Assembly (NCBI GenBank): GCA_029262535.1
Contig: JAJCZF010000083.1
Location: 37,094 to 101,093, forward strand
Reading direction: 5' to 3'
Source of the DNA: Deltaproteobacteria bacterium
GTDB lineage: Bacteria; Desulfobacterota; GWC2-55-46; JAJCZF01
DNA: 64,000 bases
The position numbers were made by a program, and so were the translations under genes. The notes below the pieces were generated by a model. It saw only the letters and a program-made list of their open reading frames with translations, searched no databases and was not told where the DNA came from. Below, one piece after another: positions 1-64,000 of the stretch (positions are counted from its first letter, which is position 1; each line of letters starts with the position of its first letter).

Positions 1-109
1 TTTGAGACACTGGCAGCATTAGGCAAGGAAAAGACGCTAACAAGGTTAAAAAGGGCCGCCGAGGTCGCCCGCAACGCAGCGGAGTAAAATAAGGCATAGG
101 AGATATTTT

Positions 110-940
110 ATGAAAAAGAATATTATACTAATCATCATCGCCGGACTCATAGGGCTCGGCATCGGTTATTATAGCTGGGGCAAGGTCCATGTCAGAAAGA
201 CCGACGTAATGTCGCTCCTGGACGAGATGACCACGGAGATCAGAAATACGATCGAAGAGAGCGCGACACTAAAGACCGAAATCGAAGCGGCTAAGGGCGT
301 ACAGGCTGCATCGGATGCCGTAGCGGAAGAAAATCAACGGCTCACAGCAGAACTCGACGCGGCAAAGGCCGATAACGTTACCCTTAACGAATCCCTCTCT
401 ACCCTTCCCGAACTCGAATCGAGGGCCGCGGCCGGAGACGAGCTCGCCTCGTCCAATGCCGATCTGGAGATTCGCGTAGCCGAGCTTGAAGGAGAGCTTG
501 AGGCCTTAAGCGAGAGCGCAAACAAGATCAGCAACCTCACAACAGAAAATCAAAGACTCGCCGACGAACTCAACGCGGCGCGTGAAAAGAATAACGAACT
601 CGACAGCAAGATCTTCGACCTTAACGCAAAGGGACCCGCGCTGGAAGAGGCTGCAAAAAACAAGGCCGAAGCCGAGAGCCTTAGAGCGCGCGTAGCAGAA
701 CTCGAAGCCGCCAACGCAGAGCTGAGCACCACGCTAAAGGCCATAGGCAACCTAACAGGCGCCAAAGAAGAAGCGACGCCCGCCCCAACTCAGGTTGAAG
801 AACCCGCACCGGCTCCGGCTCAGATTGAAGAGCCCGCGCCTGTTATAGAGACCGCGCCAGAAGCCGCCGCGCCGTCAGAGACCCCGCCCGTTTCGGGCGG
901 GGTCTACATAGACAGCGCCGAAGAGGAGCATGCTGAGTAA
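110..940 (+). CDS. Membrane-anchored coiled-coil protein with Pro/Ala-rich tail (function unknown)
   Basis: 276-aa ORF with AGGAG RBS upstream of ATG. It has an N-terminal hydrophobic helix (IILIIIAGLIGLGIGYY), a long E/A/L-rich heptad-like region and C-terminal EEPAPAPAQ(V/I)EEPAP tandem repeats. No enzymatic motif seen. Confidence 0.6.
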   Translation: MKKNIILIIIAGLIGLGIGYYSWGKVHVRKTDVMSLLDEMTTEIRNTIEESATLKTEIEAAKGVQAASDAVAEENQRLTAELDAAKADNVTLNESLSTLPELESRAAAGDELASSNADLEIRVAELEGELEALSESANKISNLTTENQRLADELNAAREKNNELDSKIFDLNAKGPALEEAAKNKAEAESLRARVAELEAANAELSTTLKAIGNLTGAKEEATPAPTQVEEPAPAPAQIEEPAPVIETAPEAAAPSETPPVSGGVYIDSAEEEHAE

Positions 941-956
941 GGCAGGGACTTTAAAA

Positions 957-2078
957 CTAGCGCCGCTCGTCCATATAGGAACCGTGCCGCGCCTTCTTAG
1001 ATGTAGCCAGTTGATATTCGATAATCCGGGTTATCTTCTCAAGGCTCATAAGGTCGTAATCGTACGATTTCACTTTAAGGTCGTCCGGTCTCTCTGTCAG
1101 AATATTTAAGAAGACCGACATGAGGTCTCGATCCCAGAAACCCTTCTGACTCTCCTCGGACAAGAGCTTGAGGAGCTTTCTTCTGTTGATTGCCCTCTTG
1201 TAGGCGCGGTCGCTTGAGAGAGAATCGTATAGATCCACTATCTGAAAGACCCTGGCAAGGAAAGGTATCGAAACGCCCCTGAGTCCGTCGGGGTAGCCCG
1301 AGCCGTCGTATCTTTCATGGTGGTGGCGTATGATCTCCGCGACATCTTCCCTTCCCTTCAGCACACAGCTTAGGAGAGATCCGGCCTCGGGATGTTTTTT
1401 GACTATATCCATCTCTTGTTTACTGAGCTTGACAGGCTTGTTGAGTATCGCGTCAGGCACGGCTAGCTTGCCGATATCGTGCAAAAAGCTTGCGTAGGTA
1501 AGTGTCTTGATATCTTCGAAGGAAAGGCCCAGTTCCGTTGCGAAGACCTTGCATCCGTGAGCGAGCCTGTCGCAGTGACCATTCGAAAAGTTATCCTTGG
1601 CCTCTACCATCCGCGCGGTCGCAAATAGCGCCAGCTCCTCCACTCTCAGCCCGTCAAAGAGCCTTTTCTGCTCAACGGCAATATTTACGCGGTGCATCAT
1701 ATGAAGGCTATTGTAGGGTTTAATAACGAGTTCGTCGGCACCCACATCCATAGATTTTTTAATGAACGACCAGCTTGAATCGGAGGTAACTAACAGGACG
1801 GGCAGGTATTGGAGGTGGAGCTTGTTGCGTATAATGGAGCAGACTTCAAAGGCATCCATCTTCTCTCTATTGACGTCCAGAAGGACGATATCATACCGGT
1901 CCGGGCTGGTCGTGAGCTTCTCTACAACCTCTTCTCCGGAGGAGACGACCGTGGTGTCGAAGCGCGGAGGCAAGAAGGCGCACTGCATGGACCTTCTCTG
2001 ACTCTTCGAGTCGTCAAGTCCGAGAACCCTGTACGTGATGATCTCGTCAGACATTATTCCGTTCTTATTTTCTGTCAT
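957..2078 (-). CDS. Response regulator with receiver domain and HD-GYP domain (predicted c-di-GMP phosphodiesterase, RpfG-like)
   Basis: 373 aa. Receiver motifs LGLDDS, IVLLDVN and VIKPY; HD-GYP motifs HDIGK and HHERYDGSGYP. GGTGGAG RBS. Confidence 0.85.
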   Translation of the reverse strand: MTENKNGIMSDEIITYRVLGLDDSKSQRRSMQCAFLPPRFDTTVVSSGEEVVEKLTTSPDRYDIVLLDVNREKMDAFEVCSIIRNKLHLQYLPVLLVTSDSSWSFIKKSMDVGADELVIKPYNSLHMMHRVNIAVEQKRLFDGLRVEELALFATARMVEAKDNFSNGHCDRLAHGCKVFATELGLSFEDIKTLTYASFLHDIGKLAVPDAILNKPVKLSKQEMDIVKKHPEAGSLLSCVLKGREDVAEIIRHHHERYDGSGYPDGLRGVSIPFLARVFQIVDLYDSLSSDRAYKRAINRRKLLKLLSEESQKGFWDRDLMSVFLNILTERPDDLKVKSYDYDLMSLEKITRIIEYQLATSKKARHGSYMDERR

Positions 2079-2238
2079 ATCTCCACCAAGTAAAGATATT
2101 ATACCATATAGGCCTGCTAAATCATTAAAGTTCTTTCTGTAAAAAGAAATAAGGACGAGAGCTATATCCGTAAATTTCCGACCACTTCAGCCTATAACCC
2201 CAGGTCGGTAAAACACCCTAAAACCCTCTGTCCTCATA

Positions 2239-3072
2239 TCAATACGCGTAAAATTTGGATATCTCCGCTTCGCGTTTTTTTAGCTCTGCCTTGATCTTCT
2301 CATAGGCGCTATCGCTCAGGCAAAGCGACTGTAGTATCTCCTCGTGCATCTCGGATTCGATGATATCCATGGCGAACTTTTCTTTACCGCCGCTCACCAT
2401 GCAGTCGCCGATATAGACGACCGGCGTAAGGTTCATCTCCTCTTCCGGGTTCTGGAGCCATCTTTCAGGGGTGTGATGAAAGCGTATCGCCTTTATAGTA
2501 TCCTCGTGAAAATTATATGCCTCGCCGAACCACGCGCCGACACCCGGATGGGTAAAGCCGTATGCGTCGTACTCGCGCTCCTCCAGCCCGAAACTTCCCT
2601 TGATAGAGAGCGCGATATAGGCCGGACCGTAGGCCTGATATAATACGACCCGCCCGATGTCGTTTATGAGCCCTGCAAAGAAGGCGTCTTCTTTCTTGAC
2701 TATGCCGGCCTCCTCGGCGATAAGGCTGGAGGCCAGGGCAACCTCAAAGGAGTGGTGCCATAAGGCGTTTAGAAATAAACGGTCTCGCTCGTTCTTCGCC
2801 GTAAATAGCGATACGCTAACCGCTATATTCCTTACCATCTCGTATCCGAGTATGACGGCGGCCCTCTTGATAGACAAGACCTTTCCCCTCAGGCCGTAAA
2901 AGGCCGAATTGGCCATGCCGACAACACGCGTTGCCAGGGCCTGGTCGCTTTCTATTACCTTTACGAGATCGTCAAGCGAGAAATGTTCCTTACTTATTAC
3001 CTCGTTAACTCTCTTCAGAGTTACAGGTAAGGTCGATATATCGAGCAGGTGTTCAAGCTTCTTATAGGGCAT
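2239..3072 (-). CDS. HDOD-domain signalling protein
   Basis: 277 aa with HDOD-like signature (LPVTLKRVNEVI..., DQALATRVVGMANSAFYGL, HSFEVA, ND(I)G). AAGGAGG RBS. Confidence 0.75.
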   Translation of the reverse strand: MPYKKLEHLLDISTLPVTLKRVNEVISKEHFSLDDLVKVIESDQALATRVVGMANSAFYGLRGKVLSIKRAAVILGYEMVRNIAVSVSLFTAKNERDRLFLNALWHHSFEVALASSLIAEEAGIVKKEDAFFAGLINDIGRVVLYQAYGPAYIALSIKGSFGLEEREYDAYGFTHPGVGAWFGEAYNFHEDTIKAIRFHHTPERWLQNPEEEMNLTPVVYIGDCMVSGGKEKFAMDIIESEMHEEILQSLCLSDSAYEKIKAELKKREAEISKFYAY

Positions 3073-3245
3073 CTTAGCCTCCTTGCGAGCCTTTATTCGC
3101 TTCGCTTAAAGCCCTCCATACTTCTATTTTATACCCATTTCCGAGACCGGACAACTTGAATAGAACTATAAAGTCGGAATCGCTTATTAAAAAAGAATTG
3201 ACCACCTATATATCAGGTGCCATATTAAGTTCTAAATATTTTCTT

Positions 3246-3320
3246 TGATCAGAGCAAACCCGTCGAAAGGTGGGGACGCAGAGTCACGAGGCTACAGTGT
3301 GGTTACTATGCCCGTCGGAC
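3246..3320 (+). promoter_or_regulatory. c-di-GMP-I (GEMM-I) riboswitch aptamer candidate
   Basis: AGAGCAAACCCGUCGAAAGGUGGGGACGCAGAGUCACGAGGCU matches the remembered GEMM-I core (GCAAACC, GAAA-tetraloop hairpin, GGGACGCAAAGCC, CGG.CU). Hairpins can be drawn at 3259-3274 and 3286-3315. The 3' strand overlaps a terminator arm. Confidence 0.7.
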
Positions 3321-3353
3321 CGCCGAAGAGCAATTCTTCGGCGGTCTTTTTTT
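3318..3353 (+). terminator. Intrinsic terminator (riboswitch expression platform)
   Basis: Perfect 12-bp stem GACCGCCGAAGA/TCTTCGGCGGTC with a 5-nt loop, followed by T7. Confidence 0.8.
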
Positions 3354-3360
3354 ATCAGAT

Positions 3361-3909
3361 ATGGAGTTTTATAAAAAGATGAGATCTAAACGTTTACGCG
3401 CGCAGCGGCGCGGAGTGGAGCTTGTAAAAAAAGGGCACTATGAAGAGGCGAAAAGAGTTTTTAGCAATAAAGAGATAGAAAGAAGCACCCCGGTATCGAT
3501 AGCGGCCTACGCCCTGACGATGGCCGCCCTGGGCAAGGATGTCGAGATTGCTATCGAGTTATGCCAAAAAGCAAAGAAACGCGACAGCAATAACCCGATA
3601 ATAGGGCTCTGCCCCGGCAGGCTCTACATCTTATGCGGCGACAAGGGACGCGCATTCAAGACATTTATGGAAGGGCTGCACAGTAACGCCGGACACCGTG
3701 AGCTGACCGCGGAACTACGGGCCTTCAAAGAGAGAAGCCTTCCCCCTATCAGACTTCTAAATAGAAGCCACCCGCTTAACAGAGTGCTCGGCAAGAGCCG
3801 TACCCTCTTAAATAGCGACGTCAAAGAATTCCCCGATATGGCGCGCGCCGCCTACCTCTATGCAAGCCAAAAAGAGATTAAACTGCCGGGAAGAGCCTGC
3901 CTTGGTTAA
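3361..3909 (+). CDS. Hypothetical helical (TPR-like by eye) protein downstream of the riboswitch
   Basis: 182-aa ORF. There is no SD before the ATG at 3361; an alternative ATG at 3379 lies 12 nt after GGAG. No recognisable catalytic motif. Confidence 0.5.
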   Translation: MEFYKKMRSKRLRAQRRGVELVKKGHYEEAKRVFSNKEIERSTPVSIAAYALTMAALGKDVEIAIELCQKAKKRDSNNPIIGLCPGRLYILCGDKGRAFKTFMEGLHSNAGHRELTAELRAFKERSLPPIRLLNRSHPLNRVLGKSRTLLNSDVKEFPDMARAAYLYASQKEIKLPGRACLG

Positions 3910-3968
3910 AAGCCCGCCCCCCTTTCAAAAAGTAAAAGAGATTCTATTTATAAAATTAGAGTGCTATA

Positions 3969-4370
3969 ATGGCGAAAAACAGGAGCGAGTTATACTCATC
4001 GACTTTTCAACTTTTCACCGACCGGAGCCGCGGCGTGCCAGATCTCGACAGAGACGAAATCAAAAAGATGATAGAAGAGGAGATATCATCGGTCGAGCGC
4101 GAGATTCCTATAATAAAGGAACAGACGCGACCCGTGGCGCCCGATAACGCCATCGGCAGGCTTACGCGCATCGAGGCCATCAACTCCAAATCGATCAACG
4201 AAGCGGCGCTTCGCTCCATGCAGGCGCGCCTGTCCGGCCTTAAACGCGCCCTTGCCAATATAGACGACCCCGACTTCGGCCTCTGTACCGAATGCGGAGA
4301 AGAGATACCGGTAAAAAGAATCAAATTAGTGCCCGAAAGCACTCGCTGCGTCACCTGCGCCAACGGGTAA
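3969..4370 (+). CDS. DksA/TraR-family C4 zinc-finger protein
   Basis: 133 aa. The C-terminal CTECGEEIPVKRIKLVPESTRCVTC four-Cys finger, preceded by a coiled-coil region, is typical of the family. Confidence 0.8.
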   Translation: MAKNRSELYSSTFQLFTDRSRGVPDLDRDEIKKMIEEEISSVEREIPIIKEQTRPVAPDNAIGRLTRIEAINSKSINEAALRSMQARLSGLKRALANIDDPDFGLCTECGEEIPVKRIKLVPESTRCVTCANG

Positions 4371-4592
4371 GAGCCCCCTAACCCTCCAACCTTATCTTAC
4401 AAAAAAGCCCTCTTCATCATACGGCTCCATATACGCGAAATACGAGATCAGGACAGAGCTATCCGATTCTAATTGTTTTCTAATCTTTGTGGGATTATAA
4501 TAAAACCAATAGAGACCATGTCGGCCCTTATAGTCCGAATACTACAAGGATCATCATAAATATAGAGCTTGACCTATGAACGGGAGACAAAA

Positions 4593-5015
4593 ATGACTAT
4601 ATTAGTTAATACTCTGCTCAGAGAGCAGCAGATCATATTAGATAGATTTGAAGAGCTGAAGAAGATACACGGAGAACTAACGCCTGGAACGAGGCTCAAG
4701 GTAAAGGCCCTTAACCTGAGACTAAAGACTTTTTTCAAGAAAGAGGATAAATACCTCTACTCACCGCTCTTTCATGCGGCAAAAGAGGACGCGAGATTAA
4801 AGAGCAACCTGCAGGCCATCACCAGGGAGCCCGAAGCCGAAAGCCGGGATCTGCAACAACAACTCGAAGCCTACGAAAGCGGCGGAGATTACAACATCTT
4901 CAGCAGTGACATCAGCAGGCTGCAATCTACCTTCAAGGATAGGGCCAAGCGCGGTAAAGGGCTTTTTTACAGAGAGTTTGACAGGGTCGTACCGATATAT
5001 CTAAAGGCGGCTTAA
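4593..5015 (+). CDS. Hypothetical protein
   Basis: The ORF track starts at TTG 4569, but ATG 4593 has a GGGAGA RBS 5 nt upstream. Helical, no motif recognised. Confidence 0.45.
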   Translation: MTILVNTLLREQQIILDRFEELKKIHGELTPGTRLKVKALNLRLKTFFKKEDKYLYSPLFHAAKEDARLKSNLQAITREPEAESRDLQQQLEAYESGGDYNIFSSDISRLQSTFKDRAKRGKGLFYREFDRVVPIYLKAA

Positions 5016-5193
5016 GGACTTTTTCTAAAAAGCGGAGGGTGGCCGAAGAGTGCCGTCTCTATACGGAATAGATCTGGTTGCTCTCCGCTACCCGCCAAAG
5101 AGTCTTCTATATTAAGGAACGCTTTTACCGCTTTGGAAGGCGCCTAAAACCTTTCAGAGAGCTAAGAGTCAACCCATCGAAACCGGCGGCAAA

Positions 5194-7608
5194 CTAATCG
5201 GCGGCGCTCTCCGTCTCTATATCCACCTCTATCGTTGGCTCATCCGCGGCCTTAGACTTTTTGGATGTAGTTTTTCGGCTCTTCATTACCGTAGTCGCGG
5301 TTTCATCTTTTTGGGTCTTTTTAGCGGGTTTTCTGGTCCTGCGCCTCTCGGCGGCCTTGGCCTTTATCTCTGCCGCCAGCTCGTTGGCCTTGTCGTACTT
5401 CCACCTGACTACCTGGAAGTAGGGTATGATATTTGGAAGTTCGTCGAGCGCTATGATGCCGTTCTCGACCTTATAGAGGGCGTCTTTTATCATCGGTATA
5501 AGACCGTGATTCGTTGCGCTATCGTATAGCTCGTCAAAGGGGGCGTTTTGTATGATCAGTTTCTTACTCTCCACATCGACCAGCCATAACTCGAATACCG
5601 CAATCCTTCCCTTATGACCCATGAAGTTGCACTTCTCACAGCCCATGCCCTTTTTGAACTCGACATGCGAGGGTACTCCGTTGGGGTAGAATGAATCGAG
5701 TAGTTCCTTAGAGGGTTTGTGCGGGGCAAGGCAGTGGGGACAGTTTCTCTTTGCAAGTCTCTGGGCCAGTATCGAGACCATCTCCGCCGCTATTGTGCCC
5801 GAGACGAGGTCGAGGTCCATCAACCTCTGGATTGTCTCGACCGTATTGCTGACATGAAGGGTCGAGAATACAAGGTGCCCGGTCTGACTGGCGCGAAGGG
5901 CCTCCATCGCCGTCTCGCGGTCCCTTATCTCACCTACCAGTATGACATCGGGGTCCTCTCGCAGGAAGGCCCTGATCGCATCAGGGAAGCCGAAACCTAT
6001 CTCTTTCTTAACCTGCGACTGCTGAAGCCTCGTCACGGAATACTCAATCGGGTCCTCTATGGTCAGGACCTTCTTGGTTACGTCCTTACTGATAAGGCCG
6101 AGCGTCGAATAGAGGGTCGTCGTCTTTCCCGAACCGGTCGGGCCGACGATAAGGATCATGCCGGAAGGGTTTTGAATGACCTTACTGAAACGAGCCTCGA
6201 TATCGGGCATGAAACCGAGCTTTTCGAGCAGCATGGTGTTGGCCGATTGCTTAAGCAACCTTATGACGACATTCTCTCCGTGCAGCGTAGGCTGGGTCTG
6301 AACGCGAAAGTCGAATGTCATGTCGCCCATTCTGCGCCGAAAACGCCCTGCCTGGGGCAGACGGCGCTCGGCGATATTAATATCGGAGCTAATCTTTATA
6401 ACATTGACGACGCCGTTAATATTCTTTTTGGTTATGCGGATATCGTTATTATCATAGAGCGTGCCGTCGACGCGATATCTTATAAAAACATCTTTGTCGT
6501 ATGTCTCAAGATGTATATCCGAGGCCCCGGCCTTTATGGCCTGCACAAGCAGGGCGTTGGTGATCTTTTGATACTTCTTGGTCGTAACCTCGATAGACTC
6601 GATCTCGCCTTCGAATCCTTCGGTGATGGCCACATCCTCAAGAAAGTCGTCTGCTCCTTCCTCATCTTCCTGATCTTCTTCATCATGTTGAAGGCCTGAC
6701 GAGGCCTCGTCCACGAAGATATGCCTGAGTATCAGCGCTATATCTGAGTAAGTGGTGAGGTTGATATGCACGTGCGTGCAACCGAGCGCGGCCTTGAGGT
6801 CTTCGCTATCTATCGTCGGTTCGGCCGTTACGACGAAGATGGTGTCGCCCTCCCTCAAATAAGGCACGGTAGAGTTGTGTATACAAAAGGCCTTGGAGAG
6901 TTTTAGCGCAAGCTCTTTGTCGAGCATGGGCAGGAGGTCTTGTTGAGCGATAAGCGGGATGCGCCTCTGGGTGGAGAGCATCTTGAAGAAATCAACCTCG
7001 TTGACCTTGCCTGTCTCGATAAGGACCTTGCCGACCATACGCTGAGTCTTGCGACTCATGTAAAGGGCCTCTTCCATATCCTCATCGCTGACGTAACCGT
7101 CGCGGACGAGCACTTCTCCAATCCTCGCGCTTGAGACCCCCCTCTGCTGGAAGGTGGAATAACAGCGTTTTATTGAGGAATATACGTCCGGGTCTTCAAA
7201 GAGAAGGACATCTACCTTTCTCTTTACGAGCCCTGATAGCACTTCCAGCTCGTCGGGAGTAAGGTCGCTATTTGATGATACGAGCAGTATCTCGTCTCCA
7301 AGCGAGACGAGCGGCATAACAGCGTAACGCGTCGCAACCTCTTCGGTGATCCACGTAAGGACGCGCGGCTCGACCAGGTACTTGCCGGAGGGCAGGAAAT
7401 CGACATTATCCTTCTGTTCGCAGAGTATGCGAACAAGCGTCATAGTCTCGACAAAACCGCGCTTTACGAGGATCTTACCGAGCAGCTCGCCGGGGTTTAT
7501 ACTATATTCCTTATCCCCGTAAGACTGTATCTCAAGGGCAATACGCAGGTGATCCCTTGAGATATGCCCTTTTCTTATTAGAATTTCACCTAGCCTTGGC
7601 TTGGCCAT
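5194..7608 (-). CDS. GspE/PilB-family secretion ATPase with two N-terminal MshEN-like (T2SSE_N) modules and a Lys-rich C-terminal tail
   Basis: 804 aa. Walker A GPTGSGKTTT; Walker B/Asp box, His box and a tetracysteine (CPHC...CEKC) typical of the family. The N-terminus carries four copies of the 24-aa MshEN-type motif (RLGEILIRKGHISRDHLRIALEIQ, LLGKILVKRGFVETMTLVRILCEQ, RIGEVLVRDGYVSDEDMEEALYMS, MVGKVLIETGKVNEVDFFKMLSTQ). Confidence 0.85.
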   Translation of the reverse strand: MAKPRLGEILIRKGHISRDHLRIALEIQSYGDKEYSINPGELLGKILVKRGFVETMTLVRILCEQKDNVDFLPSGKYLVEPRVLTWITEEVATRYAVMPLVSLGDEILLVSSNSDLTPDELEVLSGLVKRKVDVLLFEDPDVYSSIKRCYSTFQQRGVSSARIGEVLVRDGYVSDEDMEEALYMSRKTQRMVGKVLIETGKVNEVDFFKMLSTQRRIPLIAQQDLLPMLDKELALKLSKAFCIHNSTVPYLREGDTIFVVTAEPTIDSEDLKAALGCTHVHINLTTYSDIALILRHIFVDEASSGLQHDEEDQEDEEGADDFLEDVAITEGFEGEIESIEVTTKKYQKITNALLVQAIKAGASDIHLETYDKDVFIRYRVDGTLYDNNDIRITKKNINGVVNVIKISSDINIAERRLPQAGRFRRRMGDMTFDFRVQTQPTLHGENVVIRLLKQSANTMLLEKLGFMPDIEARFSKVIQNPSGMILIVGPTGSGKTTTLYSTLGLISKDVTKKVLTIEDPIEYSVTRLQQSQVKKEIGFGFPDAIRAFLREDPDVILVGEIRDRETAMEALRASQTGHLVFSTLHVSNTVETIQRLMDLDLVSGTIAAEMVSILAQRLAKRNCPHCLAPHKPSKELLDSFYPNGVPSHVEFKKGMGCEKCNFMGHKGRIAVFELWLVDVESKKLIIQNAPFDELYDSATNHGLIPMIKDALYKVENGIIALDELPNIIPYFQVVRWKYDKANELAAEIKAKAAERRRTRKPAKKTQKDETATTVMKSRKTTSKKSKAADEPTIEVDIETESAAD

Positions 7609-7976
7609 GACCTCAATAACTCCCGGTTGAACGGACCAAAACGGTCCGCTTATGATACATCTAAAGCTTTTATCACGAAATCACTTGCTAAATCAAGAAC
7701 TTTTAAGAGATCAATAAAGGAGAATACGAAGGTTTGAGAAAGTCGGCTCTGCAACGTTGAATGGGCGAACTAAATACGGACGAGACGGCCTCCTGTAACT
7801 ATCAACTCATCGGCGAATAGGGAGCGTTTATGCGTCGAGAGCGTCCATGCGGACATCCTGCATTATTAGATTTATTTTTAAAGAGAGGGGTAGTAAGAAA
7901 TGTTTCTAAAAGCCTCTCAGCTTAGAAGAAAAACCGCTTCGCGTACTCTGGCCTTTCGCCCCAGACATAATTCCGT

Positions 7977-8008
7977 GCGCGAAATAAGAGCACACTTGTG
8001 TGCTTATT
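7977..8008. repeat. REP-like palindrome (CGCGAAATAAG-GCACAC-NN-GTGTGC-CTTATT family)
   Basis: gcgcgaaataagagcacacttgtgtgcttatt. The right arm overlaps the queH stop codon. Confidence 0.7.
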
Positions 8009-8558
8009 GGTTGATATTATAGCGTTCCATCCAGCTATAGATACAGCCGCAGTATTGCTGGCGGTAGAGTCCCATCTCTTTGCTCTCTTTTATTCCCTCC
8101 TGCCAGCCCTTTCTAAAGTCGCGGTAGAAGAACTCGACGTTGAACTCCGCGGCATATTTTTTGGCGAGAGCGCGCATCTGTTCGTGATCCTGGTATCTTG
8201 AATATAGTAGGGAGGAAGAGAACATATCAAAGCCGTTGTCGCGCGCGGCCTGGGCAACGGCGCGAAGGCGAATAGTATAACAGTGGCGGCAGCGGTCGTC
8301 CTTCGTGATCTCGCGTATGCGGTGACCGTCAGCGTCACGCACAAAAGCGGAGGCGTCGTAGTCGGGGCCGAAGATCACCTCGACATTCATCAGCTCCGAT
8401 AATTTCTTTACCGAGGCGAGCCGCTTGTCATGCTCTGCGCGAGGCTGTATATTAGGATTCCAGAAGAAACCGGCGACCTCGTATTCTCCCTTAAGCGCCT
8501 CCTTGAGCGGATATATCGAACACGGGCCGCAACAGATATGTACCAGTATCTTTTTCAT
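8004..8558 (-). CDS. queH: Epoxyqueuosine reductase QueH (DUF208 family)
   Basis: 184 aa. The N-terminal HICCGPCS motif and C-terminal YCGC Cys motif are characteristic of QueH. Confidence 0.8.
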   Translation of the reverse strand: MKKILVHICCGPCSIYPLKEALKGEYEVAGFFWNPNIQPRAEHDKRLASVKKLSELMNVEVIFGPDYDASAFVRDADGHRIREITKDDRCRHCYTIRLRAVAQAARDNGFDMFSSSLLYSRYQDHEQMRALAKKYAAEFNVEFFYRDFRKGWQEGIKESKEMGLYRQQYCGCIYSWMERYNINQ

Positions 8559-8621
8559 CTTTTATAAAGGTAGAGAAGTTGGAACGCGGACGAAAAACCA
8601 TCAGGCCTACAAAAGCTCCTT

Positions 8622-8676
8622 GCGCGAAAGTAAGACCACACCTGTGTGGCACACAGGTGTGCACTTATTTTCGCGG
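8622..8676. repeat. REP-like palindrome, double core
   Basis: gcgcgaaagtaagaCCACACCTGTGTGGCACACAGGTGTGcacttattttcgcgg, with two adjacent CACAC-NN-GTGTG cores flanked by inverted CGCGAAA/TTTCGCG. Confidence 0.75.
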
Positions 8677-8740
8677 AGAAAACTTTCAGATGGCTGGCAG
8701 TCTCCGGGCCGCGTCTTATGTACGTAGTAGTTTCCAAGAT

Positions 8741-9781
8741 TTAAAAGAGCTTATCCTGATCGTCGCCCTCACCTCTCTTTACAAAGGTGCGTCCGAGGTG
8801 CTCGTAGGCAATACGTGTTGCGACGCGCCCGCGCGGGGTGCGATGCAGGAACCCTTCTTGTATCAGATAGGGCTCGTAAAGGTCTTCTATCGCGTCGCGC
8901 TCTTCGTGCAGGGCGGCGGCGAGAGATTCGACACCCACGGGACCGCCGGAGAATTTATCAATAATCGTCAAAAGTATTCGGCGGTCCATCTTGTCAAAAC
9001 CTAAAGAGTCTATCTCTAACATATCGAGCGCCACGGCGGCTGTCTCTCCTGTGATGGTGCCGTCGCCCTTTACCTCGGCATAGTCTCTGACGCGTTTTAC
9101 AAGGCGGTTACAGATGCGCGGCGTGCCGCGCGAGCGCGCGCCTATCTCGGATGCGCCGTCAGAGCTTATCTCTGTATTAAGGATAGAGGCAGTGCGGTTT
9201 ACGATAGTCGTTATCTCGCTTGGGGAATAAAAATCGAGCCGCGCGATAAAACCGAAACGGTCGCGCAAGGGAGAGGTCAGGAGGCCAGCGCGGGTCGTCG
9301 CGCCTATTAGAGTAAAGCGCGGTATGTCGAGCCTGACCGAGCGGGCCGACGGCCCCTGCCCTATTATGATATCTATCTTAAAATCCTCCATCGCCGGATA
9401 TAGTATCTCTTCTATCGGGTTGGAGAGACGGTGTATCTCGTCTATAAAGAGGATATCGCCCTCTTCGAGATTGGTCAGTATGGCGGCGAGGTCGCCCTGT
9501 TTTTCAATGGCCGGGCCGGAGGTGCACTTTATATTCGCGCTCATCTCAAGGGCTATTATATTAGAGAGCGTCGTTTTGCCAAGCCCGGGAGGGCCGTATA
9601 GCAACGTATGGTCGAGCGGTTCGCCGCGCCCCTTTGCCGCCTCGATAAAGATTTCGAGATTCTCTTTGGTCTTCTCCTGCCCGATATATTCCGGCAGGGA
9701 ACGCGGACGAAGCGAGAGTTCAAAAGACTCGTCGCCAATCGCTTTTGCCGGCGTTATATTTTCATTCATGTCGGTCGTCAT
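8741..9781 (-). CDS. ruvB: Holliday junction branch-migration helicase RuvB
   Basis: 346 aa. [14 protein letters not shown], Walker [10 protein letters not shown], Walker B LFIDEIHR and a typical RuvB C-terminus. Confidence 0.95.
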
Positions 9782-9802
9782 CTTATCTCTGCTTATCTCT
9801 AA

Positions 9803-10408
9803 TCAGGCCTTACCCGATAAAATCTTTAGGGATTCTTTCAAAATGGTCTCAAAACCTGCGTCAGGATTATCCTTGGCAACCTTCCTGACCGCGTCGGTTG
9901 CGACATTCCTCTTGTAACCGAGATTCGATAAGGCGCTCAAGACGTCGTCGCAAAGCGCGTCGCCAAGGTTATCAGAGGAACTTCTGACCGCGCCCGATAG
10001 GGCGAGTTCGCCGACCTTTTCTTTCAATTCCAGAAGCAGCCTCTCGGCGGTCTTTTTACCGAGGCCGGGCACGCGCGTGAGCGTTGCGACATCACCATCG
10101 AGCACAGCCGCGGCAAAGTCCCCCACCGTAATGCCAGATAAGATGGAACAGCCAAGCTTCGGCCCTATTCCGGTGACGGTCGTAAGCAAGAGAAAGAGCC
10201 TCTTCTCGTCCACCGTATAAAAACCGTAGAGCTTAATGGAGTCTTCCTTTACCGCGGTATAGACCTTTAGAAAGACCTCCACGCCGGGCTCCGGCAGCGC
10301 ATAAAAGGTCGAGAGCGGCACGATGAGTTCGTATCCCACTCCATGAACGTCAACAATAATAGTGTCGGCGTTCTTCTCGGTCAGTATTCCTTTTAGAGTA
10401 GCTATCAT
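9803..10408 (-). CDS. ruvA: Holliday junction DNA-binding protein RuvA
   Basis: MIATLKGIL... is a typical RuvA N-terminus, with HhH motifs (GIGPK, GLGKKTAERL). ATG 10408 has an AGGA RBS. The GTG 10438 extension in the track runs into a REP palindrome. Confidence 0.9.
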   Translation of the reverse strand: MIATLKGILTEKNADTIIVDVHGVGYELIVPLSTFYALPEPGVEVFLKVYTAVKEDSIKLYGFYTVDEKRLFLLLTTVTGIGPKLGCSILSGITVGDFAAAVLDGDVATLTRVPGLGKKTAERLLLELKEKVGELALSGAVRSSSDNLGDALCDDVLSALSNLGYKRNVATDAVRKVAKDNPDAGFETILKESLKILSGKA

Positions 10409-10434
10409 CAGAGTATAATATCCTGTTATCGCCG

Positions 10435-10460
10435 CCACACAGGTGTGGTTTTATTTCGCG
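10435..10460. repeat. REP-like palindrome
   Basis: CCACACAGGTGTGGttttatttcgcg. Confidence 0.7.
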
Positions 10461-10527
10461 GTAAAAACCTTTTAGGAAACGGATGCTTTCTTACCCGCGC
10501 CCTAAAGACTTGTCAAAAACAGCTTTT

Positions 10528-11028
10528 CTACAATCTTCTATCCGTACCGCCCGCTAAGGCCAGGCGGTAGCTGTGGAGGTGGCATATGGCGGCGGCCAGA
10601 GAATCGGCCTCGTCCGCTCCGGGGGCCTTTTCTAACTTTAGGAGGCTCTTTACCATCTGCTGGACCTGCGCCTTTTCAGCCGAACCGTAACCGGTGACAG
10701 ACTGCTTGATCTCCTTGGGGCTATATTCGTATATTGAAAGACCGGCCTCGGCCCCCTTTAAGAGGACGACGCCGCGCACCTGGCTCATCACGACCATGCT
10801 CTTGACATTTTTGGAAAAAAATACGGACTCTATCGAGACGGCGTCGGGCCTGTGTGTTCTTATGACATCTTCGAGCGAGCGTGATATCTCAAGCAACTTT
10901 GACGAAAGACTGGCCTTTGCGCCGGGTTTTATCTCTCCGCTCGCTATGAGAGTAAGCCGCCCGCCGTCCTCATCGACAATACCATAACCTAAAACCCGCG
11001 AACCGGGGTCTATGCCGAGGACCTTCAT
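10528..11028 (-). CDS. ruvC: Crossover junction endodeoxyribonuclease RuvC
   Basis: 166 aa. MKVLGIDPGS..GYG N-terminus, with the catalytic acidic residues and overall pattern of RuvC. Confidence 0.9.
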   Translation of the reverse strand: MKVLGIDPGSRVLGYGIVDEDGGRLTLIASGEIKPGAKASLSSKLLEISRSLEDVIRTHRPDAVSIESVFFSKNVKSMVVMSQVRGVVLLKGAEAGLSIYEYSPKEIKQSVTGYGSAEKAQVQQMVKSLLKLEKAPGADEADSLAAAICHLHSYRLALAGGTDRRL

Positions 11029-11099
11029 CTATATAAAACGGTATCTTTTATTGTCATATACCTTGATTGAGTCACTATAGAAATAATTTAAAGATACTT

Positions 11100-11143
11100 G
11101 TTGGGTTTCGCTACGCTGCGCTTCACTCTACCCAACCTACACG
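11100..11143. repeat. GTTGGGT...ACCCAACCTAC hairpin repeat (second dispersed repeat family)
   Basis: gttgggtttcgctacgctgcgcttcactctacccaacctac. Related copies lie at 31905-31940 and, inverted, at 62677-62708. Confidence 0.65.
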
Positions 11144-11154
11144 ATCATATAAAA

Positions 11155-11168
11155 GCACACTTGTGTGG
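11155..11168. repeat. REP-like palindrome core
   Basis: GCACACTTGTGTGG immediately 3' of the yebC stop codon. Confidence 0.6.
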
Positions 11169-11918
11169 TTAGAGCGCTTCCATATCTTCTTCGCTCATAT
11201 CGAAGTTGGCGTAGACCGACTGTACGTCGTCGCAGTCTTCGAGCGCGTCTATGAGGCGCATGGTCTGGGCCGCGAGCTTGCCCTCTACCTTTATCGTATT
11301 TTTCGGTATCATCGTCGCCTCTGAGACATCGAGCGTAAAGCCGCCTTCGATCAGCGCGCTCTTTACGGCCATGTAGTCGCCGTACGCGCAGTAGATCTCA
11401 AAGATTCCGTCCTCGGGGCTCGCCACCACGTCGTCGGCTCCGGCCTCGATGGCGGCCTCCATCAGGGTATCCTCGTCGGTCGTATCCATGGGCACGGTAA
11501 AGAAACCCTTTGCCTCGAAGATCCAGCCTACCGATCCGTTCTCGCCGAGATTGCCGTTATTTTTGGCGAATGCGAAACGTACTTCGGAAGCGGTGCGGTT
11601 TTTATTGTCGGTCATATACGATACGAGCACGGCGACACCACCGGGGCCGTAACCCTCGTAGGTGCCTTCTTCATAATTTACGCCCTGCAACTCTCCCGCG
11701 CCTTTTTTAATGGCGCGTTCGATATTGTCGGCCGGAAGCGACATGCCCTTGGCCTTGTCAACGGAGGTGCGAAGGCGCGCGTTGGCCGACAGGTCGGGGC
11801 CGCCCATCTTGGCGGCGACCATGATCTCCTTTACGAGTTTACTAAAGAGCTTACCGCGTTTGGCGTCGGTACGGGCCTTTTTGTGTTTGATTGTAGACCA
11901 CTTGGAATGTCCTGACAT
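11169..11918 (-). CDS. yebC: YebC/PmpR-family DNA-binding transcriptional regulator
   Basis: 249 aa starting MSGHSKWSTIKHKKARTDAKRGK, the hallmark of the family. Confidence 0.9.
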   Translation of the reverse strand: MSGHSKWSTIKHKKARTDAKRGKLFSKLVKEIMVAAKMGGPDLSANARLRTSVDKAKGMSLPADNIERAIKKGAGELQGVNYEEGTYEGYGPGGVAVLVSYMTDNKNRTASEVRFAFAKNNGNLGENGSVGWIFEAKGFFTVPMDTTDEDTLMEAAIEAGADDVVASPEDGIFEIYCAYGDYMAVKSALIEGGFTLDVSEATMIPKNTIKVEGKLAAQTMRLIDALEDCDDVQSVYANFDMSEEDMEAL

Positions 11919-12133
11919 AGTGATTTAACCTCCTTAAAAACTCGAATAAAGAGTAAGGCCGTCGCAAAAAAACATATTTTGCAAAATTAAGAGAGACGAC
12001 CGCCTGCTTTAATATATTTGATATTTGGCCCGGAATATAACATTTGAAAGTTAACATAAAAACGGCATTCATGCAAATGGAGATTAGGTGAAAAAGGATA
12101 AACTTAAGAGGCAACGCGACGGACAAGGCCGCC

Positions 12134-13555
12134 TCATTCGGCGTTATCCGGGCCGGTGGCTCCGCCGCCATCTTTAGGCGGGATAAGGGCGTGCTCTCTC
12201 ATCTTATTAAGCAATGTATTTCTGTGTATCTTTAATTTATCGGCGGTGCGTTGCCTGTTCCAGCCGTGTTCTACAAGTGTTTTCTCTATGAAACCGCGTT
12301 CAAAGGCCTTAACCGATGCGTGAAAATCGTCGCTATTAAGAAGATTAAGATCGGTTTCTTTGCGGACCTTTGTCTCACCTGCCCGCCTGAATTCGGCTGG
12401 AATATCGGTTGTGCCTATGATCGAGTTATCCGGGATGGTCACGGCGAGACGTTCAATAAGGTTTTCAAGCTCTCGAATATTACCGGGCCATGAATAGTCC
12501 TTTAATATATCAAGGGTTCTCGAACTTACGCCACGAATATTTTTGCCGATTTCCTTACTATAACGCTCTATGAAATAAAAAACGAGAGGGCCTATATCCT
12601 CCACCCTCTCGCGTAGAGGCGGGATGCGAATGGGAACGACATTAAGCCGCCAATAGAGGTCGTCTCTGAAAGTGCCTTTATTTACCATCTCATAGAGATC
12701 GACATTCGTGGCGGCGATAACCCTGATATCCGATTCTATAGTTCTATTTCCTCCGACGCGTTGAAAGGACTGATCGTTCAGTACGCGAAGCAGTTTCACC
12801 TGAAGCTCCATTGAGAGTGTCGATATCTCATCAAGAAAGACCGTGCCGCCGTCGGCATATTCGAACTTACCGGCCTTCCTCTTCATTGCCCCGGTAAAGG
12901 CCCCCTTCTCGTGGCCGAAAAGCTCGCTCTCCATAAGGGCCGGGCTCACGGCGCCGCAGTTTATGGCGACAAAATGCTCTTTAGTTCTATTGCCACTTGC
13001 GTGAATGGCGCGGGCAACCAACTCCTTGCCGGTGCCGCTCTCTCCCGTGAGCAGGACACCGGCGCTCGTAACAGAGACCCTCTGAACCATTTCGAGCATG
13101 GCGGCCATAATACCGGACCTGTAGATAATACCTGCGAAGTGAGAGGAGAACAAGGGCTCCGCGGGAAGCGCCGGGGGCCGTTCTTTAAGAGCGGCTCCGC
13201 CCAGATACCTTTTAACTACCGTCAGGAGTTGTTCCTTGTCAAATGGAGCGGTTATATAGTCATAAGCGCCCATCTTCAGGGCCTTGACCGCATCTCGTGA
13301 ACCGCCCGCGCCGGTGATGGCGATAATACCCATATCGGGTTCCTGCTCACGAATCTTCTCTATTGCCCCGAACCCGACACCGTCGTGGCCCGAGAGCTCC
13401 ACAAGGGCAAGATCTACGGAGGCCCTGCGCAAAAGGTCGAGCGCCGAGCCGGCTCCATCGACAGAGACAACCCTAAACCCGCTGCTCTTTACAAGGTTGA
13501 CGGAGTTTTTCAACGCCGCGCCTGGTGCGACTATCATTACCAAGGTTTCTTTCAC
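12134..13555 (-). CDS. Sigma-54-dependent Fis-family transcriptional activator with degenerate receiver domain
   Basis: 473 aa. AAA+ sigma-54 interaction motifs [14 protein letters not shown] and [15 protein letters not shown], plus a C-terminal Fis-type HTH. The receiver lacks the acidic pocket (IVAPGA), the phospho-Asp position is Glu (LALVELSG) and the conserved Lys is Ala (ITAPF). Confidence 0.85.
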
Positions 13556-13666
13556 GATTCACCGGTTATTATCAAAAAACGTTCTACAATAAAGGAATGA
13601 CTATGTTATCATATTTACCATTCAGAGTTCAAAGACGATAGGTCTTCAACTATCAAGAGCGTGAGC

Positions 13667-13696
13667 TTGACACGGGGTTTTTGACTATAGTACAAT
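13667..13696 (+). promoter_or_regulatory. Candidate sigma-70 promoter for the NHL gene
   Basis: TTGACA (13667-13672), 18-bp spacer, TACAAT (13691-13696). Confidence 0.35.
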
Positions 13697-13750
13697 AAAG
13701 TATTGTGAGCGCAGCATAACAACCTAACATAAAATAATCGGACAGGGCTA

Positions 13751-14815
13751 ATGACAAACTATAAAAAACACCTCCTTCGGGCCGTAACGCTACTGGCAAT
13801 CGTCGCTATTTTTTCTGGATGTACACCTGTAGAACAACCAAAGCGCGTATGGCCAAGTCCACCAGACATACCGAGAATCAAATACACTACACGTTATACG
13901 GGACCGGCCGACCTTGAGAAAACATCCCTTATCTCCGACGTAGTCCTGGGCGGCAGGCCGGTTACAACAATAGTAAAACCGATGGGGGTCCATGTTGACA
14001 ACAATGACAAGTTATATATAGCCGACACGGCGCTTGCAACCGTCTTCGTGCTCGACCGCAAGAAGAAAAAGGCAGGAAAACTTGTCCGTTACGGAAGATC
14101 TCCATTTGGCAAACCTATGAATATTGTCACCGACGACTTCGGAAACGTCTATGTCACAGACCTGGCCGGTAGCGCCTTGCTTGTCTTTGACGCGGAAACC
14201 GGTCAATACAAGAGGCATGTAGCCGAAGGACAGAACATCTTTACTAAACCGGCAGGGCTCGCCATCGACAAGAAGAAGATGAGACTCTATGTATCTGACA
14301 CCAAAAACCACCAGATATACGTCTTTGATATAAAGAGCGACAAGCTAATACAAACCATTGGAAGCCGCGGTCCCGGCGCCGGTCAGTTTAACTTTCCCGG
14401 TCATATTACATTCGACCAAGGTAGCAGCCGTCTCATAGTGAGCGACACAATGAACGGGCGCGTCCAGGTCTTCGATAGCAAGGGACGTTTCTTGCTCAAG
14501 TTCGGCAAGTTCGGTGACGGGCCTGGTGATTTTGCGAGACCCAAGGGTATTGCCGTGGACTCGGAACATAATATCTACGTAGCCGACGCCGCATTCAACA
14601 ATATCCAGATTTTTAACGACGAGGGGCAGATACTTATGGCATTCGGAGGGTACGGCAGCAATGCCGGCGCATTGCTACTGCCCGCCGGGTTGTCCATTGA
14701 CAAGGACGACTATATCTACGCATCAGACTCATGGAATGAAAGAATTAATGTCTATGAATTTCTCGGAGATCAACATAAAGACAGAAAGAGCAGAGGAATA
14801 ATTCTGGAGAAATAA
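13751..14815 (+). CDS. NHL-repeat beta-propeller lipoprotein
   Basis: 354 aa. Lipobox IFSGC. Six repeats of the NHL pattern (P.G.A.D..GN.YV.D..N.R.(Q)VF). Confidence 0.8.
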   Translation: MTNYKKHLLRAVTLLAIVAIFSGCTPVEQPKRVWPSPPDIPRIKYTTRYTGPADLEKTSLISDVVLGGRPVTTIVKPMGVHVDNNDKLYIADTALATVFVLDRKKKKAGKLVRYGRSPFGKPMNIVTDDFGNVYVTDLAGSALLVFDAETGQYKRHVAEGQNIFTKPAGLAIDKKKMRLYVSDTKNHQIYVFDIKSDKLIQTIGSRGPGAGQFNFPGHITFDQGSSRLIVSDTMNGRVQVFDSKGRFLLKFGKFGDGPGDFARPKGIAVDSEHNIYVADAAFNNIQIFNDEGQILMAFGGYGSNAGALLLPAGLSIDKDDYIYASDSWNERINVYEFLGDQHKDRKSRGIILEK

Positions 14816-14844
14816 AGACAGATTAATTTAATTTAATTTTCTTC

Positions 14845-14873
14845 TTGACTTAAATTAATTATCGAGCTATAAT
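14845..14873 (+). promoter_or_regulatory. Near-consensus sigma-70 promoter
   Basis: TTGACT (14845-14850), exactly 17 bp, TATAAT (14868-14873). It lies about 260 nt upstream of the cytochrome ATG. Confidence 0.55.
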
Positions 14874-15136
14874 GACCTTAATCATGCTGCACAGATGCAA
14901 GGCTCACGACGGGCACTCATCGGCATGACTATATAATTTTAAGGATCGGTTCTCATGTTGGGTATCGAATCCTGTGGCGAAGACGCCGCAATGTTATCTA
15001 TGACAGATGACGTTGGAGGCTTTTTTTTATGCCTTCTACTAAGACCGATGGAGGTCTTATCACCTTAAGCCGCCGAATCATTTAGGACGGCGGACATTTT
15101 CTTGAGGTTCTTTTAACATTTGAAAGGAGCAGGTTA

Positions 15137-16036
15137 ATGAAAAAGTTTTTAGCTTTAGCCCTCGGCCTTGGCCTCGTATTTGCAGTAGCCAACACCTCCG
15201 AAGCGACTAATCCCTCAGATCTAGGCGACAACGCCATCGCCGGCGGTATTGTTGGCTCACGTCACAACCTTGGCGCATGGGGCGTCCACTTTGTAGCGGA
15301 TAACTCCGACTCCAACGGTGGAACTTCCGAAGTTTGTATCTGGTGTCACACCCCTCACCACGGCTCAACCACTGCGCCGTTGTGGAATAAGGGTACCCAG
15401 ACCAACACTGGTGATTACATCGGTTATGGTACGACCATTGCCGGAACCAGCGCCGACACCACACCGGGCGCTGCTTCCCTCGCTTGCTTGAGCTGTCATG
15501 ATGGTGTCAACACAATCGACACCCTCGTAAACGCTCCTGGTAAGGGTAACGACGGTTCCAACAACTCCACCAGAACCGACTTCAACTGGACATTCACCGA
15601 AGACGGTAACACCGTTAACGATAGCTTAGGTTCCACAAGATTGAACCTCGGTACTGATCTCAGCAATGATCACCCGATTTCGATCACCTACGTTGCCAAC
15701 AACGCTTCCCTGAGGGCAACATCCGTAGTAATCTCCACACTCGACATGTCCACGACGTCCATGACAGCTGGCGACGGTAGCGACGACCATTCCTCGACTA
15801 CGATCACCAACAGGTGGAGCGTAAAGGGTTACATCAACCCGGGCGCAACCATCTCCGATCTCCTCAGGAGCGGTAAGGTTGAGTGTTCTTCCTGTCACGA
15901 TCCGCACTTCTCCAACAAGACTTGGGATGAGACCGAGTCTGCTTGGGGCGGCGAGTCTGATTCCGATGGTCTCTTCCTCAGAAGAGTCGGCGGAAACTCC
16001 CTCTCCGGTGTATGTCGTACCTGTCACGATAAGTAA
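15137..16036 (+). CDS. Secreted tetrahaem c-type cytochrome (paired-CXXCH type)
   Basis: 299 aa with a signal peptide and AAGGAG RBS. Four CXXCH motifs (CIWCH, CLSCH, CSSCH, CRTCH). The SRHNL...C..CH.PH pattern resembles doubled-CXXCH domains. Confidence 0.8.
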   Translation: MKKFLALALGLGLVFAVANTSEATNPSDLGDNAIAGGIVGSRHNLGAWGVHFVADNSDSNGGTSEVCIWCHTPHHGSTTAPLWNKGTQTNTGDYIGYGTTIAGTSADTTPGAASLACLSCHDGVNTIDTLVNAPGKGNDGSNNSTRTDFNWTFTEDGNTVNDSLGSTRLNLGTDLSNDHPISITYVANNASLRATSVVISTLDMSTTSMTAGDGSDDHSSTTITNRWSVKGYINPGATISDLLRSGKVECSSCHDPHFSNKTWDETESAWGGESDSDGLFLRRVGGNSLSGVCRTCHDK

Positions 16037-16085
16037 GCGTGACACGACAGTGTTGAGGGTGTAAACCCAAGACCGAAGATCGAAA

Positions 16086-16120
16086 AGAGGCGGGCCAGCA
16101 ATGGCCCGCCTCTTTTTTTT
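16086..16120 (+). terminator. Intrinsic terminator
   Basis: AGAGGCGGGCC-agcaat-GGCCCGCCTCT stem followed by T8. Confidence 0.85.
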
Positions 16121-16307
16121 ATTTCCACCTCCGCACCCTGCCTTTTAACACTATAAAAAAGAGAGAAATTATCATAGAACTCCTTTTTCATAGACCTCCA
16201 TAACTGAAAGCGCCGCCATAACCCAATGGACGCTAAAAAGAGATCAAACAGATATAGACCCTCCCGCTTATTGATTAAGTTCGATTTAACTGTTATTATT
16301 TTTAAAT

Positions 16308-18269
16308 ATGAATAGAGATGAAAACAAGAGCTACCTCGCCGGGAAAGGGATTGAAAGCTTTTACCCGTTAATTCCTTTTATCGCTTCCTTTCTATTATAT
16401 GCGAGAACGCTCGGACACGGCTTTGTATATGATGACGGGGAACAGGTACTTAATAACCCGTGGCTCTCTGGGCTAGAGTCGATACCAAAAATTTTCATCT
16501 CCGCCGCCTGGGACTTTTCGACATATATGGCAGGCTCTAATTACTACAGGCCGATTATGCATATCTCCTTTCTCCTTGAGAAGCTCGCATTCGGCCTTAC
16601 GCCATGGGCATTTCACATGGTCAATATACTGCTCCATTCCGTAAACTCTCTTCTGGTCTTTATAACGGCAAGGCTTATCTTTAAGGCCTTGCTAGAAGAA
16701 AGCGACCAGGAGAATTTCCGCCACAAGACCGGTCTCTCGCCCGCCTACCCACTACTTGCGGCCCTCATCTTTGCCCTTCACCCTATAAACTCTGAGGTGG
16801 CGAGCTGGGTCTCGGCCCTGCCTGAGCTTACTTTTACATTATTTGGCCTGATAGCCTTCATCATACATATAAAAGCCGGTTCAGAGAGCAATATTCCACT
16901 TAGAATCCTCTCAGCGGCCTTCTTCCTACTGGCTCTCCTGTCAAAAGAGACGGGCGCGGCATTTTTTCTGATAATATTGGCATTCGATTACTCGTTAAGG
17001 GGGCGCTACATCCTCAGGCGCTGGTCGCACTACCTCCCCTATATTGCGGCATTTTCTATCTATTTGACACTTCGTTTCTACGCCCTCTCCGGCCTTGCCG
17101 GAAAGAAGATGATCGAGATCACCCCCTGGGAGTCGATCATAAATGTCGCCCCGTTGCTTACATCCTACCTATGGAAACTGCTCGTTCCTGTAAACCTTAG
17201 TGTAATATACCCTTTCGAGCCGGCCTCATATATAACGGAAGCTCGCACATTAGGCTCGCTCTTAGTGCTTGCTCTATTCATAGCTCTAATCATATATTTT
17301 AGGAAGAGACGCACTCTCTTCTTCACACTACTTTGGATTGTCATTCCACTACTGCCCATACTATACCTTCCCGTTGTATCTGTCGGCGGTTTTGCCGACA
17401 GATACCTATACCTCCCTTCCGCCGCCTTTGCGATTCTAATCTCATATATATCGATAGAGGCAGGTTCCAAAACCTCTTTGAGCCAGAGAAAACGGTTTTT
17501 ACAGATATTCTTTCTCTGCCTTCTTACGCTCTACGCTCTCGGCTCGGTAAGTAGAGCCGGTGTCTGGAAAGATAACTTTACACTCTGGAGCGACACGGTA
17601 AAGAAGGCCCCGGAAAGCTCGCTGGTTCAAGCATCGCTCGCATCCGCCTACTATGACGCAGGCAAAACGGATCTCGCTTTAGTCCATTACACGAGGGCTA
17701 TCGAGCTTGAACCAGGCAACTTCCGCGCACACTATAACCTCGCGTTAATATACGAGAAATCAAGTAGCCTTCCCCTGGCTGTAAAACATTACCGCCTCTC
17801 TGTATACTCTAATCCACTCTTTGAAATGGCGCACTTCAACCTTGCTATAGTCTACAACAAGAGCGGGCAGAGGGCCTTGGCCATTAACTCTTACAAAGAG
17901 GTTATTAAGGTAAATCCAGCCAACTATCGCGCTTACTCCAACCTTGCATGGCTCTTTATGGAAGAGGCTGATTACTCGCGCGCAGTCGCCTCTTTTAAAA
18001 ATGTGCTAAGGTACGATCCGTCCAATTTACGCGCCACGGGCGGGCTCGCCATGGCCTATCACGGCCTTGGAGACTGGTCTCGCGCTACCCCGCTCTACAA
18101 GGCGACGATCCGGGCAAACCCGGACGATTTCGATGCCCGCTACAACCTTGCGACAATATACTCCGTAACCGGAAGAAATGGCGAGGCCATAGCCGAGCTT
18201 TCCGAATTACTTCGACTTTATCCCGCTCATTCAGAGGCGCGAATAAAGCTACGGCAACTCCAGCAGTGA
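16308..18269 (+). CDS. TMTC-like polytopic membrane protein with C-terminal TPR repeats (putative protein O-glycosyl/mannosyl-transferase family)
   Basis: 653 aa. N-terminal FVYDDGEQVLNNPWL motif, about 9-11 TM helices, then at least 6 TPR units (AHYNLALIY, AHFNLAIVY, AYSNLAWLF, ...). Confidence 0.75.
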   Translation: MNRDENKSYLAGKGIESFYPLIPFIASFLLYARTLGHGFVYDDGEQVLNNPWLSGLESIPKIFISAAWDFSTYMAGSNYYRPIMHISFLLEKLAFGLTPWAFHMVNILLHSVNSLLVFITARLIFKALLEESDQENFRHKTGLSPAYPLLAALIFALHPINSEVASWVSALPELTFTLFGLIAFIIHIKAGSESNIPLRILSAAFFLLALLSKETGAAFFLIILAFDYSLRGRYILRRWSHYLPYIAAFSIYLTLRFYALSGLAGKKMIEITPWESIINVAPLLTSYLWKLLVPVNLSVIYPFEPASYITEARTLGSLLVLALFIALIIYFRKRRTLFFTLLWIVIPLLPILYLPVVSVGGFADRYLYLPSAAFAILISYISIEAGSKTSLSQRKRFLQIFFLCLLTLYALGSVSRAGVWKDNFTLWSDTVKKAPESSLVQASLASAYYDAGKTDLALVHYTRAIELEPGNFRAHYNLALIYEKSSSLPLAVKHYRLSVYSNPLFEMAHFNLAIVYNKSGQRALAINSYKEVIKVNPANYRAYSNLAWLFMEEADYSRAVASFKNVLRYDPSNLRATGGLAMAYHGLGDWSRATPLYKATIRANPDDFDARYNLATIYSVTGRNGEAIAELSELLRLYPAHSEARIKLRQLQQ

Positions 18270-18521
18270 AGCGCCTTGTAACCTACAGTTACCTTTTCTT
18301 AGTTTCTCTCATCTATGGCAGAGCTGACGTGCGACAAAGCGCTTTTAATCAAACCAGGGAGATTAAAAACTTTTAATTGCTCTCTAATCGCGTTTTTAAT
18401 GGATAACGGTTAAAATAAGCTCTGATAATTAACATTGAATATTCTGAAGTTTTTTACGTTTCTCGATATACCGCCACCTTACCGGTCGGTAGATTGAGAA
18501 ACGTCTAGCGGGAGGCATAAA

Positions 18522-19544
18522 ATGAAGACTGTATTAACTACGATTCTATCGGCTTTCTTATTCATCTTTCTCACGATATTACCCGGCCCGGCCCACTCAG
18601 TCGAAGACGCCGACATAGGTCCAGACCCAAGGCTGAAGGTCGTTGTCAGCGTCGGAGATGTCGATATCACAGAAGAAAATCTTCAAATCCACATGCAAAG
18701 ACTAATCCCAAAGTTGGCCTTCCACTCATCGGTATCCGAACGCCGCATGAAGATAATAAGAGAAAAGGCGATAGAAGAGCTTATCAGCGACATTGTCATT
18801 CTGCGCGAGGCCAAAGAGCTTAATGTCACGGTCAAAGAGTCCGACGTTAAAAGGGCGGTCAACCAGATCAAGAAGAGAACCCCCAGAGGGCAATCGTTTA
18901 AGGATATTCTCAAAAACAGCAATATGACCATCAAAGATTTCAAGGACGAGCTCCGTGACGGTTTTATAAAGAGCAAGTTAAAAACCAATAAAAAAGAAGA
19001 GTTTGCCGCTATCGCTACGGAGACGGTGAATAAGGCTTATCTCAAGGACTATTATGAGAAGAACCTGCCCAAGTTCGTAGAGCCCGCCAGGTTGCGCGTA
19101 AGTGAGATACTTATAAAGGCAGACCCGTCCGGCGGCAATAAGGCATGGTCCGCGTCCTACAAAAAAAGTAAGTCCATATATGATATATTAATGGCTGGCG
19201 GCGACTATGTAGAACTTGCCAAAGAACACTCCGAAGACCAGTTCGCCGAAAAAGGCGGAGATCTCGGCTGGGTACACGAAGGCAGCCTTACCCCGGAGGT
19301 AGACAAGGCCCTGAGCATGATTAAGAAAGGAGAGATAACAACGCCGATAAGAACACTCTACGGCTTCCATGTCTTTAAGATAGTCGACAGGCAGGAAGCG
19401 CACCAAAAAGCCTTTGAGCACCTAAACCACGCAAATCTTACTAAGGAGCTGCACAAGAAAGAATCTGAAAGGCTCTGGAATGAATGGTTTGCCGCTATAA
19501 GCAAGAAGGTCAAAATAGTCAGGCACGACAATGAAGATAAATAG
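18522..19544 (+). CDS. Periplasmic parvulin-type peptidyl-prolyl isomerase (SurA/PpiD-like)
   Basis: 340 aa with a signal peptide. PpiC domain motifs (GGDLGWV..., YGFHVFKI). GGGAGG RBS. Confidence 0.8.
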   Translation: MKTVLTTILSAFLFIFLTILPGPAHSVEDADIGPDPRLKVVVSVGDVDITEENLQIHMQRLIPKLAFHSSVSERRMKIIREKAIEELISDIVILREAKELNVTVKESDVKRAVNQIKKRTPRGQSFKDILKNSNMTIKDFKDELRDGFIKSKLKTNKKEEFAAIATETVNKAYLKDYYEKNLPKFVEPARLRVSEILIKADPSGGNKAWSASYKKSKSIYDILMAGGDYVELAKEHSEDQFAEKGGDLGWVHEGSLTPEVDKALSMIKKGEITTPIRTLYGFHVFKIVDRQEAHQKAFEHLNHANLTKELHKKESERLWNEWFAAISKKVKIVRHDNEDK

Positions 19545-19974
19545 AGGTTCCATAAAAAGAGCTCGATACTCGCTCGTATCGATAATAGCGTTCCTCTCTC
19601 TCTTTATTACCGCTGAGGCCGCCCTCTCGGCTGAGACCGGAAGACCCGCCGGCGACCCGGTAGCCGGAAAGCTGGTCTATGAAAAACATTGCCACTTCTG
19701 CCACGGCCGCACCGGGCGCGGAGACGGTCCGGTCGGAATCGCCGTCTCGCCCCACCCGGCAAACTTCGTCACAGATGCCAAAAGGATGAAAAAGAGCGAC
19801 AAAGAGCTCTTCGACTCCCTCTCGGACGGCATAGTAAAAGAGCTCGGCGGCGACGAAATGGCCATGCCCGCATGGAGGGGCATACTTACGCCTCAGGAGC
19901 GCTGGGACGTAATCTCTTACATTCGCCTTCTATCCTTGGAAGGCAAAGAAAAAGACCGCAAAAAGCTTCCATAA
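19531..19974 (+). CDS. Monohaem class I c-type cytochrome
   Basis: 147 aa with a signal peptide, CHFCH haem motif and distal MPAW Met. It overlaps the upstream gene by 14 nt. Confidence 0.8.
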   Translation: MKINRGSIKRARYSLVSIIAFLSLFITAEAALSAETGRPAGDPVAGKLVYEKHCHFCHGRTGRGDGPVGIAVSPHPANFVTDAKRMKKSDKELFDSLSDGIVKELGGDEMAMPAWRGILTPQERWDVISYIRLLSLEGKEKDRKKLP

Positions 19975-20000
19975 AATGAGTCTCCGAAAAAATGGCTTAA

Positions 20001-20040
20001 ATACCATATTTTGTTTGTCAAGTATTGACACTTATGGTAT
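20001..20040. promoter_or_regulatory. Nested palindrome / candidate operator overlapping promoter-like hexamers
   Basis: ATACCAT (20001-20007) pairs with ATGGTAT (20034-20040), enclosing TGTCAA-gta-TTGACA (20016-20030). It lies about 80 nt upstream of the haem-FGE gene. Confidence 0.35.
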
Positions 20041-20118
20041 TGTTTCTAATGAACTTTCCTATATAAATTATTTTTCCATTTTTATGTCTCGGAAGATTAA
20101 CGCTGAGAGAGGTGCATT

Positions 20119-21156
20119 ATGGGACAAAGACTTTTTATAAAAGCTAATTTACTGGCAATTATTCTCTTCCTGATTATCATTCTACCCGTCCCTTCATGGG
20201 CGGACATAGACGACTACGACGCCGTCACAGGCGAGCCGAAATGCATGAAATGCCACACTCCCGACAGGCGTTTTTCCATCGACTATAGCAGGGACGAAAC
20301 CTGCGCCGAATGTCACGGGCCAGCCCTAAGTGATGAATATCTAGAGATAAATTCACGCTTCCGTCAGGGCGAATCATTCTCCGGGACCCATCCCCCAATA
20401 GGGGCGCCAGGGCCCGTTATGGTGGCCGCTGCCACAAACGAAAAACTCAAACCCAAATCAAAGAGCACGGACGCGGCCCCGGACGGCATGGTTCTGGTCC
20501 CTGGTGGAGAGTATACCATGGGCTCCAACGACTGGTGGCCCAAGAGCCAGCCCGAACACCTGAGAACTCTAAACGACTTTTATATCGACAAGTACGAAGT
20601 AACAAACCTCCAGTACAAGGCCTTTGTCGAAGGGGCGGGTTACAAGAGACCCAAACACTGGAAGGGCGGTATTATACCCCAAGGCAAGGAGAGCCACCCG
20701 GTCGTCTTCGTAAACTGGTTCGACGCGGACAACTACTGTCGCTGGAAGGGGCTTCACCTGCCTAGCGAACCTGAATGGGAAAAGGCGACCCGTGGCACAG
20801 ACAAGCGCACCTTCCCCTGGGGTGATAAGTTTGATAAGGCTAAGGGCAATACCCCGCAGTACGGCAACGAAGACACGATGGAGGTCGGCTCCTTCCCGCA
20901 GGGTGTGAGCCCTTACGGAATCCACGACCTGGCCGGAAATGTATTCGAGTGGACATCGGACTGGTTCACGCCCTATCCGGGCAACAATCACCCGGACGAA
21001 AACTATGGCGAACGATACAAGGTAGTACGCGGAGGATCGTGGTACGACTGCACATATTATAAGTGCGGCATAAGCGCGCCGGCATACAACCGGATATTCT
21101 TCAACCCCTATACCAAGAATAATAACTTCGGCTTCAGGTGCGCCGGGAGCAAATAA
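20119..21156 (+). CDS. FGE/SUMF1-domain protein with N-terminal dihaem (2x CXXCH) region
   Basis: 345 aa with a signal anchor. CMKCH and CAECH motifs, then FGE-sulfatase-family motifs (MVLVPGGEYTMGS, YEVTN.QY, HPVV.V.W.DA..YC.W.G..LP.E.EWE.A.RG, RGGSW). Confidence 0.8.
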   Translation: MGQRLFIKANLLAIILFLIIILPVPSWADIDDYDAVTGEPKCMKCHTPDRRFSIDYSRDETCAECHGPALSDEYLEINSRFRQGESFSGTHPPIGAPGPVMVAAATNEKLKPKSKSTDAAPDGMVLVPGGEYTMGSNDWWPKSQPEHLRTLNDFYIDKYEVTNLQYKAFVEGAGYKRPKHWKGGIIPQGKESHPVVFVNWFDADNYCRWKGLHLPSEPEWEKATRGTDKRTFPWGDKFDKAKGNTPQYGNEDTMEVGSFPQGVSPYGIHDLAGNVFEWTSDWFTPYPGNNHPDENYGERYKVVRGGSWYDCTYYKCGISAPAYNRIFFNPYTKNNNFGFRCAGSK

Positions 21157-21158
21157 CC

Positions 21159-22748
21159 ATGGGTAGTGCCGGAGATTCACGCAGCTCTCTACAATCTTAT
21201 TTGGTCTTTACAGTCTTTATCACCGGCGGCGTCATCATGGTGGTCGAGCTTCTAGGCTCGCGCGTAATCGGGCCGTCCTTCGGCGTTAGCCTCTTCGTAT
21301 GGACTTCGCTCATCACTGTTACCCTCATCTCGCTATCGTTAGGTTACTGGCTCGGCGGACGACTTGCCGATATTAAAAATACTCCCGGAACCCTTTACGC
21401 CATTATCCTCGGGGCCGGCCTCTACCTGGTACTAATCCCCTACATCAAAGGGTTTGTGCTGGCCTGGGCCATCGGACTCGGCATACGCACGGGCGCGCTT
21501 GTTAGTTCTATAATTCTATTTGGCCCCCCCCTCTACCTTTTGGGAATGGTAACGCCCTTTATCGTAAAGCTCAAGCTTACCGGAGATGTAGGCGTAGGGG
21601 CTACGGTTGGCAGGTTGTACGCAATCAGCACGGCAGGAAGCGTAATTGGAACGATCATCACCGGTTTTATACTGATACCTGCTTTAGGAGTTGATAAGAT
21701 TATATTTATCTCCTCCCTGGCGCTCATAATACTTACCGCTATTTACTGGATTATCTCGCGAACAAGAAGTATCGCCTTTGCTTCTATTGTCTTTTTGCCC
21801 GTTATACTCATGTCCACCGAAAGAGACGACATGAAGCCGATCGTCAGAGAGGACGGAACAAAGGTAACGATGGTCTCAAACCAGGAGAGTGTCTACGGGC
21901 AGGTTAAGGTCGTTGATTATACCTATGAAGGCATACACCTTCGTGAACTGCTTCTGGACAATATCATACAGGGCGGCGTGGACCTCAACAAGGGACTCTC
22001 GCTATTTAAATACCAGTACTACCTCGAACGCCTCGCGCATGCATATAACAAAGACGCGAAGAAGGCCCTTGTAATAGGGCTCGGTCCGGGCATAGTCCCG
22101 GCCAGACTATCCAAGTACTATGGCATGACGACCGACGTGGTCGAGATAGACCCGGTTGTGCTGGAAACGGCAAAAAACTACTTCAACTACGATCCGGGCC
22201 TTGGCAAGGTCTACCTGGAGGACGGGCGCTACTACCTGAGAAGGACCCCGACGACCTACGACGTAATGGTGCTAGACGCCTTCTCCGGCGACATAGCGCC
22301 GAGCCACCTTATGAGCATGGAGGCCTTTGAACTGATGGAAGGAAAACTCTCCGAGGACGGCGTGCTTCTGATAAACTTCCTTGGCAGTTTTGAAGAGACG
22401 AGCGCATTTGTGCTCTACTCCCTTAACAGGACGCTCAAAAACACCTTTGCTCATGTTGACGTCTACACATACGAAGGGCACAACAAGAAGAACACTAACC
22501 CGGCAAACTTTATCTTTGTAGCATATAACAAAGAGAGGTCGCTTGAACGCTCAATCGTAAAGGCTCCCGTTCACCCCCCGGTAAGCAAGGACGTAGACGG
22601 CTTGCTCGACAGGAAGATGAACTTTACACAGGAGACAATGCTCCTGACCGACGACTACAACCCGATAGACTATTACGACGTTCTCTTCAGGGAGAAGTTC
22701 AGACTCGATACCATACGGTCGACCGATAGGGCGATCATAATAAACTAA
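21159..22748 (+). CDS. Membrane-fused spermidine-synthase-like (SAM-dependent aminopropyl/methyl-transferase fold) protein
   Basis: ATG 21159 lies 2 nt after the upstream stop, with a GGGAG RBS. About 7 N-terminal TM helices, then ALVIGLGPGIVP (GxGxG) and DVMVLDAFSGD motifs of the spermidine synthase family. Confidence 0.75.
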   Translation: MGSAGDSRSSLQSYLVFTVFITGGVIMVVELLGSRVIGPSFGVSLFVWTSLITVTLISLSLGYWLGGRLADIKNTPGTLYAIILGAGLYLVLIPYIKGFVLAWAIGLGIRTGALVSSIILFGPPLYLLGMVTPFIVKLKLTGDVGVGATVGRLYAISTAGSVIGTIITGFILIPALGVDKIIFISSLALIILTAIYWIISRTRSIAFASIVFLPVILMSTERDDMKPIVREDGTKVTMVSNQESVYGQVKVVDYTYEGIHLRELLLDNIIQGGVDLNKGLSLFKYQYYLERLAHAYNKDAKKALVIGLGPGIVPARLSKYYGMTTDVVEIDPVVLETAKNYFNYDPGLGKVYLEDGRYYLRRTPTTYDVMVLDAFSGDIAPSHLMSMEAFELMEGKLSEDGVLLINFLGSFEETSAFVLYSLNRTLKNTFAHVDVYTYEGHNKKNTNPANFIFVAYNKERSLERSIVKAPVHPPVSKDVDGLLDRKMNFTQETMLLTDDYNPIDYYDVLFREKFRLDTIRSTDRAIIIN

Positions 22749-22786
22749 AGCACCGAATACATATTTTACGGAGGTCCTAAAGAGCT

Positions 22787-23599
22787 ATGATTGGTTTAAA
22801 CTTAAAAGAAAAAAAGATGCCGGCTATAATACTGGCCGCATTCATAACACTCTCCCTGTCGTCTTGCTCAAGCTCGCCGCCCGAGGGCACGGTAAAGGTC
22901 CCTGCCGGTGAGTTCACAATGGGTTCTAACGAGATGGACACGGAAGGCAAGGCCATCCAGTACGGAGCCAACATGCCGTGGTTCTTAAACGAGCACCCCG
23001 CTCACAAGGTCACGGTAGAAGAGTTCTATATCAGCAAGACCGAGATCACAAATAAAGAGTACGCTAAATTCATAAAGAAGACAGGACAGAGCGCGCCCGC
23101 ACACTGGGAGGGAGGCTCCTATGAAGAGGAACTAGCCGACCACCCCGTGGTATATGTCTCATGGTTCGATGCCAAGGCTTACTGTGAAGACGCGGGAGCG
23201 GGCCTTCCTACGGAAGCCCAGTGGGAAAAGGCAGCCAGGGGGACAGACGGACGAAAGTTTCCATGGGGCAATGAATTCGACGATAAGAAACTAAATACAT
23301 TCGGCGATTTCGGTTCGACGACACCGGTCGGTAAGTTCCCTGCCGGAGCGAGCCCTTACGGCGCGCTCGACATGTCAGGCAACGCTCAGGAATGGGTTCA
23401 GGATTCATATAAGGCTTATCCCGGCAACGACTATAAAGATAAAAACTTCGGGGACAGGTCGAAGGTCGTTCGCGGCGGCGGCTGGGGCGGACTGGGCCAC
23501 TATGCATCGCAAGTATATGTACGCACTGCAAACAGGGTTTCGTCACCCCCTGGCGGCAAGTACGACGATGTCGGTTTCAGGTGTGTCTGGAAGCCTTGA
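22787..23599 (+). CDS. FGE/SUMF1-domain lipoprotein
   Basis: 270 aa. Lipobox LSLSSC. Same FGE-family motif set as 20119-21156 (VKVPAGEFTMGS, HPVVYVSWFDAKAYC, RGGGW). Confidence 0.8.
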   Translation: MIGLNLKEKKMPAIILAAFITLSLSSCSSSPPEGTVKVPAGEFTMGSNEMDTEGKAIQYGANMPWFLNEHPAHKVTVEEFYISKTEITNKEYAKFIKKTGQSAPAHWEGGSYEEELADHPVVYVSWFDAKAYCEDAGAGLPTEAQWEKAARGTDGRKFPWGNEFDDKKLNTFGDFGSTTPVGKFPAGASPYGALDMSGNAQEWVQDSYKAYPGNDYKDKNFGDRSKVVRGGGWGGLGHYASQVYVRTANRVSSPPGGKYDDVGFRCVWKP

Positions 23600-23639
23600 C
23601 ACTAGATTGGGTTAACTGAGAAGGAAAATCTTTTTTTGT

Positions 23640-25673
23640 ATGTATAAGGCGAAGACGAATAATAAAATCAAGAGTCCATTGTCCGCAATAGAACTCTTAG
23701 AAAGCAGGGTTGCGTCTATAACGGCGTTATGGGCCGTCTTGGTTCCGGCCATCCTCTTGCTCTCTACCCTCGCCCTGACATCGCAGGTAAATGCCGCGCT
23801 TCCCCCTATCGACTCAAGAGACGTATATATTCACAAAAGACTCTACCTGCGGCTTGATTATGAGACTGAAAATATAAAGAACACGTACGAGAATAATAAT
23901 GATACCAATTCCTACACCTCGACCAACTTCACACAGACATACGATTTTAACTTTTCAGGCAACGCATGGGACCCGCGGTTTATTGTATACGATGCAAAAA
24001 TTATATATAGAAACCGCAATTTCTCATACGACAATAATGATAGTGCCAATAATAGCTGGTTCTACTCCTTCAGGACGGTCTTGCTCAGGAAGTTCAGATA
24101 CCCGCTAACACTGCTTGTGGAAAAGTCTATCGACAAAAACGAAAGTTCCACAAAGTCTACCGAGTATATAAGAAACCGGTACATGTTACGCTGGTTTCTT
24201 CGTTTCAGGACCCTGCCTGTCACCAAAATCACCATTCAGAGGGTCACAAATATATATGGCCCAAATACCGTTACAAGTATGACATACGACTTATATATGA
24301 CAAAAGACTACGGACCCACAAAAAATAGTTTTTCCCTGTCGCATTCCACTGGAGAATCTAACAAGGCTACGACTGTTTCATTCACAAATGTGACTAAGAT
24401 TTCACATAGAACCTCGTTCTCCATGAATGCGGTAAAATCATATAGCTTTAGAGGCTCAGAGAAAGATCATGATGGTACAGGTCTTTCTCTGGACCTGAAT
24501 TCTAAACCCAGCAGATTTTTCGGTCAATCCCATTATTACAGTTTTTATAGAGCCGTTGATGAGTACGGTACTACTACAGGCAATAACTATAGCGGTTCCC
24601 TCTCTTATACACCGTCCGAGAGGTACACTCTATCCACTACACTGAACTATTTCGAGGACAGCACACGCTCATCCACAAACAACTCAGAAGACGAGAGGCT
24701 TTCATCAGGCACTTTCTTTAATTATACCATCTCGGAGGATCTGGTTTTTTTCCAAAACATCAACCTAAGCACCTCACAGTCAAGACAACTTCAATCTGCC
24801 AGCAATGAAAACAAGTTTACTTCTTTTAATACAGACAGCGGACTGAACTATCGAAAACGACTTGGTTGGGCAAGCTTTAGCTCTTCATACGGTATGGGCT
24901 ACTTTTTCACAAAGTCCTCTCCCAGCGAACTTACATACTCAGGAATAAGTAACAGACTTAACCTCTCTCTCGGAGGGATAAACGCAAGGCTTTTTAATAT
25001 TTCCACCGGGCTTGGGATGAGTCGCCAGGACAGCCTCTCCATTGCCGGATGGAGCCAAAACGTCAACGCTAATATAAGCGCCAATAGCCGCTTTCTCAGA
25101 AAATATCTTTCTCTTGGCACTGGCTACTCTACTTCAAGAACTTGGGATTTCAACCCGGCACGGGACAGTCATAGCCAAGGCTACAGCATCATATTGTCAA
25201 CAAATATCATTAAAAGAGGCACTCTTTCATCATCATATAAACGGATCGATTCGTGGGACTTTATCAGTGGTGACAAGCGCAGTGAAAACTTTGCTGTCAC
25301 TGCCAGCTACAATGCAGTAATACTACAAGGAAAACTCACTCTACGTGCCAGAATGCGAAACACTAAACACACATTCAAAGGCGGTAATACAGACTACCTT
25401 AATTACAATATAAACGCCAAGTACAGGCGCCCTCTTCCTCTCGGCCTGAAGTGGACTACCACAGCCGCATATGGTAAAGGAGAAGACCTCGTTAACTCAT
25501 ACTCAAACAGCAACGCCACGTTAACCAATAATCTTTACTACCAGCTTCGCGCATGGGGCCTCACCGCCGAACACCGCTATCGCTTACAGACGCTCACCAA
25601 CGGGATAACACAGAGCGAAAGCAGGATAATGTTTAAGGCCACACGCACCATCTTTCGTCAATTCTACCGATAA
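23640..25673 (+). CDS. Putative outer-membrane beta-barrel protein (N/S/T/Y-rich, unknown family)
   Basis: 677 aa with an N-terminal signal-like segment ending QVNA. It has pervasive alternating hydrophobic/polar short strands rich in Y, S, T, N. The gene is visibly more AT-rich than its neighbours. Confidence 0.5.
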   Translation: MYKAKTNNKIKSPLSAIELLESRVASITALWAVLVPAILLLSTLALTSQVNAALPPIDSRDVYIHKRLYLRLDYETENIKNTYENNNDTNSYTSTNFTQTYDFNFSGNAWDPRFIVYDAKIIYRNRNFSYDNNDSANNSWFYSFRTVLLRKFRYPLTLLVEKSIDKNESSTKSTEYIRNRYMLRWFLRFRTLPVTKITIQRVTNIYGPNTVTSMTYDLYMTKDYGPTKNSFSLSHSTGESNKATTVSFTNVTKISHRTSFSMNAVKSYSFRGSEKDHDGTGLSLDLNSKPSRFFGQSHYYSFYRAVDEYGTTTGNNYSGSLSYTPSERYTLSTTLNYFEDSTRSSTNNSEDERLSSGTFFNYTISEDLVFFQNINLSTSQSRQLQSASNENKFTSFNTDSGLNYRKRLGWASFSSSYGMGYFFTKSSPSELTYSGISNRLNLSLGGINARLFNISTGLGMSRQDSLSIAGWSQNVNANISANSRFLRKYLSLGTGYSTSRTWDFNPARDSHSQGYSIILSTNIIKRGTLSSSYKRIDSWDFISGDKRSENFAVTASYNAVILQGKLTLRARMRNTKHTFKGGNTDYLNYNINAKYRRPLPLGLKWTTTAAYGKGEDLVNSYSNSNATLTNNLYYQLRAWGLTAEHRYRLQTLTNGITQSESRIMFKATRTIFRQFYR

Positions 25674-25727
25674 GCACAGCTGACCATCGGCTTAAAAGGC
25701 CGTATAACCTACCCCCCCCCTTTTCCC

Positions 25728-27920
25728 CTAACGTATTTCGAGGCTTTGCAACAGATTTTTTGCGTCAGGATAACCGGGCAATATGACAAGAGCCTTATTC
25801 AGTTCACTTGCGGCGGCGGACCTGTCGCCTGCCTCTATATATACAAGCGCCAGATTATAATGCGTTTCAGCAATCATCGGGTCTGCGGCAATAGCGCTTA
25901 AGTATGCGGATATCGCTTCTTCGACCCTTCCGGTGGAGTGATATAACCATGCAAGATTAAAACTGTAATCGTGATTTTCCGGGGCGATCCTTGCAGCCTC
26001 GGCAAAGTGGCTTATAGCGCCTTCAACGTCACCGTTCTCATTATAGATCAAGGCCAACTTAGAGTGCGCAGGGGCATGGCCGGGGAAAGAGATTAAGAGC
26101 TTTTTATATTGAGCGATTGCCCTGGCGGTCTCGCCCGAGACCGCCAGAACCTGAGCAAGCGCGAAGCTGGCTTCGACATGATCCGGGTCGATACGAAGCG
26201 CCTCTTCAAAACCGGATATGGCCCGCCCGTAGTGCTTTAATTCAAAACTTAAAGAAGCGAGATTATAGGTTATCTCTAAACTACCGGGTTTTAATCTGAC
26301 TGCCTCGGCAAGGTGTATGGAGGCCTTTTGAAGCTCACCGCTCTGCATGTAGATATTGGCCAGGTTGTTATGGGCCTCTGCCTTCTCCGGATTGAAAGAT
26401 AGCGCCGCCATGTAATTCTCCATTGCCGCCCTTCTATCTCCGCCTATATAATATGCCCTGCCTAGATTAACATAAGCGGAGCTGTAGTTGGTTTTCAAGC
26501 TCAGGGCCTCTTTATAATGATCTATCGCCGCGTTGATATTTGCTTCCGCCTCATAGGCCAGGCCAAGATTATTATGGGCCTCGGCAAGGGCCGGCGACTT
26601 ACGAGCCGTATCACTCCATAGGGCAAGCTCGGAGCTCCATATCTCGTTCCTTTTATAAGAAGATAGAGCCAACACAATAAGCACAGAGAAGAAAACGACC
26701 CATGCGAGACGCACTCTCTTCTCATTGCCAAGATAGACCACAAGCGCGCTAAAGGCGGCCCCGACCGCTATAAACGGGCCGACACTCGGCAGGTATAACC
26801 TGTGCTCGAATATCACATGCTTTATCGGTATGACCGAACTCTCCACCCCAAGGGTCACAAAGAACCAGAAGACTCCAAAGGCGACAAGCTGACCGTATGG
26901 TCCGTATAGCTCACGACTCACCCTTGAACGTATGAAAAGATATAACGCGCTTGCGGCAATAGAGAGAAGAAAGACGAGAGAGAGTAGCGGCCCCGCCGCG
27001 GCAAGCGACTTATAGTGCGGATAGTCGTAGAGCAGGTTCTGTCCGGACGGCCATACCAGCAGCCTTAGGTAAGTCACAATCACGCGAAACTGAGTAAAGA
27101 GATACTCGGAACTAGAGAGCGTAAGCAGCTCGTCCATCTGCGCCTTCTTTACGACAAGGGCCGCGCCGCTTATACCGGCTCCGGCCCCACTACCCGCCAC
27201 CCCCGCTCCGCTTTCCGCCAATAGCGTAAGCGGTATTATCAGGAGAGATAATAGAAAAGGTATAACCCGGACCGCCGACCCTTTAAAACTTCCTTCGGCT
27301 CGAATAAAGGCGAACTCGATAAAGAGAATAAGTATTGGCAGGGTAAAGGCTATCTCCTTAGTCTTCTGTGCCAGTAGACAGCTTATAAGAGATAAAACGT
27401 AAAAAAACCACTCGCGGCCAGTGGACCGCGTAAGGCGAGCCTTCAAATATAGAACAATCGAGAGGAGGTAAAAGAAGGCCGCAAGGGAGGTAAAACGCTG
27501 CGTAATATAATTTACGGCCTGCGTCTCCACAGGGTGGGCTATAAAGAGCAACGCCACAACAAAGGCCGCGCCATGCCGGGTCCTCGTGGAGAGCTCTTGA
27601 TTTTCTGCAAAGAGCGAAGTCCTGAAAAGGAGCAACACTAGAGAGTATATAAGGGCTGCGTTTAAGAGATGAATCGTTAGGTTAGTAAGCTTAAAGGCTA
27701 AAGGGTCGTAACCAAAGGCAGCATAGTTGAGCGCAAAGCTCAAGAGGCCCAGGTACCTTGTGCCCGAGATATCAATAAAGTTAGAAAGATCCCTAATGGG
27801 CGGGTTATCCAATATATAGAGGGTGTCGTCAAAGACAAAGGGGCCTCCCGTGGCCCCGGCGTATATGGCGATACCGAGCCCGAAGAGGATGAGCAGGTGA
27901 ATATAGGAGGTTTTAGACAT
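25728..27920 (-). CDS. TMTC-like polytopic membrane protein with C-terminal TPR repeats (paralogue of 16308-18269)
   Basis: 730 aa. FVFDDTLYILDNPPIRDL motif, multiple TM helices, and at least 8 TPR units (AHNNLGLAY, AYVNLGRAY, AHNNLANIY, ...). Confidence 0.75.
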   Translation of the reverse strand: MSKTSYIHLLILFGLGIAIYAGATGGPFVFDDTLYILDNPPIRDLSNFIDISGTRYLGLLSFALNYAAFGYDPLAFKLTNLTIHLLNAALIYSLVLLLFRTSLFAENQELSTRTRHGAAFVVALLFIAHPVETQAVNYITQRFTSLAAFFYLLSIVLYLKARLTRSTGREWFFYVLSLISCLLAQKTKEIAFTLPILILFIEFAFIRAEGSFKGSAVRVIPFLLSLLIIPLTLLAESGAGVAGSGAGAGISGAALVVKKAQMDELLTLSSSEYLFTQFRVIVTYLRLLVWPSGQNLLYDYPHYKSLAAAGPLLSLVFLLSIAASALYLFIRSRVSRELYGPYGQLVAFGVFWFFVTLGVESSVIPIKHVIFEHRLYLPSVGPFIAVGAAFSALVVYLGNEKRVRLAWVVFFSVLIVLALSSYKRNEIWSSELALWSDTARKSPALAEAHNNLGLAYEAEANINAAIDHYKEALSLKTNYSSAYVNLGRAYYIGGDRRAAMENYMAALSFNPEKAEAHNNLANIYMQSGELQKASIHLAEAVRLKPGSLEITYNLASLSFELKHYGRAISGFEEALRIDPDHVEASFALAQVLAVSGETARAIAQYKKLLISFPGHAPAHSKLALIYNENGDVEGAISHFAEAARIAPENHDYSFNLAWLYHSTGRVEEAISAYLSAIAADPMIAETHYNLALVYIEAGDRSAAASELNKALVILPGYPDAKNLLQSLEIR

Positions 27921-28242
27921 TACGAGATAATTATGCCTCTTTATCGGCTTTGAAAAAACCTTTATAGCCGGTGAGTTTTCATAAGAAGCGCAGGGTCAAA
28001 AGGGCGCGCCGTATAAGACTAAAATTTATCATAAAATTCCAAACCTGTCTGCATTCAATATGTGTTAGAGGCGTAAGTTACAGCTGTAGCTCACGGCTAC
28101 AGACGAAAAAAGGCGGCCTTGCTCACGCCATTCACACTATAGAATCTTTTAGATCATCCACTGAGAGCAAGAAGCAGAGATTTAGGCGATTTTAAGAAAG
28201 CATCTTCTTGATTTATAATGCATTTTACTATAAGCTTATAAG

Positions 28243-30978
28243 ATGCTCGATGGCTATGGAAAAGAAAGGCTCGCCCTCTTCGGCCCTCTTCTACGGAAGC
28301 GACCGCTGCTTCTAAGCGGTAACCCGTGGACGGTGGAGCCGGCAAAGTTTCGCTTTAAGCTCGGCGAGACATTTGCCGAACTAAAGGTCCCCTACCACCT
28401 TGGCAAAGAGGACGAGCAGTGTATCGAACGCGCCATACAGGGCCTATTAGGCCTTCTCAAGGAACGCCACGAAAAGGCCGTCGGCGCGTCCATGCTCGAC
28501 CAGCAAGACGACCAGCAGCCAGACTTCCAGAAGAAGCCGACACTCTCCTTAAAAGGACCCGGCGCAAAGACCGAATCCGAAAACGAGCCGCTGCCGGAGC
28601 GCACCTATCGCACCAATATCTTTCCCGAAGGTTCCGCGGAGAAGTTGCTCGTTACGAAGATGATCACGACGACCCCGCTCATCGATACTTCCATACTTAA
28701 GATCTGGCTCGACCCTAACGGCTCCGGCAAGAAGTTCTTCGACTGGGTTTTGAAGCTGATGGAAAAGGCCCTTGTCGAAGAGGCCACACACGGCGAAGGA
28801 GAGATGACGGCCTATCTCGCGCTCATGGCCATACTGAACTCGATCAAGAAAAAGAAGGAGTGCATAAAGGGCTTTTGGATAAAGGGTGTTTCATACGAAC
28901 GTCTTGACATATCAACCGGTTACGCCCTGCACCAGACCGTAAAGACAGCCATAGAGACCTTATTTACGCAGATCAAGGCGCAAAGCGGCATAAAGACCGC
29001 CCCGGCAACCGAGACCCTCTTAAAGTCAGCCATCGCGCCCCATGCCTTTCTCCTCATTCCATCCAACCTGCTATCGAGTTCGCTCAATCCATACTGGCTT
29101 AGAAACGATGTCTCCGAGATCCTCTCGCCCATTCTCGGAGAAGTAACAAGCTGGCCGGACGACCTCAAAGCCCTTAATAGAAAAGTTTCCGACGCGGTTA
29201 ATTCGAATGCGGAGTTACGCGACAGACTCGAATCGATGTACTTCGCAAACGGACTGCGCGAACGCATAATAGAATACCTCATGGAGTTCGATGTAACGGG
29301 AGGGGCCGACTACACGACCTTCTACAACCTCTATAAAGAAGACCGCCAGAGACACCTCAAGGACGGACGCGCCATTACCTCGCTGATGGATCAGGTCAAT
29401 ACACTACTTAAGAGGTTCGAGCGCGACCCGAAGAGAACGGAGAAGCTCAAAGAGCTTCTATCCTTTATAAACTCTTTAAAGGGCTGCCTGGTAGAAAAAA
29501 AAGTAGATAGCAGTCGGTTTATAGAGGCATCTATTCCGCGAATCGTTGAGAGTTTCATAACCCTAAAGCTCGACGCTCATGTAGATCGTTTTGTAAACGC
29601 GTCGAGTGGTACTATGCTCGACCGCCGACTCAAGTACTCGGCCGACCTGCTCGTGGACGAGTTCAAAAACGGTCGCCTTTATCGCTTTGCCACCGACTCG
29701 CGTCCCATACTAAAGGCCCTTGCCATCGAAAAAGAGGGTCAGCTCATGGTGGACATGAAGGACTTTACAAAAAAGACTCTCAAGTTCAAAGAGATCGCAA
29801 TGTCCGAGTTTATGAAGGACCATTACTACGACCCCATTCTCGTCGCCGCGAAAAAGTTCAGCGCCGCGGCCGGCCTGCACGGGGGCGGTCAGGGCATCAC
29901 CTTAAAGAACCTGCCGGGCGACGCCGCCATATTCTCAGGCGGCACGACCAACCTCATTGAACTCGCAAAAGAGATTCGTCTCATCACGCGACGCTACCGT
30001 GAAGAGATCAAGAAAAAGTTCGTGCCCATGCTCGATAAACATATAGAGAACTTTCGCAAAAAATACCAGGTAGAAAAAGACCGCCAATCAAAAGACGCGC
30101 CCGACCTCGAAGAAAGTCTCATCGCGCTCTCGGACGAGGAGGATCTCATCACCTCGGTTTCGCGCGACGAGCTTGAGGCCGATATCACCGAAGACCTTGA
30201 GTGCGGCCTCTTTATCTCATACGGCACAAAGGCCGAGACGATGATCATCGACGCCAAGGAAGGTTTCTCAAACGATATTAAGGTCGCAATCGGAGAAAAA
30301 ATTAATGAAGCCGCGCGCGGCACGGCGCGTAACGCGGCAATCTTCGCCAAGATCGAAAACCGTTACGAACGCGAACGCGCGGCACGAAGGACAAAGGAAC
30401 TCAAATATCCCTTCGATGTATATATCGACAAGATCTATACCATAAAGATACCGCTAGGGCTTGAAGAGTCGGTTGAAGAAGAGATCGACGACCGCGCAAA
30501 GGCCGACCACTCAGACATAGTGCGCACCGTTAGCGAAGAATACCAGAACGACCTTGAGAAATTACGTCTCGGCATGCCGGTATCTTCTTTAAAGGTGCTC
30601 GACGTCACCACCGATATATACAACCGCGGCGAGGCCATAAGCCATGATGCCTTTAACGCATATATGATCGAGACCAAGGCCCGCAAGATCTATTTTAAGA
30701 AAAATATAATGGCCAAGGAACTGCACGAATCGATAAGAGAGAACTACTTCCTGCCGAGCGATACCATAGAGTTATGGATCGGAGCCGAACTAAAAGAAGG
30801 CTCGCGCCAGATAGAGATATTCCACCGCGCCGGCGAGATATCCTTCAAAGGCTTCGAGGCCTCCCCCCCGACCGTAGTATATGAGATACTGGACCCCGAA
30901 GGCGACTTCTTCAAAGACCTCATAAAACACCACTACACCGCGTGGATCGAAGACGCCAGGAGAGAGCAGGGGCACTAA
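28243..30978 (+). CDS. Large orphan protein with central class III nucleotidyl-cyclase-like motifs
   Basis: 911-aa uninterrupted ORF with no SD. Motifs LMVDMKDFT (aa 501-509), LPGDAAIF (aa 557-564), GLFISYG and VAIGEKINEAAR (aa 681-692) follow the order and spacing of cyclase-homology-domain signatures. The rest is unrecognised. Confidence 0.6.
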   Translation: MLDGYGKERLALFGPLLRKRPLLLSGNPWTVEPAKFRFKLGETFAELKVPYHLGKEDEQCIERAIQGLLGLLKERHEKAVGASMLDQQDDQQPDFQKKPTLSLKGPGAKTESENEPLPERTYRTNIFPEGSAEKLLVTKMITTTPLIDTSILKIWLDPNGSGKKFFDWVLKLMEKALVEEATHGEGEMTAYLALMAILNSIKKKKECIKGFWIKGVSYERLDISTGYALHQTVKTAIETLFTQIKAQSGIKTAPATETLLKSAIAPHAFLLIPSNLLSSSLNPYWLRNDVSEILSPILGEVTSWPDDLKALNRKVSDAVNSNAELRDRLESMYFANGLRERIIEYLMEFDVTGGADYTTFYNLYKEDRQRHLKDGRAITSLMDQVNTLLKRFERDPKRTEKLKELLSFINSLKGCLVEKKVDSSRFIEASIPRIVESFITLKLDAHVDRFVNASSGTMLDRRLKYSADLLVDEFKNGRLYRFATDSRPILKALAIEKEGQLMVDMKDFTKKTLKFKEIAMSEFMKDHYYDPILVAAKKFSAAAGLHGGGQGITLKNLPGDAAIFSGGTTNLIELAKEIRLITRRYREEIKKKFVPMLDKHIENFRKKYQVEKDRQSKDAPDLEESLIALSDEEDLITSVSRDELEADITEDLECGLFISYGTKAETMIIDAKEGFSNDIKVAIGEKINEAARGTARNAAIFAKIENRYERERAARRTKELKYPFDVYIDKIYTIKIPLGLEESVEEEIDDRAKADHSDIVRTVSEEYQNDLEKLRLGMPVSSLKVLDVTTDIYNRGEAISHDAFNAYMIETKARKIYFKKNIMAKELHESIRENYFLPSDTIELWIGAELKEGSRQIEIFHRAGEISFKGFEASPPTVVYEILDPEGDFFKDLIKHHYTAWIEDARREQGH

Positions 30979-31121
30979 GTTTTATTAGCACTCGCCCTGC
31001 GGCCTGACGGACATGCCACCATACCCTAAAGAATCAAAGCATCCTTGACCACCAAAAGAACGTTGGTCTCCCCTTCGACACCTTAATGTATTTTTTTCTT
31101 TTTCATTTTTAATATTATGAG

Positions 31122-31138
31122 TGTGTGCTACGCACACA
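31122..31138. repeat. Palindrome related to REP core (inverted order)
   Basis: TGTGTGC-tac-GCACACA. Confidence 0.5.
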
Positions 31139-31213
31139 ACTTCCTTAATGTGGCCCTCTAAAATATTTTCCGACTACTTCCATATTCACGTTGTGCAGAC
31201 ATCTAGCTATTAA

Positions 31214-31718
31214 CCGGGCTTCGCCGTAGTAAGGTTTTACAGATACGCCTGTTTTCTCTTGCCGTTTACCGGCGCTTTGTGAGGGGGTTACGCTCTCTGT
31301 TCCGTCGCAAAAGACCGCTCCTCCTTTTAAGGTCCGCTACACCCCCTCACGGGGTTGTTTTTTTCTGTAAGGATGAAGTCAATTATATAGAAGAAGATGC
31401 ACGATGCATTGGCTCCGCCCTCCTCCCTCACGTCCCGCGCCATTCCCCAGCGGTCGCTGGTCTCTTAGCCGGACACTGGTTAATTAAGATATTAGTGACA
31501 CTAAGCTTTGCGCCCCTAAAAAAGAAGCGCATAAAATCGGACCTGTCCGGCGCACCGCTCCTATTGAAACGGTCGGGATGCTCATAAACGCAAATGGCAC
31601 GCAACGCGGCACACAGGTGTGCTTTTATTTCGCGCAGAAGTTATATCGTAGACGGCTGGTTAGGCGTAACGCGACGAAATATCCTCCTTCTTCCTCAAGG
31701 TAAAAAGCATTTTAAAAA
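31214..31718 (+). repeat. Non-coding element, copy A (~505 nt, includes a 104-nt insertion and a REP unit)
   Basis: Aligns by eye block-for-block with 62829-63226. Shared blocks include ccgggcttcgccgt, gttacgctctctg.ttccgtcgcaaaag, a C-rich terminator hairpin, tgtaaggatga, atgcacgatgcattggctccgccctc, caccgctcctattg.aacggtcgggatgctca, a REP-like palindrome and cttcctcaaggt. Confidence 0.8.
31339..31365 (+). terminator. Terminator-like hairpin inside element copy A
   Basis: ACACCCCCTCACGGGGTTGT followed by T7. Confidence 0.5.
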
Positions 31719-31815
31719 AAAGCCGGTTCAAGGTTGTACCTTGAACCGGAACGTTAAAAGAGTATAGCGGTAAAGCATTTATTCTGAAGCATGGAGAAAT
31801 TGGAAACAACCGTTG

Positions 31816-31902
31816 TCATTCTGAGCAAAGCGAAGAATCTCAGGCTTACGAGTAATGCTATAGCTTGACAACCTGAGACCCTTCGCTTCGCTCAGGGTGA
31901 CA
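31816..31902. repeat. Long imperfect inverted repeat
   Basis: gtcattctgagcaaagcgaagaatctcagg ... cctgagacccttcgcttcgctcagggtgac. The arms are about 30 nt with a loop of about 27 nt. Confidence 0.7.
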
Positions 31903-31904
31903 AT

Positions 31905-31940
31905 TGTTAGGTTTCACTACGCTCTACCCAACCTACGAGG
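31905..31940. repeat. GTTGGGT/ACCCAACCTAC-family repeat
   Basis: ttgttaggtttcactacgctctacccaacctacgagg. Confidence 0.6.
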
Positions 31941-32023
31941 ACTAGTTTTTCATTGAAGTTTCTCTCAGAACCCTGACATAGGAACGTTCTGCCCCTATAT
32001 TTAAAGTATAATAATTAAGGAGA

Positions 32024-32251
32024 ATGAAAATGCCATATAATTTAGAAATTGATTGCAAAAAGCCAGGTAAGAATGACTTACCCGGACCTACATAGACTCA
32101 AATCTTCTCAAAAACCTGGACATCAGGCGAAACAGATGGGAGGAGATACATAACCCCGGAGTGTGCATTTCTACCTGAATTTAAATATGAAATTAAACGC
32201 CTAAAAAAGGAGTTAGACGACATATTAAGCAAAGCAAAGAAGCTCTACTAA
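32024..32251 (+). pseudogene. Small ORF interrupted by a single in-frame TAG (probable pseudogene)
   Basis: A TAAGGAGA RBS is followed by ATG at 32024/32030. The frame reads MKMPYNLEIDCKKPGKNDLPGPT-TAG(32093-32095)-TQIFSKTWTSGETDGRRYITPECAFLPEFKYEIKRLKKELDDILSKAKKLY-TAA(32249-32251). Confidence 0.4.
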
Positions 32252-32352
32252 CCGCAGTAGTTTCATATAATCCTACCTCTTCGACTGGCAGGATCAGTAC
32301 ATATTGACTTATCCTCCCCAATCCATTAGAATTTATCTAAGGGAGACTTATT

Positions 32353-32574
32353 ATGACACGAAAGTATACCGCAGTTATTACTCAGGAAGATAGATGGTAC
32401 GTAGCTCATTGCGTTGAGCTTGGGGTTGTTAGCCAGGGGCTAACACTCGAAAAGGCGCAGGCCAATCTTAAGGAAGCGGTTGAGCTATACATGGAAAGCT
32501 TCGACGTTGAAGACATGCCGGCTTCCACAGGCGAAGTACTCCTCTACCCGCTAGAGGTTGCCGCAGGTGGCTAG
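32353..32574 (+). CDS. hicB: HicB-family antitoxin
   Basis: 73 aa. YTAVITQEDRWYVAHCVELGVVSQG.TLEKA..NLKEA fits the HicB/UPF0150 fold signature. GGGAG RBS. It overlaps hicA. Confidence 0.8.
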   Translation: MTRKYTAVITQEDRWYVAHCVELGVVSQGLTLEKAQANLKEAVELYMESFDVEDMPASTGEVLLYPLEVAAGG

Positions 32575-32788
32575 ACTGCCCGTCCTCTCAGGGCAAAAGC
32601 TCGTAAAGGTTCTCATTAAAGAAGGTTTTGCAAAAGTTCGCCAGAAGGGCAGCCATGTCAGCCTCGAAAAAGGCCCTTTCAAAACGGTAGTCCCCTTACA
32701 CGACGAACTAGCCAAAGGAACCCTGATCGCCATACTAAAACAATGCGGCCTTGATAAGGAAGAACTGGAGAGGCTGATTAATCGGTAG
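32558..32788 (+). CDS. hicA: HicA-family mRNA interferase toxin
   Basis: LSGQKLVKVLIKEGFAKVRQKGSHVSL is the HicA signature. The true start may be GTG 32567 rather than TTG 32558. Confidence 0.8.
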   Translation: MPQVARLPVLSGQKLVKVLIKEGFAKVRQKGSHVSLEKGPFKTVVPLHDELAKGTLIAILKQCGLDKEELERLINR

Positions 32789-32790
32789 TC

Positions 32791-33642
32791 CTACAACACC
32801 TCATTCATAGCCCCCGACCTATACCCCTCAAGGTCCAAAGCAACATAAACAAAACCGCACTCTTTAACCCCTTTAACTACCGTCTCCCGCACCGTTTTAT
32901 CCAGGAACTTCTCTATCTCCTCCGCACCGACCTCTATTCGTGCTATGTCTCCGTGAAAGCGGACGCGGAGGTCGCGGAAGCCTAGCTCTCTTAGTAGCTT
33001 TTCGGCGCGGGCGATCTTGTCTACTCTCTCTTCAGTGATGCGGGTTCCGTAGGGGAATCTGGATGAGAGGCAGGCCATCTGCGGTTTGTCCCATGTAGGC
33101 AGACCCATTGAGCGCGATAGCTCACGTATCTCGGCCTTGGTCAGTTCGGCTTCGATTAACGGGCTGCGCACGCCAAGCTCTTTTGCCGCGGCGCTACCGG
33201 GGCGGTAGTCCTTTGTGTCGTCTAGGTTCGAGCCGTCGAGCACGTAGGCCGCGCCAACCTTCGCGGCCTCTTTCAGGCAGAGGGTGAAAAGCTCTTCCTT
33301 GCAATAGAAGCAACGCTTGTCGCTATTTTCCGCAAAGTTCTCTATCAAGAGTTCGTTAGAATCTATTATGATATGGGAGACAGAAAGTGAGGCGGCGAGC
33401 GCCTTTGCGCCTTCGAGTTCGCTTTCGAGGTAGGTCGGGCTTGTGGCGGTCAGGGCCGTAGCGCGTTCGCCCAGAGTATCGGCGGCGACCTTTAATAAAA
33501 AGCTTGAATCGACGCCGCCCGAAAAGGCCACGAGCACACTGCCCATATCTGCGAGTATAGACTTAAGGCTTTCAAGTTTTTTCAGGATTTCCTCAGAGGG
33601 GGTCTCCGTTGCCGTGCCCTCGCCTTTAGCGGCCCCTAACAC
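32791..33642 (-). CDS. larE: LarE-family PP-loop ATP-dependent sulfur transferase
   Basis: 283 aa. PP-loop AFSGGVDSS and the conserved Cys context MACLSSRFPYG. GTG start overlaps the upstream gene by 7 nt. Confidence 0.7.
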   Translation of the reverse strand: MLGAAKGEGTATETPSEEILKKLESLKSILADMGSVLVAFSGGVDSSFLLKVAADTLGERATALTATSPTYLESELEGAKALAASLSVSHIIIDSNELLIENFAENSDKRCFYCKEELFTLCLKEAAKVGAAYVLDGSNLDDTKDYRPGSAAAKELGVRSPLIEAELTKAEIRELSRSMGLPTWDKPQMACLSSRFPYGTRITEERVDKIARAEKLLRELGFRDLRVRFHGDIARIEVGAEEIEKFLDKTVRETVVKGVKECGFVYVALDLEGYRSGAMNEVL

Positions 33643-34661
33643 AGATTGTACTTCTTAAGCTCTTCTTCCGAGACGGTCTCGCTAACTGTAAAGTCGGCCT
33701 CGACGCCGTCGGTCGTGGAGCGGAGCGTGCCGCTCTCGCCGCCCTTTCCGGCTGAGTAACGCAAGAGAAGGCGACCTGCAAAGTCTGCGATGCCATTACC
33801 GGCGACATCATCATGTTGGCATACAATAGCCGACGGCCCGGTAAAGTCGAGCGGCTCGATAAGGCTATCGCCCGGCTGGATAAGTGTGCACAGGCGGTTG
33901 TTTTCAGTCTCGTCTCTGCCGACGACGACCTTTACGTCATTAAAACGGAAGTGGCGGCCCGTCTTTAAGAGCGCGAGATCCTTATTCGATACCTTTTCCT
34001 TATGCTCAAGCAGATCGCGGACCTTCTTTGAAAAGATCTTGTCGGTCAATAAACAACCGCCCGATGGACAGGGATAGTCGTTTAATTCCAGCTCTTCGGC
34101 GAGCGCGATCTGCGGCTTTCTGGAGCGGCCTTCTATGCTAAGCAGTTTCTCCCTGTCTACGAGCCCTTCTTTCTCGGCTATGGTCGGCTCAAGAATTTGT
34201 GCGCAGAGGGGACGAAGTATCAGCCCCTTGAGGCCGCTCTCTTCCTCTACGATGCGCATGGAGCGCGTGAGCTGGCTCATCGGCCTTTGCCCAAGCACCT
34301 CACCCGTTATAACGAATGACGCGCCGATCTCTTCCATATATTTCTTCGCCTCTTTGAACATAAATATACGGCAGTCCACGCAAGGGTTCATGCCCTTGCC
34401 GTGACCGAACTTCGGATTACGCACGAGGTCCATATATTCAGGCCCTTTTACGATCACCTTTATCGGGATGTCGTAATCCTCGGCAACGGCTGCCGCGGCG
34501 CCCTTACATCCCGCTCCGCCTTTATTCTTAGAACCGGCGTTACATGTACAAAAGGCCGAGGTGAAGTTAAGAGCTATCACCTCAATGCCCTGATCTATTA
34601 TCATCTTTACGGCCAGTGTCGAGTCTAGCCCGCCCGACAGAAGCGCTACTGCCTTAGTCAT
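33636..34661 (-). CDS. ThiI-like PP-loop ATP pyrophosphatase without THUMP domain (putative tRNA/cofactor thiolation enzyme)
   Basis: 341 aa. PP-loop LLSGGLDST, CVDCRIFMFK and TGEVLGQRPMSQ resemble the ThiI catalytic module. Extra Cys clusters are present. GGAGGA RBS. Confidence 0.65.
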   Translation of the reverse strand: MTKAVALLSGGLDSTLAVKMIIDQGIEVIALNFTSAFCTCNAGSKNKGGAGCKGAAAAVAEDYDIPIKVIVKGPEYMDLVRNPKFGHGKGMNPCVDCRIFMFKEAKKYMEEIGASFVITGEVLGQRPMSQLTRSMRIVEEESGLKGLILRPLCAQILEPTIAEKEGLVDREKLLSIEGRSRKPQIALAEELELNDYPCPSGGCLLTDKIFSKKVRDLLEHKEKVSNKDLALLKTGRHFRFNDVKVVVGRDETENNRLCTLIQPGDSLIEPLDFTGPSAIVCQHDDVAGNGIADFAGRLLLRYSAGKGGESGTLRSTTDGVEADFTVSETVSEEELKKYNLC

Positions 34662-34882
34662 CTACTCATTCCTCCAAAAATATTAGATTATCTAATTTAT
34701 TATTATACTTCGTTCGATGCTATAAATCAATAAAGCAGAGCGGTTGACAGTACCGATTTGCTCGTTCAAGCCTTCCACCGTCGCCTGAGCTAAAGATTAA
34801 GAGTGATAGAAGCCCGCCTTTTCTGTATAATATAAAGATAGGTTTACCCATGACATATTAACCACCCGGAACGGACTTTCTT

Positions 34883-35752
34883 ATGTACGAAGAAGATATT
34901 ATAAATGAGCAAAAAACAAAGATGCTGCTTCCCCTCGTTCTCTTTATCCTTACGATAGGCACGACAATGGCCTCCGGCGCGCTCTTTGAGGGGGTGAACC
35001 CTCTTAAGAACCCGTATGGAATAGTAAAGGGCATACCATTTTCCGTTGCGCTGCTCTTGATACTCGGCCTGCACGAACTAGGCCACTACTTCGCCTCGCG
35101 CATTAACGGCGTGGCAACTACACTGCCCAACTTTATCCCCGGCCCCCCTCTACCGCCGATGGTCGGGACATTCGGCGCGATCATAAAGATAAAATCTCCG
35201 ATAACGACCAAAAAAGCGCTTGTTCAGATAGGCGCGTCCGGCCCTCTGGCCGGTTTTATCGTCGCCCTGGCCGTAACGATCATCGGCCTCAGGCTTTCGT
35301 GGTATATACCGAACTTTCCGACATATACGACACTCGTTCCGGGCGACTCCATACTATTTAAAGTACTCAGAGAACTCTTTCTCGGCCCCCGCCCGGCCGG
35401 TCATATCCTCTTTGTGCACCCGGTGCTCTACGCCGGCTGGTTCGGGCTACTCTTAACATGTCTGAATCTCTTGCCGGTGGGACAGCTCGACGGCGGACAT
35501 ATCCTCTATGCTCTTAACAGCAGAAACCACCACATTGTATCTATATGCTGCGTTCTTTTTCTCTTTGTCATGGGTTTTTTTACATGGTACGGATGGATAT
35601 TCTGGGCCGTTCTTGTATCTATAATAGGGCTTCGCCACCCGCCGACGATGGACGCCCATATACCGCTCGACAGGAGCGCGTCGCTTACGGCTCTGGCCTC
35701 GCTCGTGGTATTTATATTGACTTTTACCCCCACGCCGTTCTATATTAATTGA
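34883..35752 (+). CDS. Site-2 protease family (M50) membrane metalloprotease
   Basis: 289 aa. HELGHY zinc motif and NLLPVGQLDGGH second motif, with multiple TM helices. Confidence 0.8.
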   Translation: MYEEDIINEQKTKMLLPLVLFILTIGTTMASGALFEGVNPLKNPYGIVKGIPFSVALLLILGLHELGHYFASRINGVATTLPNFIPGPPLPPMVGTFGAIIKIKSPITTKKALVQIGASGPLAGFIVALAVTIIGLRLSWYIPNFPTYTTLVPGDSILFKVLRELFLGPRPAGHILFVHPVLYAGWFGLLLTCLNLLPVGQLDGGHILYALNSRNHHIVSICCVLFLFVMGFFTWYGWIFWAVLVSIIGLRHPPTMDAHIPLDRSASLTALASLVVFILTFTPTPFYIN

Positions 35753-35756
35753 TATT

Positions 35757-35990
35757 ATGAAGACATTTAATGAAGACGAACTAAGAGAATTCGACGGCAG
35801 CGACCCGGAAAAGCCGGTCTATATCGCCTTTAACGGCAAGGTTTACGACGTGAGCGATCACCCGCTCTTCATAGACGGCCTGCACTTTGAGCACTCGGCC
35901 GGCATGGATCTTACCGAAGATATGGACGACGCTCCTCACACCGACGAGGTAATGGGCGAACTTACCGTGGTCGGGGACTACTCGGACTGA
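35757..35990 (+). CDS. Cytochrome b5-like haem/steroid-binding domain protein
   Basis: 77 aa. FNEDELREFDGSDPEKPVYIAFNGKVYDVS...H..GMDLT matches the family pattern. Confidence 0.65.
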   Translation: MKTFNEDELREFDGSDPEKPVYIAFNGKVYDVSDHPLFIDGLHFEHSAGMDLTEDMDDAPHTDEVMGELTVVGDYSD

Positions 35991-35998
35991 CAATAGCT

Positions 35999-36796
35999 AT
36001 GAGACTCACCTTCCTTGGCTGCGGCACTTCAACCGGTGTTCCGGTTATAGGATGTGACTGCCCTGTTTGTACCTCTACCGACCCTAAGAACGCGCGCACG
36101 CGCAGTTCCCTGCTCGTATCGATAGATTCTAAAGATCCCAGTCGTAATATCCCGCGTAATATTCTAATAGACACATCACCCGACTTTCGCACGCAGGCCA
36201 TCAGAGAAGGGTTGCGCCGCGTGGATGCCGTCCTATATACCCACTATCACGCAGACCACGTGCACGGCATAGACGACCTGCGTAGCTTCAACCGTATTCA
36301 AAACGAAGAGCCTATACCGTGTTACGGCACGACCGAGACCATGGACTCCATCACCTCCGCATTCGCTTATATATTCAGCACACCCGGAGCGAGAAACCAA
36401 CAACTCGGATGGAAACCCAACCTCACGGCAAATACCTTTGACTGCCCATTTGAGCTATTCGGTACGGATATAATCCCGGTTGAGATAAAACACGGACGCG
36501 CTACCGTCACGGGCTTTCGTATCGGTAATGGAGCATATCTCACCGACTGTAGCTCCATACCGGACGAATCTAAAGAGCTGCTTCACGGCCTCGACCTGCT
36601 CATACTAGGCGCCCTACGCAATAACCCGCACCCGGCCCACCTCTCCATACCCGAGGCCGTGGAGATCTCTGGGGAATTAAAGCCCAAACGAACTATACTT
36701 ACCCACATCGGACACAGTGTGGACAGCGCCAATCAAAGCCCTGTGCTACCGGAGGGCGTAGAGTACGCTTACGACGGACTTTCAATCGAACTCTAA
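35999..36796 (+). CDS. MBL-fold metallo-hydrolase (PhnP-like)
   Basis: 265 aa. N-terminal CxxC pair and HYHADHVHG (HxHxDH) motif. Confidence 0.8.
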   Translation: MRLTFLGCGTSTGVPVIGCDCPVCTSTDPKNARTRSSLLVSIDSKDPSRNIPRNILIDTSPDFRTQAIREGLRRVDAVLYTHYHADHVHGIDDLRSFNRIQNEEPIPCYGTTETMDSITSAFAYIFSTPGARNQQLGWKPNLTANTFDCPFELFGTDIIPVEIKHGRATVTGFRIGNGAYLTDCSSIPDESKELLHGLDLLILGALRNNPHPAHLSIPEAVEISGELKPKRTILTHIGHSVDSANQSPVLPEGVEYAYDGLSIEL

Positions 36797-36892
36797 CTAA
36801 GCGTTGATCCATTCGTGAAGTCAGAGCTTCCCTAACTAATCACTTGCCTATATTTTCATAGACTGATAAAATGCCTATAAATTAGGCAAAAT

Positions 36893-37990
36893 ATGAAAAA
36901 GGCCCACCCCACATATGAAGATATCATTGAGAACCTGACCGAGGGAGTGATTTCGATCTCACCTTCCATGACCATTACCGTCTTCAATCAGGCGGCGGAA
37001 AAGATCTTTGATATATCAAGACAGCAAGCGCTCGGCAGGAAACTCTCCGACCTCATAAAGAGGGACCCGTGGTTTGTCGCGCTCATGGAGACGGCGCTCG
37101 ACCGTGGCAAGCTCTATAGCGACCACGAAGAAAGGCTGCACCGTTCCTTTTCAGGCGCGTTAGAGGTAGGTGTTTCGACCTACCGTGTCTTTGATAACGA
37201 CGGCTTGCTTGCCGGAGCCTCTGCCCTTATAAGAGATCTTTCCGGTTTTAAGAAGATAGAACTTGAAGAAAAACGAAAAGACCGCCTCTCCTACATAGGA
37301 ACCTTTGTCGCAAGCCTCGCTCACGAGGTCAGGAATCCGCTGGCCGGCATTCGCGGCGCGGCACAGCTCGCCGAGCGTAGAAGCGATAACGATAAGGTCA
37401 AGAAATGCACCGAAATAATAATAAAAGAATCGGACCGCCTGAACTCGCTGGTGACAGGCATACTCGACTTCAGCCGCCCAAGAGAATTATTAAAGATATC
37501 TATAAATATTCATAAACTGATGGACCGGGTCGGGTCGCTTGCAGGTGAAGATAAGAAGTCGCTGCTCATCAAAGAGTACGATCCAAGCCTGCCGCCTGTC
37601 CTTGGCGACGAGGGGCAGCTTACACAGGTATTTTTGAACCTCTTAAAGAACGCTCGCGAGGCCTCGGGTAAAGACGGTTTAATAAAAGTACGATCAAGGA
37701 TAGTGACAGACTTTCATATGTCCTCAGGCGAGGAGGGGGGGCAGAGTAAGTTCGTAGCCATAGAGATAGTTGACAACGGACCGGGTATCGAACCGAAAGA
37801 TCTTGAGAATATTTTCACGCCGTTCTTCACAACAAAGAGCAAGGGCAGCGGCCTCGGACTGCCCATTTCCTTTCAGATAGTAAAAGAGCACGGCGGATTT
37901 TTAAAGATCGACAACAGGCCGGATGAAGGAACGCAAGTGCTCGTATACCTGCCCACGGCGGAACCGGAAAGAGACAAAAATGAAGACTAA
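36893..37990 (+). CDS. PAS-domain sensor histidine kinase (NtrB-like)
   Basis: 365 aa. PAS region, H-box SLAHEVRNPL, N box LLKNAREA, G1 DNGPGI and G2 GSGLGL. Confidence 0.85.
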   Translation: MKKAHPTYEDIIENLTEGVISISPSMTITVFNQAAEKIFDISRQQALGRKLSDLIKRDPWFVALMETALDRGKLYSDHEERLHRSFSGALEVGVSTYRVFDNDGLLAGASALIRDLSGFKKIELEEKRKDRLSYIGTFVASLAHEVRNPLAGIRGAAQLAERRSDNDKVKKCTEIIIKESDRLNSLVTGILDFSRPRELLKISINIHKLMDRVGSLAGEDKKSLLIKEYDPSLPPVLGDEGQLTQVFLNLLKNAREASGKDGLIKVRSRIVTDFHMSSGEEGGQSKFVAIEIVDNGPGIEPKDLENIFTPFFTTKSKGSGLGLPISFQIVKEHGGFLKIDNRPDEGTQVLVYLPTAEPERDKNED

Positions 37991-39416
37991 GATACTGATA
38001 GTTGACGACGATATTTCGATACTAACAGTCCTTGAAACACTGTTGGAGGACAAGGGTATTGAGATAACTACCGCGCAAGACGGAAAGAGCGCCCTGAAAT
38101 ACCTGCTAAGCGGAGAGTACTCCATTGCGCTGCTCGATATAAATGTCCCGAAGATGGATGGATTAACAGTGCTCAAAGAGGCGGTAGCGGCCGGTATCGA
38201 AACATCGATTGTCATAATGACCGCCGAGTCTACCATGACCAACACCCTTGAAGCGATGAAGAGCGGCGCCTACGACTACGTCTCAAAACCATTCGACCTC
38301 GAAGAGATCGAGATTCTGATCGAACGCGCCCTGACCAATCTCAAGATGAAACGCGAACTATCGTCCCTGAAAGAGAGGGTCAAGGAAGAACAGACGAAAG
38401 AGACGGCATTCATCGGCAGGAGCCGCCGCATCCAGTCTATATTTAAGGATGTAGGGCGCGTCGCTCCGCAGGATGTCACAGTCCTCATAACCGGCGAGAG
38501 CGGCACGGGCAAGGAGCTTTTGGCGCGTCTCATTCATAGCAATAGCCGAAGGAGCGAGGGGCCGTTCATAGCCGTAAATACCGCAGCAGTACCGGCAAAC
38601 CTCATGGAGTCCGAACTATTCGGCCATGAAAAAGGCGCATTTACCGGCGCAGAGGGACGCGCCAAGGGCAAGTTCGAACTCGCAAGCGGCGGCACGCTCT
38701 TTCTTGATGAGATCGGCGACACTACGCTCGACCTGCAGGCCCGCCTGCTTCGCGCCCTGCAGGAAAGCGAGTTCTATCGCGTAGGCGGAAGAGAGCCTGT
38801 GCGCGTAGACGTGCGCATAGTGGCCGCCACCAACCAGGACCTTGAAAAGGCGGTCGAAGAAAAACGCTTCCGCGAAGATCTCTACTACCGCTTGAATGTC
38901 GTAAAGATGGCGCTGCCGCCCCTTCGAGAAAGAAAGGGCGATATAATATTACTCTCTGAATTCTTCCTGGAGAAATTCGCCGATGAGATGGGGCTTGAAA
39001 AAACACTCTCCAAGTCGGCCCGAAAAGATATGGAGGCCTACCACTGGCCCGGTAATATACGCGAACTGGAAAACCTCTTAAGGCGCGCCGTGCTTCTATC
39101 GTCAGGCGTGATGCTCGGCCCCGCCGAGCTGATGCTTCCGAAACGCAGGGGCGACAAGGGCCTTTCTCTATCCGATATTATTACGGAGCGCTTGACCGAG
39201 TTTGTCGAGAAGACCCCATCGACCGGCAAACAGGAGCTATACGATACCATCATGCCATTGATGGAAAGACCGCTCATCTCACTAGTACTCAAAAAGACGA
39301 ACGGCAATCAAGTCCACGCCGCCGAGCTACTGGGCATAAACCGTAATACCCTGCGCAAAAAGGTTAAGGAGCTGAAGATCGATCTCTCGGAACTGAAGAA
39401 CGGCGGTCTCTCCTGA
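37980..39416 (+). CDS. Sigma-54-dependent response regulator (NtrC family)
   Basis: Start [11 protein letters not shown] at ATG 37980, overlapping the kinase stop by 11 nt. Canonical receiver ([18 protein letters not shown]), [14 protein letters not shown] and a Fis HTH. Confidence 0.9.
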
Positions 39417-39418
39417 CT

Positions 39419-40066
39419 ATGCAAAAAACCCCGGTAAGCGGACTCTACCCGATAATAGATACAAGTATCGTTCCTAAAGATAAAATAACTACGGTCGCTA
39501 AAGCGATCATCTCCGGAGGCGCGCGCATTCTGCAGCTTCGCGCTAAGGAGCTGCAGGTGCGCGACCTCATGGAGGTATCCCTCTGCGTCAAGGAGGTAAC
39601 GCAGAGGGCCGCAGTAACTTTTATAATAAACGACCGGGTGGACGTGGCCCTCCTAACAGGGGCCGACGGAGTTCACCTCGGACAAGAGGACATACCCCTG
39701 AAGGACGCGCGTTCGCTGCTCGGGCCGGACGCCATAATCGGCGTCTCTACGCATAACCCTGAAGAAGCGATAGAGGCGGCTCTCGCAGGGGCCGACTATA
39801 TCTCGCTTGGCCCTCTCTTTCCTACAAAGACAAAAGAAGATGCGCACCCTGTACGCGGACTCGCTATCTTACGCGCAGTGGCAAAGGCTGTAAAAGAGGC
39901 CGCACCTGGAAAAGATATCCCTATCGTAGCCATTGGAGGCATCACCGAAGAAACCGCTCCGGAAGCCATCGCCTCCGGAGCGGCGGCATGCGCCGTTATC
40001 TCCGATATACTAGAAGCCAACGATATTGGCGCAAAGGTCGCATCCCTGATAAAGAAGACCGCTTAG
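39419..40066 (+). CDS. thiE: Thiamine-phosphate synthase
   Basis: 215 aa. LYPIID, LQLRAK, GADGVHLGQED, IGVSTH and GADYISLGPLFPT motifs. Confidence 0.85.
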   Translation: MQKTPVSGLYPIIDTSIVPKDKITTVAKAIISGGARILQLRAKELQVRDLMEVSLCVKEVTQRAAVTFIINDRVDVALLTGADGVHLGQEDIPLKDARSLLGPDAIIGVSTHNPEEAIEAALAGADYISLGPLFPTKTKEDAHPVRGLAILRAVAKAVKEAAPGKDIPIVAIGGITEETAPEAIASGAAACAVISDILEANDIGAKVASLIKKTA

Positions 40067-41352
40067 AAGAGGTTATAACCTCTCTCGCCGTGCTCCGATA
40101 CGTCCAGTCCCATGACCTCTTCCTCTTCTGTAACGCGAAGCCCTACTACGGCCTTGACTATCATCAGTATCACAAAGGTCCCGACAGCGGCGAGCACGAT
40201 GGTCGCAACTACACTTACTATCTGAATCCAGAGCTGACCTACATTACCGAAGAAGGCGCCCTCGGCCCCGACAGATGCGAATAGGCCGGTCGCTATCGCG
40301 CCCCACATGCCGCCAATGCCGTGTATGCCGAATACGTCGAGCGAGTCGTCGTAGCCAAGCTTGGGTTTAAGGTAACTTACGGCAAAGTAACATATTCCGC
40401 CGCCTATCAGGCCCATGATAAGAGCCGATACCGGGCCGACGAAACCGGCAGCCGGGGTGATCGTCACAAGACCCGCAACCGCGCCGGATAAGGCGCCAAG
40501 CAGTGTTGGTTTGCCCCTGTGTATCCACTCGATGAATGTCCATGAGAGACCTGCCGCCGCCGCAGCGGTATTGGTCGTTACGAATGCGAGCGCCGCCGTG
40601 CCGTCTGCTGCAAGTGCGCTGCCCGCGTTGAAGCCGAACCAGCCGAACCATAGAAGGGCCGTTCCGAGCAGAGTGAGCGTCAGGTTATGCGGCTGCATGG
40701 CGTCTTTCGGGTAACCCTTGCGCTTGCCTATAACGATACAGGCGACGAGCGCCGATACGCCTGAGCTGATATGAACGACCGTGCCGCCTGCGAAATCCAG
40801 CGCGCCCATAGCCCCGATCCAGCCGCCGCCCCATACCCAGTGGCAGAGCGGATCGTATACAACAGTAGCCCAGAGGACCGAGAAGATTACAAATGCCGAA
40901 AACTTAATCCTCTCCGCGAAGGCGCCTGTTATGAGCGCGACCGTTATGATTGCGAACATGCCCTGAAACATCATAAAGATATAATGCGGTATTGTGCCGC
41001 TTGCTTCCATGCCCACACCGGTAAGGCCCACAAACGACAGGTTGCCTACGATACCACCGCCCGCGTCAGGGCCGAAAGCGAGCGAATAACCCCAGAGGAT
41101 CCACTGCACGCCGATTAGGCAGAGAATGAAAAAGCTATGCATCATCGTAGCCAGAACATTCTTACTCCTCGCCATGCCTGCGTAAAAGATACCGAGCCCC
41201 GGTATCATCAACATAACAAGGGCCGCGCAGATAAGGATAAATGCCGTATCGCCCGTATCTATGACCGCCTCTGCCTCAGCCGCCGACGCGATCCCAGTAA
41301 AGACAAATAATATAAGCGCAAAAAGCGCGCCGATAAATCCATATTTCTTCAT
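40063..41352 (-). CDS. amtB: Ammonium transporter (Amt family), copy 1
   Basis: DTGDTAFIL..ALVMLM.PGLG.FY.G and AGG.VVH motifs with 11 TM helices. ATG 41352 has an AGGAGA RBS; the track start at 41412 is an extension. Confidence 0.9.
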   Translation of the reverse strand: MKKYGFIGALFALILFVFTGIASAAEAEAVIDTGDTAFILICAALVMLMIPGLGIFYAGMARSKNVLATMMHSFFILCLIGVQWILWGYSLAFGPDAGGGIVGNLSFVGLTGVGMEASGTIPHYIFMMFQGMFAIITVALITGAFAERIKFSAFVIFSVLWATVVYDPLCHWVWGGGWIGAMGALDFAGGTVVHISSGVSALVACIVIGKRKGYPKDAMQPHNLTLTLLGTALLWFGWFGFNAGSALAADGTAALAFVTTNTAAAAAGLSWTFIEWIHRGKPTLLGALSGAVAGLVTITPAAGFVGPVSALIMGLIGGGICYFAVSYLKPKLGYDDSLDVFGIHGIGGMWGAIATGLFASVGAEGAFFGNVGQLWIQIVSVVATIVLAAVGTFVILMIVKAVVGLRVTEEEEVMGLDVSEHGERGYNLF

Positions 41353-41541
41353 AAGTAGTTCTCCTTTTATCAAAAGTCTTTTTGTATTTTTTATTTTTAA
41401 AAAAGCCTTCAATTCGGACTAAGAATTAGAGATTTTTTTCTAGTTCAAGGCGGGGCGGAAAATAGAAAGCGAGGCGTACGCATGTACGTTGAAGCTTTAT
41501 ATTTTTCGTCCCAACGCGGAAATAGGAAAAAAGATCAATTC

Positions 41542-41892
<351 letters not shown>

Positions 41893-41907
41893 CTATTACT
41901 TATCCAA

Positions 41908-41947
41908 CAAAAAAAGGCGCCTCTCCACAGTGTGGAAAGGCGCCTTT
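41908..41947 (-). terminator. Intrinsic terminator/attenuator between amt copy 2 and glnK
   Basis: The minus strand reads AAAGGCGCC-tttCCACACTGTGGaga-GGCGCCTTT followed by a T run. The loop contains a CCACA..TGTGG REP-like core. Confidence 0.6.
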
Positions 41948-42010
41948 GCCTTTACGTCTATATCAGGTCGGATACTCCGTTGTATCCTTTTATTCGGTTT
42001 TAAGTCTTGG

Positions 42011-43354
42011 CTAAAAGAGCTGGTAGCCGTTCTCTCCGTGTTGCGTGAGGTCGAGGCCGAGCACTTCGTCTTCTTCCGTCACTCTCAGTCCTACCAGAGC
42101 GTTTACTATCTTTAGTATTATATAGGTTCCAACCGCCGAAAAAACTATGGTCACGGCGACGGCTATGAACTGCTTCCATAGCTGTGACGGATCGCCGGTG
42201 AAGAGCCCCTTTGCGCCTATCGATGCAAAGAGCCCAATGGATAACGAGCCGATTATGCCGCCGATACCGTGTATGCCGAATACGTCGAGAGAGTCGTCAT
42301 ACTTGAGGTACGGTTTTAGGATCGTCACGGCGAAGTAACATACAAAGCCGCCGAGGAATCCTATTAGTATAGCCACGCCAGGCGTTACGAAACCGGATGC
42401 CGGGGTAATGGTTCCGAGCCCCGCGACCGCTCCCGATATCGCGCCGAGCACTGTCGGCTTGCCCCTGTGTTTCCACTCTATAAAGACCCAGGTAAGAGTG
42501 CCTACGGCAGCCGCGGTATTTGTCGTTACGAGCGCCATCGCCGCGTTTCCGTTCGCGCCGAGCGCGCTGCCCGCGTTAAAGCCGAACCACCCGAACCAGA
42601 GAAGCCCCATGCCTATTACGGTGAGGCCGAGGTTATGAGGCGGCATCGCAACCTTTGGAAATCCTCTTCTGCCTCCAACGACTATGGCCGCCACGAGGGC
42701 CGATACGCCGCATGAAATATGAACGACTATGCCGCCGGCAAAGTCTAAGGCGCCGAGCTTTCCGAGCCAGCCTCCTCCCCACACCCAGTGGCAGAGCGGG
42801 TCGTATATAAAAGTCGCCCAGAGAACGGCGAATATTACGACGGCTGAGAACTTAACCCTTTCGGCGATGGCCCCGGTAATGAGCGCTACCGTTATGATAG
42901 CGAACATACCCTGAAACATCATAAAGAGTATATGCGGTATGGTTCCGTACGGCTCTGTGCCCACGCCGCGAAGCCCTATGTAGTCGAGGCCTCCTATTAT
43001 ACCGCCGACATCCGAACCGAACGAAAGCGTATATCCGAAGAGTATCCACTGTACGCTTATGAGACATAATATAAAGAAGCTGTGCATCATGGTGCCGAGT
43101 ACATTCTTTTTTCTGGCCATACCCGCGTAAAAGATACCGAGCCCCGGAGTCATCAACATGACGAGCGCGGTAGATACGAGTATCCATGCCGTGTCGCCGG
43201 TGTCTATCGTCCCTCCATCGGAGGCAAGTGCCATACCCGACCTGCCAAGTGTAAATAATAGGACGATACCTACCGCTATAAAAAATCTGCGGGTCAGGCT
43301 GTGAGAAAAAAGGTCGTACTTATTAAGTCGAAGACCAAACGCGCCAAACTTCAT
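42011..43354 (-). CDS. amtB: Ammonium transporter (Amt family), copy 2
   Basis: 447 aa, a close paralogue of copy 1 (DTGDTAWIL..., shared C-terminus RVTEE.EV.GLD...HGE.GY.LF). AAGGAG RBS. Confidence 0.9.
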   Translation of the reverse strand: MKFGAFGLRLNKYDLFSHSLTRRFFIAVGIVLLFTLGRSGMALASDGGTIDTGDTAWILVSTALVMLMTPGLGIFYAGMARKKNVLGTMMHSFFILCLISVQWILFGYTLSFGSDVGGIIGGLDYIGLRGVGTEPYGTIPHILFMMFQGMFAIITVALITGAIAERVKFSAVVIFAVLWATFIYDPLCHWVWGGGWLGKLGALDFAGGIVVHISCGVSALVAAIVVGGRRGFPKVAMPPHNLGLTVIGMGLLWFGWFGFNAGSALGANGNAAMALVTTNTAAAVGTLTWVFIEWKHRGKPTVLGAISGAVAGLGTITPASGFVTPGVAILIGFLGGFVCYFAVTILKPYLKYDDSLDVFGIHGIGGIIGSLSIGLFASIGAKGLFTGDPSQLWKQFIAVAVTIVFSAVGTYIILKIVNALVGLRVTEEDEVLGLDLTQHGENGYQLF

Positions 43355-43530
43355 TGTCCAGCTCCTTTATAAAATGTTCGGGCCTCGTCGCCCGGTCTTA
43401 AAGTTAAAGATTTAAGAGAGGCCTTTGCCTCACGGTTCTTTCTATATCAATATAGACCAAGCCAGCGCGGACAATAAAAAAACAACTATCTAAAAAACCC
43501 TCCGCGAAATTGGCCCCGCACCCGGTGCGG

Positions 43531-44289
43531 TTAGAAAGAGATAGAGATGCCTACGCCGCCGTAGAATATCGATGAATCGTTATCAATGCTAAGGCCGCTA
43601 TTGCCGTTGGCCGTTGTTCCCTCGAATGTATCTTTCGCGTCGCTTGAGAGCGGGAATGTATATGCCGCCTTCGGCTCTATCGTTACATTTTCAAATACCG
43701 GTATGGCGATAGAGGCAGTTACCTCGCCATTATAGAGGGCCACGTCGTCGAGATTTCCGTCGCCGTCGGTATCGTTCATCATAAGGTCGTTATCAAAGTT
43801 GACAGATGCCGACGCGCCGAGACTGAGCTCATAATCGCCTACCGGCACGCTATGTCCAACCGACAGAACGAGAAAAGCGCCGTCGCCCTCGTCGTAGTCG
43901 TAATAGAGTGTCGCCGACGGGCTAAGAGGCGCGTCGTAAGAGAGCGAGAGGTATAGTTCCTGTGTATCCTCAAGTCCGTCGAGCGCGTAATATATAAAAC
44001 CGGCCTCATAGGATAGTTTATCCATTGAACGCGAATAGCTCAGAGTAAGGTCTGTCTCGTTATGTTCGTTCGTATCCATATCGTAGTTTGCCCAGAGATT
44101 GGCTCCGAAAGCGCCCGATGTAATACCGACAGAGGGCTGTATCACGCCCTGATCGTCTGAGAGCTTTAGCCCCCTCCATACATAGTTGGACAGAATATCG
44201 GCCGACGCGCTGCCTGAAGTCTCTGCTGCCAGGGCCGAGACCGGCAGGGTTAGTACTATTGCCAAGATTAACGAGTAGATAAGTTTCAT
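43531..44289 (-). CDS. Outer-membrane beta-barrel protein of the Gcw_chp/TIGR02001-like family
   Basis: Signal peptide ending ALA-AE. ADILSNYVWRGLKLSDDQGVIQPSVGIT...ANLWANYD pattern, C-terminal ...ISISF. ATG 44289 is preferred over GTG 44301. Confidence 0.6.
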   Translation of the reverse strand: MKLIYSLILAIVLTLPVSALAAETSGSASADILSNYVWRGLKLSDDQGVIQPSVGITSGAFGANLWANYDMDTNEHNETDLTLSYSRSMDKLSYEAGFIYYALDGLEDTQELYLSLSYDAPLSPSATLYYDYDEGDGAFLVLSVGHSVPVGDYELSLGASASVNFDNDLMMNDTDGDGNLDDVALYNGEVTASIAIPVFENVTIEPKAAYTFPLSSDAKDTFEGTTANGNSGLSIDNDSSIFYGGVGISISF

Positions 44290-44457
44290 TTTTATTTGCA
44301 CCTTCCGTATTCAAGCTTTATTTAAAATTAAGAAACCCGGCAGGCTCCTTTGCCCGTTTATAGTCGCGTATTATAATATTATTAACGTCCGAAGCTACCG
44401 CTTCGTTGCGGAAGGTCCATCTGAAATAGAACGCAAGAATATTATTGGCATGTTATA

Positions 44458-44474
44458 TTGCAACATCCATGCCA
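44458..44474 (-). promoter_or_regulatory. Sigma-54 (-24/-12) promoter candidate for the porin-amt-glnK-amt operon
   Basis: The minus strand reads 5'-TGGCATGGATGTTGCAA-3', which matches TGGCAC-N5-TTGCW with correct GG/GC spacing. It lies about 170 nt upstream of ATG 44289. Confidence 0.55.
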
Positions 44475-44551
44475 TAATAAATAGTCTTGTTTTACAGGTA
44501 GTTAGGGAAAGGGGTTCTTACGGGTGCACTAATTTTAAGCAGTCCTGCACG

Positions 44552-45259
44552 TTATTCAACCAGCGAAAAGAAGGCATCTAAGAAGCGACGGCCATGCTCG
44601 TTTAGTTCCTCTATATATTTTGGGATGTCGTTCAGTATGGCGTCCGGATCGATGGCGCCTTTAAGTTCGGCCAGTTCTTCCGCTCCGGCCTCTATAAAGG
44701 AGCGTATCATCGGCTCGTCAACTTCAAGGTGAAACTGCATGGCGTAGGCGTGTCCGACGACCCTTAAGAGTTGATTCGGAAAGAGATCGGAGGTGGCCAG
44801 CCGGGTCGCCCCGACCGGCATATCGAATGTCTCGCCGTGCCACTGAAAGACCTTTAAGGTGTCCGGCATGGAGCCGAAGAGCGGGTCTCTTTTGCCGGAC
44901 GGCGTAAGCGATATATCGTACCAGCCTATCTCTTTCTCTTTGCCCTTGTAAACGGTCGCGCCCGCCGCCTTAGCAATGAGCTGCGCCCCGAGACAGATAC
45001 CGAGTATAGAGGTGCCGAACCTGAATGCGTCCTGAATGAGCCTGATTTCGTCTTTTATATATGGGTGATTTTCGACGTCGTTAACAGACATCGGACCGCC
45101 AAGTATTATGAGCGCCGCCACGCGGTCTATCGATTCGGGCACTTCGTCGCCCTCGTAGAGCTTTACAAATTGCGGTATAAGATCCCGTTTTGCCAGTATC
45201 GGCTCGATTATGCCAAGCCCCTCGTTCGCAACGTGTTGTAAAACTATTACCTTGCCCAT
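44552..45259 (-). CDS. Class I glutamine amidotransferase-like protein
   Basis: 235 aa. Nucleophile elbow GICLGAQL and QFHLE His-Glu motif. GGAGGA RBS. Confidence 0.8.
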   Translation of the reverse strand: MGKVIVLQHVANEGLGIIEPILAKRDLIPQFVKLYEGDEVPESIDRVAALIILGGPMSVNDVENHPYIKDEIRLIQDAFRFGTSILGICLGAQLIAKAAGATVYKGKEKEIGWYDISLTPSGKRDPLFGSMPDTLKVFQWHGETFDMPVGATRLATSDLFPNQLLRVVGHAYAMQFHLEVDEPMIRSFIEAGAEELAELKGAIDPDAILNDIPKYIEELNEHGRRFLDAFFSLVE

Positions 45260-45268
45260 ATATAAAAT

Positions 45269-45838
45269 CTATCCTCCAAATAGCGCGATTACGACCTCCG
45301 AGATATCCTTCAGGGTCTTTCTCCGGTCCATGCTGAGCTTTCTCAACCTCTTAAAGGCCTCTTCCTCCGAAAGCTTTTCCTTGCGCATCAAGAGCCCCTT
45401 TGCCTTCTCGACGATCTTTCTCGTCTCGATCGTATGCCTGAGGTCCTGATTCTCCGATTCGAGAGATTTTACCTCAAAGAACCTCTTCTTTGCAAGCACA
45501 ATGGCAGGTTGGATATCTTCCATCTTCGCGGGCTTTACCAGATAACCCATCACCCCGGCCTCCACAGCCCTCGTTATGGTATCGTTATCCTCAAGAGCGG
45601 TGAGTAAAATGACCGGCGTCGGGCACTCATCCCTTATGCGGGCCGCCGCCTCTATTCCGTCAGCGCCGGGCATGGATACGTCCATCAGCACGACCTCAGG
45701 ACTAAACGCCTTACAGATAGTAAGGGCCTCGGCCGCGCTTGCGCCCTCGGCAACGACCTTATGGCCGAGATCGGTAAGAAGCTCCCTGAGCAGGCCGCGC
45801 TGTAGTTCTTCGTCGTCTATAAGTGCAATCGTGTACAT
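45269..45838 (-). CDS. ANTAR-domain response regulator (RNA-binding antiterminator)
   Basis: 189 aa. Canonical receiver (IDDE, VLMDVSMPGADG, VKP) plus an ANTAR helix bundle (RKIVEKAKGLLMRKEKLSEEEAFKRLRKLSMDRRKTL). Confidence 0.85.
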   Translation of the reverse strand: MYTIALIDDEELQRGLLRELLTDLGHKVVAEGASAAEALTICKAFSPEVVLMDVSMPGADGIEAAARIRDECPTPVILLTALEDNDTITRAVEAGVMGYLVKPAKMEDIQPAIVLAKKRFFEVKSLESENQDLRHTIETRKIVEKAKGLLMRKEKLSEEEAFKRLRKLSMDRRKTLKDISEVVIALFGG

Positions 45839-45942
45839 GGTAGTATAAATTGCAATTATAATGCCAAGAAGATAAGTGTATGTATTTATTATACTTATAA
45901 AGAATCAGATAGAAAGGAAGGCGAATAATTAGGCCTGGATGA

Positions 45943-47400
45943 CTACTTTTTGTGCAGCAACTCCTCCAATTTCTCATAAAGCGACAAATATTTCCTGGCC
46001 GATGCCTGCCAGGAGTGGTCATCCGACATGGCCCTCTTAACGAGCGCGGCCCAGGCGGGTTTATTACTATAAAAGATCACGGCCTCGGCAAGTTTGTCTA
46101 CAAGCTTTTTTCCATTAAGCCCTTTAAACTTAAAGCCGTTTGCATCCGGCTCTCTTATATCGCGTATGGAGTCGTTGAGCCCTCCCGTGGCATGCACAAC
46201 GGGTATGGTGCCGTAACGCAGGCTATACATCTGATTAAGGCCGCACGGCTCGAAACGAGAGGGCATGAGGAATATATCGGCCCCGGCCTCTATCCTGTGC
46301 GCAAGCGCCTCGTCATAACCGATCTTTACGCCCACTCGTCCGGGATAAGCGGTAACGAGTCCTCTGAAAAAGTCCTCGTATCTCTTCTCACCCGAGCCGA
46401 GCAGCACTATGGAAATACCGAGCGACATAATATCGTCAATCGACTTTCGTATAAGGTCAAAACCTTTCTGATCCACAAGGCGGGAGATCATTCCGACAAG
46501 AGGCGCACGCGTCTTCTTCATGGAGAATTCATTTAAGAGGGCGGCCTTACAGGACTTTTTTCCCGATACCTTATCGGCGCTATAGTTAAAGGGCAAGGCC
46601 TTATCAGAGGCCGGGTCCCATACCGTCTGGTCCACGCCGTTCAGGATGCCGTGCAGTTCGTCTTTTCTAAACTTTAAGATACCGTCGTGTCCGAAACCCA
46701 ACCTCTTCGTTCGTATCTCTTTGGCATAGGTCGGGCTGACGGTCGTAATGGCGTCCGAGTAGGCAAGCCCCGCCTTTAAGAGACATATCTGGTCAAAGAA
46801 CTCAAGCCCGGCCAGGCCGAAGTGCCTCCTTGGCAGGTTCAAAACGTGATATAAGGAGGCGTCGAAGATGCCCTGATATGCGAGATTATGTACGGTAAAG
46901 ACGGACGAGGTCTTTGAAAAAACCGGGTCCTTCCCGTATGTATCCTTCAGATAAGGAGAGACAAGCCCGGTCTGCCAGTCGTTGGAATGTATAATATCGG
47001 GAGAGATCTTTAGCGCTTTGGCAGCCTCGAAGATACCGCGTGAGAAAAAAGTATAACGTTCGAGATTGTCGAAATAATCACCCGACGAGGCAGTGCCGTA
47101 TAGTTCGCTCCGGTCGAAATACTCGTCGCGCTTCAGGAAATAGACATCTACTCCACCGGAATCGGTGCGAAATAGCTCACACTCTATAATGCGCCTTCCG
47201 ACCGGAACCTCGAATTTGATACCGGTAGGCTCTACGACTTCACCGCTCTCGGCCACGGCCCGGTAATAGGGCAAAAGTAGGGTTACCTCTGCTCCGAGTG
47301 AGGTAAGTGCCTGCGGCAACGCTCCGGCGACATCGGCAAGCCCCCCGGTCTTACAAAATGGCGCGGCCTCGGAGGCAGCGAATATGACTTTAATAGACAT
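45943..47400 (-). CDS. glgA: Glycogen synthase (ADP-glucose type)
   Basis: 485 aa. N-terminal IFAASEAAPFCKTGGLADV; C-terminal PSRFEPCGL..MY..RYGT.P.V..TGGL. Confidence 0.9.
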   Translation of the reverse strand: MSIKVIFAASEAAPFCKTGGLADVAGALPQALTSLGAEVTLLLPYYRAVAESGEVVEPTGIKFEVPVGRRIIECELFRTDSGGVDVYFLKRDEYFDRSELYGTASSGDYFDNLERYTFFSRGIFEAAKALKISPDIIHSNDWQTGLVSPYLKDTYGKDPVFSKTSSVFTVHNLAYQGIFDASLYHVLNLPRRHFGLAGLEFFDQICLLKAGLAYSDAITTVSPTYAKEIRTKRLGFGHDGILKFRKDELHGILNGVDQTVWDPASDKALPFNYSADKVSGKKSCKAALLNEFSMKKTRAPLVGMISRLVDQKGFDLIRKSIDDIMSLGISIVLLGSGEKRYEDFFRGLVTAYPGRVGVKIGYDEALAHRIEAGADIFLMPSRFEPCGLNQMYSLRYGTIPVVHATGGLNDSIRDIREPDANGFKFKGLNGKKLVDKLAEAVIFYSNKPAWAALVKRAMSDDHSWQASARKYLSLYEKLEELLHKK

Positions 47401-47560
47401 CTAATGATAGTATCAGTAATATGAAAGCCTTTCAAGAGGGAGCTTGCAAAGCCATACGGCCTATATAAAACTGGCTAATGCGTGATAATGGTGGCATAAT
47501 GAAAAGATAGATTTTTCATAAAATACTTTTCCAAATACTTTTATCGACAAGGAGATCTTT

Positions 47561-48265
47561 ATGATACGCACCAGGATAATAACCGGCCTCGCGGCCATAC
47601 TCTTGATAACCGCATCTTATTCATTCGCGCTGGCGGACTCCATGCACAGAGCAACCGTGCTTGAGGCCGACACTGGCGGTGGTTATACATATGTCCATGT
47701 TGACGAGGGCGGAAAGAAGTTCTGGATCGCTGGGCCTGCGACAGATGTCAAAAAGGGCTCTACCGTTATATTCGACGAACAGATCTGGATGACCAACTTT
47801 AAGAGCAAGGGACTTAACCGCACTTTCGACCGCCTGCTCTTCGTAGGCGGCATTCAGCCAGCCGACGCGGCAAGCGCTGCAAAGCCGGCAGTCGCCGCAA
47901 GGCCCAAGACCCCTTCTAAACCAGCCGCTCCCGCCTCACCCGGAGTACCGTCCTACTTAAGCGCGGGCGGTAAGCAGACAGTCGCCGACCTCTTCGCCAA
48001 TAAGAACGCCCTGGCCGGCAAAAATGTCGAGGTCCACGGCACGGTCGTAAAGGTATCGAAGAATATAATGGGCCGCACATGGGTCCACATCGAAGACGGC
48101 AGCTCCTTTGAAGGAGCGGTAGCCAAGATAGTATTTCGCACAACCGGCGGCGCGCCCCCGGTCGGCGAAGTGGTAAATGCCAAAGGCAGGTTAGAAACAG
48201 ACGTAGACTTCGGCGCGGGATACTTCTACGCGGTCATCATCGAGGATTCGAGCTTTTACAAATAA
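47561..48265 (+). CDS. Secreted protein of unknown function (two related domains joined by a Pro/Ala linker)
   Basis: 234 aa with AAGGAG RBS and a signal peptide. The pattern GGYTYVHVDEGGKKFWIAG...KG recurs as GRTWVHIEDGS...AKG. Confidence 0.6.
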   Translation: MIRTRIITGLAAILLITASYSFALADSMHRATVLEADTGGGYTYVHVDEGGKKFWIAGPATDVKKGSTVIFDEQIWMTNFKSKGLNRTFDRLLFVGGIQPADAASAAKPAVAARPKTPSKPAAPASPGVPSYLSAGGKQTVADLFANKNALAGKNVEVHGTVVKVSKNIMGRTWVHIEDGSSFEGAVAKIVFRTTGGAPPVGEVVNAKGRLETDVDFGAGYFYAVIIEDSSFYK

Positions 48266-48287
48266 AGAGACTCCACAGAGACAAAAT

Positions 48288-48326
48288 AAAGAGCGGCCCC
48301 GGACGAAGTCCGGGGCCGCTCTTTTT
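48288..48326. terminator. Bidirectional intrinsic terminator between convergent genes
   Basis: GAGCGGCCCCGG-acgaagt-CCGGGGCCGCTC with T runs on both strands. Confidence 0.8.
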
Positions 48327-48357
48327 AGTTGATCTATCTTTTCTTTCCCATCTCTCT

Positions 48358-50622
48358 TTAGTCGTCTATCTTCGATACGAAAGCGTCCTGGCCTCCGCCG
48401 TAACTCGACTGGTAGGCGTAGGTCGACTGAGGGTACTTGTCACTGTTACTAGAATCTGTGTTGCCACTGATATAGACCGTGCCGTCAACCGAACCTGTGT
48501 CGCAGGAGCCTATCGTAGCCAGCGTAATTTCATTGGCCCAATCGGTGCCGTCTCCGCCGAGGTATATGGAGTACTCAAGCGTAATAGTACCTATATCATA
48601 GTCGTCGTTAAATTTTGTTACGAAGGCGTCGACGCCTGTCTGGTCTCCAAAATTTGTCGAATCGGTATTTGGGAAATTGCTCGAAGCAGTCTTGCCGGTT
48701 ATATAGAACTCGTCGGTCGAGTCCACGGCAATACCGTAGGCATAGTCATCGTCCGTGCCGCCTATCAGGGTAGAGTAAACGAGGCTGTCCGAGCCCGACT
48801 CGCTCGTATCGAAGATTGAGACTAGCGCGTCAAGTCCACCCTGGTTTGAGCTATGGTATGCCCCGGTCGTCGTCGGATAGTCGTCAGTCGTACTGTCCTC
48901 ACTATATCCGGATACATAAATAAGACCGTCCGAGCCGAGCGTTAAGTCATATGACCATTCTTCTTCACTTCCCCCTATATATGTAGAGTAGAGCAGACCC
49001 GGAAGGCCGGCAGTACCCGTGTCAAACTTGGCCAAGTATATATCGCGATCTCCATAAAGCGAAGTATCATAAGCGTTTGTCGTTGTCGGGAAGTCACTGG
49101 ACTTGGTAGGGCCGCTCACATATGCGATCGATCCCTTTACGGCCACTCCTTGTGCAACATCACCGCCGGCGCCGCCAATATAACTGGTATATATAATACA
49201 GGAGTTATCAGAGGTATCGTATGTGCCGTCACAGTCGGACTTAACCTTAATGACAAAACCCTCCCAAATGGCGTAAGTTGAGCTATAGCTGGTATCAAAA
49301 CCCTTTCCGCTATTGAACATGGTATGCGAAGCCGTCAGGTAGCCGACGACATAGGCATTACCGTCATCGTCGAAATCAATGCCGCGGGCACTGCTTTCGT
49401 CACCCAAATCCATGCCATAGAGATAGATCAGCTCGCTACCGTCGTCATTGAGCTTTAAGACCGTAGCGTTAAAGGTATAATCCTGGGGATCATATGTGTC
49501 GTTAAGGTCGGCAAAGTTGTTGGAGCTGTTTTGTCCTATCGCGTAGACATTGCCGTCGCTGTCGACCTTCAGGTCGTATAGTGTGTCACTGCCGTCGCCG
49601 CCGATGTAGGTTGAATACTCGAGAGTAGCTGTGGCGTTAGTGAATATCTTCATCTTCGTTACGAACCAGTCGCATGTGCCGGCATTACTTTCCTGGTAGG
49701 CCCCGGTAGTAGTGGTGAAGCCGGTCCAGCTACAGGATGGCCCGCCGAGATAGATATAATCGTAGGTTCCGTCGTTATCCGAGGCGATGCCGTAGCCAAA
49801 CTCCCACGAATTTCCACCAAAATATGTCGAATAGTCAAGCGTCGGATCGATTATAAGCGGAAAATCTTTATCATATGACGCAACGACAAAGCCGTAGGCA
49901 TTGCCCTCTTTGCCCGCGCTCTCTACGAGCCTGAAAGCGCTTTCTATCTCAACCCTCTCGCCGTCTATTACCTGATAGGTAAAGGGCTTGTTATGGAGGT
50001 ACTTGCCTTTTTTCATCGATACTTCAAGCGCTCCACTCTCGGTAATAGATAACCCCTTGATGCCTTCATAAGATAGCACTACCGTGGCCGGGTCCGCGCC
50101 GGGTTTAACTATGACGTCGTACTCGACCGTATCTCCCTTACCGTAGAAGTGCATGTCCACGTCCTCGTAGACGCCCTTGTAGGTAATGCCCTCATAGGTC
50201 GGAATATTTTTATCCTTAAAGGAAGTCGTTATATAATTGATCTTGCCTTCTAGTTGTGTGCCGGGGGAGAGTGCTTTCATCGACATTGCACCGACAGGCA
50301 CGAGCTTTACCGTCGTGACCTCTACGTCTCCCTCAAGGGCCTTCATGGGATCGTTCATCGGGTTTGAGGCCGGTCCGTTCTTTAGCCTGAAAAAGCTCTG
50401 AAATATACCCTCTTCGGTAAAATATACGGACTTGTCATTCATCTTTGCATAGAATTTTACCGCCTTGTCCACCTGCCCCCTATTCTCGACGAAATATGTA
50501 GGGATTTTTCCGAGTTCACTTGCCGCGTCAGGGGCGCCCTTCTTCGCAAGCGCGTCCGTAGATGTAAAAGCAACGAGGGACGCAAGCACGGCAAGGGCCG
50601 TTACTACCAGTGATCTTTTCAT
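48358..50622 (-). CDS. Secreted SBBP-type beta-propeller repeat protein
   Basis: 754 aa with a signal peptide. At least 7 repeats of YSTYIGG.G.D....(I/V)..D..GN.Y..G.T.S.(D/N)FP.T..A. Confidence 0.7.
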   Translation of the reverse strand: MKRSLVVTALAVLASLVAFTSTDALAKKGAPDAASELGKIPTYFVENRGQVDKAVKFYAKMNDKSVYFTEEGIFQSFFRLKNGPASNPMNDPMKALEGDVEVTTVKLVPVGAMSMKALSPGTQLEGKINYITTSFKDKNIPTYEGITYKGVYEDVDMHFYGKGDTVEYDVIVKPGADPATVVLSYEGIKGLSITESGALEVSMKKGKYLHNKPFTYQVIDGERVEIESAFRLVESAGKEGNAYGFVVASYDKDFPLIIDPTLDYSTYFGGNSWEFGYGIASDNDGTYDYIYLGGPSCSWTGFTTTTGAYQESNAGTCDWFVTKMKIFTNATATLEYSTYIGGDGSDTLYDLKVDSDGNVYAIGQNSSNNFADLNDTYDPQDYTFNATVLKLNDDGSELIYLYGMDLGDESSARGIDFDDDGNAYVVGYLTASHTMFNSGKGFDTSYSSTYAIWEGFVIKVKSDCDGTYDTSDNSCIIYTSYIGGAGGDVAQGVAVKGSIAYVSGPTKSSDFPTTTNAYDTSLYGDRDIYLAKFDTGTAGLPGLLYSTYIGGSEEEWSYDLTLGSDGLIYVSGYSEDSTTDDYPTTTGAYHSSNQGGLDALVSIFDTSESGSDSLVYSTLIGGTDDDYAYGIAVDSTDEFYITGKTASSNFPNTDSTNFGDQTGVDAFVTKFNDDYDIGTITLEYSIYLGGDGTDWANEITLATIGSCDTGSVDGTVYISGNTDSSNSDKYPQSTYAYQSSYGGGQDAFVSKIDD

Positions 50623-50914
50623 AAAACACCTCTTCTTTTAAGGGGTTACACCCTCCAGCAGGTTTAACCGGAGGGTCTTCTCTGAACGTAAAAACGCCAA
50701 GAAAAAGCATCCTACGTCACGAATTCATACCACTTTTCAAGAGAAAACATATCGAGGTGTCGCTGTGGCATCAGCTACAAAGCCGATACTTTTTAAGATA
50801 TACAATTCAGCGGAAACTGTCAATACTTCATCCACTAAAACGTCAAAATCACACGAAGTTATTTAATTTAAAGAAAAACATATTAACAAGAAAGGGTTGC
50901 GAGATCACGACTCT

Positions 50915-52213
50915 CTAGCGTTCAGTCACTTGTGCCTCTCTCAATACCGTCGCCGTCGCTCCGTGGCGGCTTAGGGTGGCGGCTTTTTGGGCGGTTAGTC
51001 CGTCTTTTGTCGTGGCGGTGATATCCGCGCCCAACTCTATCAGGTACTTTACTACCTCGCTATGTCCGCCGATGGCGGCGACGATCAGGGGGGTGGCGTA
51101 GTTGCGTTTTTCGCGAGGCTCCAGCTCCGCGCCCGACTTAACCAGTAGCTTTACGGTATCGAGCGCCCCGGTCTGGGCGGCTATCAAGATGGGTGTCGCA
51201 CCGCTAGCGGCCCTGTGGTTCAGATCCGCCCCGGCCTCTAATAATAAAGTCACGACCTCTATGCCCGCATCGCTTTGAGCCGCAAGTATAAGCGCGGTCG
51301 CGCCGTTCAGGGCTTCGGCTGAGTGATCGGCTCCGGCATTGAGCAGCAATCTAACCGTATCGCTATGAGCGCCAAGCGCCGCTACCATCAGGGCGGTGAC
51401 ATTGCTGGTCGATTTTTTATTCACATCCGCGCCGCGCTCCAGGAGCAGCTTTACTAAATCCGAATAACCGCCGGACGAGGTCAGTATCAGGATCGTCTCG
51501 CCAGTATCGGCGCGTGCCGTTATATCGGCCCCGGCCTTAATGAGCAACCGGACGCATTCGGCTCGGTCGTTCTGCGCCGCCAGTACGAGGGCCGTATCGT
51601 TATTTAAGGATTTAAGATCAAGCTCCGCGCCCTTTTCTATAAGAAGAGAAAGAACGCCTTCATGACCGTTTTGAGCGGCGACCATCAGCGGGGTCGCGCC
51701 GTTTGTCAGGCGAGGATTAAGCTCTGCGCCCGCATCGACAAGCGCCCTTACTATTGGATCAAAGCCGTTTTGCGAAGCCATGAAGAGCGGTGTCGTTCCC
51801 TTAAGAGAGGCGATATTCAGATCCGCGCCCGACTTGATAAGCAGCTTTACTATCTCCTTGTGACCGCTCTCAGCGGCCAGCGTCAGAGGCGTAATACCTT
51901 TAAAGGTCTTTATATCGACATCGGCCCCGGCCTCAAGCAGAAGCCTTACGATCTCAAGATGACCGCTCTGCGCGGCGATAACGAGCGGGTTCACGCCGCC
52001 CTCGTCCACGACATTAAGATCAACACCCGACTCTATAAGCGAGCGCGCCTCGTCGGTATCAGCCAGGGCAACGGCCCTGATGAGCGGATTGGTCAAGAGA
52101 TCACCGCCCTCTGCGGCAGGCTCTGACGAGCATGAAGAGATCAGAAGTGAGAGAACGCAGAGTAAGGCTGCTACCCGCCGGATTGACGGCGTCAATATTT
52201 TATAAGATTGCAT
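50915..52213 (-). CDS. Ankyrin-repeat lipoprotein (about 12 ANK repeats)
   Basis: 432 aa. Lipobox LLISSC. It has regular 33-aa repeats G.TPL..AA..GH.E.V.LL...GAD.N. Confidence 0.85.
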   Translation of the reverse strand: MQSYKILTPSIRRVAALLCVLSLLISSCSSEPAAEGGDLLTNPLIRAVALADTDEARSLIESGVDLNVVDEGGVNPLVIAAQSGHLEIVRLLLEAGADVDIKTFKGITPLTLAAESGHKEIVKLLIKSGADLNIASLKGTTPLFMASQNGFDPIVRALVDAGAELNPRLTNGATPLMVAAQNGHEGVLSLLIEKGAELDLKSLNNDTALVLAAQNDRAECVRLLIKAGADITARADTGETILILTSSGGYSDLVKLLLERGADVNKKSTSNVTALMVAALGAHSDTVRLLLNAGADHSAEALNGATALILAAQSDAGIEVVTLLLEAGADLNHRAASGATPILIAAQTGALDTVKLLVKSGAELEPREKRNYATPLIVAAIGGHSEVVKYLIELGADITATTKDGLTAQKAATLSRHGATATVLREAQVTER

Positions 52214-52364
52214 ACTGGCAATATATAACAGCGCACGCCCTTTGGCAAATAATTAAAAAGCAACTCTACAGACGGCCCTAACATTGCCCCTTAAGGCAGA
52301 CTATATTCATGTCGTCCCGCATCTCCGGGGCCGCTCATACGAAAGCTCCGTGCCGGACGTTATA

Positions 52365-53066
52365 CTACCACTCGTCATCCTCATCCTCTGGGGACTCGTC
52401 GCCGGGGCTGGAGATAGTTGGCCTGATGCGCTTGGGGACATCGCCGCTCATATCATATTTTACAAAGAACGTCTTTCCGTTCTCGACATTTCTTAGCCCC
52501 ACGCTCATAGAGTAACCTTCAAGCGTTTCAAGACTCGCATCAATGGGGAAGAAGAGAAAACCCTCGCTCACTGCGCCGGGCACGAGATTTCCGTCCTCAA
52601 GAATGCGTGACTCGTAATCGGCCTGGACCTTCTTGTTCGTCTTATGTACGTTATAGGCTGATATACCTAAGCCGACCGCACCGAAGGCTACGCCCCAGCC
52701 GCCGCTTCTAAGGTAGCTCTTCTTGGCCTTGCGTATGACCTCGTCTATGGAGAGCGGCTGGCACTCCTTTCCGTCAGGGTCGATCATCATGATCGACTGT
52801 CTGTCTATGACCAGTGTCTCGTCCGACTTATTGGAGAGTACCACCTGCATCGGAAGTATCTTGTGCCATATGAGATCTTCTCCAAAGTACTGCTTCACCT
52901 CATCCACGCCAACGTATGTCGTGCAGAAAAAGTCCACGCCATCCTTGGAGACCTTTTTCTCATAGGCGGAAGGAGAAGTTATTAGAGAAGCTGGTTTTAC
53001 GACGTTATGCGACGCGCAACCGGCGACCAACAGGGTAGCGATTAATAAAAATAGATACTTTTTCAC
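52365..53066 (-). CDS. Lipoprotein of unknown function with acidic C-terminal tail
   Basis: GTG 53066 lies 5 nt after GGAGG. Signal (M)KKYLFLLIATLLVAGC. C-terminus PGDESPEDEDDEW. Confidence 0.6.
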   Translation of the reverse strand: MKKYLFLLIATLLVAGCASHNVVKPASLITSPSAYEKKVSKDGVDFFCTTYVGVDEVKQYFGEDLIWHKILPMQVVLSNKSDETLVIDRQSIMMIDPDGKECQPLSIDEVIRKAKKSYLRSGGWGVAFGAVGLGISAYNVHKTNKKVQADYESRILEDGNLVPGAVSEGFLFFPIDASLETLEGYSMSVGLRNVENGKTFFVKYDMSGDVPKRIRPTISSPGDESPEDEDDEW

Positions 53067-53296
53067 ACAGACCTCCACGGGATTGGGGATTGAGTTGAAT
53101 AGAGCTACGCCGAAAGGGCGAACTTTTCCATATTTGTCACAAAGTTTGCCCGGAAGACTTAGAGAGTTCTTCGTGTGAAAGATAAATGTCGGGGTGAGTT
53201 GAAAGTAATGCCGGAGCTTTTAGATATTACAATATGGATAGGGGCATGTGCAAGTTAAAAATGAAGGAGAAATGCTCTGGAGTCTTGCGTGAGATA

Positions 53297-53322
53297 GAAA
53301 AAGAACCGGGCCTTTCGGCCCG
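53297..53322 (-). terminator. Intrinsic terminator downstream of flagellin 1
   Basis: The minus strand reads CGGGCC-gaaa-GGCCCG followed by GTTCTTTTT. Confidence 0.6.
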
Positions 53323-53359
53323 ACTCTTTGAAAAAGGTCTGACATTCTAAACGAGCTTC

Positions 53360-54187
53360 TTATCCCAACAACTTCAACGCCGACTGCGGCTGGAGGTTGG
53401 CCTGCGCCTGTATGGCGATGGAGGCCTGTTCCAGGATGGAGTTGCGTGTAAGGTTGGCGGTCTCGGAGGCGTAGTCGAGGTCGCGAATTCTCGATTCGGC
53501 GGCCTGATAATTTACATTTGCGGCGTTCAGGTTCTCTACAACCACGCCTATCCTGTTAGAGATCGCGCCGAATGATGTCCGGGCTTCGTTGACCTTGCTT
53601 ATGGCGGCGTCGATATCGTCTATGGCCGACTGCGCAAGCTCCTGAGTGCCGATACCGGCGGCGAGACCGCCCGATAGAGTGCCGCTCGAAAGGTCTGAGA
53701 ACTCGACATCGAGCTTGTCGCCAAGGCCTGAGTTAAAGCCGACCTGAAGCGATATCGTCGGTGTTGAGCCGTCTAATAGCTTCTTGCCGTCGAACTCGGT
53801 CGTTCCGGCGATACGGTCAAGCTCCTCGCGCAATTGGCCGAACTCGGCATCTATGGCCGCCCTGCCCTCGTCGCTGACAAGCCCGTTTGCGCCGCTTATT
53901 GCCAGTTCTTTCATGCGCGCAAGGATATCACCTATCTGAGACGCGCCGGAATCGGCCACCTCAAGGGCGCTCGTTCCGTCATTCGTATTTCTTAGAGCGG
54001 ACTGAATGCCACGGCTCTGGGCGCTCAATTGATTGGCGCGCGCAAGGCCCGCAGCGTCGTCTGCCGCGCTATTTACCCTCAACCCGGTCGAGAGCCTCGT
54101 GAGATTGACCTTGAGCTGGTTATTTACATTTTTTATATTACTGCCCGCTATAAGCGCGTTGAGATTGGTATTGATATTGATAGCCAT
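53360..54187 (-). CDS. fliC: Flagellin, copy 1
   Basis: MAININTNLNAL start at ATG 54187 (GGGGGAGA RBS). Conserved N-terminal (RLSTGLRVNSAADDAAGL) and C-terminal (...ILEQASIAIQAQANLQPQSALKLLG) flagellin domains. Confidence 0.9.
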   Translation of the reverse strand: MAININTNLNALIAGSNIKNVNNQLKVNLTRLSTGLRVNSAADDAAGLARANQLSAQSRGIQSALRNTNDGTSALEVADSGASQIGDILARMKELAISGANGLVSDEGRAAIDAEFGQLREELDRIAGTTEFDGKKLLDGSTPTISLQVGFNSGLGDKLDVEFSDLSSGTLSGGLAAGIGTQELAQSAIDDIDAAISKVNEARTSFGAISNRIGVVVENLNAANVNYQAAESRIRDLDYASETANLTRNSILEQASIAIQAQANLQPQSALKLLG

Positions 54188-54310
54188 GGTATTTCTCCCC
54201 CGATGGTTGTGGTGGTAGGGACTGCGCAAGATGCGCAGAGTCTATACCTTATTATCCCAGCTTCTAATTATTCTGTCAAACTTACCCGGCGCGGTTGACC
54301 GCGCCCTTCA

Positions 54311-55114
54311 CTATGGACGCTCGGTTGACTTTTGGGCACCGGGCATCGACTCGCGCGCCTGTCTCGAAGCGGCCTCATCGAGCTTCTTATCTATAGCGTC
54401 CGAACTCTTCCCTGTCGTAGAATAGGAGTGAGGCACGGAATTGTTATTCTTCATCGTCATATCTTGCCCGCTCACATCTGTGCGAAGCCCCCCGTACGTA
54501 TTTACACTATGGAGTTCACGCTCCGCCGGGTTGCGCGCGACCTTAAGCTGGTCGGCCTCCGGCAACGAACCCGCGTCAAAACCCTTAAAGGCCTTCTGCT
54601 TCGCATTGCCGAACTTTCTCAGTCCTTCATAAGAGGTAATATCGACCCCTTTGGACTCTGCGCGTTCAGCCTGAAAACCCTTACGCTGCGCGTCACGTTC
54701 GATATCGTCAAGGCGCTCCATAGCCTTATCATTGCCATTGCCAGCGAGATTCTCAACCCTACCGGACTTTAAGGAAGAGGCGATTAGCGAGGCCTTCTCA
54801 TCAACGGTTGATATGACCTTTGAGACAAAGCCGATATCCGCAATCTTCGTTGATCTCTTGCCCGATGAGCCGCCGGCCTTTAGTTCGGTCAGGTTTGCCG
54901 GTCCTTCGGGTTTCTTCTTTATAGACCTGCTATCTTCAAGGGACCTTAAGGCCTCGGTCGATATTTTGACCTTGTCGGACATGGTCGCCTTGTAACCCTT
55001 CGGGTTACCGGTACTAAGCCCCCTCTTGGAGAGATTTGTCCTGTCGAAGGTCTCAACCTTGGACGCAAGCTCTCCGAGCCTTGAGCCGTTATCTACAGGC
55101 GAACTTATTGCCAT
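54311..55114 (-). CDS. Hypothetical Ser/Gly/Lys-rich protein in the flagellin locus
   Basis: 267 aa with a strong AGGAGG RBS, preceded by a sigma-28-type promoter. No motif recognised. Confidence 0.55.
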   Translation of the reverse strand: MAISSPVDNGSRLGELASKVETFDRTNLSKRGLSTGNPKGYKATMSDKVKISTEALRSLEDSRSIKKKPEGPANLTELKAGGSSGKRSTKIADIGFVSKVISTVDEKASLIASSLKSGRVENLAGNGNDKAMERLDDIERDAQRKGFQAERAESKGVDITSYEGLRKFGNAKQKAFKGFDAGSLPEADQLKVARNPAERELHSVNTYGGLRTDVSGQDMTMKNNNSVPHSYSTTGKSSDAIDKKLDEAASRQARESMPGAQKSTERP

Positions 55115-55239
55115 TAAAAAAAGCCTCCTAACATTCTGTCAAATACCGGTAAAGTATAATTAAATCAAGCTGTTGCCACCTTGAAGGCGTGGCGGCCTGC
55201 ATTATATAGGGGTCATCCCGTAAATTACCCCTAAATGCT

Positions 55240-55266
55240 TTATCGGACTCATAAAAAATAACTTTA
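55240..55266 (-). promoter_or_regulatory. Sigma-28 (FliA) promoter candidate
   Basis: The minus strand reads TAAAGTTA-N11-TCCGATAA against the consensus TAAAGTTT-N11-GCCGATAA (7/8 + 7/8, exact spacing). Confidence 0.55.
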
Positions 55267-55319
55267 GCGCTTTTTTAGATTTTTTATCTTTTTTTTTCAA
55301 AAACCCTCTAACTAACGGT

Positions 55320-56183
55320 TCAGTCCTTATTACCGTTGGACGTAGCGGGCGAGACCACGCCCTCAAGAAGGCCGAGCGCGACCCTGGGCTGTATATTTGC
55401 CTGCGCAAGCACCGATATGCCGGCGCTGAGAAGTATATTATTCTTGGTATAACGTACTGTTTCTTCGGCGAAATCTACGTCGCGTATGCGTGACTCGGCC
55501 CTAAGAAAGCCTGTTCTTGTAGATCCGAGATTATCGACTGCGGCCTTCAGGCGATTTGTCGCGGTGCCGAATGTCACCCGTGCGCTACCGACCGTGCTTA
55601 TTGCGCTATCAATTAAACTCAAGGCCGCGGCGGCCCCGGTCTGTGTAGATATCTGACCCGCGGCGAGGCTCAAGACATTGGCGCCTATATCAACGAGATC
55701 GATGCCTATCCTGTCGGCTGAGCTGCCGGCGTAACCGACCTGAAGACTGATCACCCCGCCGGCGGTCGAAAGCAGTTTATTGCCGTCGAACTCTGTGACC
55801 TGCGCTATCCTCTCCACCTCTCCCCTTAGCTCGTCCCACTCCGTGCTATATGCGCTCCGGGCCGAGGCGCTTATCGTGCCCGTAGCGGAACTCACGGCGA
55901 GCTCGTTCATCCTCGTAAGCAGTTCCGATATCTTTTCCGCGCTCTTGTCGGCTATCTCAAGCGCGCTTATACCGTCGTTCGTATTACGCAGGGCCGCCTG
56001 AATGCCGCGCGACTTGAGCCTCAGATGGTCTGCCCTGCCAAGCCCCGCCGGATCGTCCGAAGAGTCGTTAATCCTATAGCCGCTCGAAAGCTTGCGCGCG
56101 CTATCGGTCAGGCGAGAGAGCGTTGAAACAACATTATCAGACGCAATGAGAGCGGGGATATTGGTATTTATGGTCAAACTCAT
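55320..56183 (-). CDS. fliC: Flagellin, copy 2
   Basis: MSLTINTNIPAL start at ATG 56183 (AAGGTG RBS). Conserved flagellin N and C domains (KLSSGYRINDSSDDPAGL; ...LLSAGISVLAQANIQPRVALGLL). Confidence 0.9.
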   Translation of the reverse strand: MSLTINTNIPALIASDNVVSTLSRLTDSARKLSSGYRINDSSDDPAGLGRADHLRLKSRGIQAALRNTNDGISALEIADKSAEKISELLTRMNELAVSSATGTISASARSAYSTEWDELRGEVERIAQVTEFDGNKLLSTAGGVISLQVGYAGSSADRIGIDLVDIGANVLSLAAGQISTQTGAAAALSLIDSAISTVGSARVTFGTATNRLKAAVDNLGSTRTGFLRAESRIRDVDFAEETVRYTKNNILLSAGISVLAQANIQPRVALGLLEGVVSPATSNGNKD

Positions 56184-56454
56184 CTTAAAACACCTTAAAA
56201 CGTACAACTATATAAGTTGAACGAAGACGTGGACCGAAACCAAAGCTCAGACAAAGAATATCTATATAAAAAAACTTTTTTATTAGCGGGTTATTACCGG
56301 ATGAGACAAATTAAGTATTCCATAAAATGAGGGTTTTGTCTAGTGCTTACGGGTATGGAATGACTACCTGATATTATTGATTAAAGATGTTGCGGTAAGG
56401 GTTTGTCAAGCCGCACGTATATGTGTTAGAGTAGAGGTTCTCATTTACAAGCTA

Positions 56455-56483
56455 TTTAAATAGCAATATATATATGCTATAAT
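56455..56483 (+). promoter_or_regulatory. Candidate sigma-70 promoter of the five-gene cassette
   Basis: TTTAAA (56455-56460), 17 bp, TATAAT (56478-56483), within a 300-nt AT-rich intergenic region. Confidence 0.4.
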
Positions 56484-56509
56484 ATATTAGTTAGGAAGAT
56501 AGGAAAACT

Positions 56510-58651
56510 ATGAATACTAAAGACTTCGTAAAAGAGATAAAGCTTCATATAGAGGCCAGGTATCCGGTCCTTTGGCTCGTAAGCTTTGAAGAGCGACGCG
56601 TTGAAAAGGTCGTTGAAGAGCTTTGCAACAAGAGCGATACGCACTACTGGTCCTGGTCGGTCTCGCGCGGCCTTCGTAGCGGTAAGGACAGAAAGAAGGT
56701 CGAAAAGGTTGGACGCGAAAAGATCCTCACGACCATAGAAGAGAAGATAACAAAGAACGAAAATGTCAATAATCTCTTCGTCTTAAAGGATATCGCAACC
56801 TACTTCCACTCGCACGAGTTCCTGCGCAAGTTCCGCGATATACCGGAAATAACCGAAGAAAATCGCGCGCTTAATACCGTATGCATCCTTAGCCCGACGC
56901 TTAGCGAGATCCCGCCGGAGCTTGAAGAGGATATCGTCATAATCGAGCTGTCTCTGCCCGAATATGAAGAGATAGAAGAGCTAGTCCTAAAGACCTTTGG
57001 ACATATGATACCGAAAGAGTGGCACGATTCGACGCGCTCGGTCCTCTATAAGTCGCTTCAGGGCCTTTCTATGGATAATATCCGACGTGTTGTCAGAAAA
57101 GCGGTTAGCATCAACGATAATGTGCTAGACGAAAACTGCATCCAGTTCATACAGGACGAGAAACAACAGATAATAAAGAAGCAGCAGATACTCGACTACT
57201 ACCCGCACCGCGAGTCGATGGAGCATATCGGCGGCCTAGACGAGATAAAGAAGTGGTTCAACGAGCGTGAGCACGTATTTCGCCTCTCGAACGAGCGGAT
57301 CAACGGACTCGGCCTCGACATACCAAAAGGCCTGCTTCTCATAGGCGTACCCGGTTCGGGTAAATCTCTCTGCTGTAAGGCGCTTTCGGGCATATGGAAC
57401 CTTCCGCTCTTACGCATGGATGTCGGGCGTATATTCGGCTCTACCGTTGGTGAGTCGGAGAAGAATATACGCCGCTGCATCCAGCTGGCCGAGGCCGTAA
57501 GCCCGTGTATCCTCTGGATAGACGAGATAGACAAGGCATTTGGCGGCATACAGGGCTTTCAGGGCGACTCGGGCACGCAGCTGCGAGTATTCGGCACATT
57601 CATCACATGGCTTCAGGAGAAGGAAAAACCTGTCTTCGTCATCGCCACGGCGAACGAACCAAAGAACCTTCCGCCCGAACTATGGCGTAAGGGGCGTTAC
57701 GACGAGGTATTCTTTGTGGACCTGCCGAGCGCCGACGAGCGCGAGGATATCTTTAGGATACACCTCGAACGCAAAAACCAGGAGGTATCGCGCCTGAACC
57801 TTACCGACTTTGCCCAAAATAGCCAGGGCTATACCGGGGCCGAGATCGAACAGGCCGTAAAGGACGCCATCGTCGCCAACTTCAACAAGGTTCACGATGG
57901 CAGGAACTTCGAAGAGGCCGAAGACTTCATCAACGATATGGATACGATTGCCGTATCGCAGGACGAGATACTTGAGTCACTCAGGAATATCACGCCTCTA
58001 TCGGCCCTCAAGAAGGAAGAGATAGACGAGCTGCGCAAGTGGTCGCACCAGCGCGCACGCCCCGCCTCTCGCTCGCTCTTTCATCAGAGGGCGGAGTCAC
58101 TCAGCCCCGAAGAGCGTCGCAACCTCTCCATACACGAGGCGGGTCACACCATAACCATGTGGTATCATTTCAAAAAAGGTCCGGCATTCATGTCGATCGA
58201 TACCTACAAGGAATACGGCTCCTACCTGCCGATGGACGAGTCTTCCATGAAATCCTCCACAAAACGGGACCTTGAGAGGGAGATCGGCATAATACTCGGC
58301 GGCATGGTCGCAGAAGACGAGATGGGCGGGCTCGACTCGCGCACGGTCGGGGCCTCGCACGACCTCTCACAGGCCACGTCGCGCGCCAAGCAGATGGTCG
58401 TTGAATACGGTTTTGGCGATAATATCAGAAATACCAGCCTCATGGAGGTGCAGGACTACGCCCTCATATCGGGCCGCGAGATTTTGGAAGATATACAGAA
58501 GATAATAGATACGGCAAGGGAAGAGACCGAGGAGATAATAAACGAGAACAAAGAGGTCTTGGAAGCTCTCGTTCTATTACTCATCGAAAGCGTGCTCTTG
58601 AATCACGATGATATAGTACGCTTCTTTGCAAAACACCCTCTAAAGGACTGA
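56510..58651 (+). CDS. Soluble AAA+ ATPase (Ycf46-like N-terminus) fused to an FtsH-type M41 peptidase-like domain
   Basis: 713 aa with no TM segment. N-terminal IEARYPVLWLVSFEERRVE; Walker A GVPGSGKS (57344-57367); Walker B ILWIDEID; KGRYDEVFFVDLP; C-terminal HEAGH (58133-58147) and VGASHDLSQAT, as in FtsH. Confidence 0.85.
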   Translation: MNTKDFVKEIKLHIEARYPVLWLVSFEERRVEKVVEELCNKSDTHYWSWSVSRGLRSGKDRKKVEKVGREKILTTIEEKITKNENVNNLFVLKDIATYFHSHEFLRKFRDIPEITEENRALNTVCILSPTLSEIPPELEEDIVIIELSLPEYEEIEELVLKTFGHMIPKEWHDSTRSVLYKSLQGLSMDNIRRVVRKAVSINDNVLDENCIQFIQDEKQQIIKKQQILDYYPHRESMEHIGGLDEIKKWFNEREHVFRLSNERINGLGLDIPKGLLLIGVPGSGKSLCCKALSGIWNLPLLRMDVGRIFGSTVGESEKNIRRCIQLAEAVSPCILWIDEIDKAFGGIQGFQGDSGTQLRVFGTFITWLQEKEKPVFVIATANEPKNLPPELWRKGRYDEVFFVDLPSADEREDIFRIHLERKNQEVSRLNLTDFAQNSQGYTGAEIEQAVKDAIVANFNKVHDGRNFEEAEDFINDMDTIAVSQDEILESLRNITPLSALKKEEIDELRKWSHQRARPASRSLFHQRAESLSPEERRNLSIHEAGHTITMWYHFKKGPAFMSIDTYKEYGSYLPMDESSMKSSTKRDLEREIGIILGGMVAEDEMGGLDSRTVGASHDLSQATSRAKQMVVEYGFGDNIRNTSLMEVQDYALISGREILEDIQKIIDTAREETEEIINENKEVLEALVLLLIESVLLNHDDIVRFFAKHPLKD

Positions 58652-58659
58652 GGTGAGCC

Positions 58660-58998
58660 ATGTCATTTTTCACGGTTCTTAAGACCGAAATATCGAATAA
58701 GGATAATATGATCCTCGCCCTAAGATCTCTTGAAGAGTCGGGCGAGATACAGCGCCTCACCATCAACGAGGCAAAAGAGTCCATCGAAGTCGACCGCGAC
58801 GGCGACATCATGACGATTGAGAAGGAAAAGACCGGCACATACAATGTCGCAGGCAACAATACCGCCGTCGAACCCTTTTCAAAGAGACTCAAACAGATCT
58901 ACGCCTTGCAGACGATAAAGGAAAACCTGCCGCTCGACTTCGAGATATCGGAAGAGAGCGAGATAGCCGGAGAGATTCGGATTCTCCTAAAGGGATAA
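58660..58998 (+). CDS. DUF1257 (Ycf35)-like small protein
   Basis: 112 aa with GAGGTGAG RBS 8 nt after the upstream stop. The N-terminus MSFFTVLKTEISNKDNMILALRSLE resembles the remembered DUF1257 start MSHFTTIKT.I.D...L..AL.DLG. Confidence 0.65.
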   Translation: MSFFTVLKTEISNKDNMILALRSLEESGEIQRLTINEAKESIEVDRDGDIMTIEKEKTGTYNVAGNNTAVEPFSKRLKQIYALQTIKENLPLDFEISEESEIAGEIRILLKG

Positions 58999-58999
58999 T

Positions 59000-59200
59000 A
59001 TGGATAGAGAGATAAATATACGCATACTGCCGGACGGCAAGGTCGAAATCGACTCGACCGTCTTTAACGACTGCACAGAAGTCGCAAACCACCTCTCGAA
59101 ACATATCGGACAGGTCGAGTCCTTTCGGGTCAAAGAGGAACACGACCACTCCGACTCGAAGCTCGACAAGGGGGTAAAGGTGGATAAAAGCGATGGCTGA
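59000..59200 (+). CDS. DUF2997-like small protein
   Basis: 66 aa starting 1 nt after the upstream stop. INIRILPDGKVEIDS..F.DCTEV...L...IG resembles the remembered DUF2997 pattern. Confidence 0.55.
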   Translation: MDREINIRILPDGKVEIDSTVFNDCTEVANHLSKHIGQVESFRVKEEHDHSDSKLDKGVKVDKSDG

Positions 59201-59774
59201 CCAAGATAACGATATACGCATCAAGGCCCATGCCGTGCTCATGTCGAGCGACGTAAACGGGCCGGGAAGGCGCGCCGTTATATTCTTTCAGGGCTGCCCC
59301 TTCGACTGTGACGGCTGCTTCAACCCGGAGACACACTCCGAGTCGGACGGATATATGGTCAGCCCCAAAGAGATACTCGACGGCCTGCGTACCGACGAGA
59401 TAGAGGGTATCACCGTTAGCGGCGGCGACCCCTTTATGCAACCCGGCCCTCTTACCGAACTTCTGCGCCTTGCGCGCGACGAGTACGGGCTATCGACCGT
59501 CGTCTATACAGGTTACACGATAGAGCTCTTAAGAAAGAAAGCCGAGCTTGCAAGGCCGCTCGAATATATAGACGTTCTCATAGACGGCGGATTCGTGAGC
59601 CACCTGATGGAGCCCACGCTGCTTGCGCGCGGCTCGACCAACCAGCGCTTTCACTTTCTGACCGACTATTATGAGATAGGCGACTTCTACATGCCCTCAA
59701 AGGCCGAGATCGTAATACGGCCGGACGGCACCATTACCGGCACCGGCTTTAGAGAGACCCTTGGTCACCATTAA
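59193..59774 (+). CDS. NrdG/PflA-type radical-SAM activating enzyme
   Basis: 193 aa overlapping the upstream gene by 8 nt. NGPGRRAVIFFQGCPFDCDGCFNPETH carries CX3CX2C (59295-59318), and GITVSGGDPF is the SAM-binding GGE-like motif. Confidence 0.8.
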   Translation: MADQDNDIRIKAHAVLMSSDVNGPGRRAVIFFQGCPFDCDGCFNPETHSESDGYMVSPKEILDGLRTDEIEGITVSGGDPFMQPGPLTELLRLARDEYGLSTVVYTGYTIELLRKKAELARPLEYIDVLIDGGFVSHLMEPTLLARGSTNQRFHFLTDYYEIGDFYMPSKAEIVIRPDGTITGTGFRETLGHH

Positions 59775-59814
59775 AGTAGCCGGATTTCAAATTGAAAAAT
59801 TAAAGCGGCTCTAG

Positions 59815-59834
59815 GGAGTACTACGGAGTACTAC
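59815..59834 (+). repeat. Tandem 10-mer (GGAGTACTAC)x2
   Basis: Exact direct duplication 24 nt upstream of the Hsp70-like ATG. Each unit contains the palindrome AGTACT. Confidence 0.8.
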
Positions 59835-59857
59835 CCAGGCAACGCCGATAGCTAAAA

Positions 59858-62659
59858 ATGACCGAAGCTACCCCTGACGAGACATTTGAAGATATAAAGG
59901 CCATCTCCGACACCAAGGAGCGGAAGCTCGCCATGTTGCGCCTGCTCAAAGAGCTGGACGACTCCCCTTCAAACGCGCCTATATATGCCGGAGCCAAGGA
60001 GATCTTTTGTGCCCTTCCAGAGGAGGACGAGAAACGCGCGGCCCTGCACGAACTCATAATCTCGCTACCGATGGAGTCCTACTTTCTCGATATCTATCAC
60101 GACATCATATTCATCCTGCTCGACTCTGCCGAAAGGATCGAAGGCCAGAGATACCGTAAGTCTCAGCTCCTGCGTATCGCCAGCGAGATTCCTCTGGAGC
60201 CTGAATTTTTTCCTCTATTTAAAGACGCCATTAATCGCACCATCACGGCCTCTAACGCCTGCGACGAACTATTCGTAAGAAGGTACGCCCTCTTTAATAT
60301 AGCCGAACGCCTGCCCCTGGACGAAGAGTTTACCGAGATGCGCTACCGCGCCCTCTCGCTCGCGCTCGGCCTCTCAGACGAAGCACCGGAGCGCAGAGAC
60401 TCATGGGAGCTACTTGCATTTGAGCTACCCAAGGTATGCGACTATACTTTTTTCGTAGATAATACATTTCTGGGCATTGCCATCAGGATGCCCAAGACCG
60501 GTGTCTTTCGCCCCCTCTATATGCAGGCCATTGAGATTGCGCTTGAGGCCTCCGACCATATGGAGGAGCCCTATTTTAAAAAATACGCCCTGCTATACAT
60601 AGCGAAATCCCTTCCTAAGGAAGAGGTCTTCGAACCTCTCTACAGAAGGGCGCTCGAAAAGACCTGTGAAGCGGCAATGGATATCCGCGATCCTTTCATC
60701 AACCACATCACAGTGCTTGAGATACTCGAAGTATTACCAAAGACAGAGGCCTATTACCCGCTGATACTAACGCTCATAGAAAAGGTCCTGCCATTTTACT
60801 CGGTTAAGAGCAGGATAGACGACGTGGCGCTCCTGGACGTAATAGACTACATCATCATCGCCGAAGAACGCAAGATCGGCGAATCCAAAAAGAATCGCTA
60901 TACGCGCGAATCATACGCCAGAACATTTGCAAAAGTCCTGCTCTCCTTCGGTCTCGACCTGACCGACGTGCGCTTTATCGAACCTCTAAAACCCTATACG
61001 CATGTATGGATAAAACCCCCGGAACTTCGCGAAGCGGCCAGCAAGGTCGTCAACCACCTCGAAGGGCTAAAGACCCTCTACCACGGCGCAGAGCTACTGC
61101 GTCCCTTAATGGTATCGGAGAAACATCGCGGCGAAGAAGGCTTGTACCGGGGTATGAAAGAGGACGCCACGATGCGCGAGGCGAGCGACACAATCGTCAT
61201 CGACATCGGCGCGTCAAATACCATCATCATGAAAAAACGCCTCAAAGGGCGCGCAAACTATGTAGAGTTCAACGAGATATCGAGACGTTTCGGAGATGTC
61301 GTCACCATCCCTACCGTCTACAACGAACGCACCGACACCATCGGCACGGCGGCCTTAGAAGACGACGCCTCCCGTAAAGGTGTTAACATAAAAAAACTGC
61401 TTATCGGCGGCAACCCGCGCGGACGCGACCAGATGGCCCATTTCTTTAACCTCTTATTCGAGCGCATAAAGGAAGAACTCCAGCCGCGCGGCTGGAGAAA
61501 GATCATCTCAAGCGCACCGAGTGAGACATTTTATATAACCGTGCCGGTCGGCCTCACCGACTACAAAAACCGCCTCAAGGATATCATCACCGCCGAGGCA
61601 AAGGGCATACAGGCCGAGTTTATCGAAGAGCCGCTGGCCGCCGCCATAGGTTATCAGGTCGCCGAAGAGAGCGAAAAGCTTGTTATGCTGATGGACTTCG
61701 GCGGCTGTACGCTCGACGTCATGGCGCTTCGCATCTCGAGCGGGACCGTTCATGTCGTAGCCAAACCGGATCGCTCACAGCTCGTCGGCGGTCAGGATAT
61801 CGATTACTGGTTGGCCGAATACCTTGGCGAACGCGCCGAGCTGTCGGTCATCGGCAGCGAGCCGCACGCGGCCCTCATCAAAAAGGCGGAAGCGCTGAAG
61901 ATCGCTCTCTCGTCTCACCATGAAGTCCCCTTCGTATGGGAAGGTAGTGAACTCTTCAAGGTAACGCTACAGGATTTTGAAGAGCTACTTCAGGACCGCG
62001 ACTTCTACCGCACCGTGGACCGCGCCGCCTCCTTCGTGCTGGCAAAGTGCGCCAAGGTCGGCATCAAGACCGAGAACTTCGAGGCCGTGCTCCTAACGGG
62101 CGGCTCTAGCCAGATACCGTCCTTCAAGGAGAAGGTCGGCCATCTCTTCCCCGCGCTAAGGCGGACAAACGCGATATACGACCACAGCCCGCTATCTGCC
62201 GTCGCAACCGGCGCGGCCTACTACGGCACGCGCGACGTGGTAGACCGCCACCTCGCAATCGCATATGCCGTAAAATATGTAACCGGCGAAAAGAAGATCG
62301 CTCACGAACTGATACTGGAAAAAGGCGAACCCCTGCCCTTCGAACGCACCTTCCGCGCAGACCCCGCCCAAACACTCGGAGAACAGAACCAGATCTCAAT
62401 TGAACTATACGAGATCCCCGACGCCCTGATAACGAGACGCTGGGAGCTGACCGGCGGATTCGAATATATAAAACAGGTAATAAAAGAGTCCGAAGATACC
62501 GAAGATATAGAACTAAAACCGCTAAAGATAATCACCCTGCCCTACAACCGCGAGATCACCGGCGAAGAGGAGGTAACCTTCGTACTCGACGAAACCGGCC
62601 GCCTCAAGATCAAATACGATAAAGGTAAAGAAGTCGATTCGGGGATAAGGCTGCAGTAA
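59858..62659 (+). CDS. Helical-repeat domain fused to an Hsp70/DnaK-like ATPase with lidless beta substrate-binding-like domain
   Basis: 933 aa. Hsp70 motifs IVIDIGASNT, FYITVPVG, EEPLAAAIGY, MLMDFGGCTLDV, GGQDID, VLLTGGSSQIPSF and PLSAVATGAAYYG. The N-terminal 430 aa contain about 8 repeats of a ~40-aa unit. Confidence 0.8.
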   Translation: MTEATPDETFEDIKAISDTKERKLAMLRLLKELDDSPSNAPIYAGAKEIFCALPEEDEKRAALHELIISLPMESYFLDIYHDIIFILLDSAERIEGQRYRKSQLLRIASEIPLEPEFFPLFKDAINRTITASNACDELFVRRYALFNIAERLPLDEEFTEMRYRALSLALGLSDEAPERRDSWELLAFELPKVCDYTFFVDNTFLGIAIRMPKTGVFRPLYMQAIEIALEASDHMEEPYFKKYALLYIAKSLPKEEVFEPLYRRALEKTCEAAMDIRDPFINHITVLEILEVLPKTEAYYPLILTLIEKVLPFYSVKSRIDDVALLDVIDYIIIAEERKIGESKKNRYTRESYARTFAKVLLSFGLDLTDVRFIEPLKPYTHVWIKPPELREAASKVVNHLEGLKTLYHGAELLRPLMVSEKHRGEEGLYRGMKEDATMREASDTIVIDIGASNTIIMKKRLKGRANYVEFNEISRRFGDVVTIPTVYNERTDTIGTAALEDDASRKGVNIKKLLIGGNPRGRDQMAHFFNLLFERIKEELQPRGWRKIISSAPSETFYITVPVGLTDYKNRLKDIITAEAKGIQAEFIEEPLAAAIGYQVAEESEKLVMLMDFGGCTLDVMALRISSGTVHVVAKPDRSQLVGGQDIDYWLAEYLGERAELSVIGSEPHAALIKKAEALKIALSSHHEVPFVWEGSELFKVTLQDFEELLQDRDFYRTVDRAASFVLAKCAKVGIKTENFEAVLLTGGSSQIPSFKEKVGHLFPALRRTNAIYDHSPLSAVATGAAYYGTRDVVDRHLAIAYAVKYVTGEKKIAHELILEKGEPLPFERTFRADPAQTLGEQNQISIELYEIPDALITRRWELTGGFEYIKQVIKESEDTEDIELKPLKIITLPYNREITGEEEVTFVLDETGRLKIKYDKGKEVDSGIRLQ

Positions 62660-62676
62660 AGACGCGACCAAACCCC

Positions 62677-62708
62677 CGTAGGTTGGGTTACGTCTTTCAA
62701 CCCAACAT
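62677..62708. repeat. GTAGGTTGGGT...ACCCAAC-family repeat (inverted orientation)
   Basis: cgtaggttgggttacgtctttcaacccaacat. Confidence 0.6.
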
Positions 62709-62828
62709 ATAGCCGTATGCTAGTCAGTGCCCACCGCCTTTCATATAATAATAAAGACTGGCCTTGCCAGTTCAGGTTTGTAACCTGAACCGAAACTTTA
62801 AAAAGATGTAGCTGCTACAAAATCTCAG

Positions 62829-63226
62829 CCGGGCTTCGCCGTGCGGGTCTGTGAAGACTGGTATTTTTTGTCTTGCTTCGCGCTTTGTGGGGGGAGTTAC
62901 GCTCTCTGATTCCGTCGCAAAAGCGCTCCTCCCTTTATGTTCGCTCCACCCCCCACGGGGGTGTTTTTTTTTTGTAAGGATGAGGACGATTAGATAGAGA
63001 CAAATGCACGATGCATTGGCTCCGCCCTCTTCCCTCACGGCGCGCGCCATTCCCTTTCGCACCGCTCCTATTGGAACGGTCGGGATGCTCAAAAACGTGA
63101 ATAGCACCCGCCGTAGCACGCAATGCGTGCGTTAATTTCGCGCAACCACCACCGAGTAGTTTGCAAATCCTTCCAAGCGCGAAATAACCGGCCCTCTTCC
63201 TCAAGGTTAAAAACATTGTTTTAAAA
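62829..63226 (+). repeat. Non-coding element, copy B (~400 nt)
   Basis: Collinear with 31214-31718 apart from a 104-nt indel and scattered substitutions. Confidence 0.8.
62947..62973 (+). terminator. Intrinsic terminator inside element copy B
   Basis: CACCCCC-cac-GGGGGTG followed by T10. Confidence 0.6.
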
Positions 63227-63286
63227 TCAATAACTCTTAATAAAGTGGGCTGTGCGAACATAGTATTCGCACAACCCACACATTAA

Positions 63287-63460
63287 CTATTTTTCCTTTC
63301 TTACCCCCTTAAAAGGGCTATCATCTGCCTTCTGGTCCATAAACCTACCAGTCTCTGTATCTCTCTTGACCCATTTGTCTGTCTTGGGATTATGAGTTTG
63401 ACTCCTGCCTTTTACTGCACCTACACGCTTGTTATCACCATAAGGTTTGTTTCTTGCCAC
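63287..63460 (-). CDS. Small basic protein (57 aa) of unknown function
   Basis: GTG 63460 lies 4 nt after AAGGAGAA. Sequence VARNKPYGDNKRVGAVKGRSQTHNPKTDKWVKRDTETGRFMDQKADDSPFKGVRKEK. The 87-aa track ORF extends through a terminator hairpin. Confidence 0.5.
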   Translation of the reverse strand: MARNKPYGDNKRVGAVKGRSQTHNPKTDKWVKRDTETGRFMDQKADDSPFKGVRKEK

Positions 63461-63494
63461 GATATTCTCCTTTAATAGTTTTAGATTAAAAAAA

Positions 63495-63520
63495 GGGAGA
63501 GGCGCAAACGCGCCTCTCCC
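63495..63520. terminator. Hairpin between two small genes
   Basis: GGGAGAGGCGC-aaac-GCGCCTCTCCC flanked by A/T runs. Confidence 0.55.
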
Positions 63521-63525
63521 TTTAA

Positions 63526-63642
63526 TTAGGCTTTCACCCATATTGCCCACGCTTTCAAACCAAAATCCTTGGCATATACACGCTTGCCATTTTTGGTAAT
63601 CCAGGCGCGAAAAATGAGTCGCCTTCTAGCTTTCTTAGCCAT
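63526..63642 (-). CDS. Tiny basic protein (38 aa), absent from the ORF track
   Basis: ATG 63642 lies 8 nt after GGAGG. Sequence MAKKARRRLIFRAWITKNGKRVYAKDFGLKAWAIWVKA. Confidence 0.45.
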   Translation of the reverse strand: MAKKARRRLIFRAWITKNGKRVYAKDFGLKAWAIWVKA

Positions 63643-63794
63643 AATAGTCTACCTCCTCTCCGGAAAGAGACAGATCTTGACTAAAAGCATTCTTTATTAT
63701 AAAATAAAGCTTCGCCTTGACGCTTATAGTCAAGATCCCAATTTCCTATATTTGGGAAAAATTCCCACTAGCCCGCAAAGCTAGTGGGTTTTTT

Positions 63795-64000
63795 TTATTT
63801 CAATGCAATAATTAGCATATCATCTTCGACACTCCACACAGGCTTATAAGAAGTCGTCTTCTCTGGCCTTATTTCATAAAAGTCCATAAAGGATTTTGCG
63901 GGGACATATGCGTCAAACTCTTTAACATGCAATTTAAGAGTATTGCTTTTTATCTCGTTAGTCAGACGCACCCCCACTCTGCGTTCATCCTTATCATAAA
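63795..64000 (-). CDS. Hypothetical protein, 5'-truncated by window edge
   Basis: The frame stays open to position 64000 (...YDKDERRVGVRLTNEIK...MLIIALK*). No motif recognised. Confidence 0.3.
   Translation of the reverse strand, partial: YDKDERRVGVRLTNEIKSNTLKLHVKEFDAYVPAKSFMDFYEIRPEKTTSYKPVWSVEDDMLIIALK

Follow-up and report, generated by a model that had tools for sequence, protein, structure and literature searches.

A NrdG/PflA-type radical-SAM protein encoded in a conserved five-gene cassette with an AAA+ protease and an Hsp70-like protein

Radical-SAM (rSAM) activases of the NrdG/PflA type are regarded as obligatorily paired with glycyl-radical enzymes such as NrdD and PFL, the radical loops of which read RITGY and RVSGY, respectively, and the DGxGxR loop of the PFL activase (PFL-AE) is said to contact the glycine loop of its substrate. 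A different setting has been proposed in comparative genomics, in which 'FtsH ternary systems' include an rSAM that is predicted to modify a nearby-encoded peptide (Kaur, Burroughs, Iyer & Aravind 2020, eLife, PMC7159879). In cyanobacteria, genes for DUF2997 and ycf35 (DUF1257) lie together, next to the ferredoxin gene fed7 (PMC4284462). Our literature search found no paper describing the five-gene cassette considered here, and found an rSAM in FtsH-type systems only in Kaur et al. 2020. We report that an rSAM encoded in the window (that is, the whole stretch of 64,000 nucleotides that was analysed) is a fixed component of a five-gene AAA+ protease/Hsp70-like module, that this cassette is a new arrangement of a recurring pairing between rSAM proteins and FtsH-clade AAA+ proteins, and that the rSAM is one member of a broader group of NrdD-independent proteins, which a C-terminal [T/S]-G-[F] extension distinguishes.

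An earlier note on this DNA had described a 193-residue frame of activase type, translationally coupled through an 8-nt overlap to a DUF2997-like gene, and both observations stand: the frame is intact, its cluster region (FFQGC35PFDC39DGC42FNP, contained in the stretch VNGPGRRAVIFFQGCPFDCDGCFNPE) carries the GCxxxCxxC-NP signature, and the two genes have the letters ATGGCTGA in common. The upstream gene ends ...GAT GGC TGA, and the rSAM begins with an ATG at 59193 that has an SD-like GGTGG 9 nt upstream. In the other loci examined, the small gene and the rSAM gene are separated by 2–166 nt and do not overlap, so the tight linkage is general and the overlap itself is local. The protein matches Pfam Fer4_12 (2.5e-33) and Radical_SAM (4.9e-11); its top NCBIfam model is NrdG (TIGR02491), at 116.9 bits and thus short of the cut-off of 126.1, and the PflA, YjjW, QueE and viperin models score far lower (for example, 23–28 bits against cut-offs of 260–300 for QueE, and 16.9 against 180 for viperin). 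Matches to pVip are weak (E 2.6e-5 and 1.8e-4). Residues G23, P24, G25 and R27 are invariant among 76 members of the rSAM clade, as is the GSxNQ motif, and of the 44 NrdD-independent relatives all keep G23 and R27, while 43 keep P24 and G25. More generally, the catalytic motifs are invariant or nearly so in NrdD-independent and NrdD-adjacent sequences alike. Judged from these motifs, the catalytic apparatus is intact; the protein is a genuine activase-class radical-SAM enzyme under constraint, and its gene is under purifying selection. An AF2 model built from the 76-sequence alignment has a pLDDT of 87.9, with a very confident core. The features of the locus are collected in Table 1.

Table 1. 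Positions in the window of the cassette genes and of the motifs of the radical-SAM protein
Feature	Position	Strand	Basis
Soluble AAA+::M41 (FtsH-clade) ATPase-protease, 713 aa, Ycf46-type N-domain	56510..58651	+	Pfam AAA + Peptidase_M41
112-aa alpha/beta protein, distantly DUF1257-like	58660..58998	+	phrog_20456 3.8e-7
66-aa DUF2997-like protein, directly upstream of rSAM	59000..59200	+	Pfam DUF2997 sub-threshold
NrdG/PflA-type radical-SAM (rSAM) protein, 193 aa	59193..59774	+	ORF, Pfam, NCBIfam, AF2, Foldseek
N22-G-P-G-R-R27 loop, (D/N)GxGxR motif of glycyl-radical-enzyme activases	59256..59273	+	alignment
C35-x3-C39-x2-C42, predicted [4Fe-4S] cluster-binding motif	59295..59318	+	direct sequence reading; invariant
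G77-G-D-P80, predicted SAM-binding motif (GGE/GGDP)	59421..59432	+	G77, G78, P80 invariant
C-terminal extension, residues 152-193	59646..59771	+	alignment; not in NrdD-adjacent NrdGs
T184-G185-F186, Gly-aromatic tail motif	59742..59750	+	G185, F186 kept in all 76 clade members
Helical-repeat::Hsp70-type ATPase, 933 aa, final cassette gene	59858..62659	+	Pfam HSP70 + MreB_Mbl, residues 554-789

The cassette consists, in order, of genes for an AAA+::M41 protein (about 711 aa), a 112-aa protein, a protein of about 60 aa, the rSAM and a helical-repeat::Hsp70 protein (860–940 aa). Searches with tblastn over 22 independent loci showed, where the contig allows (some of the loci end at contig edges), the five genes in one order. 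Identities are about 70% (AAA::M41 protein), 57% (112-aa protein), 60% (small protein), 53% (rSAM) and 42% (Hsp70-type protein). No relationship is seen among the flanking genes of different loci (in the window, these are flagellin and lipoprotein genes); the adjacency, non-conservation of which the earlier note had counted towards refutation, is kept in 22 loci. Variants include one cassette without the Hsp70 gene (L130) and one in which a DNA methyltransferase is inserted ahead of it (L138). One locus adjoins Wadjet-like genes.

The AAA+::M41 protein, whose relatives are named 'SpoVK/Ycf46/Vps4 family' at JGI and which we take to be Ycf46-type partly from such source names, matches the phage family phrog_8638 at 2e-131 over its N-domain and ATPase; its HEAGH motif is invariant, as are 301 of its 713 residues, across 20 loci with several phylum labels. 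For the 112-aa protein, weak matches to DUF1257 occur in 12 of 60 family members, and a confident AF2 model (pLDDT 91.5) predicts a small alpha/beta domain that has no informative match in the PDB. The 66-aa protein reaches 20.9 bits against the Pfam DUF2997 threshold of 24.1 (E 3.3e-4); its family is kept in the 22 loci, with D24-C25 and G13 invariant. Across 20 loci, the Hsp70-type protein retains an identity of about 42%.

Many rSAM homologues of about 190 aa turned up in a protein search; they are 50–59% identical to that of the window and derive from MAGs labelled Deltaproteobacteria, Nitrospirota and Spirochaetota. The hosts of the cassette are all uncultured MAGs, from groundwater and sediment, that are labelled Deltaproteobacteria, Thermodesulfobacteriota and Nitrospirota. 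The clade rSAM was found in 16 of 401 genomes sampled across the phylum and in 63 of the 77 genomes of the window's order (42 of the 50 high-quality ones). Near-universal presence in the order, together with the extreme conservation of the protease, suggests that the cassette serves the core physiology of anaerobes, as a machine for proteostasis or regulation, rather than being a typical patchy phage defence. Assignment to a known defence system was considered and rejected, as PADLOC called no system on the cassette and returned only a generic IetA-like AAA and weak pVip matches.

The partner expected of an activase was sought in the window, in the whole assembly and in related genomes. The earlier note had stated that the window encodes no NrdD, PFL or other protein with an RVxG(F/Y/W) loop, with which profile and pattern searches agree (R[VIT]xG[FYW] occurs there in RuvC and one spurious frame only), and had suggested a genome-wide search for nrdD- and pfl-like genes. 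In the assembly, which comprises 2.2 Mb on 87 contigs, is 88% complete and includes the window, there were zero matches to TIGR02487 (NrdD), PF13597 (NRDD) and PF01228 (Gly_radical), so this assembly shows no NrdD that lacks its own NrdG; the same profiles were positive in controls (E. coli, B. thetaiotaomicron and others). Genome-wide, the R[VIT]xG[FYW] pattern near a C-terminus was found in DNA polymerase I only. A PF02867-type ribonucleotide reductase is present in the genome and would supply dNTPs without need of a class III enzyme. Within the cassette itself, Pfam and conservation across loci revealed no canonical RVxG[FYW] loop and no Gly_radical domain; apart from the TGF of the rSAM, the loop search picked up nothing but motifs generic to AAA, M41 and Hsp70 proteins.

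The picture is much the same among related genomes. NrdD is absent in 13 of 16 genomes with the rSAM clade (most of these 13 are 98–100% complete, and one is a single contig), and it was not found in a seventeenth cassette genome (G001, which holds locus L001). The remaining three genomes, all of one family, have an NrdD homologue in which the radical loop is RITNY rather than RITGY (that is, Asn replaces the radical glycine), and no NrdG2-type activase was found in them above the cut-off. As the radical glycine is missing, the cassette rSAM is not serving NrdD there either, and a role as the activase of these three proteins was ruled out. PFL-type glycyl-radical domains occur in 3 of the 17 genomes, for two of which an activase-like rSAM match lies on the same contig. 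Another genus of the phylum has an ordinary adjacent nrdD–nrdG pair.

Phylogeny, which the earlier note had also proposed as a check, places the rSAM apart from housekeeping NrdG: in a tree built from 91 sequences (by a fast search, with SH-aLRT as the sole measure of support), a branch with a support of 96 separates all 35 NrdD-adjacent NrdGs from a side that contains the window rSAM and zero NrdD-adjacent members. The 22 cassette rSAMs are monophyletic in this tree (support 98). Their sisters, L139, L140 and L152, adjoin Ycf46-like AAA+ genes without M41 in operons of differing composition: DUF2786/DUF7168, rSAM, AAA (496 aa), helical+WD40 (872 aa), GrpE-like and Hsp70-like in L152; rSAM, AAA, a toxin–antitoxin-like pair and helical+WD40 in L139; and a 112-aa-like ORF between rSAM and AAA in L140. 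Neither small cassette protein was detected in L139, the ORFs resembling the 112-aa protein in L140 and L152 are weak matches, and none of the three yielded a DUF2997-like ORF. The NrdD-independent side also holds a Comamonas locus (L033: rSAM, fvmX5, AAA::M41, fvmX7), a stand-alone clade of ten rSAMs and several others. Taken together, the sister loci and L033 make the association of a NrdG/PflA-like rSAM with an FtsH-clade AAA+ protein a recurring theme. No conserved neighbour was found for the ten stand-alone rSAMs, and the substrate of the subfamily may thus not be encoded nearby. Where a genome carries one of these second-tier rSAMs, its nrdD adjoins a separate gene for an NrdG2-type activase.

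The C-terminal extension was defined by an alignment of 44 NrdD-independent with 14 NrdD-adjacent sequences and, at about 35 aa, is found in every sequence of the NrdD-independent side that is not ended by a contig edge. G185 is kept in all 43 relatives that reach its column; the preceding residue is T or S in 33 of 44, and the following one is F in 30 and otherwise mostly I, V or M (sister clades have V-S-G-F-P). The AF2 model places strands at residues 152–155, 172–175 and 181–184, and its pLDDT drops from 98 to about 55 at residues 181–190, with the last 13 or so residues weak, which suggests that the tail is flexible. Such an extension might shut the active site in a way that suits a small-molecule substrate.

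Given that the rSAM always occurs in a protease/chaperone cassette and has no glycyl-radical enzyme, we suggest that it probably has a new protein target. On balance, we favour the view that it is a functional activase-class enzyme that acts on a protein partner of the AAA+/Hsp70 module. Like its relatives, the rSAM would bind a [4Fe-4S] cluster and SAM and yield a 5'-deoxyadenosyl radical, which may then abstract H from the backbone, most probably at a glycine C-alpha, of a protein presented within the AAA+/Hsp70 machine; the radical or modification so installed could gate or mark the substrate of this machine. Together with such an abstraction, we lean towards a history in which a NrdG/PflA-class rSAM left the service of ribonucleotide reductase and became part of a self-contained module of five genes. 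The first-choice targets would be cassette proteins, as the earlier note had suggested, either the upstream protein of about 60 aa, favoured because of gene order and the published idea of peptide modification, or the AAA+ ATPase, favoured because it is the partner common to the sister systems. As a second choice, the target may be the flexible T-G-F tail of the rSAM, which is the sole element common to the subfamily and resembles the RITGY and RVSGY loops, and as a third a client whose gene lies elsewhere. Two observations speak against a cassette protein as the substrate: none of these proteins has a canonical glycyl-radical loop, and most sister systems with rSAM and AAA are devoid of the two small proteins.

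Among the alternatives, it is unlikely that the rSAM acts on a small molecule in the manner of QueE or viperin, producing a modified nucleotide or metabolite as a signal or toxin for the AAA+/Hsp70 module, with the cassette as the effector of a conflict system. The weak QueE, pVip and viperin family matches point in this direction, as do the viperins that follow as second structural neighbours in the PDB (E about 1e-4) and the extension, which in the model might plug a lateral gap otherwise occupied by a large protein substrate; moreover, Kaur et al. 2020 treats the rSAM of related FtsH-type conflict systems as an effector-side component. The Wadjet-like neighbours, the inserted DNA methyltransferase and the toxin–antitoxin pair in a variant operon keep the conflict-system reading alive. 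Against it, the rSAM retains the (D/N)GxGxR loop typical of activases that act on protein glycines and resembles NrdG and PFL-AE much more strongly than QueE or viperin, and a cassette that is near-universal in one order, has a protease about 70% identical across phyla and matches no PADLOC system is unlike patchy, fast-evolving defence. Somewhat less likely still is a role for the tail as the substrate. T-G-F would then act as an internal glycyl-radical loop or as a pseudo-substrate, so that the protein would either carry its own radical or be an activase under autoinhibition. The extension with its invariant glycine is the only feature common to all NrdD-independent relatives, whatever their neighbours, and its T/S-G-F resembles the loop of NrdD; its low pLDDT would fit a mobile element, and the stand-alone clade has no conserved partner to offer instead. 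A glycyl radical on a flexible tail would, however, be unshielded, unlike in known enzymes, roughly one relative in three has I, V, M, W or H after the glycine, and this glycine may be merely structural (for example, a turn that closes the SAM pocket). We hold to a similarly low degree that the whole NrdD-independent subfamily carries its own substrate and is self-charging, with the radical made in cis, or in trans within an oligomer; in that event, the AAA+::M41/Hsp70 machine might receive or sense the radical, possibly as an oxygen-cleavable switch.

Two explanations remain. The [4Fe-4S] clusters of activases are oxygen-labile, and the rSAM may conceivably be a redox- or oxygen-sensing Fe-S subunit without a true substrate, in which the state of the cluster or uncoupled SAM cleavage regulates the protease–chaperone machine. 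The lability of such clusters and the groundwater and sediment origin of the hosts are in keeping with this idea, and a ferredoxin gene neighbours the DUF2997/DUF1257 genes of cyanobacteria (PMC4284462); the SAM-binding and substrate-loop motifs are nevertheless all invariant, which argues for real catalysis over sensing only, and we regard a purely sensory role as doubtful, more so than a substrate in the tail. Very improbable, finally, is an ordinary NrdG whose nrdD is missing from an incomplete MAG or is located at another site. Among NCBIfam models that of NrdG scores best, even if its cut-off is not reached, the protein is 37–46% identical to NrdD-adjacent NrdGs, and the assembly is 88% complete; the absence of NrdD from most clade genomes and from G001, the RITNY loops of the other three, the well-supported split in the tree, the cassette context in 22 loci and the PF02867 reductase in the genome all weigh against such a housekeeping role, which the genome-wide and clade-wide searches led us to reject.

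The finding has implications beyond the locus. A large, conserved branch of an activase class regarded as tied to glycyl-radical enzymes occurs in genomes that encode no such enzyme, and this NrdD-independent branch is associated with AAA+ proteases and Hsp70-like ATPases in at least three operon architectures. The substrate, once found, would reveal either a new protein radical or post-translational modification, or radical-SAM chemistry in protein quality control or conflict systems.

Comparison with known systems delimits what is new. NrdG (TIGR02491) shares with the cassette rSAM the size class, the fold and the motifs (D/N)GxGxR, CxxxCxxC, GG(D/E)P, TG(Y/F) and GSxNQ, at the level of identity given above. 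It differs in that most NrdGs of other taxa are encoded within 310 bp of nrdD, whereas the cassette rSAM has no adjacent nrdD, scores below the curated cut-off, carries the extension of about 35 aa, sits in a protease–chaperone context and falls on the other side of the tree. PflA provides the nearest solved structure by fold (PFL-AE with peptide and AdoMet, 3CB8_A; Foldseek E 7.8e-8, TMq 0.54), and a profile search of PDB sequences likewise gives PFL-AE (3C8F, 6.5e-15), with vnGPGkR of the rSAM aligned to VDGPGIR; however, only about 130 residues align, PflA has 245 aa with a full partial barrel, and a PFL-type enzyme was not found in the genome of the window.

In gene content, the FtsH ternary systems come closest, as they too place a NrdG/PflA-like rSAM beside a soluble FtsH-type AAA+::M41 protein, and the rSAM of the example from Comamonas (L033) lies on the same NrdD-independent side of the tree. 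The two rSAMs are about 42% identical and do not form sister clades, the five cassette proteins of the window have no Pfam match to fvmX, MoxR or vWA, families expected, along with a double-AAA FtsH, in the surroundings of an FtsH ternary system, and the Ycf46-type N-domain, the DUF1257-like and DUF2997-like proteins and the helical-repeat::Hsp70 protein are features of the cassette's own. The small cassette proteins are in turn weakly similar to the Ycf46/Ycf35 (DUF1257)/DUF2997 set of cyanobacteria, plastids and phages. The Ycf46-like AAA proteins of phages were found without M41 and with no rSAM or Hsp70 gene within 8 kb; a phage origin was considered and set aside, given that viral contigs carry the Ycf46-like AAA without these genes alongside. 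The cassette thereby provides a testable handle on the unexplained Ycf46/DUF1257/DUF2997 set that cyanobacteria, plastids and phages share.

The loop that follows Walker B in the AAA+::M41 ATPase-protease of the cassette was considered as a target of the 193-aa radical-SAM activase-class protein (rSAM). It reads G-(I/V)-(G/S/T)-G-(Y/F)-Q-G-D in 20/20 cassette ATPases (that is, a small-Gly-aromatic pattern); because this pattern is not retained in the AAA proteins of the sister systems L139 and L152, we set the loop aside and do not take it as the rSAM target. The 112-aa protein of the cassette belongs to a family of only ~64 clusters in a collection of 5.8 billion proteins, none of which has a Pfam annotation. 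Except for two short fragments, they are all 105–113 aa long, and the family appears to be cassette-specific.

Coordinates of the features discussed
Feature	Position	Remark
Loop after Walker B	window 57548-57571	AAA+::M41 residues 347-354
112-aa protein	window 58660-58998	
Variant operon	L139:1334-7001 (G370)	
Variant operon	L152:7029-14885 (G268)	
NrdD homologue	L143:3674-5788 (G024)	further copies in L211, L212 (G065, G101)
Short frame matching the NrdD glycyl-radical loop	G344:C4:167383-167478	equivalents elsewhere in genus g78

Both sister systems form variant operons. That of L152 encodes a DUF2786/DUF7168 protein, an NrdG-like rSAM, a Ycf46-like AAA without M41, a helical and WD40 protein (872 aa), a GrpE-like protein and an Hsp70-like protein (529 aa); upstream of this operon, the opposite strand encodes an ankyrin-repeat protein of 1033 aa. 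In L139, the rSAM is followed by the Ycf46-like AAA, a RelE/ParE-like toxin with a small partner upstream of it, and a helical and WD40 protein (851 aa). Among cassettes proper, that of L138 (G098) is normal except that its rSAM and Hsp70-like genes are separated by an inserted DNA methyltransferase gene with an SPPY motif (~6500–8050), and Wadjet/Mks-like genes (SbcC-like ATPase, MksE/JetB and DUF3375; L090:1-2702) lie 2.5 kb from the cassette of a MAG whose cassette proteins are labelled Nitrospirota at NCBI.

More than 30 viral contigs (L168–L198, IMG/VR) encode a Ycf46-like N-domain and AAA protein with 28–39% identity to residues 1–520 of the cassette ATPase; all of these proteins lack M41, and within 8 kb of their genes there is neither an rSAM nor an Hsp70 gene. 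On a single such contig (L179), a weak 112-aa-like ORF directly follows the Ycf46-like gene.

Between nrdD and nrdG of genus g78 lies a short, separate frame that matches the final ~30 positions of the NrdD (class III ribonucleotide reductase) model, where the glycyl-radical loop is located. The main NrdD match is itself in two pieces within one frame. This arrangement could reflect gene splitting, an insertion or a frameshift. In G024, G065 and G101, no NrdG2-type activase was found above the cut-off. The NrdD homologues in these genomes, all of one family, have RITNY instead of the canonical RITGY, with Asn in place of the radical glycine in all three, and may represent a glycine-less NrdD-like protein.
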